A stretch of DNA of 56,719 nucleotides. Source: Parcubacteria group bacterium (lineage in GTDB: Bacteria > Patescibacteriota > Minisyncoccia > Phycocordibacterales > UBA2135). Below, in pieces: positions 1-56,719 of this stretch. The notes under the pieces are model-generated. The model was not told where the DNA came from, searched no databases, and saw nothing but the letters and a program-made list of their open reading frames with translations. The position numbers were made by a program, and so were the translations under genes. The stretch spans positions 1 through 56,719 of the forward strand of contig JACOWN010000006.1 of assembly GCA_016176785.1 (NCBI GenBank), in the 5' to 3' direction. Each line of letters starts with the position of its first letter. Position 1 is the first letter of the stretch.

Positions 1-741
1 GGTAACAAGAATGGTGTGTTCAAACTGCGCGCTTCGCTTTCCGTCTTTTGTCTTGAGCGTGTAGCCGTCGGGAGAAGAATAGATCTCCGGCGACCCTTCG
101 CCAACGATCGGCTCAACGGCAAGCACCATACCGGCGACAAGTTCCTTCCCCGTCCCCCGTTTGCCGTAGTTGGGGATGAAAGGGCCGTCGTGCGGGCTTC
201 TGCCGAGACCGTGTCCTCCGAGCTCGGGGATAATCAAAAAACCCCCTTTGCGCACATGCGTTTCAACGGCATTGCCGACATCCCCCGTGCGGACGCCCGC
301 GCGCACAACCGCTATCCCCGCATACAAGGCGCCGCGCGTCGTTTCAATGAGGCGCTTCCCCGTTTCATCAAGCGAGCCGCACCCGACGGTTACCGCGGCG
401 TCCACAAAAACGCCGCCGCGCGCAAGGCCGAGGTCAAGCGTCACGATATCGCCGACCGCGAACTTCCGCTCGCTCGGGATGCCGTGCACCACTTCGTCAT
501 TCACAGAAACGCAGAGCGCCGCCGGATACGGACGCCGCGCGCCGCGCGGCGTATAGTTCAAAAAAGACGGCGTATCCCCTTCTTCCGCGATCAAACGGCG
601 CGCCTCCATGTCAAGCGCCGTTTCCGAAGCACCGGGAAAAACTGCCCCTGCAAGCCGTTCCAATACAAATGCGAGCCGGTGCCCGGCTTCACGAAGCGTC
701 TGTATTTCGTTTTCTGTCGTGAAAATCGCCATAGAAATCAT
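1..741 (-). CDS. map: Methionine aminopeptidase type I, partial (C-terminal end runs off the window at coordinate 1)
   Basis: The minus frame is open from the window edge to the ATG at 739-741, which overlaps the adk stop as ATGA. My translation MISMAIFTTENEIQTLREAG...VHGIPSERKFAVGDIVTLD...AVEPIVGEG...SAQFEHTILVT matches MetAP-I motifs. It is absent from the ORF track because it has no stop inside the window. It sits in the canonical position after secY-adk. Confidence 0.85.
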   Translation of the reverse strand, partial: MISMAIFTTENEIQTLREAGHRLAFVLERLAGAVFPGASETALDMEARRLIAEEGDTPSFLNYTPRGARRPYPAALCVSVNDEVVHGIPSERKFAVGDIVTLDLGLARGGVFVDAAVTVGCGSLDETGKRLIETTRGALYAGIAVVRAGVRTGDVGNAVETHVRKGGFLIIPELGGHGLGRSPHDGPFIPNYGKRGTGKELVAGMVLAVEPIVGEGSPEIYSSPDGYTLKTKDGKRSAQFEHTILVT

Positions 742-1325
742 GTGCTCGCAAGTTTCCGCGCGATCTCCGCCTGCACGGCGTCTCGCGTTTGCTCTCCGTT
801 GATGTCTAAAAACGCGTGGCGCGGGTGCGCGCGGTAATACTGAACGACCGGCTCCACGTCCGTCTCGTACCAATCAAGCCGCTTGTTGATCTCATTCGCC
901 GTATCGTCAACCCTCCCCCGTTCGGTCAAAAGCTTGAACGACCATGCGCGCGAAACATTGAGAAAAATGACAAAAACGCGTGCGCGGTAAAAATCAAACG
1001 CGCTCTCAAGCACATACGCTTCGTGTATTTTGCGAGGCATACCGTCCAGAATGAGGTCTTCCTCTCCCGTCAAATTCTGGATAAAAAAGTGGGACCAGAT
1101 GTGGGTGACGAGGAACTCCGGCTGCAGACCGCCGCGGTCGTAGATCTCTTTTGCGAGTTGCGCCGTATAACCGTCATGCGTGATAAAATCCCGAAACTCC
1201 TTGCCGGTACCGAGAGAAAGAAATTTTCGGTCGGGGAACGTTTTCTCGCGCTCCGCGGCGAGACGCTCCGCCTGCGTCCCCTTTCCGCTCCCTGAACGGC
1301 CGATGAAAAGAAAAACGTCTTTCAT
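738..1325 (-). CDS. adk: Adenylate kinase-like nucleoside monophosphate kinase
   Basis: 195-aa ORF with a P-loop (FIGRSGSGKGTQAERL), in the canonical secY-adk-map order. Confidence 0.85.
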   Translation of the reverse strand: MKDVFLFIGRSGSGKGTQAERLAAEREKTFPDRKFLSLGTGKEFRDFITHDGYTAQLAKEIYDRGGLQPEFLVTHIWSHFFIQNLTGEEDLILDGMPRKIHEAYVLESAFDFYRARVFVIFLNVSRAWSFKLLTERGRVDDTANEINKRLDWYETDVEPVVQYYRAHPRHAFLDINGEQTRDAVQAEIARKLAST

Positions 1326-1388
1326 ATACCAAGTATAACGCGCGGGAAAGCCGCTGTCCCGACGGCGGCCCTTCTTCCGCCGCGCTCT

Positions 1389-2660
1389 TTAATATTCGCG
1401 CATGGAAATTTGCGCATCAAGTTTTTTGATGAGGTCCAGCACCACCGATACCACAATGAGAATGCTCGTGCCGCCGATGGCAAAAGCGGCGACGCCCGTC
1501 ATCCCCTGCATGGCAAGCGGCAATACGGCGATAACTCCGAGAAAGACGGCCCCGACCAGCGTGAGACGCGTCAAAATGCTCGCGATGTATTCCGCCGTCG
1601 TGCGCCCGGGCCGAACCCCGGGAATGAACGCCCCGTTTTTCTGAAGGTTGGCGGCGATCGCTTCCGGATCAAAGGTTACCGCAGTGTAAAAATACGTGAA
1701 GAAAAAGACGAGGATGAAATACAGCGCCGAGTAGAAGAACGGGTTTTGAAATACGGCGAACAGCGCGTCGGTCGCTGCTTTCACGACCGCGTTGTCAACG
1801 CTCGCCAAAAAATTGATGACCATCTGCGGAAAAAGGAGGATGGAGAGCGCGAAGATGATCGGTATCACGCCGGCTTGATTGAGCCGAAGCGGCAGATACG
1901 TCGCGAAGCCGCCGTACAGGCGCTGGCCGCGCACGCGTTTTGCGTAGGTCACGGGGATAGGCCGCTCCGCTTCCGTGATCCACACAATACCGGCAACGAT
2001 CGCAACGGCGGCAAGTGTAAATCCGAGGTACACCGGGAGCTGGTCAATCGTAAACGTGAAGATCGCCTGTTGGACCGTCCCGGGAAGCGCCGCCACAATG
2101 CCGGCAAAGATGATGATGGAAACGCCGTTGCCTATGCCGAACTCCGAGATCAGCTCGCCGATCCACATAAGCAAGAGTGAACCGGCGGTCACCACAAAAA
2201 TATTCGCAATGAGGTCAAAGGGGGGCATCTGGCCGATGACGCCTTGCCGCGAAAGAAGCACCAACAGACCGATTCCTTGGATTACGGCGAGCGGCACGGT
2301 CGCGAGGCGGGAATACTGGATGAACTTTCGCCGTCCGGCATCGCCCTCCTCGTGGTAAAGCGCCTTGAGGCGCGGCCACATGACCGTGAGAAGCTGCATA
2401 ATGATAGAGGAGGTGATGTACGGGGCGACGCCGAGCATGACAATGGACAAGTTTGACAAACCGCCTCCGGAAAAGATGTTCAAGAGGCCGAAAAACTGGT
2501 TATTGGAAAGAAACTCGTCAAGCCGCGCCGCATCAATGCCCGGAACGGGGATCACCGCAAGAATACGGAAGAGCACAAGCGCGCCGATAACAAAAAGGAA
2601 GCGCCTGCGCAGCGTCTCGTCGCGTGCCATGAGTTTGATTTTCTGCCAAAAGACGTTCAT
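1389..2660 (-). CDS. secY: Preprotein translocase subunit SecY
   Basis: 423-aa polytopic membrane ORF (LNIFSGGGLSNLSIVMLGVAPYITSSIIMQLL...) located after rplO. Confidence 0.95.
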   Translation of the reverse strand: MNVFWQKIKLMARDETLRRRFLFVIGALVLFRILAVIPVPGIDAARLDEFLSNNQFFGLLNIFSGGGLSNLSIVMLGVAPYITSSIIMQLLTVMWPRLKALYHEEGDAGRRKFIQYSRLATVPLAVIQGIGLLVLLSRQGVIGQMPPFDLIANIFVVTAGSLLLMWIGELISEFGIGNGVSIIIFAGIVAALPGTVQQAIFTFTIDQLPVYLGFTLAAVAIVAGIVWITEAERPIPVTYAKRVRGQRLYGGFATYLPLRLNQAGVIPIIFALSILLFPQMVINFLASVDNAVVKAATDALFAVFQNPFFYSALYFILVFFFTYFYTAVTFDPEAIAANLQKNGAFIPGVRPGRTTAEYIASILTRLTLVGAVFLGVIAVLPLAMQGMTGVAAFAIGGTSILIVVSVVLDLIKKLDAQISMREY

Positions 2661-2680
2661 AGATGCCGATGCGCGCGCAT

Positions 2681-3127
2681 TTACGCGACGGTGCCGCCGG
2701 CTTTTTCAATCGCCTCGCGCGCGCCTTTGGAAATACGTACCCCGCTCACGGCGAAACGCTTGGTAATCGCGCCCTTTCCGAGAATTTTAACGCGCGCAGT
2801 TCTGCCGCGGACGGAGATGAGTCCTTTTTCACGAAGCGCCGCCGCAGTGATCGCGGCGCCGTCGGCAAACGAACGCGCAAGCGTCACGAGAGAAACCGGG
2901 ACCGCCTTTGTCCGCGAGTCGTTGACGGAACGGGCGCGGTGTTTTCCGTGTCCCCGTTTTTTGGGCAGTTTCTTGATGATGTCGCGCATTTCGGGACGGA
3001 TGCGGTGTCCGGCGCGCGCCGTCTGCCCCTTGCCTCCGCGGCCGGAATACGTTCCGCGCTTTCCGCCGCGTCCAACGCGCTTTGGCTTCAATCGCCGTGT
3101 CTTGGGTTGCAGGTCGTGTAATTGCAT
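2681..3127 (-). CDS. rplO: 50S ribosomal protein L15
   Basis: MQLHDLQPKTRRLKPKRVGRGGKRGTYSGRGGKGQ. It starts 5 nt after the rpsE stop. Confidence 0.95.
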   Translation of the reverse strand: MQLHDLQPKTRRLKPKRVGRGGKRGTYSGRGGKGQTARAGHRIRPEMRDIIKKLPKKRGHGKHRARSVNDSRTKAVPVSLVTLARSFADGAAITAAALREKGLISVRGRTARVKILGKGAITKRFAVSGVRISKGAREAIEKAGGTVA

Positions 3128-3132
3128 ACGTG

Positions 3133-3726
3133 TTACTTCGCAAGCGTACCGAGCGCTTTCAGGGCGGCGTACGAATTGTTTAATTTGTTCTTGCTCCGCG
3201 ACATTATTTTTGCGATGACGTCCGTCACGCCAGCGAGGTCAAGAACGGTGCGGACGGAACTGCCGGCAACGAGTCCTTTGCCGCGAACAGGAATGATGCG
3301 GACGACCGCGGAGCTGTATTTCGCTTCAACTTCGTGCGGGATGGAATTGGACTTCGTGCGATGCACGATGATGAGGTGTTTTTTCGCCTCGCGCGTCGCT
3401 TTCTCGATCGCGATCGCCGTGTCGGCGCCCTTTCCGATGCCGACGCCGACCGAACCTTTCTTGTTTCCGATGATGACGACCACGCTAAAGCTGAATCGCC
3501 GTCCTCCGGCGACGACGCGCGCAACGCGGCGAACGTTAATGACTTTTTGAGCGAATTCCGGCCGGGCGCGTTCACGCGAGCGTCCTTCGCCGCGCATTCC
3601 GCCGCGCCGCATTCCGCCGCGCCCCGCCCCGCCGCGCGGGTGCCGGGGGCGGTTGCCGTCCCCCGCGCGCGGAACTCCGGACGACCGACGCGAAGCATTG
3701 CGTTGTGTGGATGATTGGGGAGCCAT
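3133..3726 (-). CDS. rpsE: 30S ribosomal protein S5 with an R/G-rich N-terminal extension
   Basis: Core sequence VINVRRVARVVAGGRRFSFSVVVIIGNKKGSVGVGIGKGADTAIAIEKA, preceded by about 55 aa rich in R and G. Confidence 0.95.
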   Translation of the reverse strand: MAPQSSTQRNASRRSSGVPRAGDGNRPRHPRGGAGRGGMRRGGMRGEGRSRERARPEFAQKVINVRRVARVVAGGRRFSFSVVVIIGNKKGSVGVGIGKGADTAIAIEKATREAKKHLIIVHRTKSNSIPHEVEAKYSSAVVRIIPVRGKGLVAGSSVRTVLDLAGVTDVIAKIMSRSKNKLNNSYAALKALGTLAK

Positions 3727-3740
3727 AAGAAAAAATTTGA

Positions 3741-4091
3741 TTAAAACTCAAGACCGCCGTTCCGCGCCGCGTCTGCGAACGCCTTAACGATCCCCGCGTA
3801 ACGGAAGCCGCCGCGGTCAAAAACGACGCGGGAGATCCCTTGCGAACGCGCGCGTTCGGCAAGCGCCGCACCGGCGCGCTCCGCACGGCTTCGAAGCGCC
3901 TCCGTTTTTGATTTTTCTTTCTGCGCGTCGCGAACGGAAAGAAGGGTCCGCGACGAGTCGTCGTCGATCAACTGGGCAAAAAAATGTTTGTTTGAACGGA
4001 AAACGGCAAGGCGCGGCCGCGCAGCCGTTCCCCTGACGCGAAAGCGCAACCGCGCATGTCTCCGTTTTCTTTCCTCTGTTTTTGATGCCAT
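3741..4091 (-). CDS. rplR: 50S ribosomal protein L18
   Basis: [18 protein letters not shown]...[28 protein letters not shown]. Confidence 0.95.
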
Positions 4092-4109
4092 ACTTTTTTG
4101 TTTCCTTTA

Positions 4110-4643
4110 CTACGCGGCTTTTTTGCCTTCTTTCCGGCGGATAACCTCGCCTTCATATCGGATGCCCTTGCCTTTATACGGCTCCGGCTTCCTTACGGCG
4201 CGCACGTGGGCGGCGAATTGCCCGACCAATTCCTTGTCGCTGCCGCTTATGCCGATGGAAGTTTTTTCAACGGTCACCGCGATCCCTTCGGGAATGGGGA
4301 CAACGACCGGATGCGAAAAGCCGACATTCAATTTGAGCGTCTTCCCCGCCACTTCCGCCCGATAGCCGATCCCTTCGATCACCAACCGTTTTTCAAAAGG
4401 CGCCGTGACGCCGCGCAGCATATTTTTGATATGCGCCGCGTAGGTACCCCAAAGCGCCTGAGCGAGGCGTGAAGTGCGCGCCGGAGACAACATCACCGTA
4501 CCGTTCTCAACCGTGATCGCGATCTCGGGGCGAAATTGCCGAGTGAGCGTTCCGCGCGGCCCCGTCACGGTTACCTCGCCGTCACGCAAGGTGACGTTCG
4601 TTTGGTCGGGTATTGCGATGGGGCGTTTGCCTATTCTGCTCAT
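4110..4643 (-). CDS. rplF: 50S ribosomal protein L6
   Basis: MSRIGKRPIAIPDQTNVTL... I preferred the ATG at 4643 over the upstream GTG at 4652 reported in the ORF track. Confidence 0.93.
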   Translation of the reverse strand: MSRIGKRPIAIPDQTNVTLRDGEVTVTGPRGTLTRQFRPEIAITVENGTVMLSPARTSRLAQALWGTYAAHIKNMLRGVTAPFEKRLVIEGIGYRAEVAGKTLKLNVGFSHPVVVPIPEGIAVTVEKTSIGISGSDKELVGQFAAHVRAVRKPEPYKGKGIRYEGEVIRRKEGKKAA

Positions 4644-4648
4644 GAGAA

Positions 4649-5035
4649 TCACCAGATTTCAAACAATGCTTCGCCGCCGACCCTTTCTTTTCGCGCTTGC
4701 TCTCCGGTTAAAATGCCTTTGGGCGTTGAAAGGATTAAACGGCCGTGTCCTTGCCGCACCGGCTTCAGGTCACGAACGCCGGTGTAGACCCGCCGCGACA
4801 GCTTTGAAATGCGACGCACATTGAGGAGGCGCGGCGTGCCGTTGTCATACGCAATGCCGAGTTCAAGCACCTTTTTTTCTTTTTTCCCTTTGCGGTTCAC
4901 CGAAACAAGGTAACCCTCGTGCATAAGCACGTGCGCGACCGAAGACCGCAGTTTTGAATACGGCACAATGACCGCCGGTCTGCCGATCTTACTCGCATTC
5001 TTTATCTGTATGATCATGTCTGCAATCGGGTCCAT
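4649..5035 (-). CDS. rpsH: 30S ribosomal protein S8
   Basis: MDPIADMIIQIKNASKIGRPAVIVPYSKLR...ALFEIW. Confidence 0.95.
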   Translation of the reverse strand: MDPIADMIIQIKNASKIGRPAVIVPYSKLRSSVAHVLMHEGYLVSVNRKGKKEKKVLELGIAYDNGTPRLLNVRRISKLSRRVYTGVRDLKPVRQGHGRLILSTPKGILTGEQARKERVGGEALFEIW

Positions 5036-5091
5036 GTTTCAAATTTAAAAAATAAATCGCGCGATCAAAATTTTTGCAATTTAATCTTTTT

Positions 5092-5277
5092 TTACCAGCT
5101 TGATTTTTTTATTCCCGGGATCATTCCTTCGTTCGCGAGTTCGCGGAAACAGATGCGGCACACGTCAAAGTCGCTTAAATATCCTCGCCGCCGACCGCAC
5201 CGAAAACAACGCCGCACCACGCGGGATTTGTACTTCGGTTTCTTTTGTGACCGTGCAATGACCGACTTTTTCGCCAT
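5092..5277 (-). CDS. rpsN: 30S ribosomal protein S14, zinc-binding type Z
   Basis: An internal ATG gives the 61-aa protein MAKKSVIARSQKKPKYKSRVVRRCFRCGRRRGYLSDFDVCRICFRELANEGMIPGIKKSSW, with CxxC...CxxC. The longer tracked ORF is an upstream extension. Confidence 0.9.
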   Translation of the reverse strand: MAKKSVIARSQKKPKYKSRVVRRCFRCGRRRGYLSDFDVCRICFRELANEGMIPGIKKSSW

Positions 5278-5382
5278 AGAAATTAAAAACAAAGCTTCCC
5301 CAAGCTTCCCGATAATCCTAGCAGGATGGCGCTTCACTGTCAAACAAACGGCCGTCTTCGCGACGGCACGCCGATTTCTCTC

Positions 5383-5943
5383 TTACGCTTTCTTTTCCGT
5401 CTTTTTAAACGGCATGCCGATGCGCTCTAAAAAAGCGCGCGCTTCGTCTTTTGCCCGCGCCGTCGTGACGATCGTCACGGCAAGCCCAAAAACATTTTTG
5501 AGTTCTTCATCCGCCGTTTCGGGGAAAACGGTGTGTTCACGGATGCCGACGGTGGCATTTCCCATGTCATCAATGACCGTGGGCGCAATGCCCCGAAAGT
5601 CGCGCGTCCGCGGCAGCGCTATGTCAAACAGACGGTCCAAAAAACCATACATGCGGCTCCCGCGAAGCGTGACCGCGAACCCGATCGGTTCTCCCGCGCG
5701 CACTTTGAATGAGGCGATTGATTTCTTCGCTCCGCGCGGCGCGGCCTTTTGGCCGGTGATTTTTGCAAGACGTTCGGCGATAAAATCGTTGCGCGTCGCA
5801 TCGGCGCGCGACGCTTTTCCCGTACCAACGCTCACGATTACCTTAACCAGCCGCGGAGCCGCCAGGCGGTTGGTGTATCCGAACCGTTCTTTAAGCGCGT
5901 CATAGGCGGCATATTCCTTGTCTTTTGTAGTGAGATGTTTCAT
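5383..5943 (-). CDS. rplE: 50S ribosomal protein L5
   Basis: Start set at MKHLTTKDKEYAAYDALKERFGYTNRLAAPRLVKV. The upstream part of the tracked ORF overlaps rplX and was discarded. Confidence 0.93.
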   Translation of the reverse strand: MKHLTTKDKEYAAYDALKERFGYTNRLAAPRLVKVIVSVGTGKASRADATRNDFIAERLAKITGQKAAPRGAKKSIASFKVRAGEPIGFAVTLRGSRMYGFLDRLFDIALPRTRDFRGIAPTVIDDMGNATVGIREHTVFPETADEELKNVFGLAVTIVTTARAKDEARAFLERIGMPFKKTEKKA

Positions 5944-5953
5944 ACAAGAAAGT

Positions 5954-6259
5954 TTACAGCGCGGCGCCGCTCCGTTTTGCAAAACGGACCTTTTTGCCGC
6001 TTTCCGCGCGGAATCCGACGCGCGTCGCCGCGCCGGTCTTTGGGTCAAGGAGCGCAACATTGGAAACGTGGAGAGGCGCGGCAATATCAAGTATCTGACC
6101 CTTTTGGCCCGATCGGCGAGGGCGTTGATGTTTTTTCTTCATATTCACCCCTTCAACGACGACCATCTCCTCACGCCGCAAAACGCGGAGCACCGCGCCC
6201 TTTTTTCCTTTGTCTTTGCCCGACCTGATGATGACGGAATCGCCTTTTTTGATATACAT
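5954..6259 (-). CDS. rplX: 50S ribosomal protein L24
   Basis: MYIKKGDSVIIRSGKDKGKKGAVLRV (KOW motif). Confidence 0.95.
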   Translation of the reverse strand: MYIKKGDSVIIRSGKDKGKKGAVLRVLRREEMVVVEGVNMKKKHQRPRRSGQKGQILDIAAPLHVSNVALLDPKTGAATRVGFRAESGKKVRFAKRSGAAL

Positions 6260-6274
6260 ACGATTAAAAACGCG

Positions 6275-6646
6275 CTACACGACCTCCGGAGCCAATGAAA
6301 TGATTTTCTGGAATCCCCGCTCGCCGATCTCGCGCGGAATGGGTCCGAAAATACGTCCCGCCCGCGGTTCCTTTTTGCCTTTTTCAACAAGAACGATCGC
6401 GTTATCGTCAAAACGGATATACGACCCGTCCTTGCGCCGGAACGGCTGGCGCTGGCGCACGATCACGGCGTGCACCACTTCTTTTTTCTTGACTTGTTTG
6501 CGCGGCTCGGCGACTTTGACCGACGCGACCACAACGTCGCCGATGCGCGCGTATCGGCGGCGCGTTCCCCCCAAAATCTTAAAGACCTCGCACACTTTCG
6601 CGCCCGAGTTATCCGCAACTTTTATTTTTGTTTCCGGCTGGATCAT
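6275..6646 (-). CDS. rplN: 50S ribosomal protein L14
   Basis: [27 protein letters not shown]. Confidence 0.96.
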
Positions 6647-6647
6647 A

Positions 6648-6893
6648 TCATTGCGCGGAGGCGATCTTAAAATGCTTGTCTTTTGATATCGGGCGGCACT
6701 CTTCTATCAACACCTTGTCGCCGACCTTGAGGGTATTTTCCGGGTCATGCGTTTTGTACTTCTTGCTCACACGCATATATTTTTTATACCTCGGGTGCTT
6801 CACATAGCGCTCGACTAACACGACCGCCGTCTTGTGTACCGCGCTCCGTACGACGACTCCCTTAAATTGTTTGCGATGGATTGTCTTTTCCAT
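6648..6893 (-). CDS. rpsQ: 30S ribosomal protein S17
   Basis: [30 protein letters not shown]. Confidence 0.95.
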
Positions 6894-6899
6894 GGTAGA

Positions 6900-7106
6900 T
6901 CACGGGCGCGCGGCGCTCCGGCGCATTCGCGCTTCAGTCAAAAGCCGAGCGATCTCTTTTCGCAGATTTCTCCCCTCCTTCACGTTTTTTGTCTTGCTGC
7001 CGGCCGCTCCAAAGCGAAACAACCGCAGGGCCTTTCTTTTTTCGCCAAGCGTTTTTTCCAATTCCTCGTCTGTTTTATTTTTGATTTCTTTCGTCTTCAT
7101 ACGCAT
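6900..7106 (-). CDS. rpmC: 50S ribosomal protein L29
   Basis: An internal start gives MRMKTKEIKNKTDEELEKTLGEKRKALRLFRF. The upstream extension overlaps rplP. Confidence 0.9.
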   Translation of the reverse strand: MRMKTKEIKNKTDEELEKTLGEKRKALRLFRFGAAGSKTKNVKEGRNLRKEIARLLTEARMRRSAARP

Positions 7107-7113
7107 CTCCGGA

Positions 7114-7530
7114 TTACCGCGCGACAATCCTTGTTTTAACCGGCATTTTAGCTCCCGCCTTGCGCAATGCGTCGCGCGCCGGCAGATCGGGAACGCCGTC
7201 AACCTCAAATATCACGCGACCCGGCAGCACTTCCACTTCATATCCCTTTACGTCGCCCTTCCCTTTCCCCATGCCGACCTCGGCGGCTTTTTCCGTATAC
7301 GGTCGATCAGGGAAAATCCGGATCCACATCTTGCCCGTTTTCCCCATGACGCGCGCAATGGTCTTGCGTGCCGCTTCAAGCTGGTTTGAGCGTATGCGCC
7401 CAACGGATGTCGCTTTCAAACCGTGAGAACCGAAAGCAAGCGTGGCGCCGCGGGTTTCCGCACGCGCCTTGCTCGGATTCCGGCGCATGCGCTGCCATTT
7501 TCTGTGTTTTACTTTTTTGGGGAAAAGCAT
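7114..7530 (-). CDS. rplP: 50S ribosomal protein L16
   Basis: MLFPKKVKHRKWQRMRRNPSKARAETRG. Confidence 0.96.
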   Translation of the reverse strand: MLFPKKVKHRKWQRMRRNPSKARAETRGATLAFGSHGLKATSVGRIRSNQLEAARKTIARVMGKTGKMWIRIFPDRPYTEKAAEVGMGKGKGDVKGYEVEVLPGRVIFEVDGVPDLPARDALRKAGAKMPVKTRIVAR

Positions 7531-7552
7531 ACTCGTTTATGTGCGGCATCGT

Positions 7553-8227
7553 TTACGCGCCTCTTTTTGCGTCTTTATCGGAAAAAATTTCCCCCCGGTA
7601 GATCCAAACCTTAACGCCGATAACGCCGTAGGGAAGATACGCTTTTTCGCGCGCAAAATCAACGTCGGCCCGGAATGTCTGCAGGGGAATGCTTCCGCGC
7701 TTCAGCGACTCGCGCCGGCCCATCTCCGCGCCGCCCAAGCGGCCCGACAGAGCAAAACGGACGCCGCGCACTTCTTTGTTCGCCATAACCTTGTCCATGG
7801 TCTGCTTCAAAATGCGGCGGAACGGCATGCGCTTTTCCAAACCTTCGGCGATCATCTGCGCGACAACGGATGCGTTCGATTCGGGGGCGCGCACTTCTTC
7901 AACACTGACCTTGATGTCACCGACCGGCAGTTTTCGTTTGAGCAAAAACTTTTCAATATCACCCTTGAGACGCGCCGAGCCCTCGCCCTGCCGTCCGATG
8001 AGCATGCCCGGACGCGCTGTTTTTATGATCAGCTTGAGCGCGCCTCCGCTTCGTTCAATTTCAAGCGCGGCAACATACATGCCGCGGAGCCGCTTTGTGA
8101 GGTATTCGCGGAGCAGGACATCCCCCTTGAGACGCGATTTAAAATCTGCGCCGCCGCTGAACCAGCGCGATTTCCAGTCGCGGATGATCCCGAGCCGATG
8201 GGCATATGGGTGAACGATGTGCGTCAT
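7553..8227 (-). CDS. rpsC: 30S ribosomal protein S3
   Basis: HPYAHRLGIIRDWKSRWF... (KH domain) ...GGAEMGRRESLKRGSIPLQTFRADVDF. Confidence 0.96.
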   Translation of the reverse strand: MTHIVHPYAHRLGIIRDWKSRWFSGGADFKSRLKGDVLLREYLTKRLRGMYVAALEIERSGGALKLIIKTARPGMLIGRQGEGSARLKGDIEKFLLKRKLPVGDIKVSVEEVRAPESNASVVAQMIAEGLEKRMPFRRILKQTMDKVMANKEVRGVRFALSGRLGGAEMGRRESLKRGSIPLQTFRADVDFAREKAYLPYGVIGVKVWIYRGEIFSDKDAKRGA

Positions 8228-8260
8228 AAAAATTGAGAGCGAAGAAGCGCAAATTACGAA

Positions 8261-8647
8261 TTAAGAACGGGGTGATTTCTTTTTTTGACCCTTGATCGCC
8301 GGTCCTCGGCTCTCCTGTTTCCGTTGAGCAAGCTCAATGAAAATATGGCTCGTCCGTTTTCGAATGGGCGCCGACCGTCCGAATGCGCGCGGCATCCCTC
8401 GCTTCAGGGTGGCGCCTCCGTCAACGCGGATCTCCTTCACGTAGAGCGCGCTTTCACTCGCGACACGGTTGTTCGTCTTAGCGTTCGCCACCGCGGACAA
8501 GAGCAGTTTTTTGACCGGCGCCACCGCCCGTTTGGTCGTCGAGTCAAGCAGCGTAAGTGCGCGCGGAACATTTTTGCCGCGGATCAGATCGGCGACGAGG
8601 CGCACTTTGCGCGGCGACTGCCGGTAATTTCGGAGTAGTGCTTTCAT
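8261..8647 (-). CDS. rplV: 50S ribosomal protein L22
   Basis: MKALLRNYRQSPRKVRLVADLIRGKNV..., with a basic C-terminal tail. Confidence 0.95.
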   Translation of the reverse strand: MKALLRNYRQSPRKVRLVADLIRGKNVPRALTLLDSTTKRAVAPVKKLLLSAVANAKTNNRVASESALYVKEIRVDGGATLKRGMPRAFGRSAPIRKRTSHIFIELAQRKQESRGPAIKGQKKKSPRS

Positions 8648-8663
8648 GCGTTTTGGCTGCGTA

Positions 8664-9017
8664 TTACGGCTTCTTCGTTTCCACGGCGGCCGCAGGCGCT
8701 TTTGCGGCTTTTGCGGCCGCTATTTCCGTTTCGCGCTGTTTCTGTTCAATTTCTTTCTGCATCCTGCCGCCGTGCCGCGTAAATTTCTTTGTCGGAGAAA
8801 ATTCGCCGAGCCGATGCCCCACCATTTCTTCCGTCACGGTAACGGGAATATGCTCTTTGCCGTTATGCACGCCGAACGTAAAGCCGACCATTTCGGGAGC
8901 GATCTGGCTGTCGCGAGACCACGTGCGAAGCACGCCCGCGGCATCGGGCTTTTTCCCTGCGATCTTCCGCAAAAGTTTCGGGTCAACAAACGGACCTTTT
9001 TTAAGCGAACGCGTCAT
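8664..9017 (-). CDS. rpsS: 30S ribosomal protein S19 with an A/K-rich C-terminal extension
   Basis: [19 protein letters not shown]...[18 protein letters not shown], followed by about 25 extra residues. Confidence 0.95.
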
Positions 9018-9093
9018 AAAGATAAAACAAACGAGCCCTCCGGGGCTTCGAGGATATAGTATAGAATTATATCTCCGAAGTCAACGGAGGCCT

Positions 9094-9942
9094 CTACCTG
9101 CGCCGCTCGCGGGCGTTCTTGCGCCACGCCATGATGAGCGAATTGGAGTACTTTTTCGGGCGGCGCGTTTTTACGCCGAACGCCTGCTTGCCTTCGCGCG
9201 TTTTTGGTCCGCGCCGCAAACCGGTCCCCTGTCGCCCTTCGCCGCCTCCGTGGGGATGATCCACGGGGTTCATGGCCGTTCCGCGCACGGTCGGCCGTAT
9301 GCCGCGCCATCGAGCGCGCCCCGCCTTTCCAAGATTGCGCAGTTTGTGTTCCTCATGCGAAACCTCGCCGATGGTCGCCCATACACGGTCGGTGACCTTT
9401 CGGATCTCGCCGGACGGCATTTTAAGCTGCGTGTAGCCGTCGGCGTGCGCGATTATTTCTACGTGGTTACCCGCAGATCGCCCGAGCTTTGCTCCCCCCT
9501 CCGGCTGCACTTCTACATTGTGGACGAACATGCCGACGGGAATGTTCTTAAGACGCGTGCGATTGCCGCCGATAAGCGGCGCTTTCTCGGAGACCACAAC
9601 GGTGCTGCCTGGATGCATGCTTTTTTCCGCGAGAACGTAGCGTTTTTCTCCGTCCGCATAGACGAGGAGCGCGATGAACGCGGAACGATTGGGGTCGTAT
9701 TCGATCGTCGCGACGCGCGCCGGAATGTTCTTTTTTGAATATAAAAAATCAACGTTGCGCGTGAGGCGCTTATGGCCTCCGCCTTTGTGCCGTGTGGAGA
9801 TGCGGCCGCTTGACGAATGACCGGCGGCGCGTGTGCGCCCCCGTACCAGCTTTTTATGCGGTTCCCGCGCCGAAAGAAGGGTGCGATACGCGGGCAGTAT
9901 CGCTCTTCGTTGTCCGGGTGTTGTTGGTTTGAGTTTTTTCAT
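9094..9942 (-). CDS. rplB: 50S ribosomal protein L2
   Basis: ...GTAMNPVDHPHGGGEGRQ... Confidence 0.97.
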   Translation of the reverse strand: MKKLKPTTPGQRRAILPAYRTLLSAREPHKKLVRGRTRAAGHSSSGRISTRHKGGGHKRLTRNVDFLYSKKNIPARVATIEYDPNRSAFIALLVYADGEKRYVLAEKSMHPGSTVVVSEKAPLIGGNRTRLKNIPVGMFVHNVEVQPEGGAKLGRSAGNHVEIIAHADGYTQLKMPSGEIRKVTDRVWATIGEVSHEEHKLRNLGKAGRARWRGIRPTVRGTAMNPVDHPHGGGEGRQGTGLRRGPKTREGKQAFGVKTRRPKKYSNSLIMAWRKNARERRR

Positions 9943-9968
9943 ACGTCGTTAGCGGCTTTAGCGTCAAA

Positions 9969-10364
9969 CTACACGAAGTTAATCCGGTCACCCTCCTTGA
10001 GGAACACGACGGCTTTCCTTCCGCGCGGGCGAATGCCCTCCTTGCCGCGGACACGGATCCGCTTGGGAGGAACGGTTATGACGTGCACGCCGACGGGCGT
10101 CACGCGATAGATCTCGCGGATCGCTTTTTTAATCTCCGTTTTCGTGGCGTCCGCGCGCACCTCAAACGTGTATTCGTTTTCCGTCGTTAAAAACGACGCT
10201 TTCTCCGAAACAAGCGGGCGGAGCAAGACGTGACTGTACCGTTCGCTCTCGGTTTCTTTCAGGGTGGCGCGCCGCGCGGAGCGCGGCTTCACGCGCGTCG
10301 CGGTTTCGGCCGGCTTTTCTTTCTTCTCCGTATTCTTTTTTTTGAATGCGTCCAGGAGAGCCAT
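9969..10364 (-). CDS. rplW: 50S ribosomal protein L23 with a Lys/Glu-rich N-terminal extension
   Basis: Core sequence HVLLRPLVSEKASFLTTENEYTFEVRADATKTEIKKAIREIY, preceded by about 40 charged residues. Confidence 0.93.
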   Translation of the reverse strand: MALLDAFKKKNTEKKEKPAETATRVKPRSARRATLKETESERYSHVLLRPLVSEKASFLTTENEYTFEVRADATKTEIKKAIREIYRVTPVGVHVITVPPKRIRVRGKEGIRPRGRKAVVFLKEGDRINFV

Positions 10365-10373
10365 AAAAATTCA

Positions 10374-11030
10374 TTACGCGCGCGATGATAACGCCTCAAA
10401 ACTTTTTTCCGGGTCAACAATGACAATATGTTTATATTGCAAAATCGTTCCCGCGGTGAGCATGGACGCGGAAACAAGCGCCGCATGCGGAATGTTCCGA
10501 AAACCTCGGCGTACGGGCTCTGAAACGGCGGGAAGGACGAAAAGAACTGCGTGCCGTTTCTTCAAGAGACCGTCCCCGTCCGCATGTTTCACCGCTCCGT
10601 GAAGCGCCGTGCGCGCCGCGCGTGTTTTTGGTTCGGAAAGCGTCAAGGACTCGAGGAATGACATTTCCCCGCGCCGCATCTTTTCCGCAAGGACGGTGAA
10701 AAGCGCTCTCAGTTTTGCGGCACGGTTCATTTTTTTTGTGAATGAGCGTTCCGCGCGGGGTCCGAACGTCGTTCCGCCGCCGCGCCACAGAGGAGAGCGT
10801 ATGGAACCGTGGCGCGCGCGGCCCGTTCCTTTTTGACGCCACGGCTTTTTGCCGCCGCCTCTGACCTCGCTCCGGTCTTTCGTGTGCGCCACTGCAGGGC
10901 GCGCGTTTGAAGCGGCGGACACCACCGCTTCATGGACGAGGTCGGCATTCCAGGGCACGCCGAAAATGCGCTCCGGCAACGAAACCGACCCCGCTGCCTG
11001 TCCGTTTTGATTGTAAAGTTTTGCTTCCAT
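10374..11030 (-). CDS. rplD: 50S ribosomal protein L4
   Basis: ...THTKDRSEVRGGGKKPWRQKGTGRARHGSIRSPLWRGGG. Confidence 0.96.
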   Translation of the reverse strand: MEAKLYNQNGQAAGSVSLPERIFGVPWNADLVHEAVVSAASNARPAVAHTKDRSEVRGGGKKPWRQKGTGRARHGSIRSPLWRGGGTTFGPRAERSFTKKMNRAAKLRALFTVLAEKMRRGEMSFLESLTLSEPKTRAARTALHGAVKHADGDGLLKKRHAVLFVLPAVSEPVRRGFRNIPHAALVSASMLTAGTILQYKHIVIVDPEKSFEALSSRA

Positions 11031-11055
11031 ACGCGACGGTTTTCAAAATTAAAAA

Positions 11056-11667
11056 TTACGAGACGCTTCGGATCTCGAGTAACGTTCCGCGCCTGCCGGG
11101 GACGGCGCCCGACACGACCATCCCGTTCGTCTCCGGGTCCACGGCGAGCACCGTAAGGTTCTTCACGGTTATCCGCGTCTCTCCCATTTTGCCGGCCATA
11201 CGCTTGCCCTTGAGGACGCGCTGCGGCCACGTCGCGCCGATCGAACCCGCCTCGCGTTCGGAGTGTTTCTGACCGTGTGTGCGCGGCCCGCCCTTAAATC
11301 CGTGGCGCTTCACGACGCCTTGAAATCCCTTGCCTTTCGTGATGCCGCTCACCAAAACCTTGTCCCCCGGCGAAAATTCGGATACGAGAACTTCCTGACC
11401 GAGGGAAAACGGGCTCGCATCGGGGAGCCGGAACTCTCTCACGTGGCGCGGCGCGGCGTTTGATCTTCCAAAATGTCCCTTCTCGGGCTTTGAGAGGCGT
11501 TTTTTGTTCCCCATGCCGACCTGAACGGCCGTGTATCCTTCTTTTTCCTTCGTCCGCACCGCCGTGACCGTCATCGGGGTTGCAGATAAAACAGTGGCGG
11601 GGATTGCTTGCCCGCTTTCACTCAAATATTGGATCATGTATTGCTTTGTCGCTAAAGCAAATTTCAT
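11056..11667 (-). CDS. rplC: 50S ribosomal protein L3
   Basis: ...GITKGKGFQGVVKRHGFKGGPRTHGQKHSEREAGSIG. Confidence 0.96.
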   Translation of the reverse strand: MKFALATKQYMIQYLSESGQAIPATVLSATPMTVTAVRTKEKEGYTAVQVGMGNKKRLSKPEKGHFGRSNAAPRHVREFRLPDASPFSLGQEVLVSEFSPGDKVLVSGITKGKGFQGVVKRHGFKGGPRTHGQKHSEREAGSIGATWPQRVLKGKRMAGKMGETRITVKNLTVLAVDPETNGMVVSGAVPGRRGTLLEIRSVS

Positions 11668-11675
11668 ATTTTTGT

Positions 11676-12044
11676 CTATGCCATCTTGACATCAATGTTG
11701 ACTCCCGACGGGAGCGTCAGATTCGTCAGCGCTTCAATCACCTGCGGGTTGGGATTCACGATGTCTATCAGCCGTTTGTGGATCCGCATTTCAAACTGTT
11801 CTCGCGCGTTTTTATACACGAACGACGAACGGTTGACGGTGTATTTTTTGATCTCCGTCGGCAACGGTATCGGGCCGCGGATGTCGGCGTCATATCGGGC
11901 GGCGGTATCAATGATCTGTTTGACGCTCGCATCAAGCAATTTATGCTCATACGCCATGACGCGAATGCGCAAACGCGGCAGAGGCGCTTCTTCTTTTTTC
12001 TTGCGCGGCGCGCGTTTTTTTGTTGTCTTTGTTGCTTCCGCCAT
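11676..12044 (-). CDS. rpsJ: 30S ribosomal protein S10
   Basis: LRIRVMAYEHKLLDASVKQIIDTAARYDADIRGPIPLPT. Confidence 0.96.
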   Translation of the reverse strand: MAEATKTTKKRAPRKKKEEAPLPRLRIRVMAYEHKLLDASVKQIIDTAARYDADIRGPIPLPTEIKKYTVNRSSFVYKNAREQFEMRIHKRLIDIVNPNPQVIEALTNLTLPSGVNIDVKMA

Positions 12045-12180
12045 ATTTCTTAAAATTCCGGTCCGTTCTTCCTTGTTCTTTGGCGTACACGCGGGAGACC
12101 AAAAATTCAGAGGAAGTCCGGGGGTTCTCTTTCCGAGGCGCCGGAACGCCTCCGATGCCCCGTGAAGAAAATCCCGCGGT

Positions 12181-13374
12181 TTATGCGATTATTTTCGTGA
12201 CAACTCCCGCGCCGACGGTCTTGCCTCCCTCGCGGATGGCGAAGCGTTGCTGCTCTTCAAGCGCGACGGGCGCGATCAGTTTGATCTTTGCCTTTACGGT
12301 GTCGCCCGGCATGACCATCTTGACCTCCTCCGGCAACGCGAGTTCGCCGGTAACATCGGTCGTGCGGATGTAAAACTGCGGCTTGTAGCCGGTAAAGAAC
12401 GGCGTATGACGCCCGCCTTCCTCCTTGGTAAGCACATACACTTCCGCATCAAACTCCGTGTGCGGGGTCACGCTGCCGGGTTTGGCAAGCACCTGACCGC
12501 GCGTGATGTCCTCTTTCTTGACGCCGCGAAGAAGAACGCCCGCGTTGTCGCCGGCAAGGCCTTCTTCAAGAGATTTATTGAACATTTCAATTCCGGTAAC
12601 GGTCGTTTTTTGCGTATCTTTGATGCCGACGATCGCAATTTCTTCTCCCACCTTGACCTTGCCGCGTTCAATGCGGCCGGTAACGACTGTCCCGCGGCCT
12701 TCAATGGAGAAAATGTCCTCAACGGGCATGAGAAACGGCTTATTGACGTCGCGTTCCGGCGTTGGGATGTAGGTATCCAGAGCGTCGGCGAGCTCAAGGA
12801 TCTTCTTTGCCCATTCATCATCAACCGATTTCGCCTCAAGCGCCTTGAGCGCAGAACCGCGGATAACCGGCGCCCCTGCGCCGTCAAAATTATACTTGTT
12901 CAAAAGCTCGCGCACCTCTTCTTCAACGAGATCAACCATGTCTTTGTCGGGGACTTGGTCAACTTTATTGAGGAACACGATGATCTTCGGCACGCCCACT
13001 TGTTTTGCAAGAAGAATGTGTTCGCGCGTCTGCGGCATTGCGCCGTCAGTCGCGGCAACGACCAAAATTGCGCCGTCCATCTGCGCAGCGCCCGTGATCA
13101 TGTTTTTGATGTAGTCGGCATGGCCGGGCGCGTCTATGTGCGCATAGTGCCTCTTCGGCGTCTCATACTCATTATGAGAAAGCGCAATGGTAATGCCGCG
13201 CTCCCGCTCTTCGGGCGCATTGTCAATGTCGGCGACGCCGCGCAGTTTGACCTTGTTGCCGGCGAGATTCAAAACATGAAGAATCGCGGCCGTGAGCGTG
13301 GTCTTCCCGTGGTCAACGTGGCCGATGGTGCCGACGTTCACGTGCGGCTTTTCTCGTACAAATACTTCTGCCAT
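12181..13374 (-). CDS. tuf: Elongation factor Tu
   Basis: Start set at [27 protein letters not shown] (ATG at 13372-13374). The 19 upstream codons in the tracked ORF were discarded. Confidence 0.97.
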
Positions 13375-13505
13375 AGTATCGAGCGTATAGCTTTTAGCTG
13401 TTAGCTTATAGTCGTTATTAGTAATAATCAATTATTAATCGGAGCTCTTATGCGCCCTCGGCGCCCGGCTTCCAAACAAAAATCGCGCACAATGCGGTTT
13501 TTCCC

Positions 13506-13533
13506 ACTATAGCAAAACCGTACGAATAGTCAA
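13506..13533 (-). promoter_or_regulatory. Sigma70-like promoter for tuf (TTGACT-N16-TATAGT on the minus strand)
   Basis: The reverse complement reads TTGACTattcgtacggttttgcTATAGT. It lies downstream of the terminator at 13575-13600, about 130 nt upstream of the tuf ATG. Confidence 0.6.
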
Positions 13534-13574
13534 CTCGGGGCAGCCGGCTGCGCAAGAAGAGGTTCGCCCTGACA

Positions 13575-13600
13575 TAAAAAAACGCGCCAAGGGGCGCGTC
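13575..13600 (-). terminator. Rho-independent terminator ending the inserted two-gene cassette
   Basis: The minus strand reads gACGCGCCccttGGCGCGTttttttt, immediately after the stop at 13606. Confidence 0.75.
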
Positions 13601-13605
13601 GTGCC

Positions 13606-13983
13606 TTAAAATGTTCTTTGCCTGTCTGCATCGGCATATTCCTCCCAAAGGCGGAAATTGCCTTTCCTGGTCGGGTTGAGCGGCAGCGTCGCAAAAAGAA
13701 CGCCGTTCCCAAAGCGCCGTTTCAGGGCGCTGAGTGATTTTCCCGGCCACACGATGCCGTGGAAAAACTGGACCCGCACTCTTCCGTGGTAGAGGCGCGC
13801 GATCGCGGACGTTGCCCGCCCTCCGTCGGGCGATGCGAACACGAACTCCAGAGGATGTTTGCGCCGCCATGTCCTCAAATTAAACACCGCGAACGATCCG
13901 CCACCGAGACAGGGAGATTGCTCCGCGAGGGCGGCACGCAGTTCCCGGAGCGTCTCTATCTGATGAACGCTGTACTGCGGCAT
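13606..13983 (-). CDS. Hypothetical protein (125 aa), translationally coupled to the upstream gene
   Basis: MPQYSVHQIETLRELRAALAEQ... Its start ATG overlaps the upstream stop as TGATG at 13981-13985. I recognise no motif. Confidence 0.6.
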   Translation of the reverse strand: MPQYSVHQIETLRELRAALAEQSPCLGGGSFAVFNLRTWRRKHPLEFVFASPDGGRATSAIARLYHGRVRVQFFHGIVWPGKSLSALKRRFGNGVLFATLPLNPTRKGNFRLWEEYADADRQRTF

Positions 13984-14654
13984 CAGTAACCCGCCGAACG
14001 TATGCCCATGCGCGTCGCGCACCGCGCCAGAAAGATGGCGTCAGAGCGGGCATGATTGGGGCGCAGGTCATGCACGTCAATGTCAAGATTTTTCAAACTG
14101 TTGCCGAGGCTCGTCCGCCCTTCCCAAAACGATTTCAGCTGGAGACCTCGCCACCCGAACGGATGCCCCGCCGCGTAGAGGTCAAGGTAGAACTTCCAGA
14201 ACGGCGGGTCAAAAATGGTCGTGTCAAATACCGGCTCTATGTCATGGTCGCCGCGAACAATGTTCGCCCAGCTCACGACCCGCTTTATTGCGAGACCGGA
14301 GGGCGTTCCATTTTTGGTAAGCGCTTGCAGCGCATAGTCGGGGTCCCACCGCCAATCCTCCGGGTCAACCCTCGGGTCGTTACGGTGCTCATACAGGTTG
14401 AAGCAACCGAGTCCACGGCAAGCAATTCTGAGCGCATCTCTGTCAAAGTTAAGTGTGCGCGGCGAGAGTTCCGCATAGAAACACAGGGCGCGCCCAAAAA
14501 GTTCCGCAGGCGACAGCGGGCTGCTCGTGACGACGGCCGCCCCGAGCGCAAGAATGGAGTGTTTGTGCAGGTCAGGGCCTGATGTTCTAAGGTTAATCGC
14601 TATGTACACCGTCGGCCGTACCGAAACCTGCTCCGTGGACACGGTCGGTCCCAT
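13983..14654 (-). CDS. DEDDh / Rv2179c-like 3'-5' exonuclease-fold protein with a degenerate first motif
   Basis: 223 aa. It has an Exo-II-like VFDTTIFDPPFWKFYL and an Exo-III-like PNHARSDAIFLARC (H-x4-D). The DxE position reads IAINLRTSG. Confidence 0.6.
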   Translation of the reverse strand: MGPTVSTEQVSVRPTVYIAINLRTSGPDLHKHSILALGAAVVTSSPLSPAELFGRALCFYAELSPRTLNFDRDALRIACRGLGCFNLYEHRNDPRVDPEDWRWDPDYALQALTKNGTPSGLAIKRVVSWANIVRGDHDIEPVFDTTIFDPPFWKFYLDLYAAGHPFGWRGLQLKSFWEGRTSLGNSLKNLDIDVHDLRPNHARSDAIFLARCATRMGIRSAGY

Positions 14655-14751
14655 GAGCCGCGCTCCTTTCTAATCCGCACGTACAGTACTACAAACCGGC
14701 CCCAAAGAAAAGGCCCTTGAACACCTTGGGCCTTTGATATACCCTAACCCT

Positions 14752-14791
14752 CTTGTTTAATCTTTCTCCCATGGGAGAAAGATTAAACAAG
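14752..14791. repeat. Perfect 40-bp palindrome, copy 1 of a two-member family
   Basis: cttgtttaatctttctccca|tgggagaaagattaaacaag. It lies downstream of the fusA stop and has a relative at 26200-26241. Confidence 0.9.
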
Positions 14792-14914
14792 CAAGGACAT
14801 GCAAGCAAAGATAACTGAGGAAAGGAAAAGAAAAATGGGGGAAAATGCCGGCGCATGTGCGCGTCTTCATCTGCGCCGGTTTTTTGTTTCCACGACCTGC
14901 CGCCCGACATCTGC

Positions 14915-17065
14915 CTATTGCCGCGACGCAACGATGCCCTCCGCCACATGGGTTGGAACGGGGGCGTATTTTGAAAACTCCATCGTGTAAGTGCCGCGGC
15001 CTTCGGTCATGGACCGCAGCGTCGTAATATAGCCGAACATTTCGGCAAGCGGCACCTTGGCGCGGATAGCGCGCAAATTCCCGCGTTCGTCCATCCGTTC
15101 AACTTGCCCGCGCTTTGAATTGAGGTGGCCCGTTACGTCGCCCATGAAATGCTCCGGCACCACGACTTCAACATCCATGATCGGTTCAAGCAATATCGGC
15201 TTTGCACGGCGCGCCGCATCCTGAAACGCCATGGAGCCGGCGATCTTGAACGCAATTTCCGAAGAGTCAACCTCGTGATAGGTGCCGTCGAAAAGATCAA
15301 CGGAGACGTCAACGACCGGATATCCCGCGACAATGCCCCGCTCCATCGCTTCACGGATGCCTTTTTCTGCCGCGGGAATATACTCCTGCGGGATAACGCC
15401 TCCCTTGATGCTGTTGACGAACTCAAAACCGTCTTCGCGTTTCGTGTTTTTCGGTTTTTTCGCCCCCTCAACGACGGGCTCAAGCGGTTTGATGCGGATC
15501 TTCACGTGGCCGTACTGGCCGCGTCCGCCGGTTTGGCGGATGTACTTGGATTCCGCCTCGGCGGGCGCCGTGATGGTTTCGCGATAGGCGACTTGCGGCG
15601 CGCCGACGTTCGCTTCCACCTTGAACTCGCGCTTCATCCGGTCAACGATGATGTCAAGATGCAATTCGCCCATCCCCCAGATGATCGTTTCCATGGTTTC
15701 GGAGTCGGTCGTCACCTTAAAGGTCGGGTCTTCATCGGAGAGACGGCTGAGCGCGAGACCCATTTTTTCCTGGTCGGCTTTGGTCTTCGGCTCAATGCGC
15801 ATGGACACGACCGGTTCGGCAAATTGTATCTGCTCAAGCACGATCGGTTTATTTTCGTCGCAGAGCGTATGGGATGTTTTGGTCCCTTTGAGGCCGACAG
15901 CCGCGGCGATCTCTCCCGCGAATACGTTGCTCACCTCCTCGCGCGAGTTTGCGTGAAGCCGAACAATGCGCCCAATGCGTTCTTTCTCGCCGGTCGTTGA
16001 GTTGTACACGTACGAACCGGCGGGCAACTTCCCCGAGTACGCGCGAAAGAATGCGAGCTGGCCGACATACGGGTCGGTTTGCAATTTGAACACCAGAGCG
16101 GCGAACGGCTCGTCGTCAGACGCTCGGCGGATCTCCATTGCGCCCGTCGTCGGATTGACGCCCTCAACGGGCGGAACATCAAGCGGCGACGGCAGATAGT
16201 CAATGACGCCGTCCAGCACCAATTGGACCCCCTTGTTCTTGAGCGCCGACCCCGCGAACACGGGATACAGTTCGTTAGAGACGACGGCTTTCCGCAACGC
16301 GCTTTTAAGCTGCGAAAAAGGAATGTTTTTGCCCTCAAGATAGTCGCTCATGAGCGCCTCGTCGTGCTCAACGATCTTTTCAACAAGCTCGTTCCGATAT
16401 TTCCCGGCGGACGCCGCGAGCGCCGCCGGCACCTCGTCCTCGCGCACCGTGTTGCCCATATTGCCCTCAAAGTAGTACGCCTTCATCCGGAGCAGGTCAA
16501 TGACTCCTTCGTGCGCATCCTCTTCGCCGATCGGAATATGCATGCGCACGGCGTTTTTGTTGAGACGCTCGCGGATCGATGCGAATGACTTTTCAAAACT
16601 TGCGCCGGTGCGGTCAAGTTTGTTCACGAAACACACGCGCGGGACGCGGTATTTATCCGCTTGCCGCCATACCGTTTCCGATTGCGGCTCAACGCCGGCG
16701 ACGCCGTCAAACAAGACGACGCCTCCGTCGAGCACGCGAAGCGAGCGTTCAACTTCCGCCGTAAAATCAACGTGGCCGGGCGTGTCTATAATGTTGATGC
16801 GGACTTCTTTTTCTTTGTCGCTTTTTTCCTCGTATGTCGGAGTCCAAAAACACGTCGTTGCCGCCGCGGTGATGGTGATGCCGCGCTCTTTTTCCTGTTC
16901 CATCCAGTCCATGATCGCCTGACCTTCATGCACCTCGCCGATCTTGTGGGAAATGCCGGTATAAAAAAGAATCCGTTCCGTCGTGGTGGTTTTCCCCGCG
17001 TCTATATGAGCAATAATGCCTATGTTCCGTACCCGAGAAAGGGGGTAATGACGTTCATCCGCCAT
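14915..17065 (-). CDS. fusA: Elongation factor G
   Basis: [25 protein letters not shown]...[13 protein letters not shown]. 716 aa. Confidence 0.97.
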
Positions 17066-17086
17066 ACGAATAGAAAAAAGTTAGAT

Positions 17087-17557
17087 TCAGCGCGCGAAGT
17101 GCGCAAACGCCTTATTCGCCTCCGCTTGTTTGTGCACATTGACCCTCTTCTGCACCGCTTCTCCTTCATTTTTCGCGGCAAGAGCGATCTCCTGCGCGAG
17201 TTTTACATGCATCGGCTTGCCTTTCTTCGCCCGCGCCGCGTCCAAAAGCCACCGCATCGCAAGCGCAAGCCGCCGCTCGGGGCGCACTTCGCGCGGCACG
17301 GTGTAGTTCGCGCCGCCGACGCGGCGCGAGCGCACCTCAACCGCGGGGCCAACGTTGCGGAGCGCCTGCTCAAAAGCTTCAAGGGGGTTGTCCGCCTTTT
17401 CGTTTTTTTTGATCTCCGCGAACGCATCGTACACGATCTTCCGGGCAACGGACTTTTTGCCGCGCTTCATCACGCAATTAATAAGCTTCTCCACTTTTGC
17501 GGAATTGTAGAGATGGTCCGGCGATATCGCGTGTCGTTTTTTTACTGGTCGTCTCAT
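17087..17557 (-). CDS. rpsG: 30S ribosomal protein S7
   Basis: ...[27 protein letters not shown]... Confidence 0.96.
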
Positions 17558-17636
17558 GTGTAAATGAAAAGATTTTGCGAAAGTTTATAGTTATGAGGGC
17601 CGGGAGAGATACAATATAGCCGCGGTGCTCTTTATT

Positions 17637-18044
17637 TTATTTCGGCCTCTTCGCCCCGTACAAACTCCGTCCTTGTTTGCGTTTTTCAACCCCTGCGGTG
17701 TCAAGCACGCCGCGTACGATCGTGTACCGCACGCCGATATCCTTCACCTTGCCGCCGCGCACCAAAACGACCGCGTGCTCCTGCAAATTGTGGCCTTCGC
17801 CGGGGATATACGCGGTGATTTCCTGTCCGTTGGTCAAACGCACGCGCGCGATCTTCCGCACCGCGGAGTTCGGCTTGCGCGGCGTTGTGGTGCGGACGGA
17901 AATGCATACCCCCCGCTTAAACGGCGACGGATACAGCATGGGGCGGTTCTTGAGCACGTTAAACCCGCGGCTGAGCGTTGCCGTTTTGGATTTTCGTACC
18001 ACCTTTTTGCGCTTTCGTTTTACGAGTTGGTGTATCGTTGTCAT
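17637..18044 (-). CDS. rpsL: 30S ribosomal protein S12
   Basis: An internal ATG gives [15 protein letters not shown]...[38 protein letters not shown]. The upstream extension was discarded. Confidence 0.95.
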
Positions 18045-18101
18045 GCCAAAAAATAACGAGCGCCGAACGAATACCGACAGGAATGTGTTCGCGTCGCTTC
18101 T

Positions 18102-18130
18102 TGTATAACGCATCTTTACTGACGCGTCAA
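18102..18130 (-). promoter_or_regulatory. Sigma70-like promoter for rpsL-rpsG-fusA (TTGACG-N17-TATACA)
   Basis: The reverse complement reads TTGACGcgtcagtaaagatgcgtTATACA, about 60 nt upstream of the rpsL ATG. Confidence 0.55.
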
Positions 18131-18195
18131 CATAAAAGAAAAGTACTTGGGGCCGCCAAGTAACCTCCACTGTACTATGAACCGGCCCGCAACGC

Positions 18196-18217
18196 AAGAA
18201 AAAAGCCCCGAGGGGCT
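18196..18217 (-). terminator. Rho-independent terminator after the 18218-18637 ORF
   Basis: The minus strand reads AAAGCCCCtcGGGGCTTTTTTc, directly after the TAA stop. Confidence 0.7.
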
Positions 18218-18637
18218 TTATCGACCGCGGAGCATGGTAACCTCGTTCCGAGGAACGGCGACATAGACGAACACCGCATCCTCCGTCGGCCGCCGGACCG
18301 TGAGCGCGAGAAAAACAACCTCGTACGCAGCGACGAATGCGTCGCTAAATATCTGAGAAAGGAAAAATTGTTCGCGGTCAGTGTCAAACGCATCCGTTAC
18401 GCCAACGACGACCTTCAGGGGATCGCGCACGCACGCGGTCGCCGAAAGGTCTATGACGACCACGTCCGCGTGCGTGCGATACGTGTACATCTGGCGCGCG
18501 ACGGCAGGGAGCGACCGCAGGTCATACAAACCGATATCGGCGCACTGGCGCACCGTTCGTTGAGGCAAAGAAGCGGCGGAAGCCGCGCCGAGCGCGAGGA
18601 AACACGCGGCAAGCGCGCCGAACAGAAAACGGAACAT
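18218..18637 (-). CDS. Secreted hypothetical protein (139 aa) with an N-terminal signal peptide
   Basis: [26 protein letters not shown]... Confidence 0.6.
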
Positions 18638-18722
18638 GTGAGAGACCTCTCACGTCAAGTTTGCGCGACGCGCAGCGGTTCTTCTTCCAGTGTACGCGCG
18701 CATGCGGCAAATACAAGCGCGG

Positions 18723-19373
18723 CTACACGCCGAGAGGCATGCCGGTGAAAAGTTCAAAGACGAAGAGCAGAAAACGGAAAAAGAACGGCCAGATGAGATA
18801 TAAAAAGACGAAGATAAAAACAAACGTCGCAAGAATGCCGTAGCGGAAAACCCGCTCTTGAAACGCGCGGTAGCGCGCCTCAAGATGGAACGGCAATATC
18901 GCGGCGAGTATTTTGGAGCCGTCGAGCGGAGGAACCGGAATGAGATTGAAAAACGCAAGCAAAAGATTGATATACACGATCGCGGAGACGATTTGCACGG
19001 CCACGTCGCCGGCGGGCATAACGGCGCCGATGCGCAGGAGCAACGCAAAGATGAGCGCGAGCGCGATATTCACCCCCGGCCCCGCTGCGGCGACTAACGC
19101 CTCCCCCCACCGTTGGTCGCTTAAGTTGTGCGGGTTGTACGGTACCGGCTTTGCCCATCCGATGATGAATTTCGCCGGTGAAAGGGCGAGAAGAAGCGGG
19201 ATGATGAAAGAACCCCAGAGGTCAAGGTGCTTCAGGGGGTTTAAGGTCAGGCGTCCGGCAAGACGCGCTGTGGGGTCCCCCAACATGTCCGCGATATACC
19301 CGTGAGCGACCTCATGGGCAACGACCGATACGATAAGAATGGCGATGAGGGGGGCGAGAAGTTCTATTGTCAT
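18723..19373 (-). CDS. Site-2 protease family (peptidase M50) membrane metalloprotease
   Basis: HEVAHGYIA (HExxH) plus FNLIPVPPLDGSKIL, with multiple TM segments. Confidence 0.85.
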   Translation of the reverse strand: MTIELLAPLIAILIVSVVAHEVAHGYIADMLGDPTARLAGRLTLNPLKHLDLWGSFIIPLLLALSPAKFIIGWAKPVPYNPHNLSDQRWGEALVAAAGPGVNIALALIFALLLRIGAVMPAGDVAVQIVSAIVYINLLLAFFNLIPVPPLDGSKILAAILPFHLEARYRAFQERVFRYGILATFVFIFVFLYLIWPFFFRFLLFVFELFTGMPLGV

Positions 19374-19417
19374 ACCTATAACAGTATGCTAGCATACGAT
19401 GCATTGAAGAAAAAAGT

Positions 19418-19621
19418 ATGGCTAAATCTTGCCCCATCTGTGAAAAAGGAACGCGCATCGGCGGCGGATACTCAAACCGTACGCGCGCAACGCAATTCAA
19501 CCCCACCGGCAAGCGCCGCAGGCGCCCTAATTTGCAGTGGGCAAAACTCCCTTCCGGAAAACGCGTTCAAATCTGCACGCGATGCCTTAAGGCGAACAAA
19601 CACCTGACCGCGAAAATGTAA
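19418..19621 (+). CDS. rpmB: 50S ribosomal protein L28
   Basis: MAKSCPICEKGTRIGGGYSNRTRATQFNPTGKRRRRPNLQ...RVQICTRCLKA. Confidence 0.85.
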   Translation: MAKSCPICEKGTRIGGGYSNRTRATQFNPTGKRRRRPNLQWAKLPSGKRVQICTRCLKANKHLTAKM

Positions 19622-19643
19622 GTTGAATGACCGAGACGCGCGA

Positions 19644-19679
19644 AAAGCCGGGCCTCTACAGGCACGGCTTTTCCTTTTC
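19644..19679 (+). terminator. Rho-independent terminator after rpmB
   Basis: AAAGCCGgGCCtctacaGGCaCGGCTTTTccttttcc. Confidence 0.55.
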
Positions 19680-19704
19680 CACCGCCCCGCACACAACCAA
19701 TAAC

Positions 19705-20295
19705 CTAGAGTTGCGTTTCCGTAAGCGCTTTGTTTATCTCGCGAATTGCGAAAGGTTTTACTTTGTTTATTTGCTGCAATAACCCCCCTTCGGTTATGTT
19801 GCTTCCAAGGAACGGCGTAAAGCGTTCATCATCGCCCCAGTACCCGAGATGCGCCAAAATGCGCATAACAAGAATGACCTCTATGTTAAAGATATATTCG
19901 CGCCCCAAGGGCGCGGTTTTTAAAAAAGAAAATGCTTGTGCTATCTCGTCGTAAAGTTTCTCGTTTTTCTCCTCGCCCGAAAGCAGCCGGCGAAGCAGTT
20001 TGGCGACGCGAGTAGCGACGCGGAGCCGAAGAGCGGCATTTTCGTCCTGCGGCACGAAAGCGGTCAGATGCTCCGCGCTGGTAATGCGCCACCCCTGTTT
20101 CCCGCGGACCAAATGCGTTTCTGCGCGCGAAAAATCCTGCAGCGCGTAACGCAATTTTGATCTGAGCTCCCGCAGCCCTTGCGCGTGCGCATGCACCAAA
20201 CCGAATGCGCGCGTAAAAAGCGCGAGGCCGCGGCTCGCTTCCCCGCGGTCATAGCCGCCCAACACGATCGCTTCGGTGTGATGAATGATGTGCAC
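19705..20295 (-). CDS. recO: DNA repair protein RecO (short form, GTG start)
   Basis: HTEAIVLGGYDRGEASRGLALFTRAFGLVHAHAQGLRELRSKLRYALQDFS... Confidence 0.8.
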   Translation of the reverse strand: MHIIHHTEAIVLGGYDRGEASRGLALFTRAFGLVHAHAQGLRELRSKLRYALQDFSRAETHLVRGKQGWRITSAEHLTAFVPQDENAALRLRVATRVAKLLRRLLSGEEKNEKLYDEIAQAFSFLKTAPLGREYIFNIEVILVMRILAHLGYWGDDERFTPFLGSNITEGGLLQQINKVKPFAIREINKALTETQL

Positions 20296-20307
20296 GAGAG
20301 GGCAGGT

Positions 20308-23300
20308 TTACGGTTTGAGGTTTACGGTAAATACGAAGTCGCCGATCGCCACTTCGTCTCCGGCAACCTCGTCTCTGAATTCAATTGCGCTTACCGTGGC
20401 TGTGTCCTTAATCTTGTTTTCAAATTTTTCAATAAAATGCCGCTCGGGAACGCCCGCTTTCACAAAAAGCACCGCGGGTTCGCTCGGAATAAGCCCTTCT
20501 TTTTTGCGCAGGTCTTGTACGGCGCGAATGACGTCCCGAAGCATCCCTTCTTCTTTGAGTTCCGGAGTGATCTCGGTGTCAAGGTCAATCTCTTGCTCGC
20601 CCGCGCCGTCCGAAAACACGATCTCTTTAACGTTCACCTCATCCCGAATAAGCCCGAGCAGGTCTTCGTTCCCCTTGATTTTGGATCTTTGGTTTTTGAT
20701 CCGTAACGTCCCCAACGGCTGGCGCACCTTGATCCCCGCGCGCGCCCGCGCCTCGAGCGCGAGCGATACGATGCGCCTCACTTCTTCCATGTCTTCCAAA
20801 ATCTTTATGTCTCGGTGCGTTCCGAAGATCCGATGGAGGAGCGCCAGGGGGTTGGGCCACAACGGGAAACGCGATTCGTACTTCGGCCACGACTCCAGAT
20901 GAACGCTCTCCATTTCGCCGAGAGCGGCATGATACACCTCGTCCGCGACGAACGGCGCGAACGGAGCAATGACCTTCGCGAGCGTTGTGAGCACAAACCG
21001 CGTCGTTTCGGCGGCGCTCGCCCGGTCAGCGGGGTCGGCCGATTTGAACCGTTCGCGCGAACGCCTGAGGTACCACGTTGAGAGGTCCTCAATGAACGCG
21101 GCGATCGGCCTCGTCGCTTGGTCAAGTTCGTATCGCTCCATGGCGTCAGTCACTTTATTGACGACTTCCGTCAATCGCACGCGGACCCACAGATCAAGGA
21201 TGTTGTTGCTTTTCGGCGCGTCAGCCGCACGGTCGTTCCCGCTCGCGGCCGGCGCGTACAGTTTGTAGAATGCCGCGACATTTTGAAGGCGGGAAATGAT
21301 TTTACTCCGCATCTCGCCGATATTTTTTTCGGAGAAACGCAGATCCTCCGCGCGGACCGCGGGCGACGACAAGAGATACATGCGCAACGCGTCTGCGCCG
21401 TGCGCTTGGATAACGGCAACGGGGTCGGGATAATTCTTCAGGCGTTTTGACATTTTGCGTCCGTCTTCCGCAAGCACCAAACCGTTCACGATGACGTTCC
21501 GATACGGACTCTCCCCGAAGAGCGCGACCGCAAGCACAAGCAAAGAATAAAACCACCCTCGCGTCTGGTCCAAACCTTCGGCGATAAAATCAGCGGGGAA
21601 ACCACGCCCCTTGGGGGGATTAAACACATCGGTGTTTTCAAACGGATAATGATGCTCCCCGTACGGCATTGAACCGGACTCAAACCAGCAGTCAAACACT
21701 TCGGGAACGCGTTTCATTTTGCCGCCGCACGGGCACTTGAATTTCACGTCATCAATATACGGGCGGTGAAAATTGAGTTTGAACGAGTCGTCGTGCGGAA
21801 GGGGCGTAAAATCAATTTTTTTCACCTCGCCGGTTCTCATGAAATGTTCGCGCCCGCCGCGTAAAGACATTGCCTGCTGCCATGAATACCCGCCCGCCCC
21901 CGCGGCAAGCATCCACAAGGGGTCTTCGTGCGAAATAATAAGGATGTTTTTGCCGTTGTATGCTTGGTCCGTTTCAAAGAGGAACTTTGCCATGCGGCGT
22001 CTCACATCATCAAGCGATTCTCCGTCTGCGAGCCGTTTCGTGAATCGCTCCTCCGGCGTCCGGAACTGCGCTTTCCATTCCCGGACGTCCCCGCCCTCAA
22101 ACATGCCGAAGTTGATCTCGCGGATTTCGTCGATTGTTTTTATGCGGTCGCGTTTGACGCCGAGCGCATGCGCGATGATCCGCCCCGTTTCTTCGGCGCG
22201 CGGCAGGGGTGACACGAAAATGAGGTCAATGGATTGCCGTTTCAAGAACTTGACCGCGCGCTCAACGTCTTTGGCGCCTTTTTCGGTCAAACCGTTGCCG
22301 CGGCGCGGGACGGCATTCAAAATATTTTTAACATTGCTCTCCGCTTCGCCGTGCCGCATGACAAAGTAGGCGTTGCCTGAACGGACGCTTTGCGCGCGCA
22401 CATCCTTGAGCGAACCGGCGACTTCAATGTGCCCGCAGTTGCCGCACTTCCAGACGGGAATGGGAGCGCCCCAGAAGCGCGAACGCGAGATCGCCCAGTC
22501 GCGCGCTCCCTCAAGCCATTTTCCGAAACGGCCGTCCCGAATGTCCGCCGGCACCCAGCGAATTTTTTTATTCGCCGCGATGAGTTTGTCTTTAAACGCG
22601 CTGACGGCGACGAACCACGATGTTGCCGCATAGTTTATGAGCGGCGTTTCGCAACGCCAGCAGAACGGGTATGCGTGCGTGATTTTTTCTTTCGCGAACA
22701 GGAGACCGCGGTGCGCAAGATTTTTTATTATCTCAATGTCGGTCGCTTGCGGGTTGTCTTTCGGTTTGACCGCCAATCCTTTAAAATCGGCGACTTCCTT
22801 TTTGAACGCTCCGTCGGTGCCGACATGGTGAACGATCGGGACCGCATGCCGCTCCGCCAACGCAAGGTCGTCCTCGCCGAATGCCGGCGCGATGTGGACA
22901 ACGCCGGTGCCCTCATCAAGAGTTACGAAATCGGCGGCATACACCTTCCATGCGTTGTGTTTATTTTTAAGCGGCGCATTTTTATAATACCCAAACGGCG
23001 GCTCATACGAGCGTCCGACAAGCGCATCGCCCCTGAACTCCTCAACGAGTTCGTATGCTTTGTCCTTAAACACCGCCGCCGCACGCTCTTTTGCAACAAT
23101 CACATACTCATTCGTTCCCGACTCTTGATTTTTTATCTCGAATTTTCCATATATGACCCCGCCGTTGACGGCAACCGCCATATTCCCCGGAAGCGTCCAC
23201 GCCGTCGTCGTCCACGCGAGCAAAGACACCCCCTCCTCGCCGCCAAGCGGCAATTTTACGGTAACCGCAACGTCGGTCGCGTCTTTATACCCCTGACTTA

Positions 23301-23883
23301 CTTCAAAGTTTGAGAGCGTCGTCTCGCACCGCGGGCACAAATGCATTGATTTGAACCCTTCGTAAATGAGTCCTTTGTCGTGAAGCGTTTTAAACACCCA
23401 CCACACCGATTCGGTGTAAGTCCAGTCCATCGTCCGATAATCGCGCTCCATATCAACCCATCTGCCGGTCTGCGGAATAATGCGCCGCCAGTCGTCGGCA
23501 TACCGAAGAACACTTTCTTCTGCGCGCGCATTGAATTTTCCTATGCCGTATTTTTCAATGTCCCGTTTTGCCGCGAGGTTGAGTTCTTTTTCAACCTCAT
23601 TTTCAAGCGGAAGACCGTGGCAATCCCATCCCCAGCGCCGCCGTACATGAAAACCGCGCATCGTCCGATAACGAGGAATGGCGTCTTTGATGATCCCGGC
23701 GAGAATGTGGCCGTAGTGAGGCAAGCCCGTGGCAAAGGGCGGGCCGTCATAAAAGACGAATTCGCCGGCCGGCGACTTTTTTTCAAGAGTTTTTTCAAAA
23801 ATGCGGTTTTTCCGCCACAAAGAGAGGATTTTTTCCTCGCTCCGAGAAGGTTCGTTGTCGTCGGGAGAGGGCATACGTATCAT
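20308..23883 (-). CDS. ileS: Isoleucyl-tRNA synthetase carrying a nested histidine-phosphatase domain
   Basis: 1191 aa with PHYGH, KMSKRL, C183xxC186/C408xxC411 and C480xxC483...C718xC720. Residues ~505-665 read FVMRHGEAESN...SPLPRAEETG...GESLDDV...IISHEDPL. Confidence 0.95.
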   Translation of the reverse strand: MIRMPSPDDNEPSRSEEKILSLWRKNRIFEKTLEKKSPAGEFVFYDGPPFATGLPHYGHILAGIIKDAIPRYRTMRGFHVRRRWGWDCHGLPLENEVEKELNLAAKRDIEKYGIGKFNARAEESVLRYADDWRRIIPQTGRWVDMERDYRTMDWTYTESVWWVFKTLHDKGLIYEGFKSMHLCPRCETTLSNFEVSQGYKDATDVAVTVKLPLGGEEGVSLLAWTTTAWTLPGNMAVAVNGGVIYGKFEIKNQESGTNEYVIVAKERAAAVFKDKAYELVEEFRGDALVGRSYEPPFGYYKNAPLKNKHNAWKVYAADFVTLDEGTGVVHIAPAFGEDDLALAERHAVPIVHHVGTDGAFKKEVADFKGLAVKPKDNPQATDIEIIKNLAHRGLLFAKEKITHAYPFCWRCETPLINYAATSWFVAVSAFKDKLIAANKKIRWVPADIRDGRFGKWLEGARDWAISRSRFWGAPIPVWKCGNCGHIEVAGSLKDVRAQSVRSGNAYFVMRHGEAESNVKNILNAVPRRGNGLTEKGAKDVERAVKFLKRQSIDLIFVSPLPRAEETGRIIAHALGVKRDRIKTIDEIREINFGMFEGGDVREWKAQFRTPEERFTKRLADGESLDDVRRRMAKFLFETDQAYNGKNILIISHEDPLWMLAAGAGGYSWQQAMSLRGGREHFMRTGEVKKIDFTPLPHDDSFKLNFHRPYIDDVKFKCPCGGKMKRVPEVFDCWFESGSMPYGEHHYPFENTDVFNPPKGRGFPADFIAEGLDQTRGWFYSLLVLAVALFGESPYRNVIVNGLVLAEDGRKMSKRLKNYPDPVAVIQAHGADALRMYLLSSPAVRAEDLRFSEKNIGEMRSKIISRLQNVAAFYKLYAPAASGNDRAADAPKSNNILDLWVRVRLTEVVNKVTDAMERYELDQATRPIAAFIEDLSTWYLRRSRERFKSADPADRASAAETTRFVLTTLAKVIAPFAPFVADEVYHAALGEMESVHLESWPKYESRFPLWPNPLALLHRIFGTHRDIKILEDMEEVRRIVSLALEARARAGIKVRQPLGTLRIKNQRSKIKGNEDLLGLIRDEVNVKEIVFSDGAGEQEIDLDTEITPELKEEGMLRDVIRAVQDLRKKEGLIPSEPAVLFVKAGVPERHFIEKFENKIKDTATVSAIEFRDEVAGDEVAIGDFVFTVNLKP

Positions 23884-23909
23884 AGTAACAAGTTTTCCGC
23901 CCGTTATGC

Positions 23910-23929
23910 AAAAGGCCCGCGAGGGGCCT
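23910..23929 (-). terminator. Weak terminator-like hairpin between the small ORF and ileS
   Basis: The minus strand reads AAGGCCCctcgcGGGCCTTTTgc. Confidence 0.4.
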
Positions 23930-23976
23930 TTATTGTACCGAGGGCTTCACACAAAAACGCGCGTGAACCGCCGTCA

Positions 23977-24225
23977 TTACCACTCTCCTGTTCGGAGACC
24001 CAATGCAAACGGGCGGAGGATAAAGCCGGCAAGGTTTTGGTTTTTACAAACGCGCGAGAGCGCTATCTCAAGGTCATGAACGGTGTATATCGTTTCCGGA
24101 CCGCTCGTTCGTTCGTCTTCGTACACCGCATACAGAAACAAAGGATACCCAACCGCATCGGCGCGCGCTCGCGCTTCGGGAACCGAGCGCGCGATCGCAG
24201 CCGCGTCTTTTTTCGCGCGCTCCAT
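23977..24225 (-). CDS. Hypothetical small protein (82 aa)
   Basis: MERAKKDAAAIARSVPEARARADAVGYPLFLYAVYEDERTSGPETIYTVHDLEIAL..., on the same strand between argS and ileS. Confidence 0.5.
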   Translation of the reverse strand: MERAKKDAAAIARSVPEARARADAVGYPLFLYAVYEDERTSGPETIYTVHDLEIALSRVCKNQNLAGFILRPFALGLRTGEW

Positions 24226-24296
24226 GGAGAACCTCCGCGAATGCTTCTTGTATAATTATGGAGCCGCCCCGCATTTTTGTAAACGGAAAAGGTGCG

Positions 24297-25982
24297 CTAC
24301 ATCTTCTCCGGCGCGGCGATGCCTAAGAGATACAGGCCGTTTTTTATGGTTACGGCGACGGCATCCGTGAGCGCAATGCGGTAAGGGGCTTTATCGCCCG
24401 CGTCCACGATGCGTTCCTGCGCATAGAATGAATTAAACGCGCCGGCAAGTTCCGTTACGTATGTCGTGATGTAATGCGGCTCGTATTCCTTCGCCGCCCG
24501 TTCAACAACTTCGGGGAAACGGCACAATAATTTCTCAACGATCCCGACGTCCCGCCGAAAAGAAACATCGGCTTCCATCCCGAGTCCGCGGGCTTTTTCA
24601 AGAACGGACCTCGCGCGCGCGTGCGTGTATTGGAGATACGGCCCCGAGTCGCCCTCAAACGAGAGTGACTTGTCAAAATCAAAAATGATGTCGCGGCCGG
24701 TTCTCTGTTTCAAGATGGAATACTTCACCGCGCCGACGGCAACCGGGTCTTTGAGCTCGTCCGCATTCGCAATGCGCGCCTCTTGAAGCTTCGGCGCAAG
24801 ACGCTCCGCGACCGCATCCAAAACCGACTCCGCGGAGATCACCTCGCCCGTGCGCGACGACATCTTGCCCGAGGGCAAGCGCAGCATGCCGTTCGTTACA
24901 AAGAGCATCTTGGATCCAAGCTCGGGCAACGAAAGCTCCGCCGCCCTTTTCACCACGCGAGCGTATTCTTTGATCTCATTGCCGACGACGGCGATCGAAA
25001 CATCAAACGGGAACTCGCCCGCTTTTTTCTTCAGTAACCCGAGTTCTTTTGCTTCGTATGTCGGAAGCCCGTCAGAATTGATAAAGACGCGCGTGTGAAG
25101 ACCGTGCTCTTCGCCGCGGAATACTATCGCGCCGTCACTCTCCGCAAACACTTCCGGATGCGACTCCACGATCCCCTTTCCGACAGGCCCCGTCTCACTC
25201 TCAAAAAAGTAATGATCAAACTTCGTGCCGAGCCGTTCGTATAACTCCTCAAAAAGTTCGAGCGAACGAGCGCGGCCGCGTTGGTACACTTCGTTCACTC
25301 CGGCATCGCTCCCGTCGTAGATTTTCCTGTTCACTTCTTCAATCGCCGCCTTGTTCGCGTCATTTTCTTCATACGCGCGCGTGCCGGCGGCGTAATCAAC
25401 ACCGAGCGCAAGTCCGTCCAAGTCCTTCTCGGAGGTGATGTCTTTTTCCGCGTTCAAAAAGTGCCATATCGCCTTTGCGACATGGAGCCCCACGTCTCCT
25501 TGGTAGTTCGCGCGTTCCATGCGGGCGCCGGAAAATGCAATGATGCGCGAAAGCGACTCGCCGATGGCGTTCGGCACCAAGTGTCCGATGTGCATTTCTT
25601 TGAAAGGATTGGGGTCGGTATATTCCACCATTATTTTTTTGCCGGCGAGAAGGTCATTTTTCCCGAAATCGTCCCTTTTTTTTAAAACTTCCGCGACTTG
25701 CCCCGCAAAAAACTTTTGCGAGAGGCGGAAATTGATGAACCCCGGCCCCGCCACCTCAATTTTCTCTATATCCTCGTCTTTTTTCTTGTTCAGTTCCGCG
25801 ACGATTTCCTCCGCCAGTTCTTTCGGGTCGCGCCCCGTTCTCTTCCCCCCCGCCATCGCCGCATTCGTTGAGAAATCGCCGAGTGAAAAATCCGCAGGGT
25901 GTTCCAAACGAACATCCCCCGCGTCAACGGCAAGTTGTTCTAACGTTTCTCTGACGAGATTTTTGAGTTTTTCCCGGATCAT
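24297..25982 (-). CDS. argS: Arginyl-tRNA synthetase
   Basis: 561 aa. ...VEYTDPNPFKEMHIGHLVPNAIGESL...LPSGKMSSRTGEVI... Confidence 0.96.
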   Translation of the reverse strand: MIREKLKNLVRETLEQLAVDAGDVRLEHPADFSLGDFSTNAAMAGGKRTGRDPKELAEEIVAELNKKKDEDIEKIEVAGPGFINFRLSQKFFAGQVAEVLKKRDDFGKNDLLAGKKIMVEYTDPNPFKEMHIGHLVPNAIGESLSRIIAFSGARMERANYQGDVGLHVAKAIWHFLNAEKDITSEKDLDGLALGVDYAAGTRAYEENDANKAAIEEVNRKIYDGSDAGVNEVYQRGRARSLELFEELYERLGTKFDHYFFESETGPVGKGIVESHPEVFAESDGAIVFRGEEHGLHTRVFINSDGLPTYEAKELGLLKKKAGEFPFDVSIAVVGNEIKEYARVVKRAAELSLPELGSKMLFVTNGMLRLPSGKMSSRTGEVISAESVLDAVAERLAPKLQEARIANADELKDPVAVGAVKYSILKQRTGRDIIFDFDKSLSFEGDSGPYLQYTHARARSVLEKARGLGMEADVSFRRDVGIVEKLLCRFPEVVERAAKEYEPHYITTYVTELAGAFNSFYAQERIVDAGDKAPYRIALTDAVAVTIKNGLYLLGIAAPEKM

Positions 25983-26006
25983 ATCCGTAGCGCATCTTTA
26001 GTATAA

Positions 26007-26035
26007 CAAAAAACCCCGCGCGGCGAGACGCGGGG
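26007..26035 (-). terminator. Intrinsic terminator-type hairpin 25 nt upstream of the argS start (leader attenuator or dut terminator)
   Basis: The minus strand reads CCCCGCGtctcgccgCGCGGGGTTTTTTg. Confidence 0.65.
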
Positions 26036-26199
26036 ATGAAAGTGGACAAGATCAGACCCCCCTCTTAACAAGTTGCCTTGGCAGCAGCCGGCGGCGTACC
26101 GCAAAGAAGCGGTCTGTCAAAAACAAACGGGCGAACGATTGCGAACGATTCTTCTGTTTCATTCCGTTCCGACTTTGCTTACTCCCCTGCTTACTCCGA

Positions 26200-26241
26200 C
26201 TTTGTTTAATTTTCATCCCATGGGATGAAAATTAAACAAAG
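26200..26241. repeat. Perfect 42-bp palindrome, copy 2 of the family
   Basis: ctttgtttaattttcatccca|tgggatgaaaattaaacaaag. It shares TTGTTTAAT..TCCCATGGGA..ATTAAACAA with 14752-14791, and the differences are mirrored on both arms. Confidence 0.9.
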
Positions 26242-26358
26242 AAAACAAAGAATCTCTCACGGCGGGGATTTTCAAATCTCCGTATCCCGTTACGGTAATC
26301 TGTGATCTGCTTACTGTAACTGTTCGTCGTAACTTGTATTCTGTGCACGGTAACCCAT

Positions 26359-26784
26359 TCATTTACCGGTAGAACCGAAACCTCCGTCTCCCCTCGCGCT
26401 GTCGCTCAATTCCGCCGCTTCAACAACTTCCGGCGATTCTACTTTCTGAATAAGCATCTGCGCCACTTTGTGGCCCTTCTCTATCGTGTAGGTTTCATTT
26501 GAAATGTTCGCGACGCCGACCACGACCTCGCCCCGATACCCGGCGTCAACCACGCCGCCCAATGTCTTGAGCCCGTGCTTCTGCGAAAGCCCGCTCTTGT
26601 CCCACACAAGCCCGACATACCCCTTCGGTATCTCCATCGCAATTCCCGTCTTAACCTGCGCGCGCTCGTGTGATCTCAAAACAACTTTTTCCGCCGCGAA
26701 CAAGTCCATACCCGCGTCGCCCTCATGCGCGTAGTTTGGAGTAACGGCATCGTTTTTCAGTTTCTTTATTCGTATCGTCGTCAT
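26359..26784 (-). CDS. dut: dUTP diphosphatase
   Basis: Start set at MTTIRIKKL. AHEGDAGMDLFA...GGVVDAGYRGEV...RGDGGFGSTGK. Confidence 0.93.
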   Translation of the reverse strand: MTTIRIKKLKNDAVTPNYAHEGDAGMDLFAAEKVVLRSHERAQVKTGIAMEIPKGYVGLVWDKSGLSQKHGLKTLGGVVDAGYRGEVVVGVANISNETYTIEKGHKVAQMLIQKVESPEVVEAAELSDSARGDGGFGSTGK

Positions 26785-26824
26785 ACGCGCTGATGCCTTA
26801 ATAATAACATTCCCGCCCAAAGTA

Positions 26825-26849
26825 TAAAAAATCCCGCCAACGGCGGGAT
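26825..26849 (-). terminator. Rho-independent terminator after tmk
   Basis: The minus strand reads ATCCCGCCgttGGCGGGATTTTTTat. The same hairpin sequence recurs at 52177-52195. Confidence 0.7.
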
Positions 26850-26864
26850 GTTGTAATGCGGCAT

Positions 26865-27503
26865 CTACGAAGCAAGCGTCTTTCGAACCGCCGCCAAAAT
26901 ATCGGCGGCGACAGTTTCTGCGTCTCGGTTCGTGTCAATGACCGCATACCGTCCCATCTCTCCAATGTGCCGCAAAAACCCCTCACGGACCCGCCGGTGA
27001 AAATCAAGCGCCTCGGCTTCAAACCGATTGCGTTCCGCGGGCTTTTTCCGAGCCAACCCGATCTCCGGCGGCACGTCAAGCAAGATATACATGTCGGGAA
27101 AATATGTATTCGTCCCATCGCTTAACGCGAACTGCGTCGCCTTCAAAAAGAAATTCAAAACGCGCTCCGGTTGTCTGCGGCCATAGAGTTGATACGCGAT
27201 CGTGGAAAGAAATCCGCGGTTGGAGAGGGCGTGGGCACCGCGCAAAAGCGCGGGGATGATCACCTCCCTCATGAGCTGCGCGCGACCCGCGGAAAAAAGA
27301 AAAAGTTCCGTTTCCGGACGCAAGTTGAACTCGGGATGATGCAGAAGAATATCTCGGAACACCTCTCCGGCTGGCGTACCGCCTGGTTCGCGCGTAAAAA
27401 CCACATGTGCCATATCCGGCCGCGCTCGTAAGCGCGCGATGTGGTGGTCTTTTCCGCTTCCTTCACCGCCGTCCATGACAATGTACTTTCCGCGTTTTAC
27501 CAT
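26865..27503 (-). CDS. tmk: Thymidylate kinase
   Basis: KYIVMDGGEGSGKDHHI...FTREPGGTPAGEVFRDILL... Confidence 0.92.
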   Translation of the reverse strand: MVKRGKYIVMDGGEGSGKDHHIARLRARPDMAHVVFTREPGGTPAGEVFRDILLHHPEFNLRPETELFLFSAGRAQLMREVIIPALLRGAHALSNRGFLSTIAYQLYGRRQPERVLNFFLKATQFALSDGTNTYFPDMYILLDVPPEIGLARKKPAERNRFEAEALDFHRRVREGFLRHIGEMGRYAVIDTNRDAETVAADILAAVRKTLAS

Positions 27504-27586
27504 TCTCGCACCCGTTTCAAGGACTTACTTCTGTAGGGGAGCGTAGCATACCCGCATAAAAAAATCCCGCCGCCGAAGGGGCGAGG

Positions 27587-28720
27587 TCAGGACTTTTTGA
27601 AATGCTTTGAAAACGGTGAAAAGACCTCGTTGCTGCGGTAGTGCGATGAACTGCGCGCGTCGTACGCCGCCTCCGGCTCATCCGCCATGCGCTCAAAACG
27701 GATTTTTGCGATCGGATGCTCGTCATACAGCTCAATGTCGCTTCGCGGCGTTACTTCCAAAGTCAGAGGACGGCCCTTGATGTCGCCCGTTGCGCCCCAA
27801 CCCCACCCCGGGTCAACGAATCCCGCCTCATGCGCGGAAAAATCCCCCGTGTGCCGGTCAACCGGTTCCATCTCGCATGCGAACATCGGCGGCACCGAAA
27901 CGAATTCCTTCGTACGCAGGAGATAAAAACGATTACCGCGAAGCGACACGAATCCATTCCCGCGTTTGTAGAGAGGTCTGAAAAAATCGCGGGGGTCATA
28001 ATGGTTCCGTTCCGAAAGGTCAAGGACGGCGTTCGGCTCAATGCACTCGTACCCGATTATCTCTCCGGAAAGATCGGCGGTGAGGATAATGGAACCGTCA
28101 TGGTCGTGAATGGCGCAATCGTTGTAGCGCAACACTTTCCCCTGTTTCGCCCGCACAAGCTTACAACGGGACATCTCAATTTTAATTTCGGTATCGGTCA
28201 GTCGCGTGTCGAGATTGAAAAAACGCATCTGCGAAAGCGACTCACTCCGCGTGATGACGGGGAATGATGCGGGGTGAATGACCGCCCAGAGAGAGGAGCC
28301 GGAGGGCATCCGCGAGGGGATGGCGTCAAAACGCGGCACGCCGTCTGCAAGCACCCATGCGCGCACATTGAGTCGCCCCGTGCTTGATTTCGGGTTGCAG
28401 CAGCCGTACAAGCCCTCCGGCAATGCCAAGCGTTCACGGAGACGGCATACATAGACGCCGTTCCGTTCAAGCGGGCGGTATGCGCTGTGCTGAACGCCGC
28501 CCAAGGACTCAATGAGGCTTCTGACCGTCTGTCCGGACCGCGGAAGCGAAAGGCCGGGCACGCGGTACATCTCTTCCGAGAGCGTGAGGTCAAGCGATGC
28601 CGCGCCGACGTTCTCCGTTTTCGCGCCGAGAATATGTTCGCCTTCAATAAGCCCTTTGATGTAATGGTCGGGAAGCGCGCCGCATCCGTTGTGCGCCATA
28701 ACCGTCTCCGTTCGCTTCAT
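27587..28720 (-). CDS. dcd: 2'-deoxycytidine 5'-triphosphate deaminase, long two-lobed DCD form
   Basis: 377 aa. GALPDHYIKGLIEGEHILG...ASLDLTLSEEMYRV...CCNPKSSTGRLNV... It resembles the ~360-aa DCD family as I recall it. Confidence 0.75.
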   Translation of the reverse strand: MKRTETVMAHNGCGALPDHYIKGLIEGEHILGAKTENVGAASLDLTLSEEMYRVPGLSLPRSGQTVRSLIESLGGVQHSAYRPLERNGVYVCRLRERLALPEGLYGCCNPKSSTGRLNVRAWVLADGVPRFDAIPSRMPSGSSLWAVIHPASFPVITRSESLSQMRFFNLDTRLTDTEIKIEMSRCKLVRAKQGKVLRYNDCAIHDHDGSIILTADLSGEIIGYECIEPNAVLDLSERNHYDPRDFFRPLYKRGNGFVSLRGNRFYLLRTKEFVSVPPMFACEMEPVDRHTGDFSAHEAGFVDPGWGWGATGDIKGRPLTLEVTPRSDIELYDEHPIAKIRFERMADEPEAAYDARSSSHYRSNEVFSPFSKHFKKS

Positions 28721-28945
28721 GGTTCTTGCTTGTTCTTATCATAAAAACGGCGCGGGAGCATACGGAAGACGCAAATTGACAACGGGAGACGGCGCGCGTC
28801 AAGGCAGCAAACGACCGCTTGTCTTGTATACTGCTACGCAGACAAAACGGGAGACCGCACTGTGCCGCTTGCGCCCGATCAGGAAACTGAAGTCGCGAAC
28901 GCGCGCGTCAATCTTAAGGTGACCTCACGCCCGACCGTTCCCGCC

Positions 28946-29809
28946 ATGGAAGAAATACTGCATTTGCCGTTCTTTGTTTTGGATCACGGCTTCGTCCGCG
29001 TCGTTGACTATATGGGTGACGACGCCGCGATCGTTCAGGCGGCGCGCGTCTCCTACGGCATGGGGACCAAGTCCGTCCGCGACGATGAAGGGCTCATCAA
29101 TTATCTCATGCGCCATCGGCACACGACCCCATTTGAGATGTGCGAGATCAAGCTCCATGTGAAGCTCCCGATATTCGTCGCGCGGCAGTGGATCCGCCAC
29201 CGCACAGCGAACGTCAACGAATACTCCGGCCGTTATTCAATCCTTGACCGCGAGTTTTACGTGCCCGAACCCGACGTTCTCGCGGCGCAGTCAAAGAAAA
29301 ATCGTCAGGGCCGCGACGAAGTAGTAAGCGCGAAAGAAGCTCGCGAGGTGCTCACCATCCTCAAAGAGGACGTAGATCGCTCCTATGACCACTATCTTGT
29401 CATGCTTAACGAGGGCGAGGGGTCCAGGAAAAACCGTCTTGGCATCGCGCGCGAGCTTGCGCGCATGAACCTTTCGCTCAATTTTTACACGCAGTGGTAC
29501 TGGAAAATTGACCTGCACAATCTTTTGCACTTTCTTTCGCTCCGCGCCGACCCGCACGCGCAGTATGAGATCCGCGCCTATGCGGAGATCATGCTCCGCG
29601 AGATCGTGCGCCGCTGGATGCCGATCGTCTATGACACGTTTCTGAATCACCGACTGAACGCCGTAACTTTTTCGGAGCGCGAGCAGACGGTCCTTGCGCG
29701 CATGTTGGGGGGCGAAGCGGTGGAACAGACAACCAGCGGGCTCAACCCCGCCGAGTGGCGAGAGTTTGAGCAGAAGATTGCGAAAGTGCGCGAACAACCG
29801 GAGCGGTAA
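28946..29809 (+). CDS. thyX: Flavin-dependent thymidylate synthase
   Basis: Start set at the ATG at 28946 ([10 protein letters not shown]). The ThyX motif is present in [20 protein letters not shown]. Confidence 0.93.
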
Positions 29810-29815
29810 CACAAA

Positions 29816-29860
29816 GCCGCCCCGTCCACAAAATGGCGGACGAGGCGGCTTTTTCTTTTC
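29816..29860. terminator. Shared terminator between convergent thyX and rplK
   Basis: GCCGCCcCGTCCacaaaatggcGGACGaGGCGGCtttttcttttc. Confidence 0.65.
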
Positions 29861-29905
29861 TAAACAAGCGCGGCGGGAATCAAATCGTGTTGCGTTCGGA
29901 GCCGG

Positions 29906-30325
29906 CTATTCGACATCTATGCCCATTGACCGTGCAGTGCCGGCAATGATCTTTTCCGCCTGTGTAATGTCGCGCGTATTCAGGTCGGATAATTTTTTCT
30001 CGGCAATTTCGCGCACTTGCGCACGCGTCACCCTTCCCGCTTTTGACGTCGCGACGCTGCCCGTTCCCTTCTCAATACCCGCCGCTTTCTTAAGCAAACT
30101 TGACGCAGGCGGTGTTTTCAGAACAAAAGTAAAACTGCGGTCGTCATAAACCGTGATCTCAACCGGAACGACGTCACCCATGCGGTCGCGGGTCGTTTCG
30201 TTGAACTTCGTGACGAATTCGCCGATGTTGATGCCGGCCTGCCCGAGTGCCGGACCGACGGGCGGCGCAGGCGTCGCTTTCCCCGCGGGGATCTGGAGTT
30301 TAAGTTTTTTCGCGACTTGAGCCAT
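29906..30325 (-). CDS. rplK: 50S ribosomal protein L11
   Basis: [34 protein letters not shown]. Confidence 0.96.
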
Positions 30326-30342
30326 ATGACTAACTGATTACA

Positions 30343-30891
30343 TTAGAGTTTTTTAACTTGGAGAAAATCCAACTCCACAGGGGTTTCCCGGCCGAAGATC
30401 GGAACCAAAACCTTCACCTTGCCGCGCTGTTCGTCAACTTCGGCGACCTTTCCTTCAAGTTCCTTGAACGGCCCGTCCGTAATGACGACCGTCTCTCCCT
30501 CCTGGAGGTCGGTCATGTGCTTCGTGGTGTCAGTTTGCATTCGCTTAAAGAAAAAGTCAACTTCATCCTTCCTGAGCGGCACGGGGTACACCCCCGTCCC
30601 CACGAAACCGGTAACGCGCGGCGTATTACGCACGACGTACCACGAGTCGTCCGTAACGACCATGTCAACCAGGACATATCCGGGATATATCTTCTCCTCT
30701 TCTTCAACGCGCTTGTTGCCCTTTATCTTAATTTTCTTTTCCGTCGGCACGACGACGTTAAAGATCTTGTCTTCCATGCCGAGCGATTCTATACGCTGCT
30801 TCAAATTGCGCGCAACCGCGTCTTCGTAGCCGGAATATGTGTGGATTGCGTACCAGTTGCGTTCTTGTTTCGGTTGTTGCCGCGATGTCAT
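30343..30891 (-). CDS. nusG: Transcription termination/antitermination factor NusG
   Basis: WYAIHTYSGYEDAVARNLKQRI... plus a KOW motif (GETVVITDGPFKELEGKVAEVD). Confidence 0.95.
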   Translation of the reverse strand: MTSRQQPKQERNWYAIHTYSGYEDAVARNLKQRIESLGMEDKIFNVVVPTEKKIKIKGNKRVEEEEKIYPGYVLVDMVVTDDSWYVVRNTPRVTGFVGTGVYPVPLRKDEVDFFFKRMQTDTTKHMTDLQEGETVVITDGPFKELEGKVAEVDEQRGKVKVLVPIFGRETPVELDFLQVKKL

Positions 30892-30896
30892 GTTTT

Positions 30897-31079
30897 TTAG
30901 AGGACGAACGTCTCCAAAAGATATGCAAAAAGCGCGTCAAAGAGGCCGAGGTAGGCCGCCGTGAAAAGAGAGATGCCAACGACAAGCGCGGTAAAATACC
31001 ACACCTGTTTCTTCGTCGGCCATGATACATGGCTCATCTCGGCTTTTGTTTCTTTGAGATAATCGGTAACTCTCGTCAT
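30897..31079 (-). CDS. secE: Preprotein translocase subunit SecE
   Basis: 60 aa with a single TM segment (DYLKETKAEMSHVSWPTKKQVWYFTALVV...), in the canonical position upstream of nusG. Confidence 0.88.
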   Translation of the reverse strand: MTRVTDYLKETKAEMSHVSWPTKKQVWYFTALVVGISLFTAAYLGLFDALFAYLLETFVL

Positions 31080-31145
31080 GCGCTCAATAATAACAGATTT
31101 TTGGCGTTTTTAAAACGGCCCGAGGGCCGCTTTCTTCACGTCTTA

Positions 31146-31174
31146 ACTATACTCCGCGCGAAAAAACAAGTCAA
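31146..31174 (-). promoter_or_regulatory. Sigma70-like promoter for secE-nusG-rplK (TTGACT-N17-TATAGT)
   Basis: The reverse complement reads TTGACTtgttttttcgcgcggagTATAGT. A short GC hairpin plus UUUU (31113-31135) follows in the leader. Confidence 0.6.
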
Positions 31175-31212
31175 GAAAGGAGTGGCGGGGACGGTTCGTC
31201 CGCCCCCGACCC

Positions 31213-31290
31213 CGCAGCCTATTCTCCCGTTCTTAAGAAGACCGGCATAGGCTGCGACGCGCGCTCCGCCGCGGGAGAACTTGATGCCGG
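31213..31290. other. Element with three interleaved complementary segment pairs (candidate structured RNA or recombination/operator site)
   Basis: Pair A is 31213-31222 with 31247-31256 (10 bp). Pair B is 31222-31229 with 31272-31279 (8 bp). Pair C is 31242-31248 with 31284-31290 (7 bp). The order is A B C A' B' C'. Confidence 0.5.
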
Positions 31291-31342
31291 ATACTAAATA
31301 TTGCATACTAAAAACGACCGGCTATACGCTAAAATCTCGTGT

Positions 31343-31738
31343 ATGAATTGCGTCTTCTGTAAAATCATACGCGGCGAACTGCCCGCCGAAAAAGTGTACG
31401 AGGACGAGCGCGCCGTCGCGTTTTTGGACATCAAACCGAACAACCTCGGCCATGTGCTTCTCGTCCCCAAAGAACACGCGCGGAACATTTTTGATATTTC
31501 GGAAGAAACACTCTGCAAGCTCGTGCCGCCGCTCAAAAAAATATCGCATGCCGTCAAAAACGCCACGGGCGCAAGCGGCATCAACATCGCGATGAACAAC
31601 GAATTGTCGGCGGGACAGATCATTTTTCACGCGCACATCCACATTATCCCGCGCTTTGAGGGCGACTCCACGGAGCACAAAATATACCGTGACGGCGAGA
31701 TGGGAGAGATCGCCGGAAAAATCCGTTCAAAGATGTAA
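31343..31738 (+). CDS. HIT family (histidine triad) nucleotide hydrolase
   Basis: MNCVFCKIIRGELPAEKVYEDERAVAFLDIKP...FHAHIHIIPRFEG. Confidence 0.9.
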   Translation: MNCVFCKIIRGELPAEKVYEDERAVAFLDIKPNNLGHVLLVPKEHARNIFDISEETLCKLVPPLKKISHAVKNATGASGINIAMNNELSAGQIIFHAHIHIIPRFEGDSTEHKIYRDGEMGEIAGKIRSKM

Positions 31739-31742
31739 CTCC

Positions 31743-32885
31743 CTACGAGGATGCGGCGAGTGCGCGGATCCCCGGCAATGTCCGCTCCGAAAGGAACGCG
31801 AGCATCGCCCCGCCGGCGGTGGAGAGAAAATCAAACGCGTCTTCGCGTTTCTCGCGCGTGATGAGCGCAACGGAATCGCCGCCCCCCGCGATAATTTTCG
31901 CTTTGCTCCGCGCCAAAATCTCGATCAAACGTACGCTTCCCTTTTCAAATCCCGGAACGGTGTAATCACCAAGCGGCCCGTTCCATACGATAAAGCGCGC
32001 TTCGGAAACAAGGGGCTCTAAGCTTTTCAATGTTGCGGGGCCTGCGTCAAGGATCTTGTCCTGCGGCTTCACTTCGTGGAGATTTTTTGTAAAAACACCT
32101 CCTTCGTTCTGCACAATAACGTCAAGCGGCAACCGCAGTTTGCCGCTTGAGAGCATGGCGTTAAGGTTCGCGCCGCTTTTCTCAAATACCGACATCCCGA
32201 TCTCGCGTCCGAGCATGTGGAAAAAATTATGGGCAAGCGCGCCGCCGATGAAAAGCGCGTCAACCGTCGGAAGCAGACGCTCCGCGGCGGAAAGTTTCGC
32301 CGCGGCTTTGGCGCCGCCCAAAATGAGAAGAGAGGGATGCGGAGGAGCAAACACGCGCGAAAGATTTTTCACCTCCTCTTCAAATAAAAGTCCCGCGTAA
32401 CTTGGAAGCAGCGTCGGAAGCGTAACGATGGACGCGTGTTCCCTGTGTGACGCGGAGAACGCATCATTGACGTATGCGTCCCCCAATGACGCGAGGTGCT
32501 CAGCAAAGGAATGGCCGTTTGCCGTTTCGCCGGGCCATTTTCGCAGATTCTCGCAAAAGAGAATATGCGCGCCCGCTTTCGCAGAAATCTCGCGCGCTTT
32601 TTCAAACGATGCGGCGTCATAGATGTCTTCAATAAAATAGGTTTTGAAATGCTCGCTGTTCAAATACCGCGCCACGGGATGGAGCGACTGCTTCGCGTCT
32701 GAGTGATGGCTGAGGAGAATGACCTCTGCGTGCGCGTCTTTCAAAAATTGGATCGTCGGGATGATTTTCTTGATGCGAAAATCGTCCAGCACAACCCCGT
32801 CCCTGATCGGCACATTGAAGTCGGCGCGCAAAAGTACGCGTTTGTTTTTTAAATTTTTTGCGCTCTTGAGCAACGGGACATCCAT
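31743..32885 (-). CDS. pgk: Phosphoglycerate kinase
   Basis: KRVLLRADFNVPIRDG...NDAFSASHREHAS...WNGPLGDYTVPGFEKGS. Confidence 0.95.
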   Translation of the reverse strand: MDVPLLKSAKNLKNKRVLLRADFNVPIRDGVVLDDFRIKKIIPTIQFLKDAHAEVILLSHHSDAKQSLHPVARYLNSEHFKTYFIEDIYDAASFEKAREISAKAGAHILFCENLRKWPGETANGHSFAEHLASLGDAYVNDAFSASHREHASIVTLPTLLPSYAGLLFEEEVKNLSRVFAPPHPSLLILGGAKAAAKLSAAERLLPTVDALFIGGALAHNFFHMLGREIGMSVFEKSGANLNAMLSSGKLRLPLDVIVQNEGGVFTKNLHEVKPQDKILDAGPATLKSLEPLVSEARFIVWNGPLGDYTVPGFEKGSVRLIEILARSKAKIIAGGGDSVALITREKREDAFDFLSTAGGAMLAFLSERTLPGIRALAASS

Positions 32886-32896
32886 AACGTGAGGTT

Positions 32897-33679
32897 TTAG
32901 ATTTTAGGTTTTAGGCCGTCGGCGATTTTTAAGATCGCAGAAAATCGCTTCGCGTCCAAGCTTGTCCTTCCGACCAAAAGCCCCGCCGCGCCGCCTTCTC
33001 CCAAAAATCCTTCCGCGTTATCCTCCTCAACCGACCCGCCGTAAAGAATAGGCGTCCGCATGACGACCTCTTTGCTTTTTCTTCCGAACATTTTTGCGAG
33101 CGTCTTCCGGATAAAAATCGTCATCGGGAAAAGTTCCTCGGGAGTATCCGCGCGTTCGGCGTTCGCGCCCACCGCCCACAACGGCTCATAGGCGATGCTG
33201 ATATGCGGCATGTCCTTTTGCGTAAGACCCGCGAGCGATTCGGCAATCTCCGCTTCCACAAAATGAAGATACTCGCCCTCTTCGTCGCGTTCGCGCTCCC
33301 CGATGCAGACGATCGGCGTAAGTCCTTCTTGAATTGCCGCGCGCACTTTTCTGCTGACCGCCATGCTCGTTTCACCGAGCGCGCGCCGCTCCGAATGGCC
33401 GAGGATAACGTGGCTTGCCCCAAGCCGCTCAAGCTGGCGGGGGGAGGTCTCTCCGGTGTGCGCGCCGTCACTTTCCCAAAAAACATCCTGCGCCCCGATG
33501 CGGCACCGCACGGTGCGCGAAAGCCGCGCGAGCTCGCTTATGAAAAGGAACGGCGGGCACACAACGGTCTCAACGCGCCGAAGCGATGCCGCGGCGCGTT
33601 GAATGCGCCGAAAAAGATCTTTCGCTTCTTGAAGCGAAGGGGGGCTCATTTTCCAATTTGCCACTATGATTTTTTTCAC
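32897..33679 (-). CDS. tpiA: Triosephosphate isomerase (GTG start)
   Basis: KKIIVANWKM...GAHTGETSP...VILGHSERR...IAYEPLWAVG...GGSV. Confidence 0.94.
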   Translation of the reverse strand: MKKIIVANWKMSPPSLQEAKDLFRRIQRAAASLRRVETVVCPPFLFISELARLSRTVRCRIGAQDVFWESDGAHTGETSPRQLERLGASHVILGHSERRALGETSMAVSRKVRAAIQEGLTPIVCIGERERDEEGEYLHFVEAEIAESLAGLTQKDMPHISIAYEPLWAVGANAERADTPEELFPMTIFIRKTLAKMFGRKSKEVVMRTPILYGGSVEEDNAEGFLGEGGAAGLLVGRTSLDAKRFSAILKIADGLKPKI

Positions 33680-33745
33680 GTTTGAAGGTGTTCGGAGGCG
33701 ACGTTCGTGTGCGCCATGAGCGTCCTCTCATTATACCAGACGCCC

Positions 33746-33778
33746 ACAAAAAACTTGTTCCACGAACAAGTTTTTTGT
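33746..33778. terminator. Bidirectional terminator hairpin (13-bp A/T-flanked stem)
   Basis: acAAAAAACTTGTTCcacGAACAAGTTTTTTgt, just downstream of the 33806 stop on the minus strand. Confidence 0.75.
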
Positions 33779-33805
33779 TACGCATTTCCCTTTCTTTGCT
33801 TTGCA

Positions 33806-34588
33806 TCAGTTACCGGTAAAACAGGAGCCGCTCCCGATCAGCATGCCGTCTGACCACGCCCCGTCAAGACATTGGTACATTACCCTCCCCTGTGATGTCA
33901 CCCCCTGCTGACATGATGGGAGGAACGAAAAAACGCGAACTTGTGCATGCGTTGAGACCGGCAGAGAAAGATTGCTGGCTTCATACGTTACTGTCTGCGC
34001 CCCGCAGCCGGTAAACTGGGTCGCAACGATGCACTCGGTGCCCGCGCCATTGCAGTATTGCGCTGCATTCACCTTGCCGCCAAGCGCCGCCGAAGTGCCC
34101 GAACTCGCCGGGTCAACGTAGTATGCCGTGTTATCGCGGTCCTCAAACTTGGGGAACTTGAGCGTTTGGTCGGTTTCTCTGCCGCGGTCTGATACCGCAT
34201 CAAGCGTGTCCCACGTCGTCAAACACGTGGAGCCGATGCAAAGGCCGGTGCCTTTCACATAGCCGTTCGCGTCTATTTTTTGCGACGGATTGGTCACCCC
34301 GACGCCGAGATTCCCGCCAATGTAGCTTGCGCTCGGGCCGTAGATCGTCAATTGGTCGGCGCTTATATTTCCCACGACCTCAAGGGGCGTCAGAGGAGCG
34401 CTTCCCGTATTCACGCCAAGCCACCCCGATTTGGATTGCGCGCTCGCGCCGACATTGATCGGCTCGGGGGTGTTATTGTTCGGCGGGGATGCGGTCGGGT
34501 TGCTCCACGCCGCGTGGAGGTATGAAAGACCGACGACCAAGAAAAATGCGAGGATGAACGCTTTAACGAAGGTGAGTACGCGAGGCAT
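33806..34588 (-). CDS. Secreted/anchored surface protein (260 aa) with a Cys-rich C-terminal half
   Basis: N-terminal TM/signal (VKAFILAFFLVVGLSYLHA), then AWSNPTASPPNNNTPEPINVGASAQSKSGWLGV. I have seen this motif type in CPR hypothetical surface proteins. Confidence 0.75.
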   Translation of the reverse strand: MPRVLTFVKAFILAFFLVVGLSYLHAAWSNPTASPPNNNTPEPINVGASAQSKSGWLGVNTGSAPLTPLEVVGNISADQLTIYGPSASYIGGNLGVGVTNPSQKIDANGYVKGTGLCIGSTCLTTWDTLDAVSDRGRETDQTLKFPKFEDRDNTAYYVDPASSGTSAALGGKVNAAQYCNGAGTECIVATQFTGCGAQTVTYEASNLSLPVSTHAQVRVFSFLPSCQQGVTSQGRVMYQCLDGAWSDGMLIGSGSCFTGN

Positions 34589-34633
34589 ACAAAAGAAATA
34601 TATTAATAATTAGTAATCGGTAATAAAGCGCTG

Positions 34634-35803
34634 TTAGAACTCTTCAAACCCTGGCTCAAATGTGTTGACGGTCAGATTGACCGTTACCGTCCGCACGTAG
34701 CCGCCGTCAACGCCCTGAACGGTAATGGCATACACCCCTTCCGCAACGGGATGAGCGAGCGTAACGGAAAGCGCCGAGCCGCCGCTGTACTCGCTTGACG
34801 AGAGCGAGGCGTCCGAAAAGATGTAGGTGACCGGCTCGCCGTTTATGGTCGCGGGAGTCGCCGACAGAGCGACCGCGTCACTGAACCCGTACTGCGGGAC
34901 AACCGCGATCGTCGTTGAATCGGAGGTCGCTTGTGAGTCGCCGAGAAAACTTATCGCGAGATCGCTTGTTTTCGTGATGAAGAAATCCGGCGGGAGGATA
35001 TTCACGGTGACGCTGTCGTTAGTCGTTCCGTAAATGCCGGTGCAAGACAGGTCGTAGATCGTCGTCGCGCTTATGGGCCCAACGGCTTGTGAGCCGCTTG
35101 TCGCTTTTTCACCCGGCCAATCGGCGGTGCCGCCGGACGCCGTGCACGAATTGGTGTATTGCGATGTCCATGAGAGCGTAACCGATGACCCCGGGGGAAC
35201 CGTCGTCGGGTCGCTCGTGAGCGAAACAACGGGCGTCTGCGCGTTCAAAAATACGCCGCCGAATGAGGGGTTGAACAGTATCCACCCCACGACGTCGGAA
35301 CCCCACGCATACCCCTCAAAATCGGTGTCGTCGTTAAGCGTCACCGCGTAGTTCACGCTTCCGGATTTTTTGTCCAAGCTTATCCAGCCGTCCCAGCCGC
35401 TTGCCGGATTATCGCGTCCCGCAAGGGCGCGCGCCCATCCGTTCAATTTGCCGGAGTTCAATTTTACCTGGCATGACCCCTGGGGACAGCCGGAAAGGTC
35501 GCTCTCGTTAAAACTGATCCAGCCGATGTTCGGGCTCCACGCATATCCCGAAAGTTTGCTTGAGGTTTCGCTCACGGAAACGCCATAGTTGATGGAGCCG
35601 CAGGTGCTCGTGTTCGTGCAATTGAAGCTGATCCAGCCGATGTTTGAACTCCACGCCCATCCCGACATGTTATGCTCCGCCCCCGCTTCCGCCGGCGCGG
35701 GCGCGGGAGCTAAAATAAACGCCGCGCCGAGAACGACGAGGGCAAACCCCATAAAAAAAGAGCCCCGTTTCAAAAAAGAATTACCTGTCAATGGCGGTGT
35801 CAT
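34634..35803 (-). CDS. Secreted repeat protein with four G[WY]AWS.NIGWISFN-type repeats and Ig-like C-terminal modules
   Basis: Signal peptide, then repeats GWAWSSNIGWISFN, GYAWSPNIGWISFN, GWDGWISL and GYAWGSDVVGWILFN. Confidence 0.8.
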   Translation of the reverse strand: MTPPLTGNSFLKRGSFFMGFALVVLGAAFILAPAPAPAEAGAEHNMSGWAWSSNIGWISFNCTNTSTCGSINYGVSVSETSSKLSGYAWSPNIGWISFNESDLSGCPQGSCQVKLNSGKLNGWARALAGRDNPASGWDGWISLDKKSGSVNYAVTLNDDTDFEGYAWGSDVVGWILFNPSFGGVFLNAQTPVVSLTSDPTTVPPGSSVTLSWTSQYTNSCTASGGTADWPGEKATSGSQAVGPISATTIYDLSCTGIYGTTNDSVTVNILPPDFFITKTSDLAISFLGDSQATSDSTTIAVVPQYGFSDAVALSATPATINGEPVTYIFSDASLSSSEYSGGSALSVTLAHPVAEGVYAITVQGVDGGYVRTVTVNLTVNTFEPGFEEF

Positions 35804-35821
35804 GCAATGCGTGAAGCCCGC

Positions 35822-36079
35822 TTACTGCGCGGGAATAGAGTTTAAGACGCGTTGTTTTTCCGTCCGCGAAAGCGTCACCTGCGTCCTGTCGCGCAGATTA
35901 ATTTCCCGAAGGATCATCTGCTTTTCATTGCGGGTGAAATCCGAGCCGTCGGGGTGCGGCACCGGCGCTGCGTTTCGCATAAGCAAAAACCAACCCAAAA
36001 TGAGGAGTGCGATGAGAAGAAGCGCCCACGCAACGATATTTTTCTGAATACTTTCGTCGGGGATGTCGTAGTAGGCCAT
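35822..36079 (-). CDS. Small single-pass membrane protein (85 aa)
   Basis: MAYYDIPDESIQKNIVAWALLLIALLILGWFLLM... It heads the same-strand three-gene surface cluster. Confidence 0.6.
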   Translation of the reverse strand: MAYYDIPDESIQKNIVAWALLLIALLILGWFLLMRNAAPVPHPDGSDFTRNEKQMILREINLRDRTQVTLSRTEKQRVLNSIPAQ

Positions 36080-36166
36080 ATAGTTGGAGCGTCAAACGGA
36101 CAATACTTAATAGTATACCCCGCAGACGTAGGCGTTCCAAGGAAAATTGTGCATAAACGGCACCGT

Positions 36167-36194
36167 TTGACAAACGCGCGCCTTCCTTTATACT
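36167..36194 (+). promoter_or_regulatory. Sigma70-like promoter for nusA (TTGACA-N16-TATACT)
   Basis: TTGACAaacgcgcgccttccttTATACT, about 100 nt upstream of the nusA ATG. Confidence 0.6.
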
Positions 36195-36222
36195 GTATGA
36201 ATACGACGTGTAACGTCAGAAT

Positions 36223-36247
36223 GGTCCGCCTGAAACGGACTTTTTTT
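36223..36247 (+). terminator. Weak intrinsic terminator/pause hairpin in the nusA leader
   Basis: gGTCCGcctgaaaCGGACttttttt, between the predicted promoter and the start codon. Confidence 0.5.
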
Positions 36248-36295
36248 ACAAAAACAAAGGCGTATCCGCCAACTTCGCGATACACAACAACTTTT

Positions 36296-37600
36296 ATGAT
36301 GGACCTCAAAGCATTGAACGCCGCGCTCGACCAGCTGCAAAACGAGCGCGGGATTCCCAAAGAAAAGATCAAAGAAGCCATTGAAGATGCGCTTGCCGCC
36401 GCATACAAGAAGGATTACGGGAAACGCGGGCAGGTCATTAAAGCGCTCTTTGACCCGGGAACCGGCAAGACGGAGTTTACGCAGGTAAAAACCGTCGTTG
36501 ACCCCGAGCAAGTCCGCATGCCGGAGGAAGGCGAAGAAATTGAAGAAACGCCCAAAGAAGTCCCCGCAAAGGAAGCGCCGCGCGAGGGGGGCGGCGGAGA
36601 AGCCGTTCCCGACGGGACGGAAACGCCGCTCGAGGAGCAAAAAGTGCGCTTCAACGAAGAGCAACACCTCTTGCTTTCCGATGCGCAAAGGATCAAGCGC
36701 GACGCGAAAGTGGGCGACGAGATCGTGTTCCCTCTTGAATCGCGCGATGATTACGGGCGCATCGCGGCGCAAACCGCGAAACAAGTGATCATCCAGCGCA
36801 TCCGCGAAGCGGAGCGCATCGCGGCATCCGACGAATATGAGAAAAAACGCGGTGAGATCGTCTCCGGCGTCGTGCAACGCATTGAGCGCGGCAACATTTT
36901 TGTGGACCTCGGGCGCACAACGGCGCTTTTGCCGCGCGAGGAACAGATCCCGGGCGAATATTACCGGCAGGGCGAGCGCGTCCGCGCGTATCTCTATGAC
37001 ATAGAAGAAACGCCGCGCGACATAACGCTGCGGCTTTCCCGCTCGCATCCGCGCTTTCTCGCAAAACTGCTTGAAATTGAAGTCCCCGAAATTGCGAACG
37101 GCGTCGTTTTGGTAAAAGCGGTCGCGCGCGAGCCCGGCTCGCGTTCAAAAATCGCGGTTGCTTCAAACGACGAGCACATAGACCCCGTCGGCGCCTGCGT
37201 CGGCCAGCGCGGCGTTCGCGTTACGGCGGTGATGAATGAACTCGGCGGAGAAAAAATTGACATCATTGAGTGGTCGCCGGAAACTGCGGCGTTCATTGAA
37301 CGCGCTCTCTCTCCCGCGCGCGTGCTTGAGGTGTCGCTTGACGAATCCGAACGCCGCGCGCGCATAGAAGTCAGTCCCGACCAGTATTCGCTCGCCATCG
37401 GCAAGGGCGGGCAGAACGCGCGGCTTGCCGCGCGTTTGACCGGCTGGCGCATAGACATCCGCGAATCAACAGGACGGCAGGAAACAACGGCTGACGAAAC
37501 GGAAGCCGTTGAAAAAGACGCCGCAAGCGACGACAAAAACGACCCCGCGGGAGCCGGCGGCGGAGAATCTGCGGAGGGAGAAAGTGCGAAAAAAGAATAA
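36296..37600 (+). CDS. nusA: Transcription termination/antitermination factor NusA
   Basis: Start set at [34 protein letters not shown]1 and KH regions are present, with an acidic C-terminal tail. The upstream 148 codons of the tracked ORF were discarded. Confidence 0.93.
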
Positions 37601-37640
37601 ATGTGGTATCGTAAATCATACATCTTGCGTCATAAATCTT

Positions 37641-38177
37641 ATGAATCTTTGGCATAATGTGAAGGCGGGAACGGCCGAAAACATGAACGTCATCGTTGAG
37701 ATCCCCAAGGGGTCGCGCGTTAAATATGAACTGGATAAAGAAACCGGCCTTATTAAGTTTGACCGCGTCCTCTACTCGCCCATGCATTACCCGACAAATT
37801 ACGGGTTTGTGCCGCAAACTCTCTGGGAGGACGGCGACCCGCTTGACGTTTTGGTGCTTGCGTATGAGCCGCTCATTCCCGGTTCGCTCGTTGAGGCGCG
37901 CCCCATCGGCATGTTGCCGATGACGGACGGCGGCGAGGACGATGTCAAAATACTCGCGGTGCCGACCGCCGACCCCCGATTTGCAAACACAAAGGACATT
38001 GCAAACCTTGAGCCGCATCTGCTTGACGAGATCCGACATTTTTTCAGCGTATACAAAGACCTTCAAAAAAAAGTGGTTTCCGTCGGCGATTGGAAGGAGT
38101 CCGAGGAAGCCAAGCGAGCGGTTGAGCGCTCTCTTGCTCTCTATCAAGAAAAATATCCCGAAGGCAACACCGGTTGA
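37641..38177 (+). CDS. ppa: Inorganic pyrophosphatase (family I)
   Basis: Start set at [31 protein letters not shown]...[23 protein letters not shown]. Confidence 0.94.
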
Positions 38178-38238
38178 CATTTTTGCGTTTTGCGATATAT
38201 TACCCACACGTTCTAAAAATAATCACACAGTCAAAATC

Positions 38239-39105
38239 ATGACACGATACGCATCCTTCTTCTTCATCGCCGCCCTTGTGGTCGCAGCCGCGATGCTGAC
38301 GAACGCATCCGCGGCGCATGCGCAATACGCGCAAACGTCACGAGCCGCGGAGCAAAATCAAAATGAGCGTAAAACGAATCTCTTGGAGCGCGTCAAATCA
38401 CAAATCGCTCCTCAAGCGCCCACCGCCGCTCCGCGAGCGCCTGTTCCTGAGGTCAAGAACGCCGAACGGGACGCGCCGATTAAAGACGCCGCGGCGAAAC
38501 GCACGGAGCGCGCACTTCCCGTTAATGCCGTTAATGCTACCAATAATGCCGACACGCGCGCGGATGCTCTCAAGGGTAAGACGGAAACCGCAGAGCGAGA
38601 GACACGCCCCGTAGTGCAAAAAACCGCCGCCGAGCGCGAGATTGAGGCGGCAAACCGAGAGGCGGAACGTCAGGCAAAACTCAAAGAGCGCGAAGAAAAA
38701 CGCCGGGAACTCATCAGGGCATACTTCACGCGAATGACACATCGGCTTGATGCCGCGGTGGAACGGCTCTCTACGCTGGCGGACCGAATTTCTTCGCGGC
38801 TTGACAAGTTTGAGTCGCGCGGCGCCAAAGTTTCCGCCGCGCGGGATGCGCTTGCCGCCGCGCGGGAACGGATCACCGCCGCGCGAGGACGCCTTGCCGA
38901 ACTCGCCGCGGACATTGAAACGCTCGTAACGGCGGAACAGCCGCGCGATGCGTTTCAAAACGTGCAAACGGCGATCAAAAACGTCGCGCAGGACATTAAA
39001 GACGTCCACGGCGCGTTGGTTGATGTTATCGTGATGTTCAAGGGGATGTCGTCGGCGAACGCGGAAACGGAACAAACGACATCGGGCTCTTCTTCAGGAG
39101 AATAA
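38239..39105 (+). CDS. Secreted coiled-coil / low-complexity protein (288 aa)
   Basis: Start set at MTRYASFFFIAALVVAAAMLTNASAAHA (signal peptide). The body is A/E/R/K-rich and helical-looking. Confidence 0.7.
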   Translation: MTRYASFFFIAALVVAAAMLTNASAAHAQYAQTSRAAEQNQNERKTNLLERVKSQIAPQAPTAAPRAPVPEVKNAERDAPIKDAAAKRTERALPVNAVNATNNADTRADALKGKTETAERETRPVVQKTAAEREIEAANREAERQAKLKEREEKRRELIRAYFTRMTHRLDAAVERLSTLADRISSRLDKFESRGAKVSAARDALAAARERITAARGRLAELAADIETLVTAEQPRDAFQNVQTAIKNVAQDIKDVHGALVDVIVMFKGMSSANAETEQTTSGSSSGE

Positions 39106-39138
39106 CGCGCTATTTTATACGCTCATTAATACAGTACC

Positions 39139-39504
39139 ATGCCAGAAAACTCTCCTTCTTCATTTGAATCAAACACTATGCAAAACACGCGCACATCACC
39201 CCGCACACCCGAGACGCACGGTGAGCGGCCCATGGGCCCGATCGTTGGAATAGCGCTCATCATTATCGTGCTCGCACTCGGCGGTTTCTATTTCTGGGGC
39301 AAAGAACTCGTGCAGCAAGGAGATACTGCGGAAATCCCAGCAGCGGCGGACGTGTTGCAGGAAGCAGACGCCCAACTGGAGTCATTGAACCAGCAAGGGA
39401 CTTCGGACGAAGTGCAAGCGATAGAAAACGACCTCACCGCAACTGACCTGGATGGCCTTGACGCGGAACTTAAACAAATAGAAGCCGAACTCAAAAATCT
39501 GTAA
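39139..39504 (+). CDS. Single-pass membrane protein with an acidic C-terminal region (121 aa)
   Basis: PMGPIVGIALIIIVLALGGFYFWG, then a D/E/Q-rich tail. Confidence 0.65.
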   Translation: MPENSPSSFESNTMQNTRTSPRTPETHGERPMGPIVGIALIIIVLALGGFYFWGKELVQQGDTAEIPAAADVLQEADAQLESLNQQGTSDEVQAIENDLTATDLDGLDAELKQIEAELKNL

Positions 39505-39510
39505 CAAACA

Positions 39511-39545
39511 ACAAAACAGCCCCGCTTAGCGGGGCTGTTTTGTTG
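39511..39545. terminator. Bidirectional rho-independent terminator shared with hup
   Basis: aaaACAGCCCCGCttaGCGGGGCTGTtttg. Confidence 0.85.
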
Positions 39546-39571
39546 TTGTTCGTCTTAAATCCGCAAAATCT

Positions 39572-39850
39572 TTATTTCACCGCTTCCTTGAGCGCCTTTG
39601 CTGCCCGGAACTTGGGAACGCGCATGGCGGGAACATGCACCGCCGCGCCCGTCTTCGGGTTGCGCGCCGTGCGCGCCGCGCGCTGCTTGGCGACAAAAAC
39701 GCCGAAACCGGCAACCGACACTTCGCCGCCCGACTTCATCGTGTCCATGATCGTTTTAAAAATCGTATCGACGGCTCGTTCCGCGTCTGCTTTTGTGCTG
39801 CCCAGAACTTCGTGGACCGCATCAACGAGAGAAGCTTTATTTTTCATCAT
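39572..39850 (-). CDS. hup: DNA-binding protein HU
   Basis: ...VSVAGFGVFVAKQRAARTARNPKTGAAVHVPAMRVPKFRAAKALKEAV. Confidence 0.95.
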   Translation of the reverse strand: MMKNKASLVDAVHEVLGSTKADAERAVDTIFKTIMDTMKSGGEVSVAGFGVFVAKQRAARTARNPKTGAAVHVPAMRVPKFRAAKALKEAVK

Positions 39851-39967
39851 AACGTGGAAGGGATGTGTTATTACTACTTTCCCTTAAAGATTAAACGACC
39901 CTAATAAAGAATTGAATGCTTTTTATACGCTCCCCGCATCGGGAAGGGCTTTCAGTATTCTTCTGGG

Positions 39968-39996
39968 ATTATACCGTAAGGGTTTTTGGGGGGCAA
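39968..39996 (-). promoter_or_regulatory. Sigma70-like promoter for hup (TTGCCC-N17-TATAAT)
   Basis: The reverse complement reads TTGCCCcccaaaaacccttacggTATAAT. Confidence 0.5.
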
Positions 39997-40008
39997 GCGG
40001 CCTGTGCA

Positions 40009-41538
40009 TTATCGGGCATACTCAACGACGTGGGTCTCCCGAATCACATGAACCTTAATCTCCCCGGGGTATTTAAGCTCCTGCTCTGTCCGTACCGCGA
40101 TATCGCGGGCCATTTTCTTCGCTTCAAGGTCGGAAATCTTGTCCGGATAGACGAAAACCCTTATTTCTCGGCCTGCTTGGATCGCGTAGGCCTTTTCAAC
40201 CCCCTCAAAGGATGTCGCGATGGCCTCAAGGTCGGCGAGCCGCCTCAGGTAGTTTTCCACCGTATCGCGCCGCGCCCCCGGGCGGCCTCCCGAGATCGCA
40301 TCGGCGACCTGGACAATTACCGACTCTATTGTCTCGTATGGATATTCCTCGTGATGCGCCTGCATCGCCTTTACAACCCGCTCGTCAGCGCCGAATTTCT
40401 GCAGAATGCGGCGGCCGATCTCAACGTGCGTCCCCTGGACTTCATGGTCAACCGCTTTGCCGATGTCGTGGAGCAATGCGCCGGTTTTAGCGACGGCAAC
40501 GTCGGCGCCCAATTCTTCCGCAAGCATACCTGCGATGTGCGCCATTTCAATTGAGTGCTGGAGAACATTCTGCCCGTAACTGGTGCGGAAATACAGCCGG
40601 CCGAGAATGGAAACAAGCCGCGGGTCAAGATTATAGGCGCCGCACTCGTATGCCGCTTGCTCTCCCTTTTCCTTAATGATGCGGTTGATCTCGTCGCGCG
40701 CCTTCGTCACGAACTCCTCAATGCGCGCCGGTTGGATGCGGCCGTCCAAAATGAGATTTTCCAGAGCGATGCGGGCGATCTGCCGCCGCACGGGGTCAAA
40801 CGAAGAAATGACGACGGCGCCCGGCGTGTCGTCAACAATGAGCTCAACGCCCGCCGCTCGTTCAAAGGCGCGAATATTCCGCCCTTCCTTGCCGATGATC
40901 TTCCCCTTGATGTCATCGTTGGGAATTGAGACAAGCGACGTCATCACGTCATTCGGCACCGCATTGCCGAGACGATGAATGACCGTGGTCAGGATCTCCT
41001 TTGCGCGCTGTTCAAGGCGTTCATTCGCCGTATGCTCCAGCTTTTGAAGCCGGATAAGCAGGTCTTCCTCGCTCTGCCGCTCAAGCGCGGACAGTAACTC
41101 GTTTTTCGCCTCTGCGGCGGAAAGGCCGCCGACGCGTTCAAGCGCTTTTTGCTTTTCCGCCTCAAGCGCAAGCGCGCGCTCTTTGATGGTTTTTACCTCG
41201 TCAATTTTTGTCCTGACGCCTTCAACTTCTTTGTCAATGTCGCCCTGGCGCTTATCGAGCAATTCTTCTTTTTTGACGAGCCGCTCGCTCGTGCGTTTGA
41301 ACTCGTCTTCCTTCTCACGCTCGGTGCGCCGCGCTTCCTCCGTTATCGCAAGCGCTTTTTGTTCCGCTTCCTCAAGAACCTCTTTTGCTTTTTCACGCGC
41401 CTCAAGCTCCATTTGCTTGACGGCGAGCTCAATAGAGCCGCGCTTTCCGAGCGAAACGAGCCAGCGCAAAAAATAACCGAAGGCAAGCCCGAAGAGGCCC
41501 GCCGTCCCCGCGATCAATATGAATAATTTTAAACTCAT
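40009..41538 (-). CDS. rny: Ribonuclease Y
   Basis: N-terminal TM, coiled coil, KH (IIGKEGRNIRAFE) and HD domain (HSIEMAHIAG...LLHDIGKAVDHE). Confidence 0.95.
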   Translation of the reverse strand: MSLKLFILIAGTAGLFGLAFGYFLRWLVSLGKRGSIELAVKQMELEAREKAKEVLEEAEQKALAITEEARRTEREKEDEFKRTSERLVKKEELLDKRQGDIDKEVEGVRTKIDEVKTIKERALALEAEKQKALERVGGLSAAEAKNELLSALERQSEEDLLIRLQKLEHTANERLEQRAKEILTTVIHRLGNAVPNDVMTSLVSIPNDDIKGKIIGKEGRNIRAFERAAGVELIVDDTPGAVVISSFDPVRRQIARIALENLILDGRIQPARIEEFVTKARDEINRIIKEKGEQAAYECGAYNLDPRLVSILGRLYFRTSYGQNVLQHSIEMAHIAGMLAEELGADVAVAKTGALLHDIGKAVDHEVQGTHVEIGRRILQKFGADERVVKAMQAHHEEYPYETIESVIVQVADAISGGRPGARRDTVENYLRRLADLEAIATSFEGVEKAYAIQAGREIRVFVYPDKISDLEAKKMARDIAVRTEQELKYPGEIKVHVIRETHVVEYAR

Positions 41539-41962
41539 GGCACGTTGACGCGCCGTGCTCCGTACGAGCCGTTTCTGTCTGTTCGCCGCTCGTCATCGTG
41601 CGCGCGGCACGCGCGAGGCGGGTTATGCGCGAAAAGCGGTGTTTGAAAAAAACACCTGAAGAGTAAGTGGAAGAGAAAACAAAAACAAAAATCTCAGCGG
41701 GAACGCTTCTCGAACAACGAACGACAGAATCTGCTCTCGCAACACGATACGCGTGGTCATTACGCAGAGAGTCGGGCGGTTTTTCGCGTCATACAAGCAA
41801 ACGGCATAAGAATCGTGTGCCTTCAAAGACGCCGAGGAACTGCCGTATCAGTGCACATTGGTAAAATGAAAAAAGAAAAAACGAACGATAAATCGAACCG
41901 ATCTTTTCTGACTCTCGCATCATAGCATAACGCGGTTTTCTTGTCCACCGGCGGTTCTTTTA

Positions 41963-42000
41963 CGCGAAAAACGGCGCTCCGAAAGGCGCCGTTTTTCGCG
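41963..42000. terminator. Bidirectional terminator after clpP (15-bp stem including A/U tracts)
   Basis: CGCGAAAAACGGCGCtccgaaagGCGCCGTTTTTCGCG. Confidence 0.8.
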
Positions 42001-42014
42001 TGAACCGCATTCTG

Positions 42015-42608
42015 TTACTTTGAGTTTTTGGGCTTCAAAATCTCGTCAATAACGCCGTATTTCTTCGCCTCTTCCGCCGTCATGAAGAAATCGCGGTCAA
42101 CGTCTTTCTCTATCTTTTCAAGCGACTGGCCGGTATTGTCCGCCAAAATTTTATTCAGATTGTCTTTCACGCGCAAAATATGCTTTGCGGTGATCGCGAT
42201 GTCGGATGCCTGCCCTTCCGCGCCCCCCAACGGCTGGTGTATCATTACCTCCGCATTCGGCAAACTGAACCGTTTGCCCTTCGCGCCCGACGACAAAATC
42301 ACCGAGGCGCCGGACGCCGCGATGCCGATGCAGATGGTTGAAACATCCGGCTTGATGTGCTTCATGGTGTCGTAAATCGCCATCGTCGCCGTGACGGAAC
42401 CTCCGGGAGAGTTTATGTAAACATTGATGTCCTTCTTGGGGTCTTCGGATTCAAGGAACAACAGCTGCGCGATGACGATGTTCGCGACGTGGTCGTCTAT
42501 CGGCCCGCCCAGAAAGACGATCCGGTCTTTCAAAAGCCGCGAGTAAATGTCGTACGCGCGCTCGCCGTACTGACTTTTTTCAATGACGGTTGGAATAAGA
42601 ATGGTCAT
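42015..42608 (-). CDS. clpP: ATP-dependent Clp protease proteolytic subunit
   Basis: ...[19 protein letters not shown]...[11 protein letters not shown]...MIHQPLGG... Confidence 0.96.
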
Positions 42609-42666
42609 ATGAATAAGTGTATAGTTTTTATTTTGCCTTTTACAGCGAATAATTCTTACGGAGTAA

Positions 42667-42694
42667 ACTATACCATAACGAAGAAAAAAAGCAA
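42667..42694 (-). promoter_or_regulatory. Promoter for clpP (TTGCTT-N16-TGgTATAGT, extended -10)
   Basis: The reverse complement reads TTGCTTtttttcttcgttatggTATAGT. Confidence 0.5.
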
Positions 42695-42703
42695 GGCCCT
42701 GCG

Positions 42704-43861
42704 CTACGCGCCGGACGGGGCGGCTGTATCGCTCGCATCCCCTTGCGCGGGGGCAGAGGGGTCCTCAAGAAACTCAAAGACCATCTCGTTCGTCAGCGCG
42801 TGTTCAACGTACGCGCGCGCCCGCGCGGCGTCTGCGCCCGGATACGCGTCAAGGAGTTTTTGCGCTTCGCGCGCGGCATCGTCTTCTGCCGGATGAAGAT
42901 GCTCCTTTGCCGCGATCTCCCCTATGACGAGCTGGGTCTTCACGCGTTTTACGGCATCGGCGCGCCATTCTTTTTTTATGTCGTCTTCGCTTTTGTCGGC
43001 GTGTTTGAAATAATCGTCCGGCTTCACTCCCGCAAGCGCAAGCTGGTCTTTGAATTGCGCCATCATGCGGGCTTGCTCGCTTGCGACGAGCACGTCGGGA
43101 ACGGCGATGCCGGTCTTTTCAATAAGCGCGTCAATGACTTCAAGGCGCGCGCGGTCCTTTTCTTTCAATTTCTTTTCCTCGCGCAGATTCTCGCGGATTT
43201 TATTTTTGAAATCCTCCACATTTTCAAACTTTCCGACCTTTTTAACGAACTCATCCGTCAGCTCGGGAAGTTTTTCATCCTCCTTTTTTTCCTGCGGCTT
43301 GACGGGTTGCCCGTCGGGACCGAGAATCTCGTTCTCGTTTCTGTTTGATTCCGGACTCTTGCTCCCCGACCCCGCCGAAACTTTGCTTACTCGGGCAAAG
43401 TTTCGGCGGACTTCATCAAGTGTTCGCTCCACCTCTTCATCGGTAACCACGATAGGTTCCTTTTCCCGCGAAAAGATTTTTTCGGCGATTTTTTTATAGT
43501 CGGGGAGCGCAACGGACGGCAGCACCGCCGTTTTTATGCGAAATCCGAGCGGGTTGCCGCGGGCAAGTTTTGTTATCGCAACGGACGGCTGGCCGATCGC
43601 GTCAATTTTGTGTTCCGCAAGAAGGGTCGGATACACTGCGGAGAGCGCGAGCTCCGCCATTTCGTGGAGCACCGCGTCTTCGCCGAGTTTTTGCGTAAGA
43701 ACATCCTCCGGCGCATGCCCCTTGCGGAATCCCGGGATCTCTGCGTTTTCGCCGAGTTTTTTTAACGCCCGCGCGCGGTATTTTTCAAAATCCTCTACCG
43801 GAATCTCGCCCGAGATTTCCACTTCGGAGTTTTCCAGTTGTTTGATTTCCGCATTGCTCAT
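42704..43861 (-). CDS. tig: Trigger factor (short form, 385 aa)
   Basis: Position upstream of clpP. ...[29 protein letters not shown]..., with an acidic C-terminus. Confidence 0.85.
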
Positions 43862-43915
43862 TAAGCAACCACTATATCACAAGAGGCCGCGTGGGGAAAC
43901 ACGTACGGCGATTGA

Positions 43916-44155
43916 TTATTTAAAAAACTCTTTCAACTTTTTTCTGCCAGAACTACTTTTCCACCACAATTCCCGTTTTTTGGCCTCTTGTGAATTTGTA
44001 AATTTTTCGGATAGTAAGATTTTTAGTGGCCGTCTATATTTTGTCGCTTTTACTTCGCCATTATTATGTTTCTGTAAGCGATTATTTAAATCTTTCGTAT
44101 AGCCGGTATATGTCCGCCCGTCCTTTGAGCTTAAAAGAACGTAAACAAAATACAT
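43916..44155 (-). CDS. Minimal GIY-YIG nuclease domain protein (79 aa)
   Basis: An internal ATG gives MYFVYVLLSSKDGRTYTGYTKDLNNRLQKHNNGEVKATKYRRP...E.KKRE. The upstream part of the tracked ORF runs through structured non-coding sequence. Confidence 0.8.
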   Translation of the reverse strand: MYFVYVLLSSKDGRTYTGYTKDLNNRLQKHNNGEVKATKYRRPLKILLSEKFTNSQEAKKRELWWKSSSGRKKLKEFFK

Positions 44156-44224
44156 AAAAATAGAGTGCGGGCCGCTCGCCCTGTGGGCGAAGCGAGCCCC
44201 GCAAAATTTTGCTCTGTAAAATTT

Positions 44225-44242
44225 TGCGGGATGGGAGAATCG
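44225..44242 (-). repeat. 18-nt perfect direct copy of the tRNA-Gly 3' end (T-loop/acceptor strand plus discriminator)
   Basis: tgcgggatgggagaatcg is identical to 44431-44448. Confidence 0.9.
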
Positions 44243-44365
44243 GTCACGAGTTGCTAAGCCTTTTGTTTCGCTTTGCTCACAAAAATCTAAGCACTCTCGA
44301 CCCCGCCTCGGCGACAAGCACTCCCCGCCTATCGGCGGGTCGTCTTGTATACCGCCTCCGGCTTT

Positions 44366-44380
44366 CGATTCTCCCATCCC
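44366..44380 (+). repeat. 15-nt inverted copy of the tRNA-Gly 3' segment
   Basis: cgattctcccatccc is the exact complement of 44228-44242 and of 44434-44448. Confidence 0.9.
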
Positions 44381-44430
44381 TCTACAAAAATATAGTCGCC
44401 GGAAGCTTCGCATTCGTCTCCTTATTTTTA

Positions 44431-44501
44431 TGCGGGATGGGAGAATCGAACTCCCGACCTCAGTTTGGAAAACTGATGTTATGCCATTTAACTAATCCCG
44501 C
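44431..44501 (-). tRNA. tRNA-Gly (anticodon UCC), CCA not encoded
   Basis: Hand-folded cloverleaf: GCGGGAT/ATCCCGC acceptor, GTTA/TAAC D-stem, TCAGT-TTTCCAA-ACTGA anticodon arm, GGGAG-TTCGATT-CTCCC T-arm, discriminator A. Confidence 0.88.
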
Positions 44502-44532
44502 TCAAAATCAACTATACCACGACGCCCATCCA

Positions 44533-44566
44533 CCACAAAACCCCGCCTCAAGGCGGGGTTTTGTGG
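44533..44566. terminator. Bidirectional terminator (15-bp stem)
   Basis: CCACAAAACCCCGCCtcaaGGCGGGGTTTTGTGG. Confidence 0.8.
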
Positions 44567-44583
44567 CTAAATCAAGAGCAAAA

Positions 44584-44721
44584 ATCACATACTGCTTCCT
44601 TCTTCTGCCGGCGCTTCCGGTGCCGCGGGGGTTTCGCCACCCTCTGCCGGTGTTGCTTCCATGCCGCCCTCTTGCGGTATGCCTTCTCCGTTCTGCGGCA
44701 TGTTCTCTGTTTCTGGATTCA
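44584..44721 (-). CDS. Possible 45-aa acidic P/E/G-rich micro-protein
   Basis: My translation is MNPETENMPQNGEGIPQEGGMEATPAEGGETPAAPEAPAEEGSSM. It is below the ORF-track cutoff, shows no clear SD, and is followed by the terminator at 44533-44566. Confidence 0.3.
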
Positions 44722-44944
44722 TATTTTTAAAAAACCTGTTTTATGTAATGTAATTAGTTATGACCCGAGCGACGACCGCCATCGCAAAGCAGCACTCGAG
44801 CCCGTTGGTGGTAATACTTACGAAAACAACTCCGCAAAATTGAGTTGTTCCATAATTTAAAGTATAGCGTCGTGATATAATTGGTCAACCAACAGCGGAA
44901 CAAATCTTTAAGAAGTCAACCTGCGATACCGTCGCGCGGCATCA

Positions 44945-44972
44945 TTGACAATCGGCCGCCCGCGCTTATAGT
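44945..44972 (+). promoter_or_regulatory. Sigma70-like promoter (TTGACA-N16-TATAGT) for the protease gene
   Basis: TTGACAatcggccgcccgcgctTATAGT, 25 nt upstream of the ATG at 44997. Confidence 0.65.
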
Positions 44973-44996
44973 GATGAAATTGCTCCGCCACCTCGC

Positions 44997-46211
44997 ATGT
45001 TCTCATTTTTTCACAAACTTATAGAGAAAGTTTTTACGCTTGGCGCCGCCGTCGCGCTTATTTTTTTTGGAGCGCCGCAGGAGATTCCGCAACCGATAAA
45101 TAGCGGGGATTCGTTCCCCAACTATGCGGCCGTTTCCACCGTTCAAAGAAACGACGCCGCGGCAACGGCGACCGAGACGCCGCCCGTCGCCCTCCGGCAA
45201 GAGAAAACGCCTGAACCCGAAATCGCGCCATTACCCGTTTCGGATGTCTTGGAAGAAGCCGCCTCCGAACCCGCTTTTTCTCCCGCGCTTATTGACGCGC
45301 TCCTTGCCCGTATCCGCGAACCGCAACACTCTGTCCGCATCAACCAGAGAGAACTTAACGAATACGCGCGCACTGCCGTCGTCAACATTTTTTGCATTTC
45401 AAAAGCCGGCGGGCTCTTTGAGCCGCTTTCCGGCAGCGGGGTTGTCATTGACCCGCGCGGCATTGTTCTTACGAACGCCCATGTCGCCCAGTATTTCCTT
45501 CTCAAGAAATATCGCGGCGTTGAAAACTTTATTGACTGCGTCATCCGCACCGGAAGCCCGGCGCGCGCCGCATACCGGGCGGAACTCATGTTCCTGTCCG
45601 GCAATTGGGTGAGGAACAATGCCGCGCTGATCGGACGCGACAATACGGAAAGCTCCGGCGAGAACGACTTTGCGCTTCTTCGCATCACCGGACCGACGAC
45701 AAATGAGGCGGCGTTTCCCGCCATATTCCCCTATCTCGCGCCCGCCGTCAAAACCGACCGCGATTTAAAAAATCTTCCGGTCTTGCTCGCAAGCTATCCG
45801 GCGGGTTTCTTGAGCGGCCTTACGACAAATAACGGCCTGTGGCTCATTTCAAGCACGGCGCTCGTAAATAACGTGTACACGTTCCGCGAAACCGAACCGT
45901 ACACTCCCGATATGGTCGGAGTCAACGGGCCGGTCGGCGCGCAGGAGGGGTCATCGGGCGGCGCGATCGTAAGTTCGGAAGACGGCTCGTTGGTCGGTCT
46001 CATCGTTACGCGCTCAGACGGCGCAACGACCGGAGAGCGGGAGCTGCGCGCACTGACTTTTTTTCATATCAACGAAAGTATTGAGGCGGAAACCAGCAAA
46101 ACGTTTACGCAATTCCTCCAAGAGGACCCCGTGCTGACAACGGAAATCTTCCAGCGCACGCTTGCGCCGCACTATACCGGCCTTCTTGAGCGTGCACTTG
46201 ACAAAAAATGA
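44997..46211 (+). CDS. Membrane-anchored trypsin-like (S1/S1C-type) serine protease
   Basis: N-terminal TM, then the catalytic triad context TNAHV...DFALLRI...GSSGGAIV. Confidence 0.8.
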   Translation: MFSFFHKLIEKVFTLGAAVALIFFGAPQEIPQPINSGDSFPNYAAVSTVQRNDAAATATETPPVALRQEKTPEPEIAPLPVSDVLEEAASEPAFSPALIDALLARIREPQHSVRINQRELNEYARTAVVNIFCISKAGGLFEPLSGSGVVIDPRGIVLTNAHVAQYFLLKKYRGVENFIDCVIRTGSPARAAYRAELMFLSGNWVRNNAALIGRDNTESSGENDFALLRITGPTTNEAAFPAIFPYLAPAVKTDRDLKNLPVLLASYPAGFLSGLTTNNGLWLISSTALVNNVYTFRETEPYTPDMVGVNGPVGAQEGSSGGAIVSSEDGSLVGLIVTRSDGATTGERELRALTFFHINESIEAETSKTFTQFLQEDPVLTTEIFQRTLAPHYTGLLERALDKK

Positions 46212-46305
46212 TTCAATACTCCGAGCTATTTTTTGTTTGACGCTTCAAAAATAAACGCGTTACTGTTAAGGAAGAAGGAAGCGGCTTGAAGAGGCGGGTT
46301 TGACA

Positions 46306-46860
46306 ATGCGGTTTCTCCAACTTCTCGCGGCGGGGCTCATTTCTCTCTCCGTTCCCATCACTTCCGCCGCGGCGGAAGAACTCGGATGCGGCGAGCGTAA
46401 AGAAATACTCAGATCCTTGAAAGAATTTGGCGAAGAAATTGTCGGCCAGGGTGTGAGAATCGCCGTTAACGAACGCGCAGAAAAAGAGTGGGGTGCACTC
46501 GTGACCATCACGGCGGCGCCGTGGGAAAAAGACGGCACATTTTCCATCCTCGGAACGGAACCGTCCACAAAAAAAGAAACGTGTCTGGGGAAGACGGGGC
46601 GTTACTGGAAAACGCTGGACACTCGTTCGCGCGAGCGTTTGCGCAATATCTTCCCCGCGCTTTTTGCGGACACAGACACGGTCTCCGGAGGGTTTGTTGA
46701 CGAGAGCTTCATGCTGCTCCTCATTGTGCATAGCGACGGCGTATGGGAGTTTCGTCGGCTGTTCGCGCAGATGATGTTTGATCTGCCCCCCGACGTCATT
46801 TTGAGCGGCGAGGGGTGGGAGTTCATTCACGACGGCAACGGGAACGGGGGCGGGTTGTGA
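46306..46860 (+). CDS. Secreted hypothetical protein, paralog 1
   Basis: ATG at 46306 gives MRFLQLLAAGLISLSVPITSAAA (signal peptide). It shares the CGE...C...G.(Y/G)W...DG(V/L)W...G.(G/V)WEF pattern with 47094-47606. Confidence 0.7.
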   Translation: MRFLQLLAAGLISLSVPITSAAAEELGCGERKEILRSLKEFGEEIVGQGVRIAVNERAEKEWGALVTITAAPWEKDGTFSILGTEPSTKKETCLGKTGRYWKTLDTRSRERLRNIFPALFADTDTVSGGFVDESFMLLLIVHSDGVWEFRRLFAQMMFDLPPDVILSGEGWEFIHDGNGNGGGL

Positions 46861-46906
46861 ACGACGCCCCGTTGCAATACGCGGAAAATAGCCCCTTCGT
46901 ACGGAC

Positions 46907-46938
46907 GGCCTCTCACGCAGGCAGAGAGGCCTTTTTTT
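46907..46938 (+). terminator. Rho-independent terminator
   Basis: GGCCTCTCacgcaggcaGAGAGGCCttttttt. Confidence 0.85.
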
Positions 46939-46946
46939 GAAGCGGC

Positions 46947-46980
46947 GCATGCCTTTTTTGTTGCTTGACAAAAGGCATGC
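46947..46980. promoter_or_regulatory. 11-bp-arm inverted repeat overlapping a TTGACA -35 box (candidate operator)
   Basis: GCATGCCTTTTttgttgcTTGACAAAAGGCATGC. A possible -10 (TACTCT) lies 17 nt downstream. Confidence 0.45.
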
Positions 46981-47093
46981 AATATGCTACTCTTTAAAGA
47001 GATTTGACAGCCTCTCCTCAGCGCTTGCATGTTGGGGAGAGAAACGCAACCGCTTCCCGATTGTAATCGGGAAGCACACCAGAGGAGAGACCA

Positions 47094-47606
47094 ATGAGGT
47101 TCATGATGAGGTTCTTCGGGCTCGCAATACTCGCGATCCCGATCGTGTTCTTCCAGTCCCCCGCGGGTGCGTTCACCTGCGGGGAGCAGGATACCATGGA
47201 CAGCGTCCTGCGAGCGGCTGAAATGAAGCCGCTCGCGTGGGGGATGGTCGACGAGGGCGTCCTCATTGATATTTACACCTCCCCCGCGGGGAGGTTCACA
47301 CTCGCGGTCCGCGATCCATCATCGGGCACCCTCTGCCCCATGACGGCCGGGGAGGGGTGGCGCGAGATGACCGCCGCCGAAGCGGCGGAGTATCTCGGGA
47401 AAGCGGCCCCGAACGGAACCCGACTCTACGCCGCCGTGGCGGAGGCGGGTGTCGGCCCAAGTCCGGCGACCGTCGTCCTCACGGTCGCCGACGGGTTGTG
47501 GAAGGTCGTGCTGCATATGAGGACCGGCATGGCCTTCCCGCTCTTCGCGGGAACGGTCTGGGAATTCGTCGCGCCGGAGGCCGACGACGGGGTCAAACGC
47601 ATCTAG
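47094..47606 (+). CDS. Secreted hypothetical protein, paralog 2
   Basis: SD aggagag, then MRFMMRFFGLAILAIPIVFFQSPAGA (signal peptide). A leader hairpin GCTTCCCGAttgtaaTCGGGAAGC lies at 47052-47075. Confidence 0.7.
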   Translation: MRFMMRFFGLAILAIPIVFFQSPAGAFTCGEQDTMDSVLRAAEMKPLAWGMVDEGVLIDIYTSPAGRFTLAVRDPSSGTLCPMTAGEGWREMTAAEAAEYLGKAAPNGTRLYAAVAEAGVGPSPATVVLTVADGLWKVVLHMRTGMAFPLFAGTVWEFVAPEADDGVKRI

Positions 47607-47640
47607 GAGGGGTCCCCATCCATGCCAAACGCGACCTAAC

Positions 47641-47670
47641 GCCCCCTTACGAGTAACTCGTAGGGGGGCG
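47641..47670. terminator. Strong hairpin between convergent genes (no U-tract)
   Basis: GCCCCCTTACGAGtaaCTCGTAGGGGGGC (one G-U pair). Confidence 0.5.
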
Positions 47671-47721
47671 AACTACGTTATGGGGGCTCGCATTACTGCG
47701 CGCACGATTCCCGCGCGGTTT

Positions 47722-48669
47722 TTAAGCCGCCAAAGTATACGCGCCATTGCCTGATTTTCGCAAAAACTTCTCCGCCTCAAGCGCGCGTAACTGCGTGAGG
47801 ACCCGTTTTTTGTCGGCGCTCACGCGCCGTGTAATTTCTTTCTCGGCCAGCGGGGAGGAATTAAGCAGTATGCGGAGAACCGCCCCCCTGATCTGCCTGT
47901 CAGAACCTTCAAAACGCGACTGTTTTGCATAGTGCGCGCTCCTGCGCGACGGATTCCGATGTTTTTGTTTTAAATACGCTCCATAATCCATCAGCGCATA
48001 GAACCACTCCCGTGGATTTTTCCCATCCATCGTCTCCGCGACCAGCAATAAAATATCTCGGTCGCACACCCCGTCGCACGACACACTAACATACTGCAGT
48101 ATGTTAGTGTGTCGTGCGGCTGTTTTTGGTCTCGCTCTCGTAAAAAAATGACGAATGAAAACCGCTCGTATGTTTGTCTCAATAAACGGTGTTGGCTCGT
48201 TCCAAGCAAACGCTCTGACGGCGGCGGCGGTCGCGGGGCCGATGCCGGGCAGTGTCTTTAATATTTCAAAACTGCGCGGCAGACGGCCGCGGTATTTTTC
48301 GGAAACGACTTTTGCGAGGCGATGGAGATGAAGCGCGCGGCGGTTGTAGCCGAGTCCGCTCCAGAGGCGAAGCACTTCCGACTGCGGCGCGCGCGCAAGC
48401 GCCTGCCATGACGGAAATTGCCTCACGAACGCCGGATATTTTTCCAAAACTCGCGTAACCTGCGTCTGCTGGAGCATTATTTCCGACACGACGATTTTGT
48501 ATGGGTTGAGTACGTTTTTACCCTTCCGTAGCTTTCTTTGACCTTCCGAAGCCTTGCGCAAAGGAGGTAGCGTAGGAGGGCGCCACGGAAGCGTATGCCG
48601 CCCATGTTTTTTGTAATAATCCCAGACTGTTTTTTGAAACGCCCGTTTTTGCCCTGCGGATAATTCCAT
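47722..48669 (-). CDS. HhH-GPD DNA glycosylase (MutY/Nth-like) without the 4-Cys cluster and with a winged-helix-like C-terminus
   Basis: Start set at MELSAGQKRAF. LPWR...PYKIVVSEIMLQQTQV...LKTLPGIGPATAAAV...ALMDYGA. No CX6CX2CX5C follows. Confidence 0.8.
   Translation of the reverse strand: MELSAGQKRAFQKTVWDYYKKHGRHTLPWRPPTLPPLRKASEGQRKLRKGKNVLNPYKIVVSEIMLQQTQVTRVLEKYPAFVRQFPSWQALARAPQSEVLRLWSGLGYNRRALHLHRLAKVVSEKYRGRLPRSFEILKTLPGIGPATAAAVRAFAWNEPTPFIETNIRAVFIRHFFTRARPKTAARHTNILQYVSVSCDGVCDRDILLLVAETMDGKNPREWFYALMDYGAYLKQKHRNPSRRSAHYAKQSRFEGSDRQIRGAVLRILLNSSPLAEKEITRRVSADKKRVLTQLRALEAEKFLRKSGNGAYTLAA
48075..48118. repeat. Perfect 44-bp palindrome inside the glycosylase coding sequence
   Basis: cgcacgacacactaacatactg|cagtatgttagtgtgtcgtgcg, centred on CTGCAG and translated in frame as RHTNILQYVSVSC. 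Confidence 0.9.
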
Positions 48670-48801
48670 GCTCCACAGTATATCACGCGCCAACCGCTCT
48701 CTTTTCTCTCTATGACACGTACCCCGCCCACAAAACACTCCAACTATCTTTTGTTGGAGTGTTTTTGAATGCTTAGTTGCAATACAACTTTATGACGTGA
48801 T

Positions 48802-49422
48802 TTATTGGAATAACACCGGGATTTCCAGCGCATCATCGTTTTCGGGAAGTCCCGAAGGATTGTCTTTGCGGAGAATGAGCGCGCCGCGTTTTGAAAAATC
48901 GCCGATGAACTCCGGCTTTTCAAACTCAATCGTGCCGCGGAACGGCACGAAATCCTCCGTCATCCAATTTACCCCGCCGCCGGCGGGATCACCTTGCGCT
49001 TCCGCGTATGACTCTGCGATGATCCTTCCGTCCCAGTCAACAAGCACGAGCGGAAACGTTGCTTCAAAAAACCAATACCCTCTCGCCTCTCCCGTAACCT
49101 CAAGCGGACTCGTTATGGCCGCACCGGGCCGAGGCGAATCAAGACGAATCAAGTCGGCTTTTTCCAATTCGTTACTGACACCGGGCGGAGTTGAAGTACC
49201 GATATCTTCCGTGAATGTTTTGCCCCTCGCCACGCACTGTCGCGGGTATGATTCTGCGACCGGATTTCCGGCTGCGACGCACGTGTCAAAATCAACCACG
49301 GCAATGCGCGAAGAAGACGGAGTGCTGTTCTTTAAAACTTCACGCACAACCTGGAGCCCCCACGCAACGACGATGAGGACGAAAATGAGCGCAAAAACGG
49401 CGATTTCTTTTCTCAAACTCAT
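48802..49422 (-). CDS. Membrane-anchored Gmad2-type immunoglobulin-like domain protein
   Basis: N-terminal TM, then ITSPLEVTGEARGYWFFEATFPLVLVDWDGRII...FVPFRGTIEF...ALILRKDNPSGLPENDDALEIPVLF. Confidence 0.75.
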   Translation of the reverse strand: MSLRKEIAVFALIFVLIVVAWGLQVVREVLKNSTPSSSRIAVVDFDTCVAAGNPVAESYPRQCVARGKTFTEDIGTSTPPGVSNELEKADLIRLDSPRPGAAITSPLEVTGEARGYWFFEATFPLVLVDWDGRIIAESYAEAQGDPAGGGVNWMTEDFVPFRGTIEFEKPEFIGDFSKRGALILRKDNPSGLPENDDALEIPVLFQ

Positions 49423-49595
49423 AATTTTTCGGGCGAGTCCTGCGCAACGGCGTTTTTTATGATCTCAATATTGCAACTTGCGTGCTCGCGGCACCACTGT
49501 TCGCATTCTTCCGCGATCTTTCTCTCGCGGTACGCAAGACCGCACGCCTCGCACTGATAGAGCGTCTCATTACCGGACGAAATTTCTTTTACCAT
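49419..49595 (-). CDS. Small Cys-rich (zinc-ribbon-like) protein, 58 aa
   Basis: My translation is MVKEISSGNETLYQCEACGLAYRERKIAEECEQWCREHASCNIEIIKNAVAQDSPEKL. Its stop overlaps the next ATG as ATGA. It is below the ORF-track cutoff. Confidence 0.55.
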   Translation of the reverse strand: MVKEISSGNETLYQCEACGLAYRERKIAEECEQWCREHASCNIEIIKNAVAQDSPEKL

Positions 49596-49716
49596 ACGCG
49601 TTCAGTATACCACATGAACATGACACATGATCGTACGCGCAACAAGTGGCTCCGCCCAACGGTTATAGTGTTATACATTAAGGAAAGACGTACCTCATAC
49701 TTGACGGAGAGTGCGT

Positions 49717-52167
49717 ATGACAACACAACCTCTCATTCTCTGGTTTGAAAACGCTTCTCGTGAACACGTCTCTCTTGCCGGCGGCAAGGGCGCGAACTTG
49801 GGCGAGATATACCGGCGCGTGGCATCGCTTAATGTGCGGGCAACGAACGGTTTTATCGTAACGACAGCTGCGTGGCACGCGTTTCTTGACGCCAACGCGG
49901 GACTCCGCGAAAAAATCGTTGCTCACCTCTCGCATATTGACTTTGAAAAGCCCGAAACGCTCCAGACCTACAGCTCATATATCTGGAACGACCTGGCCAA
50001 CGGCGCCGTGCCCCCCGAGGTCGTTCGTGCGATCGAGGAAGCGTATGACGCTTTGGGCGCTTTTTACAACCTCCCGTACGTTGACGTCGCCGTCCGCTCC
50101 TCGGCCGCGCAGGAAGACAGCCATAGCGCGTCCTTTGCCGGCCAGCATAAGACCTATTTGAATATCCGCGGGAAGCATAGCGTCATTGAGCATGTCCACC
50201 AATGTTTCGCGTCGTTCTTTACCGAACGCGCGATCTCGTACCGCCACGAAAAAAATCTCCTCGCATTTCCCGACGATGGCATTGCGGTCTTGGTGCAGAA
50301 GATGGTGCGTTCCGACAAAGCCGCAAGCGGCGTCGCATTCAGCCACGAACCGCTGACGCAAGCGCCGTATCTCGTTTCCATCCAAGGAGCGTGGGGACTC
50401 GGCGAAGCGATCGTCAGCGGCTCAATGACGCCCGACTCGTTCACGGTCATGAAGTCGCCGCAGGCGGGTAAATGTCTCGTTATTCAGGACAAGACCCTCG
50501 GTTCAAAACTGCGCAAGATCGTTTATGATTACCGCGACCGCGGGTCGGTGCGGGAACTGCCGACGTCAGACAACGAACGGTCCTCCTTCTGTCTCTCCGA
50601 CGACGAGGTCAGAGATCTGGCGAGCGCCATTATCGCGATCGAGCGATATTACGGCTACCCCGTTGACGTTGAATGGGCAAAAGACGGCGACGGCGCGGAG
50701 ATCGGCACAGGGAAACTCTTCATCGTGCAAGTGCGTCCGGCGACGTCGCTCCGCGACCCGCTTCGCATTGAATCGGTGCGGGTGGCGCGCGGGCATCAGC
50801 CATCCGTGCTTTTGTCGGCAATGAGCGCAAGCCCGGGCGCAGCGGCCGGAAAAGCGCATTTCATTGAGTCGCCGCATGAACTTCATGTGTTCAAGCGAGG
50901 CGGTGTGCTTCTCGCGCGGAAAACGGACCCTGATTGGCTTCCGGCGATGCGTATTGCGAGCGCCGTAGTAACGGACGAAGGCGGCAAGACGTCGCACGCG
51001 GCGATCGTTGCGCGCGAACTCGGTATCCCGTGCATTGTCGGCGCCGGCAACGCGACGCGCGCGCTTGACGGCCGTGATATCACCGTTGACTGCAATCACG
51101 GGGAAAAAGGACTCGTGTATGACGGCCTGATACCGCTTGAAAAAGACGACATTGACCTTCGTCCAACCATTGAACAGAAAAAGAAACTCATAACGAGAGT
51201 GATGTTCATCTTGGGAGACCCGCTTTCGGCGCAGTTGTTCCACTTTTACCCGAATGACGGCATCGGTCTCGCGCGGCTTGAGTTCATTTTGGAAAACCTC
51301 GTGCAGATCCACCCGCGCATCGCGGTCGGCGAGAAAATTTCCGAGCTTTCAGGCGAGGAACGGCGGCGTCTCGCCGCTCTTGCCGCCGGCTATCCGAACG
51401 TGCGGGAGTATTTCATTGAAAAACTCACCGACGGCATCGCGCATCTCGCCGCGGCGGTTCACCCGTCGCCGGTCATCGTCCGCTTTTCCGACTTCAAGTC
51501 AAACGAATACCGCGGGCTCTTGGGCGGGCGGCTCTTTGAGCCCGAAGAGGAGAACCCAATGCTTGGTTTCCGCGGCGCATCCCGCTACTATGACGCCTCG
51601 TATCGCAACGCGTTCCAACTTGAATGCGAGGCGGTGTGCCGCGCGCGCAATGACCGCGGGTTTGAAAACGTCGTTGTCATGGTCCCGTTCTGCCGGACCG
51701 TGGAAGAGGCGCGGCTTGTATCGCAGGAAATGGAGAGCGGCGGACTCAAGCGCGGCGACAACGGGCTTATTTCCTACATGATGGTTGAGATACCGTCCAA
51801 TGTGCTCCTTCTTGAACGGTTCGCGGAGTATTTTGACGGCTTCTCCATCGGCTCAAACGACCTGACCCAGCTTACGCTCGGCGTTGACCGCGATTCGGGC
51901 GCGCTCGCGCGCGTCGGCGATGAACGGAACGACGCGGTGCGTATGTTGATCAAGTTGGCTATCAAAAAAGCGCGCGCGCTCGGCAAGCCGATCGGTTTGT
52001 GCGGACAGGCGCCGTCTAATTTCCCCGAGTATGCGGATTTTCTCGTTGAGTGCGGCATTACTTCCATTTCCGTCATGCCGGACGCGATCCCGCAAACGAT
52101 AGCGAACGTATTGAAAGCGGAAGAAAGAGTCGGGCGCGCGAAACCAACTCCGCGCGAATGGCGATAA
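49717..52167 (+). CDS. ppsA: Phosphoenolpyruvate synthase / pyruvate, water dikinase
   Basis: ATG at 49717 after a ggaga SD. VSLAGGKGANLGE...GGKTSHAAIVARELGIPCIVG...SIGSNDLTQLTLGVDRDS. Confidence 0.93.
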   Translation: MTTQPLILWFENASREHVSLAGGKGANLGEIYRRVASLNVRATNGFIVTTAAWHAFLDANAGLREKIVAHLSHIDFEKPETLQTYSSYIWNDLANGAVPPEVVRAIEEAYDALGAFYNLPYVDVAVRSSAAQEDSHSASFAGQHKTYLNIRGKHSVIEHVHQCFASFFTERAISYRHEKNLLAFPDDGIAVLVQKMVRSDKAASGVAFSHEPLTQAPYLVSIQGAWGLGEAIVSGSMTPDSFTVMKSPQAGKCLVIQDKTLGSKLRKIVYDYRDRGSVRELPTSDNERSSFCLSDDEVRDLASAIIAIERYYGYPVDVEWAKDGDGAEIGTGKLFIVQVRPATSLRDPLRIESVRVARGHQPSVLLSAMSASPGAAAGKAHFIESPHELHVFKRGGVLLARKTDPDWLPAMRIASAVVTDEGGKTSHAAIVARELGIPCIVGAGNATRALDGRDITVDCNHGEKGLVYDGLIPLEKDDIDLRPTIEQKKKLITRVMFILGDPLSAQLFHFYPNDGIGLARLEFILENLVQIHPRIAVGEKISELSGEERRRLAALAAGYPNVREYFIEKLTDGIAHLAAAVHPSPVIVRFSDFKSNEYRGLLGGRLFEPEEENPMLGFRGASRYYDASYRNAFQLECEAVCRARNDRGFENVVVMVPFCRTVEEARLVSQEMESGGLKRGDNGLISYMMVEIPSNVLLLERFAEYFDGFSIGSNDLTQLTLGVDRDSGALARVGDERNDAVRMLIKLAIKKARALGKPIGLCGQAPSNFPEYADFLVECGITSISVMPDAIPQTIANVLKAEERVGRAKPTPREWR

Positions 52168-52176
52168 GAACCATCC

Positions 52177-52200
52177 ATCCCGCCAACGGCGGGATTTTTT
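52177..52200 (+). terminator. Rho-independent terminator after ppsA
   Basis: ATCCCGCCaacGGCGGGATTTTTT. The hairpin is identical to the one at 26831-26849. Confidence 0.85.
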
Positions 52201-52232
52201 ACTGGCTCATCGGGGCAGGGTCCGAGGAATCT

Positions 52233-52547
52233 CTATTGCAGTAACAATACGGCGGCGACAACAAGGAGAAAAAAGATAAGCCATGCCAGAGTAGCGAGGA
52301 GCAGCGCGAGGGCCTCTTTTTTAAGACCGGCCAGATAAAGATGGAGCGGTTTCCCCAGTACCAGAAGGCCGGTAACGGTAGCCGATATGATAAAGAGAAG
52401 GAGCATAAAGACGGGGATAAACAACATATCCTCAATATCTCCAAAAATCCCTTTTGTGTTTGAAAGAAACAACGCTATCGCGGATACATAGATAAAAACA
52501 CCCGCGGCGTTGATAAAACTTTTCAAAAAATACTCTGATTTTTCCAT
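52233..52547 (-). CDS. Small integral membrane protein (104 aa, 3 TM segments)
   Basis: Hydrophobic segments AAGVFIYVSAIALFL, FIPVFMLLLFIISATVTGLLVL and ALALLLATLAWLIFFLLVVAAVLLL. Confidence 0.6.
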   Translation of the reverse strand: MEKSEYFLKSFINAAGVFIYVSAIALFLSNTKGIFGDIEDMLFIPVFMLLLFIISATVTGLLVLGKPLHLYLAGLKKEALALLLATLAWLIFFLLVVAAVLLLQ

Positions 52548-52570
52548 AAATTCTTTGCGTAGGTGCGCAA

Positions 52571-52641
52571 TGGACCTGGGGGGAATCGAACCCCCGCTTC
52601 GGCAATGCGAATGCCGCGTAATGCCACTTTACTACAGGCCC
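52571..52641 (-). tRNA. tRNA-Ala (anticodon CGC), CCA not encoded
   Basis: Hand-folded: GGGCCTG/CAGGTCC acceptor with the G3:U70 Ala identity pair, CGGCA-TTCGCAT-TGCCG anticodon arm, GGGGG-TTCGATT-CCCCC T-arm. Confidence 0.88.
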
Positions 52642-52669
52642 TTCAACCGTCGTTCCGTCAATTACATAT

Positions 52670-52699
52670 TTTGTCCGTACGCCGATCGGAGTGCCGGGA
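52670..52699 (-). repeat. 30-nt perfect direct copy of the tRNA-Pro 3' end plus its downstream flank
   Basis: tttgtccgtacgccgatcggagtgccggga is identical to 52823-52852. The 123 nt between the copies contain three stable hairpins. Confidence 0.9.
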
Positions 52700-52838
52700 T
52701 ATCTCACATCTCGGAAACCCACGGTTTTCCGACCCTCGTTCCGCGCAAAGCGCGGGACTCGGTGCCTTCCTCCACGGGGAACTCCCGTTCCCCGACCCCC
52801 TCCCGTTCGATTCTGCAGGGACTTTGTCCGTACGCCGA

Positions 52839-52909
52839 TCGGAGTGCCGGGAATCGAACCCGGTCTACACCCTCCCGAAGGGTGCGTACTACCGGTATAC
52901 TACACTCCG
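52839..52909 (-). tRNA. tRNA-Pro (anticodon CGG), CCA not encoded
   Basis: Hand-folded: CGGAGTG/CACTCCG acceptor, CACCC-TTCGGGA-GGGTG anticodon arm (G37), CCGGG-TTCGATT-CCCGG T-arm, discriminator A. Confidence 0.88.
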
Positions 52910-52945
52910 AAAATTTTAATGCGGGGTCTCGTCATTGTTCCCCGA

Positions 52946-53019
52946 TGGGCACTACAGGGCTCGAACCTGTGACCTTACGCGTGTGAAGCGTACGCTCTAG
53001 CCAGCTGAGCTAAGTGCCC
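52946..53019 (-). tRNA. tRNA-Val (anticodon CAC), CCA not encoded
   Basis: Hand-folded: GGGCACT/AGTGCCC acceptor, GCTC-AGCTGGCTA-GAGC D-arm, TACGC-TTCACAC-GCGTA anticodon arm, ACAGG-TTCGAGC-CCTGT T-arm. Confidence 0.9.
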
Positions 53020-53033
53020 CTCGTTTCGCACAA

Positions 53034-53062
53034 AGAATAGCAAAAAGTTTGCAATTTCACAA
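53034..53062 (-). promoter_or_regulatory. Candidate promoter for the Val-Pro-Ala tRNA operon (TTGTGA-N17-TATTCT)
   Basis: The reverse complement reads TTGTGAaattgcaaactttttgcTATTCT, about 15 nt upstream of the tRNA-Val 5' end. Confidence 0.45.
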
Positions 53063-53102
53063 GAAAAAATCCCGCTGTCGGCGAGATGGGGTGAGTTCTT
53101 TT

Positions 53103-53132
53103 AAAAACAAAAAACGGCGCCGAAACGCCGTT
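53103..53132 (-). terminator. Rho-independent terminator after the PLP-enzyme gene
   Basis: The minus strand reads AACGGCGtttcggCGCCGTTttttgttttt. Confidence 0.75.
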
Positions 53133-53168
53133 ACTGTTCCCCCAACGCGACTTCCATTCTTACGCGTC

Positions 53169-54491
53169 TTATGCGGAAAATCCGAGGTTCCGGCGTTTGT
53201 GCTGTTCAACGGCAAGCCGCAGAGAGTCGTAACGCTCGCCAAAGACAACGCCAAGCCGCTCCTTGTTCTGCGAACGGAGAAAACCGTCAAGCGCTTCCAT
53301 AAACTGCGCCCATCTGAGATCGGCACTGCCCGTGTATCCCATGGAGATACGAATGAGCCCGCGCGAGATGCCCGCATGCTCAAGGTCATCATCCGAAAGC
53401 TCGCTTGATGTTGAACTCGCCGAGCACGACATGAGCGTGTCGTGGTATCCCAAGCTGACGGCGATGTAGCCGAAGCCGACACGCTGGAGAATGTTGAGAA
53501 ATTGCTCCGCGAGGTCCGCCTCCTTGAGGTCTGTGTAGAGCATCCCGCCGGCGCCAAAACGCGTATTGCGGATTTTTTCAAACACGCTGAAGTTCGGGTG
53601 CGTTCTTAAGCCGGGGTACACAACGGGGATACCGATATCAAGGAGCCGCAGTGCAAACACCAGCGCATGCCTGCCGTGAGCAGCCATCCGGATGGGGAGC
53701 GTGCTCAATGCTTGATAGATGTCAAAGGCAACGCGCGGGTCCATGGTGGGGCCGGTAAGCATCAGCGGCCCTGATTGCGGGTCCATTAATTGCTGGAGCA
53801 GATCGCGGTTGCAGCAAATGACACCCGCAATGACATGCGACGTGCCGTTCACGAATTTCGTCAAACTGTGAAGCACTATGTCCGCGCCATACAGAGCGGG
53901 AGTTACGAGAAGCGGAGTGAATGTGTTGTCCACGACGAGTTTGACGCCGTGCCGATGCGCGATCTCGGCAAGACGCGGCAAATCCGCGACTACGAGTGTC
54001 GGATTGGAGAGCGTTTCCACAAAAAGCATCTTCGTATTTTTCGTGAACGCCGCCTCAACCGCTTCAAGATTCGTGATGTCAACCCAGCTGGTGGTGATGC
54101 CTGACAATCGCGGCAAAAGGCGTTCAAACAACGCGAAGGTGCCACCGTACACCGTGTTTGAGGAAACGATGTGCTCGTTTTTGCCGCACAGACCGGCGAC
54201 GACGGTAAAAATACTTGCCATTCCGCTTGATACCGGATATGCGGCTTCTGTGTTTTCCATTGCCGCGAGCATGCGGCCAAGCGCGAGCACCGTCGGATTG
54301 ATGTGCCGCCCGTAGAGATAGCAATCCTCATCAGGGCCAATTTTGCCGCCAAAAATATCCGCGAGCTTCGAAGCGTCAAGAACGGTGAATGTCGTGCTCT
54401 CTTCAATGGATGGATTGATGCCGCCGAACTCGCCGAACACATGCCGCGCGCGCGCAAGCGCTTCCGCAGGGTCAAATCTATTGAGGAACAT
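53169..54491 (-). CDS. PLP-dependent Cys/Met-metabolism enzyme (cystathionine gamma-synthase / methionine gamma-lyase family)
   Basis: 440 aa. ...VSSGMASIFTV...VVDNTFTPLL...DIVLHSLTKFVNGTSHVIAG (PLP lysine context). Confidence 0.85.
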   Translation of the reverse strand: MFLNRFDPAEALARARHVFGEFGGINPSIEESTTFTVLDASKLADIFGGKIGPDEDCYLYGRHINPTVLALGRMLAAMENTEAAYPVSSGMASIFTVVAGLCGKNEHIVSSNTVYGGTFALFERLLPRLSGITTSWVDITNLEAVEAAFTKNTKMLFVETLSNPTLVVADLPRLAEIAHRHGVKLVVDNTFTPLLVTPALYGADIVLHSLTKFVNGTSHVIAGVICCNRDLLQQLMDPQSGPLMLTGPTMDPRVAFDIYQALSTLPIRMAAHGRHALVFALRLLDIGIPVVYPGLRTHPNFSVFEKIRNTRFGAGGMLYTDLKEADLAEQFLNILQRVGFGYIAVSLGYHDTLMSCSASSTSSELSDDDLEHAGISRGLIRISMGYTGSADLRWAQFMEALDGFLRSQNKERLGVVFGERYDSLRLAVEQHKRRNLGFSA

Positions 54492-54640
54492 GGCGGTTTC
54501 CTCGTTTTTTTCAGTCCGATCTCAACCCAAAATACCACTAGTTTTGAATGGTGTCAAAAACAAAAACCGATGCATTAACAAATCACATCTGCCTTGTTGA
54601 AAACTTGTTGCGTGATTACTTGTATAAAAATAAAGACAGA

Positions 54641-55114
54641 TCATGACCGTAGCTTTTTGCAGCTCTTCAAGCGCTCCTCAAAAAATGAGACGGTTTTTTC
54701 CCCGAAGATATCAACCGCTTCCTTACGGTTGAGCTCCCCTTTGTTGCCATCGTAATCCCAAGCCAGTATTTGTGAAAACCGCCGACCGCCATCGTCCGAT
54801 TCATACTCATATTCATGGGTCACCTTGCCAACGGCTCGATATCTAATCCAATCTATTACTTCTTCTCTGTCACAGTAATCGTAGTGGGGACATTGCACCC
54901 CGTCAATGGTCTTGTATCCGACTATTTTCGGCCGCGTCCCAAAGAAAACGCCGAGGAGATATTCTCTTCCCCTTACATCGAAAACGGCTTTTGAAAAAAC
55001 CCTTCCTCTGACCACAGAAAAACCCAAATTTTCGGGACCATGACAAGAATCCCGTTTGTTTTTCCTGTTCTCGTTTCTCTTTTTAAGATACCGGCAAAAA
55101 TGTTGAGTCGGCAT
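54641..55114 (-). CDS. Hypothetical protein (157 aa) in a more A/T-rich segment
   Basis: The ATG at 55112-55114 gives MPTQHFCRYLKKRNENRKNKRDSCHG... I recognise no motif. Confidence 0.55.
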   Translation of the reverse strand: MPTQHFCRYLKKRNENRKNKRDSCHGPENLGFSVVRGRVFSKAVFDVRGREYLLGVFFGTRPKIVGYKTIDGVQCPHYDYCDREEVIDWIRYRAVGKVTHEYEYESDDGGRRFSQILAWDYDGNKGELNRKEAVDIFGEKTVSFFEERLKSCKKLRS

Positions 55115-55475
55115 AATCACTCTTTAAACATCCGATGCCTAGTGATTATCGGGTGTTCAAAAAGGGAGCGGAGCGAAACAACAACGCGTTCCGCATCCGC
55201 AAGAACAAAAAGGAGGATGGTGGAAAAACCAATCGGCGGGGCTAGGCAAATGCGCGGACGCATCGCCGTACCCGCATGACACCAGACCCGAGAAACGGTG
55301 TTTCCTCGGCGGCAGCTTTCGCTTCCCCCGGCCCCCATCCGCTTATTACGCGAATTACGGGACTGGAAAAGTTTTGTTAAGCGACGATTGGATTCCCCGC
55401 CGCGACACGCTTTCACGTATCGGCGGAGGAGCCAATCGTGAATTATATGAACAAATCCTTATCCTCTTCTCTCCC

Positions 55476-55694
55476 TCAGTGCAACGCCACTGAGGTGCGG
55501 TCATACATGTCCTTCGGATGCTCGGCGCTTTCGCCGTTATGATAGGCGAGCGCCTGTTCGACGAAACGGCGCGCCGCCGCCTCGCTCTCCTCGCACCCGA
55601 TGCAAACAATTTCATCGCCGTCATCGTCGTGTCGAACGATGACGGCGGACCATTCGCCCCGCTCGGGGGAGAAGGAAACCAACGAGATGAGCAT
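55476..55694 (-). CDS. Hypothetical small acidic protein (72 aa), weakly HicB/UPF0150-like in pattern
   Basis: MLISLVSFSPERGEWSAVIVRHDDDGDEIVCIGCEESEAAARRFVEQALAYH... Confidence 0.5.
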   Translation of the reverse strand: MLISLVSFSPERGEWSAVIVRHDDDGDEIVCIGCEESEAAARRFVEQALAYHNGESAEHPKDMYDRTSVALH

Positions 55695-55737
55695 CTCTAC
55701 TCCTCTCCTCCATCATTTTCAAAAAACTTAACCTCTG

Positions 55738-55781
55738 TCTCCGCGCCCTATTCGCTTATTCGTACGAATAAGACGCGGAGA
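55738..55781. promoter_or_regulatory. Compound inverted repeat upstream of the 72-aa gene (candidate operator)
   Basis: TCTCCGCGccctattcgCTTATTCGTACGAATAAGaCGCGGAGA, which contains an 18-bp perfect palindrome at 55755-55772. Confidence 0.45.
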
Positions 55782-55954
55782 AAAGGTGGTCTCATTTTGC
55801 ATCCCCTTACCCCACAAAAAACTCGGGGGGTAGATGCACGGGGGAGACCAAAATTTCCCCGACCTTTGTTAAAAAAGAGAACTTCGCCCCGCGGTCTCGC
55901 CCGTGCTTATTTTTTCACACGGGTTCCCCGCTCACGCCCGGGCCGGGCGGTGCC

Positions 55955-56398
55955 TCACACGCGCCGAACCTCATAGGTGGAGATACCGGCAACAAACTGC
56001 CGGACCTCCTCGAGGGTGAGCTCGCGCCCGCGGATCTCGGGAGGAACCCGCAGGGTGACTTCGGTCACCCTCCAGGTCTCCGCCGCAAGCCAAAGCGGCA
56101 TGACGCCGATGGCGTGCTTGCCGCGGACGTCCTCGACTATCGCGTGTTCGATGACGCGGTCGTCCGCGCCGACGAGTCCCCGCTCGCGCAGGTACTCAAC
56201 AAGTGCCCGGTGGCGTGTGATGACCACCCGCTCCACCGGGACTTCGCAGACATCTCTCCACGTCTTGCGTCCCAAACCGGGGACGCTCAGGAAAGCTGCC
56301 TCGCCCATCGAGCGAGCTTGCTCGATGGTGACGCCCGCCCGCGCGAGGGCCTTCGCCAGGGCAGTAGGCGTCGTCGTCAAATTCAAATCTTTCTTCAT
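55955..56398 (-). CDS. HhH motif + Csx16-like (Cas_VVA1548-type) domain protein
   Basis: ATG at 56398 after an aaggag SD. The N-terminus has FLSVPGLGRKTWRDV (HhH). The C-terminus VVITRHRALVEYLRERG...HAIGVMPLWLAAE...LRVPPEIRGRELTLEEVRQF...YEV matches my recollection of the Csx16/VVA1548 pattern. Confidence 0.65.
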   Translation of the reverse strand: MKKDLNLTTTPTALAKALARAGVTIEQARSMGEAAFLSVPGLGRKTWRDVCEVPVERVVITRHRALVEYLRERGLVGADDRVIEHAIVEDVRGKHAIGVMPLWLAAETWRVTEVTLRVPPEIRGRELTLEEVRQFVAGISTYEVRRV

Positions 56399-56596
56399 TC
56401 TCCGTCTCCTTTGCTTGAGCCAACGACCCGGTGTCACTGGCTCAAGAGAGGTGCCCAGATTTTCGCTGAGCACAAAAAAAAAAAGAACAAAAAAATGGTG
56501 TTCGGTTCCGGCATCGCGCGATGCCGATTGGGGTGGTTTCCCTACCCTAGCCCGTGCCTACCTCCCAATACTGTAGCAGGTCACCCGAACACATGG

Positions 56597-56719
56597 CTAA
56601 TCGTGCTCCTTTGGTGGGGCCTTTGCAACTCCACCGCCGGTTTCCCGCATCTTGCCGGTACTGGTCACGGCGCGGGGCACAAGAGGGCCTTGCACGACAT
56701 TGCCGAACCGGACTTTGAC
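56597..56719 (-). CDS. Possible C-terminal end of a gene that begins beyond the window
   Basis: The minus frame is open from the window edge to the TAG at 56597-56599 (...VKVRFGNVVQGPLVPRAVTSTGKMRETGGGVAKAPPKEHD), with GC-rich third positions. Confidence 0.3.
   Translation of the reverse strand, partial: VKVRFGNVVQGPLVPRAVTSTGKMRETGGGVAKAPPKEHD

What the first reader, a model, noticed from the sequence alone, without database searches (positions are those of the whole stretch)
21733..22434. Complete histidine-phosphatase (PGAM-like) domain nested inside isoleucyl-tRNA synthetase
The 1191-aa IleRS ORF is collinear with class-I IleRS. It has PHYGH, KMSKRL and the first zinc site C183xxC186/C408xxC411. 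However, the two halves of the second zinc knuckle (KC480GNC483GH and KC718PC720GG) are about 235 aa apart, rather than the few dozen I recall for Thermus-type IleRS. The extra ~190 aa read FVMRHGEAESN..LTEKG..VSPLPRAEETG..GESLDDV..LIISHEDPL. That covers the RHG catalytic His, the conserved Arg, the acidic residue and the second His of the histidine phosphatase superfamily, all in frame and with no stops. An essential aaRS carrying an apparently catalytically competent phosphatase in a surface loop is not something I know to be described. Possible roles (speculative) are hydrolysis of a phosphorylated nucleotide by-product, 3'-phosphate/2',3'-cyclic tRNA end healing, or regulation.
Basis: partly seen in the sequence, partly recalled or inferred. 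Interest (0 to 1): 0.78.

Follow-up and report, generated by a model that had tools for sequence, protein, structure and literature searches.

The report
Active phosphatase domain nested inside IleRS
An essential translation enzyme (isoleucyl-tRNA synthetase) of a Patescibacteria (CPR) bacterium carries a complete phosphatase domain, apparently active, inside its catalytic core; related bacteria encode the same phosphatase as a separate gene immediately upstream of ileS, so the two proteins are tightly linked, although the phosphatase's substrate is unknown.

Summary
The ORF at 20308-23883 (-) is a type-2 IleRS (TIGR00392 847 bits). About 200 residues (498-697; window 21793-22392) replace the ~6-residue tip of a zinc-knuckle hairpin. 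They form a complete branch-1 histidine phosphatase (Pfam His_Phos_1 E=1e-31; AF2 pLDDT 95.5; nearest structures PspA, CobC, PhoE).

It is not an assembly artefact. The 80 best Patescibacteria genome loci span the same insert, about 70 of them in uninterrupted ORFs of at least 1,100 aa, with R-H-N-R-E-H essentially invariant.

New finding: in other Parcubacteria lineages the closest homologue is a free-standing ~190-aa gene in the order argS-hisphos-ileS-recO, the synteny of the window. IleRS follows within 400 nt in 62 of 71 testable loci. The nested and free-standing forms were never seen together in one locus. Bootstrapped IleRS trees suggest at least 3-4 independent switches to the nested state, all at the same loop. 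The same subfamily is also fused to ArgRS and TsaC, and occurs at other sites in IleRS and in a ValRS.

The free-standing form is strongly cationic (+13.5 net charge); nested domains are near neutral.

Best reading: an active phosphomonoesterase partnered with IleRS. The substrate is unknown; I favour a phosphorylated tRNA or nucleotide end, weakly. The main rival is an unrelated phosphatase that hitch-hiked into the gene. I found no literature on this.

The parts
20308..23883 (-). ileS ORF, 1191 aa, type-2 isoleucyl-tRNA synthetase with a nested domain
22393..23883 (-). IleRS N-terminal part (res 1-497): first half of the Rossmann fold with PHYGH (23707-23721), first zinc site, CP1 editing domain (WTTTAWT 224, GEDD 336), CP2 and the strand WGAPIPVW
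22435..22446 (-). first half of the second zinc knuckle, C480-G-N-C483
   Evidence: only ~50-80% conserved among nested homologues
21793..22392 (-). inserted segment (res 498-697) that replaces the ~6-11-aa hairpin tip of ordinary type-2 IleRS
21865..22365 (-). His_Phos_1 (PF00300) envelope, res 507-673
   Evidence: AF2 and Foldseek
22348..22356 (-). R510-H511-G512, the catalytic RHG motif (H511 is the predicted phospho-acceptor)
   Evidence: R and H are 100% conserved in nested, free-standing and multi-copy forms
21928..21930 (-). H652, the second active-site histidine (SHED)
21727..21735 (-). second half of the zinc knuckle, C717-P-C719
20311..21792 (-). IleRS C-terminal part (res 698-1191): HRPYID 706, WFESG 733, DQTRGWF 772, KMSKR 810 (21442-21456), anticodon-binding domain, DUF5915 type-2 C-terminus
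24297..25982 (-). argS (ArgRS), the upstream neighbour; part of the conserved argS-(hisphos)-ileS-recO synteny
23884..24296 (-). argS-ileS spacer. This is the slot that holds the free-standing phosphatase gene in related lineages; here it holds no His_Phos homologue
19705..20295 (-). recO-like gene, the downstream neighbour in the conserved synteny

Best explanation
WHAT IT IS (shown). The window's ileS encodes a functional-looking type-2 IleRS. A complete branch-1 histidine phosphatase of the PhoE/CobC/PspA-like, capped small-phosphatase type is nested at the tip of the zinc-knuckle hairpin. That hairpin lies in the sequence between the conserved WGxPIPxW and DxWFESG stretches; that these are active-site strands of the Rossmann fold is from my memory of class Ia structures, not measured.

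The domain belongs to the same family as a free-standing ~190-aa gene that, in other Parcubacteria lineages, lies directly between argS and ileS. In lineages like this one the gene slot is empty and the domain sits inside ileS. The switch appears to have happened several times, always at this loop. A plausible route is tandem duplication of hisphos plus the 5' part of ileS, followed by two deletions (inferred).

HOW IT WORKS (inferred). IleRS keeps aminoacylating: HIGH, KMSKS and the editing motifs are intact. The nested module would act as a tethered phosphomonoesterase. H511 would attack a terminal phosphate to form a phospho-histidine intermediate. R510, N517, R562 and H652 would bind the phosphate, and E589 would act as the general acid. 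Water would then release Pi.

I think its job is tied to IleRS rather than to general metabolism. My favoured substrate class, with low confidence, is a terminal phosphate or pyrophosphate on the tRNA acceptor end or on a nucleotide at the synthetic site, whose removal makes the tRNA chargeable.

CONFIDENCE BY LAYER. Architecture and evolutionary origin about 0.95. Catalytically active phosphatase about 0.85. Function coupled to IleRS or aminoacylation about 0.6. tRNA or nucleotide-end substrate about 0.25.
For: Domain identity and fold.

Exact insertion point relative to solved IleRS2. The IleRS body is intact.

Conservation. The 80 best genome loci are all Patescibacteria and span the insert; about 70 have uninterrupted ORFs of at least 1,100 aa (up to 1,270). 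R510, H511, N517, R562, E589 and H652 are at least 97% conserved (E589 with only E-to-D exchanges) in 81 nested and 80 free-standing-family sequences. They are kept in 11 of 13 other copies, the two exceptions differing only at N517.

Linkage. The free-standing homologues P0142 and P0143 lie 8-10 bp upstream of an insert-less IleRS. Of the 80 metagenome loci, 78 are free-standing. IleRS starts within 400 nt in 62 of 71 loci with enough flank, and argS is upstream in 55 of 58. The nested loci read argS | ileS+insert | recO, and no extra copy lies in the fetched loci.

Repeated nesting at the same loop. The NJ bootstrap places nested L163 inside a clade of otherwise free-standing forms at 99%, P0222 at 100% and L037 at 86%. 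The main nested clade of 69 has 86% support.

Other tethering. There is an ArgRS-His_Phos fusion, and a TsaC-His_Phos fusion sits immediately downstream of ileS. Intact IleRS genes carry a copy at a second site (P0231, P0117), and one ValRS carries copies.

Charge. The free-standing form has net +13.5 over 188 columns (+9.4 per 100 aa). In the same loci IleRS has +1.1, ArgRS +3.0 and RecO +4.0 per 100 aa. Nested domains have -1.6. This fits a free protein that must find a polyanionic (RNA) partner, a need that tethering would relax.

Precedents. The best NCBIfam resemblance is the phosphatase half of a bifunctional RNase H/acid phosphatase. Yeast branch-1 enzymes remove terminal phosphate from ssDNA and from ATP (PMC2737285). 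Pyrophosphorylation of the tRNA CCA end, which blocks aminoacylation, is a real toxin activity (PMC11559606; 10.1101/2021.04.30.441581).
Against: No substrate was tested or can be inferred from sequence. The domain reaches no NCBIfam subfamily cut-off.

The cap residues that would contact a specific substrate are poorly conserved. As far as I know, no histidine phosphatase is known to act on tRNA.

Gene order in compact CPR genomes is weak evidence of shared function: recO is in the same conserved block.

The ArgRS and TsaC fusions could be by-products of the phosphatase gene lying beside those genes. In L174 the phosphatase stays with ArgRS while ileS is elsewhere, so the tie is not strictly to IleRS.

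If the free enzyme served all tRNAs, nesting it in one synthetase would narrow its reach.

The charge contrast could partly reflect lineage composition and small-protein bias (GC 0.35 against 0.39).

The tools returned no model coordinates, so the distance and orientation of the phosphatase site relative to the synthetic site and the tRNA were not measured.
Confidence: 0.45

Rival explanations
1. Hitch-hiking housekeeping phosphatase. The domain is an ordinary small-molecule phosphatase (broad-specificity PhoE-like, or phosphoserine or sugar-phosphate phosphatase) whose gene happened to lie beside ileS. It was moved into a permissive surface loop by duplication and deletion. Its function has nothing to do with aminoacylation; nesting is neutral or only ensures co-expression.
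For: The nearest structures and profiles are all small-molecule enzymes with a cap. Sources label the free-standing form 'broad specificity phosphatase PhoE'.

The conserved block also contains the unrelated recO.

The fold's first strand (residues 16-21 of the insert model) and last strand (198-201) lie at the two ends of the domain. From my knowledge of the fold these two strands are neighbours in the sheet, which would make it easy to insert; this was not measured. Adjacency gives a simple mechanical route to repeated nesting.
Against: Among the 150 best subfamily representatives, every multidomain partner is a tRNA-related, adenylate-forming enzyme: IleRS many times, and ValRS, ArgRS and TsaC.

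Nesting recurs independently and at more than one site.

The free-standing form's +13.5 net charge is unusual for a metabolic phosphatase and exceeds that of RecO in the same loci.
Confidence: 0.3
2. Product scavenger. The phosphatase hydrolyses a by-product of adenylate formation, either PPi (phosphoanhydride cleavage through phospho-His) or AMP or another nucleotide, right beside the ATP/KMSKS half of the catalytic domain. This would pull amino-acid activation forward.
For: All partners (IleRS, ValRS, ArgRS, TsaC) use ATP and release PPi (established biochemistry; partners).

All insertion sites lie in or just after the second, KMSKS-bearing half of the catalytic domain.

Branch-1 enzymes can cleave the gamma-phosphate of ATP (PMC2737285).

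Only the phosphate-binding residues, not the cap, are conserved.
Against: As far as I know, no branch-1 histidine phosphatase is a dedicated pyrophosphatase.

PPi and AMP diffuse freely, so tethering gives little advantage.

An adenylate kinase-like ORF (judged from its P-loop motif only; no profile search was run) lies in the window for AMP recycling.

A strongly cationic free-standing form is not needed for a small anion.
Confidence: 0.12
3. Built-in protein phosphatase. The domain removes an inhibitory phosphate from IleRS itself, for example from the serine of the KMSKS loop. In other synthetases (GltX, TrpS) that serine is the target of HipA/HipT-type kinase toxins. This rests on my own knowledge and was not checked here.
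For: The superfamily contains protein phosphatases (SixA, PGAM5, Sts; own knowledge). There is a weak SixA profile resemblance. The insertion sites flank the KMSKS region in sequence.
Against: The domain has the ~45-residue cap typical of small-molecule enzymes. From memory, minimal SixA-like protein phosphatases lack this cap.

I know of no case of IleRS phosphorylation. There is no kinase in the conserved neighbourhood and no PADLOC hit.
Confidence: 0.06
4. Non-catalytic module. The domain serves only as a structural spacer or a ligand-sensing (allosteric) module, for example by binding a phosphorylated metabolite to tune IleRS activity.
For: The linkers are predicted to be ordered (pLDDT 87-96 at both junctions, pTM 0.84). 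This is compatible with a rigidly docked regulatory module.
Against: The complete catalytic set, including the nucleophile His and the acid Glu, is essentially invariant across hundreds of millions of years' worth of divergence (30-55% identity). That pattern is expected for catalysis, not for binding alone.
Confidence: 0.05
5. Artefact. The insert results from a chimeric assembly or a mis-called ORF.
For: None found. Public databases do contain 'split' 691-aa IleRS fragments, but these come from scaffold gaps.
Against: The same in-frame architecture occurs in the 80 best independent genome loci and in many metagenome contigs. There is no composition break. The full-length model is confident.
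Confidence: 0.01

Closest known systems
Branch-1 histidine phosphatases of the PhoE / CobC / PspA type (PDB 1h2e, 6nru/6e4b, 4ij5)
   Same: Same fold (Foldseek E about 1e-11 to 1e-12, TM about 0.7) and similar size (~190-210 aa), with a cap. Same catalytic set: RHG, N, R, E, H.
   Different: Only 20-27% identical. It reaches no curated subfamily cut-off. It carries a family-specific N-x-[YF] signature before strand 1 (N504 is 99% conserved). It is nested in, or encoded beside, an aminoacyl-tRNA synthetase. The free-standing form is unusually cationic.
Type-2 (eukaryote-like) bacterial IleRS, e.g. Priestia megaterium IleRS2 (8c8u/8c8v) and Thermus thermophilus IleRS (1ile)
   Same: Collinear over the whole length. 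It has the HIGH and KMSKS motifs, both zinc sites, the CP1 editing domain and the type-2 C-terminal domains. TM is 0.77-0.86 normalised by the target.
   Different: About 200 extra residues sit where those enzymes have a ~6-residue hairpin tip.
IleRS with an N-acetyltransferase domain (NCBIfam NF040702, ileS_w_GNAT)
   Same: It is a precedent for IleRS carrying an extra enzymatic domain inside the polypeptide.
   Different: The extra domain is of a different kind (GNAT). The profile offsets point to a different position, inside or near CP1. The window protein scores 279 bits against a cut-off of 1999 and is not a member.
Bifunctional RNase H / acid phosphatase (NF005567; Rv2228c/SCO2299 type)
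   Same: Its phosphatase half is the best NCBIfam resemblance. It shows the same idea of a CobC-like histidine phosphatase joined to a nucleic-acid enzyme.
   Different: It is an end-to-end fusion, not a nested one, and the partner is RNase H. The score is 74-78 bits against a cut-off of 326, so this is not a member.
Idiosyncratic insertions of class Ia synthetases (CP1 editing domain, CP2/CP3, the LeuRS leucine-specific domain)
   Same: These are domains nested in loops of the Rossmann fold that leave the catalytic core intact (own knowledge of the family).
   Different: Those modules are RNA- or substrate-handling parts of the synthetase itself. None is an autonomous enzyme of another superfamily with a free-standing orthologue next door.

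Membership tests
Histidine phosphatase superfamily, branch 1 (Pfam PF00300) | Profile score above the curated gathering threshold | tested here: met
   110.3 bits in the whole protein and 114.5 bits for the insert alone, against a cut-off of 21.7
Histidine phosphatase superfamily, branch 1 (Pfam PF00300) | RHG motif with the nucleophilic His, plus the second His, two Arg, the phosphate-binding Asn and the acidic proton donor | tested here: met
   R510, H511, N517, R562, E589 and H652 are present and at least 97% conserved in the nested (81) and free-standing-family (80) sequences
Histidine phosphatase superfamily, branch 1 (Pfam PF00300) | Alpha/beta PGAM-like fold | tested here: met
   AF2 pLDDT 95.5 and pTM 0.92. 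295 PDB matches at E<=0.001, and the 50 listed are all PGAM-family phosphatases or mutases
Histidine phosphatase superfamily, branch 1 (Pfam PF00300) | Phosphatase or mutase activity through a phospho-histidine intermediate | not testable with these tools
   Needs an enzyme assay with an H511A control
Named subfamilies: CobC (TIGR03162), PspA (NF045917), archaeal dPGM (NF038349), SixA (TIGR00249), GpmB, RNase H/acid phosphatase (NF005567) | Score at or above NCBIfam's curated cut-off | tested here: not met
   Insert alone: 71.8 vs 162.9; 58.4 vs 350; 76.1 vs 225; 42.9 vs 74.5; 44.8 vs 261; 77.8 vs 326. The motif around the acid is E-I-N-F-G-x-F-E-G (phosphatase type), not the E-R-H-Y-G of dPGMs (direct reading plus own knowledge)
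Isoleucyl-tRNA synthetase (TIGR00392 ileS) | Equivalog profile above its cut-off | tested here: met
   846.6 bits against 621.4, in two stretches that flank the insert
Isoleucyl-tRNA synthetase (TIGR00392 ileS) | Class I signature motifs HIGH and KMSKS, and the CP1 editing motifs | tested here: met
   PHYGH 55, KMSKR 810, WTTTAWT 224, GEDD 336
Isoleucyl-tRNA synthetase (TIGR00392 ileS) | Type-2 overall fold, including the C-terminal anticodon-recognition domains | tested here: met
   Anticodon_1 and DUF5915. Foldseek to 8c8u gives TM 0.86 normalised by the target
Isoleucyl-tRNA synthetase (TIGR00392 ileS) | Ile-tRNA(Ile) formation; being the only ileS of the genome | not testable with these tools
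   Only a 56.7-kb window is available, and no assay can be run
Mupirocin-resistance IleRS MupA/MupB; ileS_w_GNAT | Exception-model cut-offs | tested here: not met
   782.6 and 724.5 against 1900; 279.3 against 1999

The most novel reading that the evidence does not exclude
The phosphatase is a tRNA acceptor-end 'healing' enzyme partnered with class I synthetases. It would strip a 2'/3'-phosphate or pyrophosphate from A76, of the kind left by RNA-cleaving or tRNA-pyrophosphorylating toxins, while the tRNA sits on IleRS, and so restore charging. Repeated capture of the free-standing, RNA-binding (cationic) enzyme into IleRS, ValRS and ArgRS would then be an arms-race adaptation in Patescibacteria. 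It would also be the first RNA-end phosphatase in the histidine phosphatase superfamily.
Probability: 0.15. Interest if true: 0.9.

Novelty: new variant of a known kind. Interest (0 to 1): 0.68.

Why it matters
Aminoacyl-tRNA synthetases are among the best studied enzymes, and their extra domains usually reveal new biology such as editing, signalling or regulation.

Here an autonomous enzyme from a different superfamily, with its catalytic residues intact, is nested in the catalytic core of an essential synthetase. It is present in at least the 80 best genome loci (all Patescibacteria), and probably in many more species of this large and poorly understood bacterial radiation.

The same protein occurs either as the gene next door or as a nested domain. 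The switch between these states recurs, and related copies are fused to ArgRS, ValRS and TsaC. Together this is a textbook 'Rosetta-stone' signal for an unrecognised step linked to tRNA charging.

It gives a directly testable system: recombinant protein, an H511A mutant, a deletion of residues 498-697, and the free-standing orthologue. It is also a clean natural example of how a neighbouring gene becomes an inserted domain.

If the substrate turns out to be a tRNA end or a reaction by-product, that would add a new accessory activity to the aminoacylation machinery.

Tried and rejected
(1) Split IleRS. Many database hits are 640-691-aa proteins that start at the phosphatase. For the two Wolfebacteria entries the upstream ORF is in the same frame and is interrupted only by an N-run scaffold gap. 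L002 is broken into three ORFs, probably by frameshifts; I did not read its DNA. I rejected this as biology.

(2) Mobile element or intein-like insertion. There are no significant direct or inverted repeats at the junctions; the best is a 10-nt inverted pair, which is about chance level. There is no endonuclease or transposase and no GC break.

(3) Defence-system component. There is no PADLOC hit for the insert or for the free-standing protein.

(4) Glycolytic dPGM. The archaeal dPGM profile is far below its cut-off, and the motif around the acid residue is of the phosphatase type (direct reading).

(5) Alternative genetic code, to explain the truncated multi-copy variants. The stops are TAA, not TGA, and there are no other in-frame stops in more than 1000 codons. 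This remains unexplained, so those variants were down-weighted.

(6) Domain tree, to ask whether nested copies are monophyletic. The NJ tree is star-like and uninformative. The IleRS tree with bootstraps was more useful.

(7) Source names for the free-standing clusters by cluster look-up. No names were held. Names came instead from a homologue search.

(8) Literature. Nine searches covered IleRS with histidine phosphatase, CPR aaRS insertions, aaRS domain architectures, Parcubacteria pyrophosphatase and IleRS2 evolution. None described this architecture.

(9) Spatial relation of the phosphatase site to the synthetic site. The tools return no coordinates, so this could not be measured.
Full report
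**Observation**

The window holds a 1191-aa ORF at 20308-23883 on the minus strand.
- Pfam finds tRNA-synt_1 in two stretches, His_Phos_1 at residues 507-673 (E=1.2e-31, 110 bits against a cut-off of 21.7), Anticodon_1 and DUF5915.
- NCBIfam's ileS equivalog scores 846.6 bits against a cut-off of 621.4.
- Against the closest solved structure, Priestia megaterium IleRS2 (8c8v), residues 14-497 align to chain 12-476 and residues 698-1088 to chain 483-847. So about 200 residues (498-697, window 21793-22392) replace a hairpin tip of about six residues.
- GC content shows no break across the insert, and the junctions carry no significant repeats.

**It is a real, folded and conserved domain**

AlphaFold2 models the insert as a compact alpha/beta domain with pLDDT 95.5 and pTM 0.92. 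Its best structural neighbours are capped small-molecule phosphatases and mutases of branch 1: PspA 4ij5/4ij6, CobC 6e4b/6nru, PhoE 1h2e/1ebb, GpgP, and a riboflavin-pathway HFP. E-values are about 1e-11 to 1e-12, TM about 0.7 and identity 18-27%.

The full-length model has pLDDT 89.7 and pTM 0.84. Both junctions are ordered (pLDDT 87-96). The IleRS body superimposes on IleRS2 with TM up to 0.86, normalised by the target.

A scan of one genome per species returned 80 best loci, all Patescibacteria (Parcubacteria/Paceibacteria, Taylor-, Lloyd- and Nomurabacteria). They match the whole 299-residue junction-insert-junction query at 38-56% identity. About 70 of them have an uninterrupted ORF of at least 1,100 aa, up to 1,270. 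In the 81-sequence alignment, R510, H511, G512, N517, G536, S558, R562, T566, E589, G593, E622, R630 and H652 are 98-100% conserved. Mean column identity is 0.55 for the insert, 0.73 and 0.67 for the two IleRS core parts, and 0.49 for the C-terminal domain. Assembly chimera is excluded.

The domain meets every sequence and fold criterion of branch-1 histidine phosphatases. It reaches none of NCBIfam's subfamily cut-offs (CobC, PspA, archaeal dPGM, SixA, GpmB, RNase H/acid phosphatase). Its substrate therefore cannot be read from homology.

**The key context: a free-standing twin next to ileS**

I searched 1.84 billion cluster representatives with the insert. This found full-length IleRS proteins (1148-1216 aa) with the domain at about 480-710. 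It also found free-standing proteins of about 188-205 aa that score equally well (36-41% identity) and match the whole domain end to end.

- Two of these, P0142 and P0143, lie 8-10 bp upstream of an insert-less IleRS of 955-962 aa. ArgRS is upstream and RecO downstream. That is the gene order of the window: argS 24297-25982, ileS, recO 19705-20295, all on the minus strand.
- A metagenome scan with an alignment of the free-standing family gave 80 loci, 78 free-standing and 2 nested. An IleRS ORF starts within 400 nt in 62 of the 71 loci with enough downstream sequence, and argS lies upstream in 55 of 58.
- Conversely, the 80 nested genome loci read argS | ileS-with-insert | recO and show no second phosphatase copy within the fetched region.
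- The corresponding spacer in the window (23884-24296) holds no His_Phos remnant.
- Where sources name an organism for the free-standing form, it is Staskawiczbacteria, Parcubacteria or Patescibacteria. Sources label it 'histidine phosphatase family protein' or 'PhoE'.

The two states were never found together in one locus, and both belong to one well-defined family. The family shares, besides the catalytic residues, an invariant N-x-[YF] signature before strand 1.

**Repeated nesting**

I built a neighbour-joining tree of the IleRS body with the insert removed (118 sequences, 851 columns, 200 bootstraps).
- Nested L163 falls inside a 9-member clade of otherwise adjacent-gene forms (99%).
- P0222 falls inside a 17-member clade of that kind (100%).
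- L037 falls in a 3-member clade (86%).
- The main nested clade of 69 has 86% support.

All of these carry the domain at the same loop, between GS-x-x-[DE]-L and [DN]-[LF]-H-R-P-Y-[IV]-D. The adjacent-gene arrangement is the same in all clades, so it is probably ancestral, with nesting derived at least three or four times. A simple route is tandem duplication of [hisphos + 5' ileS] followed by two deletions; this is inference. NJ without a species tree is not decisive. The tree of the domain itself is star-like.

**Other partners and sites**

- P0234 is ArgRS with a C-terminal copy. In its locus recO follows directly and ileS is absent.
- P0171 and P0194 are TsaC/YrdC with a C-terminal copy. 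The P0194 gene starts at the stop of an insert-less ileS, with a CCA-adding enzyme and TGT nearby.
- P0231 is an intact 1419-aa IleRS with a copy at the usual loop and a second copy between the catalytic core and the anticodon-binding domain. P0117 has only that second site.
- P0228 has copies at three sites.
- P0130 scores best as ValRS, below that model's cut-off (411 against 199 bits for ileS), and carries 1+3 copies.

The last two are weaker evidence. Each ORF ends at an in-frame TAA inside a copy, and the domain continues in the same frame afterwards. P0201 (Y1 transposase, His_Phos and GNAT domains) is truncated, with no IleRS C-terminal half downstream.

Eleven of these 13 other copies keep R-H-N-R-E-H. 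The third P0130 copy and the P0234 copy differ only at the Asn position.

**Charge shift**

Over 188 aligned columns the free-standing proteins carry a net charge of +13.5 (median pI 9.9; +9.4 per 100 aa). Nested domains carry -1.6 (median pI 6.3). In the same free-standing loci IleRS has +1.1, ArgRS +3.0 and RecO +4.0 per 100 aa. So the excess goes beyond the lineage's AT-driven basic bias. Several of the shifted positions flank catalytic loops (515, 565, 585-588, 594-596). The window's own insert is an exception among nested forms, with pI 9.6.

**Mechanism**

Shown:
- The IleRS is complete.
- The phosphatase has a complete catalytic set, conserved in every form.
- There is tight genetic linkage or physical tethering to IleRS, and occasionally to ArgRS, ValRS and TsaC.

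Inferred:
- The domain is an active phosphomonoesterase using H511 as nucleophile and E589 as acid.
- Its role is tied to the synthetase.
- The cationic free form needs to find a polyanionic partner (tRNA, or the synthetase-tRNA complex), and tethering makes that unnecessary.

On this basis I weakly favour a terminal phosphate or pyrophosphate on the tRNA acceptor end, or on a nucleotide at the synthetic site, as the substrate. Three precedents make this chemically and biologically possible:
- Branch-1 enzymes remove terminal phosphate from ssDNA and ATP (PMC2737285).
- This phosphatase type is fused to RNase H.
- Toxins pyrophosphorylate the CCA end and so block aminoacylation (PMC11559606; 10.1101/2021.04.30.441581).

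None of this was tested, and no histidine phosphatase is known to act on tRNA.

Rivals:
- An unrelated housekeeping phosphatase hitch-hiked from the neighbouring slot. Gene order in compact CPR genomes is weak evidence, and recO shares the block.
- A scavenger of PPi or AMP. All partners are ATP-to-PPi enzymes, and only the phosphate pocket is conserved, but there is no precedent and these products diffuse.
- A cis protein phosphatase acting on the KMSKS loop.
- A purely structural or sensor module, which is disfavoured by the invariant catalytic residues.

**Comparison with known systems, and novelty**

The protein is a member of IleRS (type 2), and the insert is a member of the branch-1 histidine phosphatases. 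It is not a member of any curated phosphatase subfamily, nor of the MupA/MupB or GNAT-containing IleRS families.

Nested accessory domains are a known theme in class Ia synthetases, and an IleRS with a GNAT domain has its own NCBIfam model. An autonomous phosphatase inside the catalytic core, with a free-standing orthologue next door and recurrent capture, is not described in any paper I could find. That includes a 2026 survey of IleRS domain evolution (10.64898/2026.02.03.703510). Public databases do hold these sequences, under generic names.

I rate it a new variant of a known kind, with interest 0.68. The architecture and its evolution are solid and surprising to a synthetase specialist. 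The function is open but directly testable.

Noticed in passing
window 23900-24260 (-), the argS-ileS spacer: The spacer holds an ~80-aa ORF (MERAKKDAAAIARS...) with no resemblance to His_Phos. A terminator- or attenuator-like hairpin, AAAGGCCCCTCGCGGGCCTTTTG, lies about 25-45 nt upstream of the ileS start. Rfam found no leader RNA there.
   Followed up: partly
L176 ~4972-4974 and L177 ~4831-4833 (P0228); L089 ~3849-3851 (P0130): IleRS and ValRS variants with three or four phosphatase copies each contain a single in-frame TAA inside the last copy. The domain continues in the same frame after it (e.g. ...SGNVKN*HHLTEKG...). For P0228 this is seen in two independent assemblies. It could be a nonsense mutation in a decaying paralogue, readthrough, or a strain variant. 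It is not a global code change.
   Followed up: partly
L175 4001-7201 (P0201): An IleRS-like ORF carries an in-frame IS200-like Y1 transposase domain inside the editing domain, the phosphatase at the usual loop, and a GNAT acetyltransferase after HFPFEN. It then stops, and no IleRS C-terminal half follows within 525 nt. It is probably a rearranged or decaying gene.
   Followed up: partly
L171 6001-7179 (P0194); also P0171: A TsaC/YrdC (t6A pathway) protein is fused to a C-terminal copy of the same phosphatase. Its gene starts at the stop of an insert-less ileS. A CCA-adding enzyme and tRNA-guanine transglycosylase lie a few genes downstream.
   Followed up: partly
L174 6001-8070 (P0234): ArgRS carries a C-terminal copy of the phosphatase and is followed directly by recO. 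ileS is absent from this locus, so here the phosphatase stays with ArgRS.
   Followed up: partly
L001 340-358 and L003 ~733-734 (public Wolfebacteria assemblies): The 691-aa 'Isoleucine-tRNA ligase' entries that begin at the phosphatase are annotation artefacts caused by runs of N inside ileS. The reading frame is continuous across the gap.
   Followed up: yes
L091-L170 (free-standing phosphatase genes): The free-standing phosphatases are extremely basic (median pI 9.9, about +16 net charge in ~190 aa). That is more basic than RecO, ArgRS or IleRS from the same loci. Nested domains are near neutral.
   Followed up: yes
window 20308-23883; homologues in L004-L083: The cysteines of the second zinc knuckle that flank the insert are only about 50-80% conserved among nested homologues. 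Many relatives have lost this zinc site although they keep the insert.
   Followed up: partly
window 44431-44501, 52571-52641, 52839-52909, 52946-53019 (-): Four tRNA genes, three of them clustered. The rest of the window is a translation-rich region (ribosomal proteins, SecY, an Adk-like ORF, EF-Tu and EF-G by reading). Pfam-confirmed genes are a PpsA/PPDK-like enzyme (49711-52167), ThyX, dCTP deaminase and RNase Y. PGK and TIM are identified by reading only.
   Followed up: partly
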